A DNA stretch of 22,025 nucleotides from Octopus sinensis (lineage: Eukaryota): assembly GCF_006345805.1 (NCBI RefSeq), contig NW_021823575.1, positions 1 through 22,025 of the forward strand. Direction: 5' to 3'. Under the pieces are notes generated by a model. It saw nothing but the letters and a program-made list of their open reading frames with translations, had not been told where the DNA came from and did no database searches. Position 1 is the stretch's first letter; every line of letters begins with the position of its first letter. This document shows, in pieces, positions 1 through 22,025 of this stretch. Position numbers and translations under genes: made by a program.

Positions 1-19
1 ATATATTACTATGTTGTGT

Positions 20-23
20 GTTG

Positions 24-57
<34 letters not shown>

Positions 58-132
58 TGGTGTCGCGCGCGTGTGTGTGTGTAGGTGTGTGTATGAGTGT
101 GTGTGTGTGTATTCGTGCGTGTGTGTGTGTAT
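20..132. repeat. Compound (CT)/(TA)/(TG) microsatellite
   Basis: Directly visible dinucleotide runs. Confidence 0.9.
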
Positions 133-333
133 GTAGTGAGAGGGAAGGGCGCACGTACATTTACATACGCATTCTTGGTCGTTCAGATATTTCATCAAGT
201 TCTAACGTTAGACATTTTATCATTTATTTTATGCTAATTTGAATCGCCAAATATGTCCGACATAACAGACAGCATTGAAATTAGAAACGGCAATAACCAC
301 CGCAACGACGACTACCACTGCAGCTGCAGCGCC

Positions 334-428
334 TACTACTACTACTACTACTACTAATAATAATATAATAATAATATAATATAATAATATAATAATAATT
401 TTATTATATTATTATAATTTATATAATA
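334..428. repeat. (CTA)n/(TAA)n microsatellite
   Basis: Visible trinucleotide runs, imperfect. Confidence 0.9.
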
Positions 429-757
429 GATCATTGATGTAGCCATACCAAATGACATGAATGTTGTGAGTAAAGAGGTTGAAAAAATCACCAAGTACTT
501 CAAATTGAAAGTGGAAATGGCAAAACTGTATGGAATGCGAGAGAGTGATGTAAAAGTGATACCAGTGGTGATCGGAGCGCTGGGTTCAATCCCATTGAAA
601 CTTCAAGACTTCTTGAGGCAATTGGAATTTCCATGCAAGATTCATAGTTTGCCTTATTGGGCACAGCACACGTCTTAGGGAAAGTATTATGTCTGTTGTG
701 ACTTGACTGATGACTAAAGACTCCGGTGCATTTTAACCTACACTGTGTTACGAAGGA
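429..757 (+). mobile_element. 5'-truncated 3' end of an R4/Dong-like non-LTR retrotransposon (restriction-like endonuclease domain plus 3' UTR)
   Basis: Translates IIDVAIPND...EKITKY..LKVE...VIPVVIGALGSIP, the RLE C-terminal motif; frameshift near 640; bounded by TAA-type repeats. Confidence 0.85.
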
Positions 758-930
758 ATAATTTAATATTATTATTATTATTGTTGTTGTTGTTGTTGTT
801 GTTGTTGTTATGACAGTATAATCATGAAACCTGAAGTATTTCGGCTTTGGCTTGTATCATGATAGCCCAGTATTCGGGTCAAGTGCTTCTCTGGAATAAA
901 CCCAACTTGACCTTAGCCATTTTCTACACA

Positions 931-932
<2 letters not shown>

Positions 933-1013
<81 letters not shown>
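933..1013. repeat. (CA)n(TA)n microsatellite
   Basis: Visible. Confidence 0.95.
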
Positions 1014-1014
<1 letters not shown>

Positions 1015-1017
<3 letters not shown>

Positions 1018-1290
1018 ACAGAGCTGGTTTCGATAGGAGAGCTAGAAAGAAGGGGAGATAATAAAGTATTAGTGATCCCAAAACGAAGGTGCACGTGCGT
1101 GTGTAAGTGAGTGTGTGTGTGTGTGTGGCTGGTGACCTTGACGTGTAGATGTATGTGTGTGCGTCCGTAATGTGTGGGTGTGTGGATGATGGTGTAGGTA
1201 CTGGGAAATGCTCAGTGCTAGTGTGTGCGGAGTGGTGGTGTGTCGTGTGGTGTGGCTGCTGGAAAGTGGTCGTAGTGTACTGTTCCGTTA
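1015..1290 (-). mobile_element. Probable 3' non-coding remnant of a Penelope-like element
   Basis: gggaaatgctcagtgctagtgtgtgcggagtgg (1203-1235) matches gagaaatgttcggtgctagtgtgtgtggagtgg (21648-21680), which lies downstream of a GIY-YIG C-terminus; same GT-rich composition. Confidence 0.45.
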
Positions 1291-1479
1291 TTGATGGAAA
1301 TCAACACAAAAGAATAACATCCAGCGAGTTATAGATATCATTTAATAAACACACGATTTAAATGTGAGGCACTATAAGTTTCATACTCCGATAGTAGAAT
1401 AGTCGGACGAGCTTGAATAGCGTGCCGCATACCATCCTGAAATCGTTAAAGCTCGTCCGATTACTCCATTACATATGTA

Positions 1480-1693
1480 CAGGGGTGGGTACAAGTAGGT
1501 ATGTAGTTGCTTGGCTCAAGCATTCACTCAAAGTCCCCAGAAATCAAAGAAGAGGGTTTTCCAAAGAACTAGGCATCTCTCTCAGATCCCTTTGTCGACT
1601 TATGAATCGCTTAGGTTTAAAAAAGAAATAGAGAAGCGAAAAGAATATTCCACTCATATTAAGCGTGTGTCTAGCTATTTATGTCCTCCTCTG
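1480..1693 (+). mobile_element. Internally deleted Tc1/mariner DNA transposon (MITE-like, 214 bp)
   Basis: TA at 1478-1479 and 1694-1695; degenerate TIRs tacaggggtgggtacaagtaggt vs revcomp tacagaggaggacataaatagct (16/23 including TA); frameshifted internal peptide QAFTQSPQKS.../SKELGISLRSLCRLMNRLGLK resembles a transposase HTH. Confidence 0.7.
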
Positions 1694-1806
1694 TATAATA
1701 TACGGGAGAAGGGGTGAAAATGTAATACAATATACTAAAAGAAGATGAAAATTTGCTACACAAAATATTTTTGTTGTTGTTGTTATATATTGTTTCACAG
1801 AATTAC

Positions 1807-2208
1807 TCTTTTACTGTTTTACTTGTTTCAGTCATTTGACTGCGGCCATGCTGGAGCACCGCCTTTAGTCGAGCAAATCGACCCCGGGACGTATTCTTTG
1901 TAAGCCCAGTACTTATTCTATCGGTCTCTTTTTGCCAAACCGCTAAGTGACGGGGACATAAGCACACCAGCATCGGTTGTCAAGCAATGCTAGGGGGACA
2001 AACACACGCACACACATATATAAATATATATACATATATACGACACGCTTCTTTCAGTTTCCGTCTACCAAATCCACTCACAAGGCATTGGTCGGCCCGG
2101 GGCTATAGCAGGAGACACTTGCCCAAGATGCCACGCAGTGGAACTGAACCCGGAACCATGTGGTTGGTTGGTAAGCAAGCTACTTACCACACAGCCACTC
2201 CTGCGCCT
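1807..2208 (-). mobile_element. tRNA-derived SINE, family A (octopus OR-type/CORE-like), with internal (TA)/(TG) microsatellite
   Basis: Minus strand begins aggcgcaggagtggctgtgtggtaag (A box), then gggttcagttcc (B box-like) and CORE-like cttgggcaagtg; colinear with 13507-13959. Confidence 0.85.
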
Positions 2209-2324
2209 TTTGTTTTTTGTTGTTTCCGGTTTAATTGCTTCCGATCGAACCACAACTCGTGGGCAATGATGAGACGCATTTTTTTGTCCATATGTTGAAA
2301 TATTTTTCCTGCTCAACATATTTG

Positions 2325-2655
2325 TTCTAACGTTGTATTGAGAACGACCCACATAATTCTTGCTAAATCTAGTAGATATGTTTTTCTGCGCTACACCTTT
2401 CCCTAAAGATCAAGTGCTTCGAGGTTTGTTCTTAAATTCTTTTGTCAAAGTTCCCATGAACTCATTAATAATGGGCGATATCTTGACCTTGTTAGCTTCT
2501 TTATTCCAAACACTTGACGATTTCATACTTCAAGTTGATATAACACTTTTTCTTCTGTTCTTTTTACGTATCAAATAGACATGCCACGTCGATTACAATG
2601 CAGAGTTTTCTCTCGTCAGCTGTTACAATATCTCACTTGTTGTATTCTATTCTTC
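2325..2655 (-). mobile_element. Highly decayed RLE-domain fragment of an R4/Dong-like element
   Basis: Minus strand across stops and frameshifts: NK*DIV...CIVIDVAC..., LKYEI, WNKEANKVKISPIINEFMGT, QK.TYLLDLARIMWVVL. Confidence 0.65.
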
Positions 2656-2932
2656 TTTCGCTTTGTAAAGGTAAGACTCACAGCAACCTCACCTCAGCGT
2701 TTTCGACCTCTTCTATTTTTAATCTCACAAAATAGTCATAGCTATATTTTTTTTTCTCTGCAGAATCAAATTTCTTGTAGAATTTTCGGTGAAATACTGC
2801 CGTAATCTTATCATACATAAACTTTCTGCTTCCATCTTGAACTGACGGTGGACAGTCTGATGGTGGGGGGCGACTCTGACGAACGTGACTTTTAGATGAC
2901 CGTCTGATCACCTAATATCCAGAGCGAATTGC

Positions 2933-2976
<44 letters not shown>
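2933..2976. repeat. (TTA)n microsatellite
   Basis: Visible. Confidence 0.95.
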
Positions 2977-2977
<1 letters not shown>

Positions 2978-3208
2978 TTTTTTTCTTTCTTCTTTCAAAT
3001 TTGCTTCCATTTCTTGCCGAGTGTCTTCCCGACTCCTAGGGCAAAGAAACTTATTGTATACATTGGTAGGCCATTAAACTAAACTCAATAGTTCGTTCAT
3101 TTAAAAAAAAAATTTTTTTAAAGTTAAATTAAAATACATGGATAGTAATAATTCTCACATCGACAATGCTCTTCTCAATACGTGTGATGTACCAGTTAAG
3201 ACAATCTT
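2977..3208 (-). mobile_element. Extreme 3' end (last ~17 codons plus 3' UTR) of another R4/Dong-like element
   Basis: Minus strand KIVLTGTSHVLRRALSM*, matching the QK.ALLGTA.ILR..L terminal motif; TAA repeats on both sides. Confidence 0.7.
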
Positions 3209-3244
3209 ATTATTATCATTATTATTATTATTATTATTATTATT

Positions 3245-3617
3245 TAGTAGTTTTATTTTTATAGCGTGCTTTCACTTCACTACCGAGCGCAGCTCTGTGT
3301 GCCTTGGGTATGTGCTGTGATTTGTTGTGATGCTCTGATGTTATTGTATTGAAAGTGTTCTGCGTAGGATGTGTGCAGTGCCTAGTAGTGCAATTTTCTG
3401 TATGTTATATGTGTTTGTAAGTCCTGATGTTTGTTATGTATTTGTCTGAATATTTTTTTATCATGCCTAATGCACCTACTATGATAGGAATTGTTTCTGT
3501 TTTCAGATTCCACATTCTAGTTACCTCTATTTCCAGGTCTTTGTATTTTGAAAGTTTCTCCATTCTTTTAGAGACACGTTGTCATCTGCCGGATTGATAC
3601 ATCAATTAGAAAGCATT
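3245..3617 (-). mobile_element. 5'-truncated copy of the element at 16487-20185
   Basis: Reverse complement aligns closely with 19810-20185; flanked by (TTA)n on both sides. Confidence 0.95.
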
Positions 3618-3636
3618 ATTATTATTATTATTATTA

Positions 3637-3667
<31 letters not shown>

Positions 3668-3716
3668 GTTATTATTATATTATTATTATCATGTTATTGT
3701 TATTATTATTATATTA

Positions 3717-3764
<48 letters not shown>
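3616..3764. repeat. (TTA)n microsatellite
   Basis: Visible. Confidence 0.95.
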
Positions 3765-3766
<2 letters not shown>

Positions 3767-4472
3767 CCGAGTTCCAACCCGAACCGCAACAGCAATGTCT
3801 ACCCGCCACACTTCTTGGCCCATCATCCCTCCTTCTCCACTGTCGTGGATACATTCCCGGACCAGTGTTTGCAATCAAGTTGTCGATGTAAATGGGACGA
3901 CAACGTTTTCCTCTTTTTACATCACCATGAGGTGGGTTCCAGAAGACTAATTTCGTTGCTACTAGATGAGGATGGCGTACACAATGATCAGAGAGTCGCG
4001 CTGTCTTTACCTGATCTTCTCGCTAACTTTCGGCAGGTCTCCATAAACACATTCAGTTGTCATGTTGCTACCATTTCACATTTAGAGCCATTCGTGTAGC
4101 AACCATTTCACTCGTTTGATAATTTGTCAATTTCCATATTTCACTAGCATATAGTAGTACTGATTCGAGAGTTGCAATGAAGAGTTCGATTTTGATTTGC
4201 CTGGGCAATTTGGAGTTCCGGACTTTCTTTAGTTTGTGACAGGCTGTCCATGCTTGTGCCTTCATGATTTTGATCCCTGTTTCTGAGTTGCTCATCCAAG
4301 CACCTAAGTACTCGAAGTCTTCAACAACATTCAATTTGGAACCGCTCAAAGCAAACAGTTCAGCATCGCTTGATTAGTTGAAAGACATGTATTCTGTTTT
4401 CTTGACATTTTGTGCGGTCCACCTTTGGCTACTGATGTCTCTACTTTTCTGAGCAGCGGTTGTGCTTGATCT
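3765..4472 (-). mobile_element. Decayed RTE-clade LINE, 3' part (RT thumb and C-terminus)
   Basis: AQPLLRKVE...NVKKTEYM...VEDFEYLGAWM...ESVLLYASEIW...YGDLPKVSEKIR...HCVRHP...RGKRCRPIYIDNL, with stops and frameshifts. Confidence 0.85.
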
Positions 4473-5909
4473 ATATACACACACACAACAATAAGCTACA
4501 CAATGTAGAGCGGGGTCATTGATCATCTGAGGTGAATGCCTTTCAGGTGAATAGCTTCAATCGGGAGATGTGTTGTACATGCTGACAATTTCTCGGTACA
4601 TTACTTGAAATGGTTTGCTCCACTTACCAAGTTATAGTTTAAAGTAAAACAGATTTAACATACAATTTCCGGTAATATCATGAAAAATCTTTGTCGTTAA
4701 TTTGTTTACGCCCAAGTAAAATAGATCCAGAAAGACCCGTTATTCCGCTTTTGTTTATTATGCCTTTTTCTATTTATTATGTGAGTCTGTGGTTAATATG
4801 GCGAGTGCGATAGAATTTCCGTCAGTGAGTTTTTGTTCCTTATTCTAATGCCTGACCTTTCTCCCAGTATCAGAGTTAATTCTCAAGTGGTTTTGATTAG
4901 ACGAGATATAGCAGAGAGGTTCGCTACAGACACAAACCCTTCGTATCAATTACTACGCTATGAATTAACCTTATTGTTACAAATTGATAATGTGATTTCC
5001 ATCTTGTATTATTTTCCCCTCTCTTAAACGTGGCCGGTGTTTTCATTAAAACAAATACATAGGAAATTCAAAACAAAGATTAAGATAACGTAAGCGAATG
5101 GCGATATTTACGTCAAACCTTCATTAATTTCGGGTAAGTTGGCAATTAATTCCCTTCACCCACTTCTTGAAGCGAGGAATGTGATAACAAGATACAAAAA
5201 GTGCATTTAGATTCCAAATAAATTTGGTAGAACATGTTTCTAAAATTATAACTGAAAACCCGAAACATTTTGTACAAATATCTTAAATGCTGTTTTATCA
5301 TAAAATTTTGATACTCAAAGACTACATTTTCCCCCCAGAATAATAATGTTCTGTTGAATAAAGAACAATAAAGAATAACATTCATAGAAGAGTATTGGAT
5401 TCTGTCGTTGAATAAACAAAGAAAATCCTTTTTAATTATGACTCCATTTTGAAGACGAAACTATTTCTAGCCAAATAATTCAGTTTCAAGCGTCAATGTT
5501 TTGGACACTGACCCTTAAGTTTAGACGCAGAAGTAGAGTACGGTACTCAATACATTAGAATTGTTAAAGCTGCAATAGAACAGATATTGATTCAAACAAA
5601 TCTATTTTGTTGGAAACGGATTACTGGCTGCCAAAATCCTGCATTACTTCGGCGTCTTAATATCGACATTTTACAAGAAAGCAGGAGATAATCTCAAGCC
5701 TGAAGGTTAATTACATGAAGAATGACGAATCTCGCCCGTAGTGGTTCCACTTGTACCGAAAATGTCGTAAATTGATCGTCGTAGGAAACGGTGCTGCGTT
5801 CTTCCAGAGAACTTATTATTGGTAAGTCGGCCAATCGAGTTAAAGAAATCTTTCATACATCTCATACACCACAAGACAGACATTTTATTCATATACACTA
5901 TTGGCTGAA

Positions 5910-6111
5910 GGCGGCGAGCTGGCAGAAACGTTAGCACACCGGGCGAAATGCTTAGCCGTATTTCATCTGCCGCTACGTTCTGAGTTCAAATTCCGCCGAG
6001 GTCGATACATTAAGTACCAGTTACGCACTGGGTCGATGTAATCGACTTAATCCGTTTGTCTGTCCTTGTTTGTCGTCCCCTCTGTGTGTAGCCTCTTGTG
6101 GGTAGTAAAGA
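5910..6111 (+). mobile_element. SINE family B copy with internal deletion
   Basis: ggcggcgagctggcagaaacg...gagttcaaattcc (B box); colinear with 7938-8169 and 11561-11791. Confidence 0.9.
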
Positions 6112-6589
6112 CACACATATACATTATTGAAAACGTACTTTGTCACTTCCATCCAGCAATTTGTTAAGATGTTAACAAGGGAACAGGTGGGTGCTCACTC
6201 GACCTGCGCGAAATAGCAGCCAAATCTTTAGTAATATCAAGGTTTAACCAGAAGACAAACACCCACAGCAACTACTACCACCACCGCCACTACCACCATC
6301 ACAACAACAAAAAAACGACAATAATAGTAACAAACATTTAACTAATTCAATAGCAAACAGCTATTTTCTCAAAGGGAACTGAATAATCTTTCGTGTTTCT
6401 GTTTTTTCCCCTTCAAATTGTCGTTTATTTACAGAGAAAGTTGGGGGTCGGTGTGCATTTGTGAGACTAACAAAGCAACTATTATTTGCTGAATTCTTCT
6501 TTGTAACCTTCTATTATTCAGTTACATGTGACAGGGGATCAAATTCAGTAAACCTTATCCCTATCTGCCTTGGGCCTCACACTTTCGAC

Positions 6590-6595
6590 TCTCTT

Positions 6596-6656
<61 letters not shown>
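6590..6656. repeat. (CT)n microsatellite
   Basis: Visible. Confidence 0.95.
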
Positions 6657-6658
<2 letters not shown>

Positions 6659-7379
6659 TCTGATTTTCTTTTTCTAACAATTAATTCAAACCCACGACAC
6701 ACATTCTTTATTGCTCGGCGGGAAAATTCTCTCAGAACACTGACGAGGTAAGACGAGACATAGTTTAAGGTTCTCGTGGAATGTCATGTCCCTTTATTAA
6801 AAATTAATGAAGCAAGATGTCAAGGGATTTTTTTTTTTTTTTACTTTCTTTTCCTTGGTTTCATAAAAGCGAAAAACCTAAATGAATATTTAAAATTGTT
6901 ACTGCTATCTCAGCTTATTAAGTCGGACCTCTCCCTCCTGCTACATGCGTCATCCGTTGCTATTCACTCAAGAGTTAATACGCCATTGTAAATATTCATA
7001 CATTACGGCGATACTGGTGTGGCTAGTGTTAATTCGTCTCAAGTCTACCAAACACAATACAATTGAATATTGATAAGCTATACTATATGTCTACACTGTC
7101 CGTATACATTTGAAGGCTTCGTTTTGTTTTTTTTTAGAGAATGTCAGCTTTATACAGCTTAAACTCTATTCTCTATAATTGAACTGGAATTTCAGTTCAA
7201 CCGCTCAAAGCTGGTGAAACTTGCCTCGTTATTCAATGAACTCGTTTATTTTAGCTCAATACTGGCCTAGCCTCCTCCTCCTCCTCCTCCTCTTCCTCCT
7301 GTATACAATACATTCACACAGCTACGGTAGTGACTTGAACCGTACACCTATGGGTTAACAGGTCAGTAATAATAAGTGT

Positions 7380-7720
<341 letters not shown>

Positions 7721-7937
7721 CGAATAGATTTTGTTTTGATTGTGTAAAATTTTTGACAGTATTCCATGTGAATATATCTCGGAATTACTGTTCCATGACC
7801 AGTTACAGTTCTCAGTTGTGCGGATTATCAATGATGTTTTCCCTAAGCTAGGACTTAGTGGGTCTCCGAATGTGACCTACGCGCTGTACAACGTTTGAAG
7901 CCGGAACAAAATCTTTATAATTATCTTTACCCTTTAA

Positions 7938-8335
7938 GGCGGCGAGCTGGCAGAAACGTTAACACGCCGGGCGAAATGCTTAGCGATATTTCGTCTGCCG
8001 TTACGTTCTGAGTTCAAATTCCGCCGAGGTCGACTTTGCCTTTCGTCCTTTCGGGGTCGATTAAATAAGTACCAGTTGCGCACTGGGGTCGATATAATCG
8101 ACTTAATCCGTCTGTCTGTCCTTGTTTTACCTGTATGTGTTTAGCCCCCTTGTGGGTAGTAAAGAAATAGGTATTTCGTCTGCCGCTACGTTCTGAGTTC
8201 AAATTCCTCCGAGGTTGACTTTGCCTTTCATCCTTTAGTGGCCGATAAATTAAGTACCAGTTACGCACTGGGGTCGATCTAATTCGACTAGGGCCTCTAA
8301 AATTTCGGGCCTTTTGCCTAGAGTAGAAAAGAAAT
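7938..8335 (+). mobile_element. SINE family B: full unit (7938-8169) followed by a head-truncated second unit (8170-~8335)
   Basis: Two colinear copies of tatttcgtctgccg.tacgttctgagttcaaattcc...taagtaccagtt.cgcactggggtcgat. Confidence 0.9.
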
Positions 8336-8471
8336 TACTTTTACTCTTAAGATGGTAATTGTCACCCTAAATCTAGGAATATCGACAATATAAACATAAA
8401 CCCAAGTCGGGTGGCCCTTGGTGGGTGGATGTTATCTAGGATGCCCGTGAGTGTAGCAGCAGCACCGTTCA

Positions 8472-8817
8472 GTGGAGGCGCAATGGCCCAGTGGTTAGGG
8501 CAGCGGACTCGCGGACGGAGGATCGCGGTTTCGATTCTCAGACTGGGCGTTGTGTGTGTTTATTGAGCGAAAACACCTAAAACTCCACGAGGTTCCTGCC
8601 GGGGGGGGTGGCAACCCTTGTTGTACTCTTTCGCCCCAACTTTCTCTCATTCTTTCTTCCTGCTTCTTGTCCCCGACTTCCTACGCAACCGCTGAACCTG
8701 GATGCGCATTCATCCATCCGTCGATGCTCTCGGTGTCGGGGGTTGACCTGCTTTCTCTTCTGTGGGTCTTATGAATAGCAAAGGACCGCGGTTCGGACCG
8801 CTCAACAGCAACAGCAA
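8472..8817 (+). mobile_element. tRNA-derived SINE, family C, with 15-bp target-site duplication
   Basis: A box tggcccagtgg 8484-8494; B box-like ggtttcgattc 8527-8537; (caacag)n tail; TSD cagcagcaccgttca 8457-8471 / cagcagtaccgttca 8818-8832. Confidence 0.85.
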
Positions 8818-8892
8818 CAGCAGTACCGTTCAAAATGTCAGAGTAATATTCCATTGTGTTTCACAATATGGAAATTCAATATGGAAACACAA

Positions 8893-9599
8893 TATGGAGA
8901 TCGTCAATACTGAACAAGAGCACCAAAATACGATCTTACCAAAGCAACATACTTAGCATCCTCCTCTATGGATCCGAATGTTGGAAAACAACCAAAAGTC
9001 TTGAAAGGAAATTGGAGGTTAGTTAGTTAGTTAATTTTTGGCTCAAAAGCAAATAGCAAGGCCATGTAGGGGGACATGGAGTTAGTACAGGGTGGTGTTC
9101 ATGTAAAGTGTTCAGGCCACTTGAGGTCAAGGGAGACTTTGAACAAAGCGGTCGTCGGTATCTTCACCATCTCGTCTGGCAGCTTGTTCCACGGATCCGC
9201 AACCCGGACGGAGAAAGCTCCTCTCCTTCGAGGTGTTTCAAAAGAAATGTTTACGAAACATTTTGAAGGTCCACTGGCCGAATACGATCTCGAATAACCA
9301 ACCACACACCAAGGATAACGTGAAGCCAACAAGAGAATCTATTGAAGCAGGGAGACGGAAATGGCTGGCTCGAGTTTGTCGCTATAAACCGAACTCAATT
9401 GTCAGGATTGCTTTGTAATGGGTTTCCCAAGGTAAAAGAAGACGTGGCCAACAAAAGGAAACGTGGCGGAGAACTATAACAGAAGGGTTAACAATGGAAC
9501 AAGCTGTCAAAAACGCTTTCAGTGTTAGAAGGTGGATTCGTCTTGCTGTCGCCCCAAGTGTCACAAGGCACAATGAGAACCGGATGAATGAATGAATGA
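8893..9599 (+). mobile_element. RTE-clade LINE 3' fragment, interrupted at 9020-9229
   Basis: WRSSILNKSTKIRSYQSNILSILLYGSECW...LEV|FQKKCLRNILKVHWPNTISN...GKRRRGQQKETWRRT; (TGAA)n tail at 9585-9599. Confidence 0.9.
9020..9229 (-). mobile_element. CR1-clade LINE 3' end inserted into the RTE fragment
   Basis: RRGAFSVRVADPWNKLPDEMV...FKVSLD; (CTAA)n tail; gaggt duplicated at 9015-9019 and 9230-9234. Confidence 0.85.
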
Positions 9600-9732
9600 G
9601 AGCCACAGCTCTGCAGACAGTAAGTAAGCAACTGGTGAAAGCTCAAATATTTTCTAGTATTAACGAGGAAAACCAATTATTGTGACGCAGTTTTTATATC
9701 GTTGTGTAGTCAGCAGAAGACATGCCGATCCA

Positions 9733-9800
9733 CAAAGTTACGGGGACGTAAACACACCCACATCAGTTAAGCGATGGTGGGAGTAAACACAGACGTCGAA

Positions 9801-9803
<3 letters not shown>
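9733..9803 (-). mobile_element. Fragment of SINE family A body
   Basis: aagttacggggacgtaaacacacc..catc..aagcgatg resembles 1945-2005. Confidence 0.6.

Positions 9804-9859
<56 letters not shown>
9803..9859. repeat. (TA)n microsatellite
   Basis: Visible. Confidence 0.95.
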
Positions 9860-9861
<2 letters not shown>

Positions 9862-10371
9862 AGAAAAAAGCAACAAGAATGGATTAGTTGTTCAGTACAA
9901 TTGTTTCATACGAAGAACAGCTTTATTAAAAGCTGCAAATATTGCAGCAAATACAAGTGTCCCGTATTCATCAGCCAAAACACATATGAGTTTTCCAAAC
10001 ATCCTAGGGGGTAAGGCTACACTCATGAAATATCGAAGAGAGTTCTATGAAAAGCAAGTTTAGATTGTAAGCAGACTTCAAAAGTTCTCTAATGATGCGC
10101 AGTTTTATAAAAGGTTTTTTTATAAAACTGTTTATCATTAGAGAACTTTTGAAGTCTGCTTACAATCTAAATTTGCTTTTCATAGAACTCTCTTCGATAC
10201 TTCATGAGTGTAGCCTCACCCCCTAGGATGTTTGGAAAACTCATATGTGTTTTGGCTGATGAATACGGGACACTTGTATTTGCTGCAATATTTGCAGCTT
10301 TTAATAAAGCTGTTCTTCGTATGAAACAATTGTACTGAACAACTAATCCATTCTTGTTGCTTTTTTCTTGT
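9859..10371. repeat. 513-bp near-perfect palindrome (254-bp arms, 5-nt spacer)
   Basis: 9859-10112 is the reverse complement of 10118-10371 with 6 mismatches by my count. Confidence 0.97.
10251..10339 (+). ncRNA. Type I hammerhead ribozyme-like motif (mirror copy on minus strand at 9891-9979)
   Basis: CUGAUGA 10256-10262; stem II atacggg/ttcgtat; GAAAC 10323-10327, palindromic aatt, GUA 10332-10334; stem I tttgg/ctgaa with 2 GU pairs. Confidence 0.65.
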
Positions 10372-10485
10372 TTATAATCACCCCACATTATTTTATGGTT
10401 AATACCATAAAGATTTCTGGTGCATCTAAGTTAAGTACCGCATTCATGTGAATCATGGAACTCACTTGAATCTTAATTGTTTTAC

Positions 10486-10490
10486 TATAT

Positions 10491-10522
<32 letters not shown>

Positions 10523-10528
10523 ATATCT

Positions 10529-10562
<34 letters not shown>
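10486..10562. repeat. (TA)n microsatellite
   Basis: Visible. Confidence 0.95.
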
Positions 10563-10564
<2 letters not shown>

Positions 10565-11410
10565 CTTAGATAAACTTAGATATGTTTCGACCAAAGATTG
10601 GTCGCAGGCCAGTCTAACTTAATAGCACACACCTGATAGGATTATTCGAATCCTGTTTAAGTCAAGTTTTGTTCAAGTAGTGAGTTCTTGATGGGTGAGT
10701 TGTATCCAGTTTTGTTCAAGTAGTGAGTTCTTATTGGCTGCGTTGTATCCAATTATGGGTGGCAATCTGGTATTCTTTGAAGGAATCTATCCAGACTCTG
10801 TTTAAAGTTGATGGATCCTTTCCTCTTTGATCTCCCTCGGGACATGTTAAATAGGGCAGGGCCTGTTGAGGAAAGAAATTATGTTGCAGTGTACATGTAT
10901 GTTGTGATCTTGAATTTGGCAGGGGACGTATAGCCCGTGGTCCAAGTCTTGGATGAACCTTGAAGCTAATGTTTAGGTCGTTTGGGCAAAGTTGGCGGTA
11001 TATTTTCCACATCGTACAAATGACGTACCGCTCACGGCGACGCTGGAGGGAGTAAAGTTTCAAGGCTTTAGTTAGTTAAGGCGATCCCAATAATCGAGAG
11101 CAGCCATGCCTTCAATTTGTTTAGTGAGAGCCCTCTGGGGTGACTCAATTCTGGAGATGTTTTGTCTTGTGTGAGGAGACCACAGTGGGCAGCAGTATTC
11201 AAGGTGTGGCCGTACAAAGGAGAAAAAAAAGTGGTATGATGACACCTTGTTCTCTGGACCGGAAAGTTCTTAAGATCCAGGAACTCATCCTACGAGCTAT
11301 ATCGACCTTCTTGTTGATGTGTGCACTCCAACTGAGATCGTCATCAACAATTACACCCAGGTCTCTGATATTGTTAGAGGCTGTGAGCGGTTCCCCTGAA
11401 GGAGTAAACA
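10563..11410 (-). mobile_element. CR1-clade LINE 3' fragment with 3' UTR
   Basis: RDLGVIVDDDLSWSAHI...WILRTFRSRE...LEYCCPLWSP...LYSLQRRRERY, with frameshifts; terminal stem-loop gaccaa/ttggtc and short repeated tail tctaagtt. Confidence 0.9.
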
Positions 11411-11484
11411 TATATGTATATGTTCTTTTCCATCCTTTTCATCCTTACACACACACAACACACAACACACACACACACACACAC

Positions 11485-11536
<52 letters not shown>

Positions 11537-11560
11537 TGTGTGTGTTTGGTGTGTGTGTGT

Positions 11561-11791
11561 GGCGGCGTGCTGGCAGACTCGTTAGCGCGCCGGGCGAAAT
11601 GCTTACCGGTATTTCGTCTGTCGTTACGGTCTGAGTTCAAATTCCGCCGAGGTCGACTTTACCTTTCATCTTTCGGGGTCGATAAATAAAGTACCAGTTT
11701 CGCACTGGTTATCGATGTAATCAACTTAATCTCTTTGTCTGTCCTTGTTTGTCCCCTCTATGTTTAGCCCCTTGTGGGCAATAAAGAAATA
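11561..11791 (+). mobile_element. SINE family B, full copy inside microsatellite
   Basis: Colinear with 7938-8169. Confidence 0.9.
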
Positions 11792-11922
11792 TACATATAT
11801 ACATATATATATATATACATATACATAATATATATATATATATATAATATATTTATATGTATATATATATTATATATAGTTCCTTTTCATCCTATACATA
11901 TATATATATATGATATATTATA

Positions 11923-11959
<37 letters not shown>

Positions 11960-11964
<5 letters not shown>

Positions 11965-12525
11965 GAAATGAAGAAAATGCTGACAAAATAATTTAAGTAA
12001 TTAAGTAATTTAATTAGGTGAAAGTTCTTTTACCGGTTGCGCATTTGTTATGCTTATCAAAAGATTAGAGTTCCTTCTGATAGATTTTTTCCTCTTATCT
12101 GACTTTATATTGGGTTTGCTGTCTCTTATATGTGAAAAAAGAGGCTCCAGGGTTGTTTAAGATTTGCTTGGGTTCGCACCTGAAATTTCTTGTGGACAAT
12201 GGTCAATACAATTTTGATTGGTCATTATGAAGGGGTCACGTGAATGTTTGAATGGAAGTTGGTGTTGGGGTAAGAAAATAGGCTCCAGAGAAGTTAGAAT
12301 TTGGCTAGTGTCGCGCCTAAAATTTCTTATTGGTCATAATAGAAGGTCACGTGAATGTTTAGAATTTTCGAAAATAGCGTTGTTGAAAATTCTTATTGTT
12401 CAGGCTGGTCAGTAGACGTCATGTGGATATTTTAAATAGCTTTTTAGCACGTAGTTAGGGAGTGTATTTTCCGCTTGACTGAATTTGAGCTGGATAAGTA
12501 AGTTCGTTTAGGACAGGAAGAGCTA
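11960..12525 (-). mobile_element. Probable Penelope-like terminal (pseudo-LTR) region
   Basis: Decayed minimal HHR-like motif at 12025-12066 (minus), abuts (TA)n, close to a PLE ORF fragment; no protein evidence. Confidence 0.35.
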
Positions 12526-12764
12526 TATGTATGTATGTGTGCACGCGCGCGCGCGTGTGTGTTTGTGTGTGTTTATATGTATGTTGGGGCGCGCGCGCGT
12601 GTATATATGTGTGCGTGTGTGGGTCCAATTTTCAATATTTATAGTTCTGCTGGCCTTGTGCCTGTATCGGGAAGCAACGTGTTTGTGTGAAGTCAATATT
12701 TACAGTCATTTCCAAAAAACAGTGTTGGATGTTTTGCACCCGTATCCAATTATGTGTATGTGTG

Positions 12765-13020
12765 GAACCATACAACTTACTCTCCAAAGGTCTGAAATTC
12801 ACACCAACCCCCCCACGTCCAAACTACTACGAAATGAAGGAAGACATTATAGAATTTTGTAGAAAATTGCGACTTAGTGAGGAACTATTCGACCAGCACA
12901 ATGAGGATGAGTCACTAGCTAGAAATAAAAGCAACTACACCCCACCAAAAGGTAGAAATAAAATCCTAGACGAATTCTGTGAGCACATTACAAACTTCCC
13001 CTACCAACACTTACACAAAC
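12765..13020 (+). mobile_element. Penelope-like element ORF fragment (region N-terminal to RT)
   Basis: LLSKGLKFTPTP...DIIEFCRKLRLSEELF...KSNYTPPKGRN, a characteristic PLE N-terminal motif. Confidence 0.8.
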
Positions 13021-13042
13021 CATATATATATATATATATGCA

Positions 13043-13138
13043 CGACGGGCTTCTTTCAGTTTCCGTCTATCAAATCCACTTGCAAGACTTTGGTCGGCCC
13101 GACGTTATAGTTGAAGGCACTTGCCCAAGGTGCCACGT
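13043..13138 (-). mobile_element. Fragment of SINE family A (CORE-like part)
   Basis: Matches 2040-2135. Confidence 0.85.
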
Positions 13139-13506
13139 CTATGGGTCAGAGTTATATTTTATTTTTTATTCATAGCTGACACGGTTAACAGGTCTTCATT
13201 GGCGGATATGCTGGAGGTCTCTGGTGGTGGCACGAGGGGTCAAGGTGACACGTTGGTGACGTTTAGGTATAGAAATTCAGCGAACGATGAAGGTTGATAT
13301 AAAATGTACAGAAGTAGTCGTTTAAAGGTGACGGCAAGAATGTCTTTGAAGCATAGGGGCCTCTGTGTGATGGACTAAACCGAACTCTTTGGTACAACAT
13401 ATAGCTGCAGTTTCAGCCTGCTAACTTTCAGTAAACTGCTTGAAGCTTCGAAGTTACTGTCACCACTCTTGTATAAGTAACTTCTCTACAAAAAAGTATT
13501 GAATAT

Positions 13507-13708
13507 GCGCAGGAGTGGGTATGTGGTAAGAAGCTTGCTTTCCAACCACATGGTTCTGGGTTCAATCTCACTGTGTGGCACATTGGGCAAGTGTCTTCTA
13601 CTATAGCCTTGGCCGACCAAATCCTTCTGAGAGGATTTGGTAACGGAAACTGAAAGAAGCCCGTCGGTTATATATATATATATATATAAATATATCTATA
13701 TATATTAT

Positions 13709-13739
<31 letters not shown>

Positions 13740-13959
13740 ATATTTATATGTGTGTGTCTTTGTGTCTGTGTTTGTCGCCCCACCTTCGCTTGACAACCGA
13801 TATTGGTGTGTTTATGGTCCCGAAACTTAGCGGTTCGGCAAAAGAGACTAATTGACTAAGTACTAGGCTTACAAAAAATAAGTCATGGGGTCGATTTGTT
13901 CGACTAAAGGCGGTGCCCCAGCATGGCCACAGTCAAATGACTAAAACGTGTAAAAAAAA
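13507..13959 (+). mobile_element. SINE family A, full copy with internal (TA)n
   Basis: gcgcaggagtgggtatgtggtaag..., ggttcaatctc B box, A-rich end; reverse-colinear with 1807-2208. Confidence 0.88.
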
Positions 13960-14007
13960 GTTCCTCCAATTAATGTAAAATAGTTTTTATTGCAATTCGG
14001 CATAAAA

Positions 14008-14222
14008 GGGTGAGGTGGTAGAAACGGTAGCAAGCCAGGCATGATGCTTAGCAGCCTTTTGTCTGTCTTTACGTTCTGAGTTCAAATTCCTCCACGGTCG
14101 ACTTTACCTTTCAAGTTTTCGGAATCGATAAAATAAGTACCTGTTGTGCACTGGGGTCGATGTCCTCGACTTATCCACCCTTTCCGAAATTGCTATCTTT
14201 ATCCCCAACATTGAAACCATTA
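14008..14222 (+). mobile_element. Diverged SINE family B relative
   Basis: tacgttctgagttcaaattcc...ggtcgactttacctttc...aagtacc...gcactggggtcgat. Confidence 0.8.
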
Positions 14223-14970
14223 AGATATAGAATGTGTGTGTGTGTGTGTGGGTGTGGTGGGTGTGTTTGGGTGGGTGTATTAGCAAGAAGAAGAATAGAT
14301 ATATTACGTCTTTATTATTAGTTAACAATCATTTTGGTGCGTTTCTTAAGCTTTTACGCTTGAATGATTTGATACGAAAACGTAAGCAGTATTTGCGGTT
14401 AGTTACATGGGAGTGGCACCACGTAAACTTGGTATCAATAGGTGCGCTCTTACACACACACACACAAACACAAAATATTTTATTATATAATATCGACTGC
14501 ACATACTCTACGTGTTTGCTTGTTCGCCGGTTCGCCGCGGTAGAGCGCCTGGGGAACGACTTCCTCATTGTACTGGATGTTAAAACACCTATAAGTCATA
14601 GTCAGGTGCGAAAACCCGCCTCCGATCGAATTCAGGAGTGAGAGATACAGATATTTTGTCATTTTACTGGTTTATTAATATTATATACTTGAATCGAACT
14701 TGGAATGATCCGAATCGCCAGTCTATGACTATGTATAAATAGTGTGACAACTATCTGCTGGTATGCCACGGCTATGCATGCATACAATTAAATTCATTAA
14801 CGAATTAAAAGCAGCGCTAATGTTGGAAACATCATCGATCACGCATAATCTATATTTTGTTTATTTGCCGGTTCGAAGTAGTTTAGCGCCTGAGAGACGA
14901 TCCCTTCGTTATGCTAGGGGGTAATACATATATATTATATATATACAAACATACATACATACATACATAA

Positions 14971-15220
14971 TACATGCATCCATATATTATCTTCCTTCCT
15001 GGATCTCCTTTTCCTCTGTTTCTGACGAAGAGCTCCGCTCGAAACGTTAAAATCCTCCTTCTTTCTTTCTTTCCTGAGCGTCCAATAACACTATACTTGT
15101 TTCCACGTCCTCACGTTGTTGTGTTTCTCTTTGTGTTTTCATGTTTGGATTAACTTACATAATATATATATATTATATATATTAATATATATATATATAT
15201 ACATACATACCATACATAGC

Positions 15221-15252
<32 letters not shown>

Positions 15253-15508
15253 CACATACATACAAACATACATACATACAACATACATACATACATACAT
15301 ACATACATACATCTACATACATGCATGCATCCATATATATATCCTTCCTTGGATCTTTCCTTTTCTATGTTTCTGACGAAGCTCCGCTCGAAACGTTAAA
15401 TCCTCCTTCTTTCTTTCCTTTCCTGAGCGTCCAATAACACTATACTTGTTTCCACGTCCTTGCGTGTTGTGTTTTTCTTTGTGTTTTCATGTTTGATTAA
15501 CTATACAT
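14971..15508 (+). repeat. Tandem duplication of a ~185-bp unit (14971-15160, 15324-15508) with minimal HHR-like motif; probable PLE terminus
   Basis: Two close copies separated by TA/TACA microsatellite; ctgacga-agagctccgctc-gaaacgtta. Confidence 0.8.
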
Positions 15509-15591
15509 ATATATATATATATACATACATACATACAAACATACATACATACATACATACATATAATACACATACACACGCACGCTCGCAC

Positions 15592-15626
<35 letters not shown>

Positions 15627-15630
15627 CACA

Positions 15631-15668
<38 letters not shown>

Positions 15669-15672
15669 CAAT

Positions 15673-16190
15673 CAAAAATTTTTTTGCCACCCTATATTGA
15701 TTAATTATGAATTTTCTGGTTAATTCCGTAATGGAATCGGCGGCTATATTATTTGCTGCCGATAAATTTGGCGCGAGTGCGATGATTTGAAAATTAAGGT
15801 CAGATATTGCCGAGGCAGGACGGGAATGCCTCGTGAAAATATCTGTTCCGACTTGGCTATTTCTTACTGATGAATCTAAGGGCCTATGGTGGATTGGCTT
15901 GATTTATTTAATCAGGTTAGTTTACCATTAAACCGTAGACGAAACGGTGCATCGCTATAAGAAATTACAGGGTAAATGTTTTTTAATTTTCTCCTGGTTT
16001 ACGGAATTGATGTTATTTGGCGTTAAAGCTTTTGGCTGTTATTTCTAGTGGGTGAATGGCCTATTATGGCCGTTCCTTGATTGTGATGTTGAACTTAAAA
16101 AAGGTCTATGACTATTTAATTTTTTCCCACTAGGCCGCTGGTGGCAACAAAAATTCTACAAAATTTTTTTTTGCCACCCTATATGATTAT
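15673..16190 (+). mobile_element. Terminally redundant, structured, HHR-containing non-coding element (retrozyme-like)
   Basis: Direct repeat aaaattttttt(tt)gccaccctata at both ends, 487 nt apart; many hairpins; microsatellite flanks. Confidence 0.6.
15859..15965 (+). ncRNA. Type I hammerhead ribozyme-like motif
   Basis: Stem I atttctta/taagaaat (8 bp perfect); CUGAUGA 15867-15873; stem II tcta/taga plus 19-bp internal hairpin; GAAA 15941-15944; quasi-palindrome cggtgcatcg; CUA 15955-15957. Confidence 0.7.
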
Positions 16191-16239
16191 TTTATATATA
16201 TTATATATATATATCTATATATATATATATATATATATG

Positions 16240-16440
16240 GCTCAAATTTACAGAAAACAAAACACCAAGAGAAGTGTAGGAACAACAAGCAGGTGTATTA
16301 GTTTAACACTCGGGAAAAATGGAAAAGTCTCCACGTTCGACCTACGCTCTTCGACAGAAAAGATTGAGAGGGAAAAAGGGAAAGAAAAACGGAGAGAGAA
16401 AAATGTGTACAGTTCAACGGTCCCACATGGCTAGATGACT
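16240..16440 (-). repeat. Diverged inverted relative of the 14971-15160 unit
   Basis: Minus strand ttctgtcgaagagcgtaggtcgaacgt...ttcccgagtgt...cttgtt resembles ttctgacgaagagctccgctcgaaacgt...ttcctgagcgt...cttgtt. Confidence 0.55.
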
Positions 16441-16486
16441 GGGAAAAAAGAGGCTGAATGAAAGAGAAATAATAATAATAATAATA

Positions 16487-16552
16487 AGATACACCGGGGA
16501 TGTTTAAGAGATACACCGCGGACGTTTAAGAGATACACCGGGGACGTTTAAG
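16487..16552 (+). repeat. 22-bp tandem repeat x3 (agatacaccggggacgtttaag)
   Basis: Units at 16487, 16509 and 16531; one mismatch each in the first two. Confidence 0.95.
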
Positions 16553-17011
16553 ATGTAAGAACGATAAAACAGAGCTCCGAAATCTATCCACAAACATCGA
16601 AAACAAAGACATCGTATGGAGATGAAAAATAACTGACAAAGGATTGGACTATATCCGAGTAAGTAATACTCATTGAAATTTATTACTATTTCGAAACGAA
16701 ATGATGTATTTAACTCGATATCATCTCCACCTCTAACACAACACATGTAAACATGCGTGAACCTTACGATCCATCAACACCCCGGATCATCCCCGACCCC
16801 AAACATCATGTACAAAAAAAACTACGAAGAAATTAAATACACCGATATTATTCACCAAGAATAACAATCGGGAAGTACGTACTTTAAACTTACAACAAAA
16901 AATGTACGAAAAACTACACGTGCAAAACAATGTGACAACAGAAATGAATGGACCGGTACCCTACAAAAATGACGACCGTCAAAATAATGGGCCGGACGTT
17001 GTATAAAACCC

Positions 17012-20000
17012 AAAAGACACAAATGGACACGTGAGGAATACATTTCTATCTTACACGCATACTTCACAGCAGTGCTCTACCCAAAAAATGAAAGCACAAC
17101 AACACATACATATAAAATATGGAAGGAAAATAACATAAATATAAACTTGGATACAGCAATGAACCCTAATAAACTAGCTAACGTACGAAGATACATTCTC
17201 AACGCAAAAAAAATATCAGAAATAGAAATAGAACATCTAAAAGAAAAAATACATCAGGAAAATGTAGATAGAAGCCACACAACAATGCCCAATAATATAA
17301 ACACTGAAACAGTAAAACACGAAGACAAACGTAACATTCCCAACAAACACGATGTAAACAAAAAACAACAAACCCAGACCGTAAGGATGCATAATAATAC
17401 ACAACAAACAGCAAGCCAAAGCACAACAGACAAGCATACGAATAAGAAAGAAAGCGACACAAATCTAAAACCTAGAAACAACGAAGGGGAGCCTAATGAT
17501 TATGATACTATAAAAAGTAGAATAATCAAAGAACTGAAAAATACAGATCTCAAGATGGACCACCGACCATACCTCCCAAAGATCAAAATAGACGAAACAA
17601 CAACACCAATTATAAACAGCATAAACCTAGCCGTCACGGAACTAATAGCCGCTGAGACAAAAAGCGATATCACTGAGCTAAATGACTTAGTATACGCAGC
17701 AGCCACTGCAGCCACAAAAGAAGCTGGATACTCACTCAAACCCATCCAAACAGAAGTACCACCACCCAAACAAACCCTGTGGATAAATAATATTCAAAAC
17801 AAAATACAAAAAATGAGAAAAGATCTGTCGATTCTTAATGAAATCAGTAGACAATCAACGCTACTGAGCAACAAAAAGAAAACAAAAATACTCCGCAGAT
17901 ACAACATCACAGAAAAAGATTTACCTGAGATAAAAGAAAAGCTAAAGCAAGATAACCATCTTAATTTCCAAATCAAATGAGACAGCAAAACCAGAAAACT
18001 ACAGACCAATAACCTGTTTCCCTACAATGTACAGGGCATTTACTGCAGTGATATCGCAAAGGTTGAACAAGCACCTGGACGAAAACAACCTGTTTCCAGA
18101 AGAGCAGAAAGGATGCCGCTAAGGCTCATATGGCTGTAAAGATCAACTAATGATTAATAAAGCCATAACTGAAGACAGCCGCAGAAAGAAGAAAGGCCTC
18201 AGTAAGGCCTGGATCGACTACAAAAAGGCATTTGATAGCATCTCCCACACATGGATCCTCGAAATACTAGCCATTAACAAAGTAGCACCAACAATTATAA
18301 AATTCATAGGACATTCTATGAATAAATGGCAAACAGTGCTACAGCTCCAAACAAAAGAGGGCCTCATGAAAACCAAAGCCATCCCCATTAGGAGAGAAAT
18401 ATTCCAGGGAGACACGCTCTCTCCACTCCTTTTCTGCTTGGCACTGTCACCTCTATCTGATATGCTAAATAGAACTGGATGCGGATATAAATGTTACGGC
18501 AAAACGATCAGCCACCTTTTATATATGGATGACCTAAACTATACGCTGCAAATGACAAACAGCTGGAAACACTATTAAAGAAACACTATTAAAGACAGTT
18601 CATGGATTTACCAAAGAAATAGATATGAAATTTGGATTAGAAAAATGCGCCAAAGTAACCCTGAAAAGAGGAAAACTAGTTAAGAGTAGCAACATCACAC
18701 TAGATAAAACCAATGAAATAAAATAATTAGACAAAAGCCAAACTTACAAATACTTAGGAATCCATGAACTAGATAAGACACAACACACACAAATGAAAGA
18801 GAAAATAAAAAAAGAATATTATAGACGAGTTAGATCAAAACTAAAAACAGAGCTCAATGCTAAAAACAAGATAATAGGTATCAACACTTTAGCTGTCCCA
18901 GTTATAAGTTACAGCTACAATATCCTTAACTGGACACTAAATGAACTGACCAAAATAGATAGGAAAACAAGAAAAATAATGACAGGATCTAGGATGCATC
19001 ACCCAAAATCTGACATAGAAAGACTATATATACAACGTGTAGAAGGTGGTAGAGGCCTTATACAGTTGGAAAACTACTATAAAATAACCACCATAGGACT
19101 GCAAAAATATCTACTTCAGAAGAAGGAAAACTGATACAAATAGGCAAAAACACGAGCAAAACAAAAAACTGTTCTCAGTATTTAAGGAAGCTGACAAATA
19201 AACAAGAAATCATACCACCTAATAAATATGAAGAAGAAGAAGAAGATGAAGAAAACAACAAAAGCTATAAAACAAATGAATCCAAACTAAAACTAGAACA
19301 GCAAAGAACCATGATGAAACGATGGCAAGAAAAGCCCCTTCATGGTAAATACTGGACTAAACTAAATGCAAAAGAAATAGACAAATAAAAATCCCAGCAA
19401 TGGTTGAGAAGCTCAGGACTCAAAGCAGAGACAGAGGGATTTTTAATTGCAGCACAAGACCAAAGCCTCCCCACCAGAAATTACCAAAAACATGTAATGA
19501 AAAGAAATATAACAAGTAACTGCAGAATATGTGGAGATGGACAAAAAACAATAAATCATATTATCTCTGGCTGCCCAGTCCTGGCTAAGAAGGAATATAT
19601 TCACAGACCCGACAGAGTTGGAACCTACATACATTGGATGCTATGCCAACATTATGGAATAACAACAGAAAAAAGATGGTATAGGCACACACCAGAAAAG
19701 GTCACAGAAAACGAGAAAGCAACCATACTCTGAGATATGCCGATACACACAGATAGAGAAATTAATGCCAACAGACCAGATATAGTTGTCTGAGATCATG
19801 AAGAAAAAAAATGCCTTCTAATTGATGTATCAATACCGGCAGATGACAACGTGTCTCTGAAAGAAATGGAGAAACTTTCAAAATACAAAGACCTGGAAAT
19901 AGAAGTAACCAGAATGTGGAATCTAAAAACAGAAACAATTCCTATCATAGTAGGTGCATTAGGCATGATAAAAAAATATTCAGACAAATACATAACAAAA

Positions 20001-20090
20001 ACACCAAGACTTACAAACACATATAACATACAGAAAATTGCACTACTAGGCACTGCACAACATCCTACGCAAAACACTTTCAATACAATA
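17012..20090 (+). pseudogene. Disrupted RT-RLE polyprotein ORF
   Basis: ORF-track pieces 17072-17980, 18150-18578, 18793-19134, 19404-19733 and 19851-20150 are consecutive parts of one protein broken by stops and frameshifts, e.g. 14-bp duplication gaaacactattaaa near 18566-18593. Confidence 0.9.
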
Positions 20091-20185
20091 ACCATCAGAG
20101 CCACAACAAATCACAGCACAGACCAAGGCACACAGAGCTGCGCTCGGTAGTGAAGTGAAAGCACACTATAAAAATTAAAAATAGT

Positions 20186-20186
20186 G

Positions 20187-20266
<80 letters not shown>

Positions 20267-20304
20267 TGATGATAATGATAATAATAATAATAATAATAAT
20301 AATA

Positions 20305-20339
<35 letters not shown>
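20186..20339. repeat. (TAA)n microsatellite
   Basis: Visible. Confidence 0.95.
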
Positions 20340-20889
20340 GCCCTGATGCAGTACCAGGCAGTGGCTCTCATGGCTTCTGATCTTAACGATTGGAAGTGTT
20401 ATCAGGTACATTTTTTGTCTTGGTATAAAAGATGGGCTACAGCAAAAATATTCTGCTCAATACCACATATTTGCTTGTCAGTTGTTTGACCTTAACCAGT
20501 TGACCATGTCCCTTAGTGGCTGACGATATGTGCATCTCTGACACACGAGAAGTTAGTGGGGAGCATCATAGCCATGTGCTGAAAGGAATTCTTAGAGGCT
20601 TGGACAATTCACCTCTGGAAACATGGGTGGTTCGTTCAACATCCTTAAGCAACCCTTATTCAGGGACCTTTTGAGCAGGATAGGCTACTCGTCCAGAAGA
20701 AAATTCTGTGTCCCACCTGCAAGTCCATGCGCCGTTTATCTTGATGTGGTATCGCCATGTCGCGCACATATGGTTGTGATGCATGTGCCTGGTGTACCCT
20801 TATCAGACAGGTAGTCATGATGGGTATACTGGGCTTCGTATATTTTACCCCAGTGTCACTTGATGGCTTGCACTGCTCTCTCAACTCAA
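20340..20889. mobile_element. Unclassified ~550-bp non-coding insert within (TAA)n
   Basis: Sharp boundaries with TAA repeats on both sides, more balanced composition, no recognisable protein. Confidence 0.5.
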
Positions 20890-20941
20890 TATAATAATAA
20901 GTAATACTAATCATAATAATAATAATAATATACTAATAATC

Positions 20942-20980
<39 letters not shown>

Positions 20981-20982
<2 letters not shown>

Positions 20983-21388
20983 CGACCATGGGATAGAGAA
21001 TAGGAGGCCGGACATAGTGTTAATTGAGAAAGAAAGCAAACGATACTGGATAATAGATATAGCATGCCCTGCTGACAACAAGGTATGCGATAAGGAAGAA
21101 AGAAAAGTAGATAGATGTGACAGGTTAGCTTGGGAAGTTAAGCAGTTGTGGTCGATGAAAAAGGTGGTTGTAGTACCAATAATTGTCGGAGCCCTGGGAT
21201 CAGTGGGCAAAAATCTTGAGAAGTACATGAAATAAATAGGGGCTGCAAAATGGGTGAAGCACTTGCAGATAACAGCACTGCTTAGAACCGCTCGAATACT
21301 CCGGATGGTGCTAAAAAATTTAGAGGTTTTACCTTAGTTCACGGGTAATGAACAGCTGGCACCCTAGTACATCTTCAGCGTTAGAAGT
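20981..21388 (+). mobile_element. 5'-truncated RLE 3' end of a further R4/Dong-like family
   Basis: NRRPDIVLIEK...IIDIACPAD...VVPIIVGALGSV...LQITALLRTARILRMVL; starts directly after (TAA)n. Confidence 0.88.
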
Positions 21389-21389
21389 G

Positions 21390-22025
21390 GGTGAGTGTGT
21401 ATGTGTGTGTGTATGGACGTGTGTATACGTGTGAGACTAACGTGTGTTAGTTGAAGTGTATTTGTCCAGGTTGTATGTGCACGTGTATATGTGTGTGACC
21501 AAATAGTGTTCATGTATTCAATGTGTTTGTGGGCGAAAATTATTTGTGTGTATGCGTGTTACGTGTGTGTGCATATATTGTCTGTGTTCAAGCGTTTTGT
21601 GCTTGTGTGGGTGTGGCAGTGTGCAGGATGTATGTGGTGTGGGTGTTGAGAAATGTTCGGTGCTAGTGTGTGTGGAGTGGGAAGTTAGTTTTGGGTGTGT
21701 ATGTAATGGTATGTGATGGGAGTAATGAATTGAACATTATGTATGGGTGCTTGTATAGTGGTGTATGTGTGGTGAGGGTACTGAGATAAGCGGTATGCAG
21801 GTGTATAGGTGTAAGGGGAAGTTGAATGTGAAAGGTGTGTGGGAATCCGTGTGGGGTTGGTGTCAGATGAAGAGAGACAGTGAGTTGAGCCCATGCGGCA
21901 CAAAGGAATGAAGAGAGAAGATTAATCCATGTTCACGGTGAAGGCGGGAGTCCGGGTGACCCCTCTGTAAAGACAGTTCGAACACAGACAGATGTAGCGA
22001 ATGACTGAGTAGAGCGAACGTGACG
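21390..22025 (-). mobile_element. Penelope-like element 3' part: GIY-YIG endonuclease C-terminus plus CA-rich 3' region (runs off the window)
   Basis: Minus strand 22024-21863: ...SHSLHLSVFELSLQRGHPDSRLHREHGLIFSLHSFVPHGLNSLSLFI*, matching the R..RE..LI..L....P.GLN end of PLE GIY-YIG domains. Confidence 0.75.

Follow-up and report, generated by a model that had tools for sequence, protein, structure and literature searches.

Metazoan non-LTR retrozymes, known from coral, mussel and axolotl, consist of tandem non-coding units with one type I hammerhead ribozyme (HHR) each; they are highly self-paired and co-occur with PLEs (PMC7229834; 10.64898/2026.07.22.740005). According to the same sources, the axolotl HHRs work best as dimers, and mobilization of animal retrozymes by PLEs is a hypothesis drawn from co-occurrence and sequence trees. 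The escape of retrozyme circles from self-cleavage is left without explanation in the available text of PMC7229834. PLE insertions are recognized by their partial tandem copies, by a further copy that is inverted and 5'-truncated, and by a tail on one side (PMC8557442), the tail being the spacing of two RT start sites (PMC11167929). In Hydra-clade PLEs, one of which (Hydra-1_Obim) is catalogued in Octopus bimaculoides, the target is (TA)n, an inverted arm is 5'-truncated, and the HHR has a canonical core, a 3–4 bp stem III and, in the published examples, a short stem II (PMC8557442). Poseidon_Ac from Anolis has an AT-rich target, both strands of which are cut and extended, a tail set by two RT start sites, and a protein predicted to be a dimer (PMC11167929). 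The role of the HHR in PLEs has been called unclear (PMC8557442), and it was dispensable in vitro (PMC11167929). In newt satellite 2 and the minimal double hammerheads of PLEs, a palindromic helix III allows tandem RNA to be cleaved and is believed to leave monomeric circles uncut (PMC4209133).

The element studied here lies in a 22,025-nt stretch of Octopus sinensis DNA, which we call the window. It resembles the metazoan retrozymes in being built of non-coding units in tandem, each with one type I HHR, in its high self-pairing and in its co-occurrence with PLEs. The unit of 489 nt exceeds the 170–400 nt circles of PMC7229834 but falls inside the 51–972 bp of the vertebrate survey (10.64898/2026.07.22.740005), and it differs from the metazoan retrozymes in a 67-nt stem II domain that the Rfam models miss. 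Inverted arms, two fixed ends, (TA)n targeting and a cephalopod family are undescribed for retrozymes in the available text of these two sources. The target, the inverted 5'-truncated arm, the canonical core and the 3–4 bp stem III are shared with Hydra-clade PLEs (PMC8557442), whose published HHRs differ in their short stem II; a long stem II and a tail of more than 100 nt are shared with the local Hydra-type families. Unlike Hydra-clade PLEs, the unit has neither an ORF nor detectable similarity to the Hydra 3' ends tested. Two RT start sites setting the tail and an AT-rich target also recall Poseidon_Ac, which, however, is autonomous and has adjacent start sites, with PLE tails of 30–40 bp (PMC11167929). 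Zero RNA-seq reads of Poseidon_Ac end at the HHR site (PMC11167929), whereas the 5' ends of the octopus arms cluster there. The 10-nt octopus palindrome is in principle able to fold into a 4-bp hairpin; in the monomer it is predicted to be trapped by core pairing, unlike in the systems of PMC4209133, and the fold predicts dimer control as described there. We consider it probable that the element is a non-autonomous, ORF-less non-LTR retrozyme, inserted as two inverted arms in (TA)n and copied by a PLE, most likely of the Hydra clade.

The window copy and its family

The element occupies 15664–16192 of the window, with two inverted arms between (TA)n tracts (Table 1). The original prediction began it at 15673 and overlooked the short inverted arm; we place the start at 15664 because 15664–15675 is the exact reverse complement of 16077–16088. 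The copy is composed of a 518-nt E2 arm and a 12-nt E1 arm, which overlap by 2 nt. The extra C beside its cleavage triplet, likewise overlooked in the original prediction, likely damages the ribozyme and, with this single damaged HHR, the copy is probably a dead end.

Table 1. Parts of the element in the window (positions of the window)
Feature	Position	Strand	Remark
(TA)n target tract, left side	15637–15663	.	
Short inverted arm, 12 nt, ends at E1	15664–15675	−	exact reverse complement of 16077–16088
Main arm, 1.06 units	15674–16192	+	5' truncation variable, 3' end fixed at E2
Long-range helix 15722–15731/15999–16008, enclosing hairpins 15736–15763 and 15801–15845	15722–16008	+	compensatory changes in sister subfamily
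Type I hammerhead (HHR)	15859–15965	+	parts in the following rows
HHR stem I, perfect 8 bp	15859–15866/15958–15965	+	
HHR core, CUGAUGA and GAAA	15867–15873; 15941–15944	+	
Stem II domain of HHR, 67 nt	15874–15940	+	
Predicted HHR cut	after 15957	+	
Stem III decamer, self-complementary	15945–15954	+	predicted pairing between neighbouring units (double hammerhead)
Extra C private to the window copy	15955	+	beside cleavage triplet GUA; 1/48 units
E1, first fixed end, inferred priming site after ~16087	16077–16088	+	490 exact E1–(TA)n junctions, control 0
Tail from E1 to E2, ~105 nt	16088–16192	+	holds hairpin 16141–16177
E2, second fixed end, inferred priming site ~16192	16178–16192	+	990 exact E2–(TA)n junctions, control 1
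(TA)n target tract, right side	16193–16238	.	

The predicted direct repeat at the termini, offset by 487, is present (15674–15697 against 16161–16184, 92%), and stem I is confirmed as a perfect 8-bp helix. The helices 15722–15731/15999–16008, 15801–15808/15838–15845, 16141–16147/16171–16177 and, with one G-U pair, 15736–15744/15755–15763 were found where claimed; the cccactag and tgcctcg segments exist as well, one base off the coordinates tested. Conversely, the proposal that one monomer plus a short overlap is the footprint of a circle did not hold. The interval 15668–15715 contains 10 5' ends against 16.0 expected and, because 5' ends are not enriched in the overlap phase, the 30-nt redundancy of the window copy is not diagnostic. 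It is the combination of a fixed 3' end with variable 5' truncation.

The island is strongly structured, as had been noted from its sequence: the fold energy of its + strand, −151.9 kcal/mol (z −5.0), is equalled by 0 of 100 shuffles. Since the − strand reaches a similar z of −5.5, z alone cannot give the strand. The + strand, also proposed originally, is accepted as the RNA strand because it carries the sole CUGANGA core, its circular fold is 35 kcal/mol lower, and 25 of its 149 pairs are G-U. Folded as a circle, the monomer is highly self-paired (z −4.3 against 40 shuffles). The suggested search with the Rfam hammerhead models gave zero matches in the whole window and in the island, even at E ≤ 10, which may be due to the long stem II.

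The window element belongs to a real, young family of non-LTR retrozymes with one HHR per unit, and the retrozyme reading of the original prediction is thereby upheld: the family is high-copy, tandem and ORF-less, with a conserved core and covarying stems. At least 204 matches to the unit, at 92–97% identity, came from the 40 of 1137 candidates that were scored, and the 990 exact E2–(TA)n junction sites imply at least 990 insertions. The median period is 489 nt (113 cut-to-cut intervals), and head-to-tail arrays reach ~22 units. The HHR core is identical in 48 of 48 distinct full units, a set selected for closest similarity to the window and therefore not random; core mutations are present in some copies. 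The longest ATG-started frame of the unit encodes 42 aa. The minus strand has zero CUGANGA cores, and neither strand has an Rfam ribozyme. The unit was also found in contigs of four public runs with four organism labels, three of the runs being only presumed RNA.

A motif taken from these contigs led to a sister subfamily in the O. sinensis genome (L376–L395), 72–78% identical over the unit, with 40 exact matches. Its ends and target are the same in the 20 loci examined, and its HHR shows compensatory changes and a GUC triplet. A further ORF-less tandem family (L147, 6264–7380; period 535) is bi-armed in (TA)n, has a long-stem-II HHR, and shares the E1–tail–E2 module with the unit (z 7.9). Two other bi-armed islands in (TA)n were noticed: one, at L167:400–900, matches the family profile at E 2e-9, and the other, at L319:2410–3060, has a common 24-nt motif, a tail of ~96 nt and a module z of 1.8. 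No cephalopod retrozyme was found in the literature searched, where the supplements of PMC7229834 and 10.64898/2026.07.22.740005 may list invertebrate families. Relative to that literature the family appears new; its kind is known, its ribozyme is unusual, and its PLE integration scar is clear.

Insertion anatomy and arm ends

The structure of the insertions was established from a position-ordered E1 sample, consisting of 95 of the first 100 matches on the chromosome-scale contigs C1–C3; the remaining five were already included or were a second match in one locus. Removal of two segmental duplicates and one censored locus left 92 insertions, with arm ends curated by hand from BLAST tiles. An inverted second arm ending at E2 is present in 72 of them; of the rest, 13 consist of one arm, 2 show a different inverted end, and 5 adjoin other sequence. 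Starting from E2, all 30 of 30 loci belong to the retrozyme family, 7 of them cut by the locus edge; in the 23 uncensored insertions E1 lies opposite E2 in 20, and E2 opposite E2 in 0. The (TA)n flanks would mask any target-site duplication. The retrozyme insertions therefore carry the PLE-type integration layout (PMC8557442; PMC11167929), with a tail of ~105 nt rather than 30–40.

Both arms usually appear to derive from the same template. Of 42 informative insertions, 37 have the same haplotype in both arms (random mean 7.3, maximum 15 in 5000), and the units inside one array share a haplotype as well. The arms are discordant in the other 5 of the 42, a minority that uses two templates. In 24 of 70 pairs the end phases of the two arms differ by no more than 12 nt (permuted mean 5.1, maximum 16 in 20000), and the same holds for 16 of 56 once the cut-site cluster is left out (permuted 3.8). 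Such ends fit two RTs reaching the same end of one RNA. Eighteen of the 24 same-phase pairs are also in the same round, and these may instead have arisen by snap-back synthesis. As a general source of the second arm, snap-back was rejected, with 46 of 70 pairs at unrelated phases and several E1 arms longer. Stops just past an arm's own start were likewise dismissed, being seemingly enriched in a similarity-biased first sample and not in the position-ordered one. At L244, L265 and L266 the 5' ends of retrozyme arms adjoin other repeats that begin in (TA)n; the repeat at L244 presumably resembles the 3' end of an octopus SINE.

A cluster of 5' ends at the predicted cut was first noticed in the initial sample and then tested on the position-ordered one, in which 27 of 162 5' ends fall in 15956–15979, the 24 nt at or after the cut, where exposure would predict 8.7 (p 1.8e-7; 21 bins). 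The 24 nt before the cut contain 0 5' ends against 8.2 expected, or 1 (L245) after base-level reading. Across all loci examined, 18 arms start between −2 and +10 of the cut (20 rows, less two from diverged copies whose sequence runs on into a core of variant type), and 2 start in the preceding 13 nt. Most arms read through the cut, namely 67 of 80 E1 and 40 of 47 E2 arms in a first pass. RT stalling or microhomology can also produce peaks, since the centre of the stem II hairpin is enriched too (17 against 7.6 expected), a case of a peak arising from structure alone. We favour cleavage as the explanation for the sharp edge at the predicted bond, the arm ends being an indirect sign of self-cleavage.

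RNA fold and the stem III decamer

The consensus fold, based on 9 family units and 14 sister units, contains stems I and III. Over its 91 named pairs, 95% of cells are paired, and two-sided change occurs in 8 of the 91 pairs and in 56 cells, compared with 25.6 after shuffling; independent covariation events are few because the alignment holds about three lineages. The stem III decamer occurs in three versions, all of them self-complementary, with energies of −11.7 to −15.4 kcal/mol. The bases just before E2 might also pair with those just after the cut (alignment columns 17–21/323–327), but this helix is unproven; its bases are unchanged in 22–23 of 23 rows, with zero covariation.

In the predicted folds of natural tandem dimers, the probability of inter-unit stem III is 0.95–1.0 in four of four. 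Constrained folds of two of these dimers place the double hammerhead at the minimum or within 1.3 kcal/mol of it, and 5–10 kcal/mol ahead of two single HHRs. The four circular monomers folded behave differently: all four have a predicted stem III hairpin probability of 0.01–0.06 and a largely paired core. For the isolated HHR domain, the blocked fold is ahead by just 1.9 kcal/mol in a secondary-structure prediction without tertiary contacts. These predictions suggest a monomer-off, dimer-on switch, in which tandem RNA would fold as a double hammerhead and the monomer would be inactive.

Source of the machinery and form of the template

Because the insertion scars match those of PLEs, the element likely records a self-cutting, possibly circular RNA inserted by a borrowed enzyme pair. 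We propose that arrays are transcribed from the + strand and that neighbouring units would pair through the palindromic stem III, forming the predicted double hammerhead and releasing 489-nt monomers. The monomer would then refold with its core blocked, and would probably be ligated into a circle. A PLE protein dimer on one RNA could cut both (TA)n strands and prime two cDNAs, at E1 and E2. Each cDNA would run round or along the template until it fell off or reached the ribozyme-cut 5' end, and short overlaps would join the two.

It is very unlikely that the element is instead a conventional pseudo-LTR, forming the 3' end of some unsampled autonomous PLE. Its integration is exactly like that of a PLE 3' end, and of the 57 retrozyme families of Xenopus, 24 correspond to known TEs, PLEs in almost every case (10.64898/2026.07.22.740005). 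Moreover, our PLE sampling covers four families, and the endonuclease query of a Hydra-type family alone gave 17,386 first-look candidates. However, the 61 of 162 arms longer than one unit lead into the next unit and never into an ORF. In the original prediction, constant attachment to a PLE ORF would have marked a pseudo-LTR; such an ORF adjoins the element in one of the 247 overlapping records of loci, which represent about 170 insertions, and so the element is not the pseudo-LTR of the four PLE families sampled. In contrast, the Hydra-type 3' end at 9854–10490 of the window leads straight into its own ORF in 4 of 25 loci. Satellite DNA formed by DNA-level duplication, or an endogenized viroid-like RNA-to-RNA replicon, is a scarcely credible origin. 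Some arrays do show local duplication patterns, and the RNA resembles viroid-like circles in its compactness and high degree of pairing. Reverse transcription is required, however, to account for insertions that are dispersed over (TA)n sites, carry inverted arms, and have fixed 3' but ragged 5' ends. The lack of a minus-strand CUGANGA and of Rfam ribozymes, together with the short longest frame, also speaks against a viroid-like replicon.

Among the PLEs, the Hydra clade appears to be the best candidate for the mobilizer, and from the length of its tails and its type of HHR we hold this with moderate confidence. The PLE 3' end at 9854–10490 has two inverted arms in (TA)n, an HHR at ~10256 with a 60-nt stem II and a palindromic stem III, a tail of ~110–120 nt and 2182 first-look candidates. 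Its RWK, DKT, CxCX5C linker, CxxC and CxH motifs, recognized by eye (L372, L373, L375) and compared with PMC8557442, point to a Hydra-clade PLE and make it a candidate mobilizer. A second Hydra-type family (L396–L425), the one with the endonuclease query above, combines a tail of ~150 nt with a long-stem-II HHR and, like the first, targets (TA)n; from that candidate number, Hydra-type PLEs look very abundant in the genome. The Hydra-type and retrozyme ribozymes suggest that HHRs with a very long stem II are common in O. sinensis and missed by Rfam. For a neighbouring PLE, the closest proteins that bear a name come from octopus.

A mobilizer from two further families, PLE-A and PLE-B, which are putatively Neptune-like by their motifs, seems unlikely. 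Both are young, target (TA)n and have paired ends. In addition, L257 (6300–9466), the sole insertion found next to a PLE ORF, carries a Neptune-like PLE 3' arm with a PLE-B E2-type end on one side, then 104 nt of retrozyme sequence and, on the other side, an E1 arm of the retrozyme, with no TA between. Against this, the tails of these families measure 30–45 nt (that of PLE-A from one E1 example), their HHRs, judged by eye, are minimal, and L257 is 1 of 92 insertions and can be explained by a switch of template or by two insertions combined with a deletion. A ~105-nt tail considered for PLE-B at the single locus L307 was discarded, five other loci giving 30–45 nt. The HHR-like motifs seen by eye in Neptune-like 3' ends (L147:5430–5480; L335:6600–6655) have variant cores, of U3-A8 type and with C at position 4. 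Local alignment showed no similarity between the 3' module of the unit and six PLE or PLE-type 3' ends, Hydra included (z −1.3 to −0.1). The best blastn E between unit and PLE was 0.23 in 49 GIY-YIG loci, with none in PLE-B proper, and nhmmer found zero similarity between the unit and PLE 3' ends.

Regarding the template, array homogeneity and read-through of the cut site make a circle plausible, at a little better than even chances. Thirteen variants private to one array are fixed throughout its 3–9 units, and 124 variants confined to a single unit are not mirrored in the opposite arm, where a unit of the same round is present, a soft test since they include later mutations and assembly errors. 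A pure monomer circle, however, does not predict the 6 of 19 cross-arm minority variant pairs that are mirrored, nor the minority variants that recur with period 5 in the 22-unit array (L039 and L160; G000:C22:28190264–28200570). The period-5 pattern may stem from a multimeric template, from subsequent duplication or from faulty assembly. The same element and PLE machinery might act on a linear tandem transcript, partly cleaved and never circular, with arrays copied from parent arrays; we regard this as a doubtful but sizeable alternative. It would accommodate the mirrored pairs, the period-5 and period-3 patterns of two arrays and the arms that stop at the cut also after 1–3 rounds, and in vitro the Poseidon PLE, for which HHR activity is dispensable, uses mainly unprocessed RNA as substrate (PMC11167929). 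The homogeneity of arrays and the unmirrored single variants argue against it; copying from parent arrays alone would shorten arrays and pass on unit-specific variants.

More tentatively, and at somewhat less than even odds, this family and at least three related ones may be circular hammerhead RNAs parasitic on Hydra-clade PLEs. Their ~1,000 insertions would then be a fossil record of one RNA and two RTs that start at fixed sites 105 nt apart, roll round the circle and run off where a dimer-only ribozyme cut in vivo. If true, this would be direct genomic evidence for the mobilizer of animal retrozymes and for the in vivo action of a PLE-type hammerhead. The family presents the PLE integration scar at scale on an ORF-less retrozyme, with 5' ends at the ribozyme cut, and offers the predicted switch. 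With two start sites and candidate proteins named, a direct in vitro test is possible.

Other features of the window were observed as well. By eye, two tandem short-repeat copies with a minimal HHR-like core (+ strand) and an HHR-like variant (− strand) were noted at 15000–15160, 15350–15500 and 16240–16480; lying beside (TA)n, they are probably other PLE ends. The fragment at 12780–13030 is, again by eye, similar to the N-terminus of Neptune-like ORFs. A broken non-LTR retrotransposon occupies 16988–20150 on the + strand (RVT_1, E 7.5e-12; zf-RVT, E 8.4e-5); it ends at an (ATA)n tract and is presumably R4/Dong-like.
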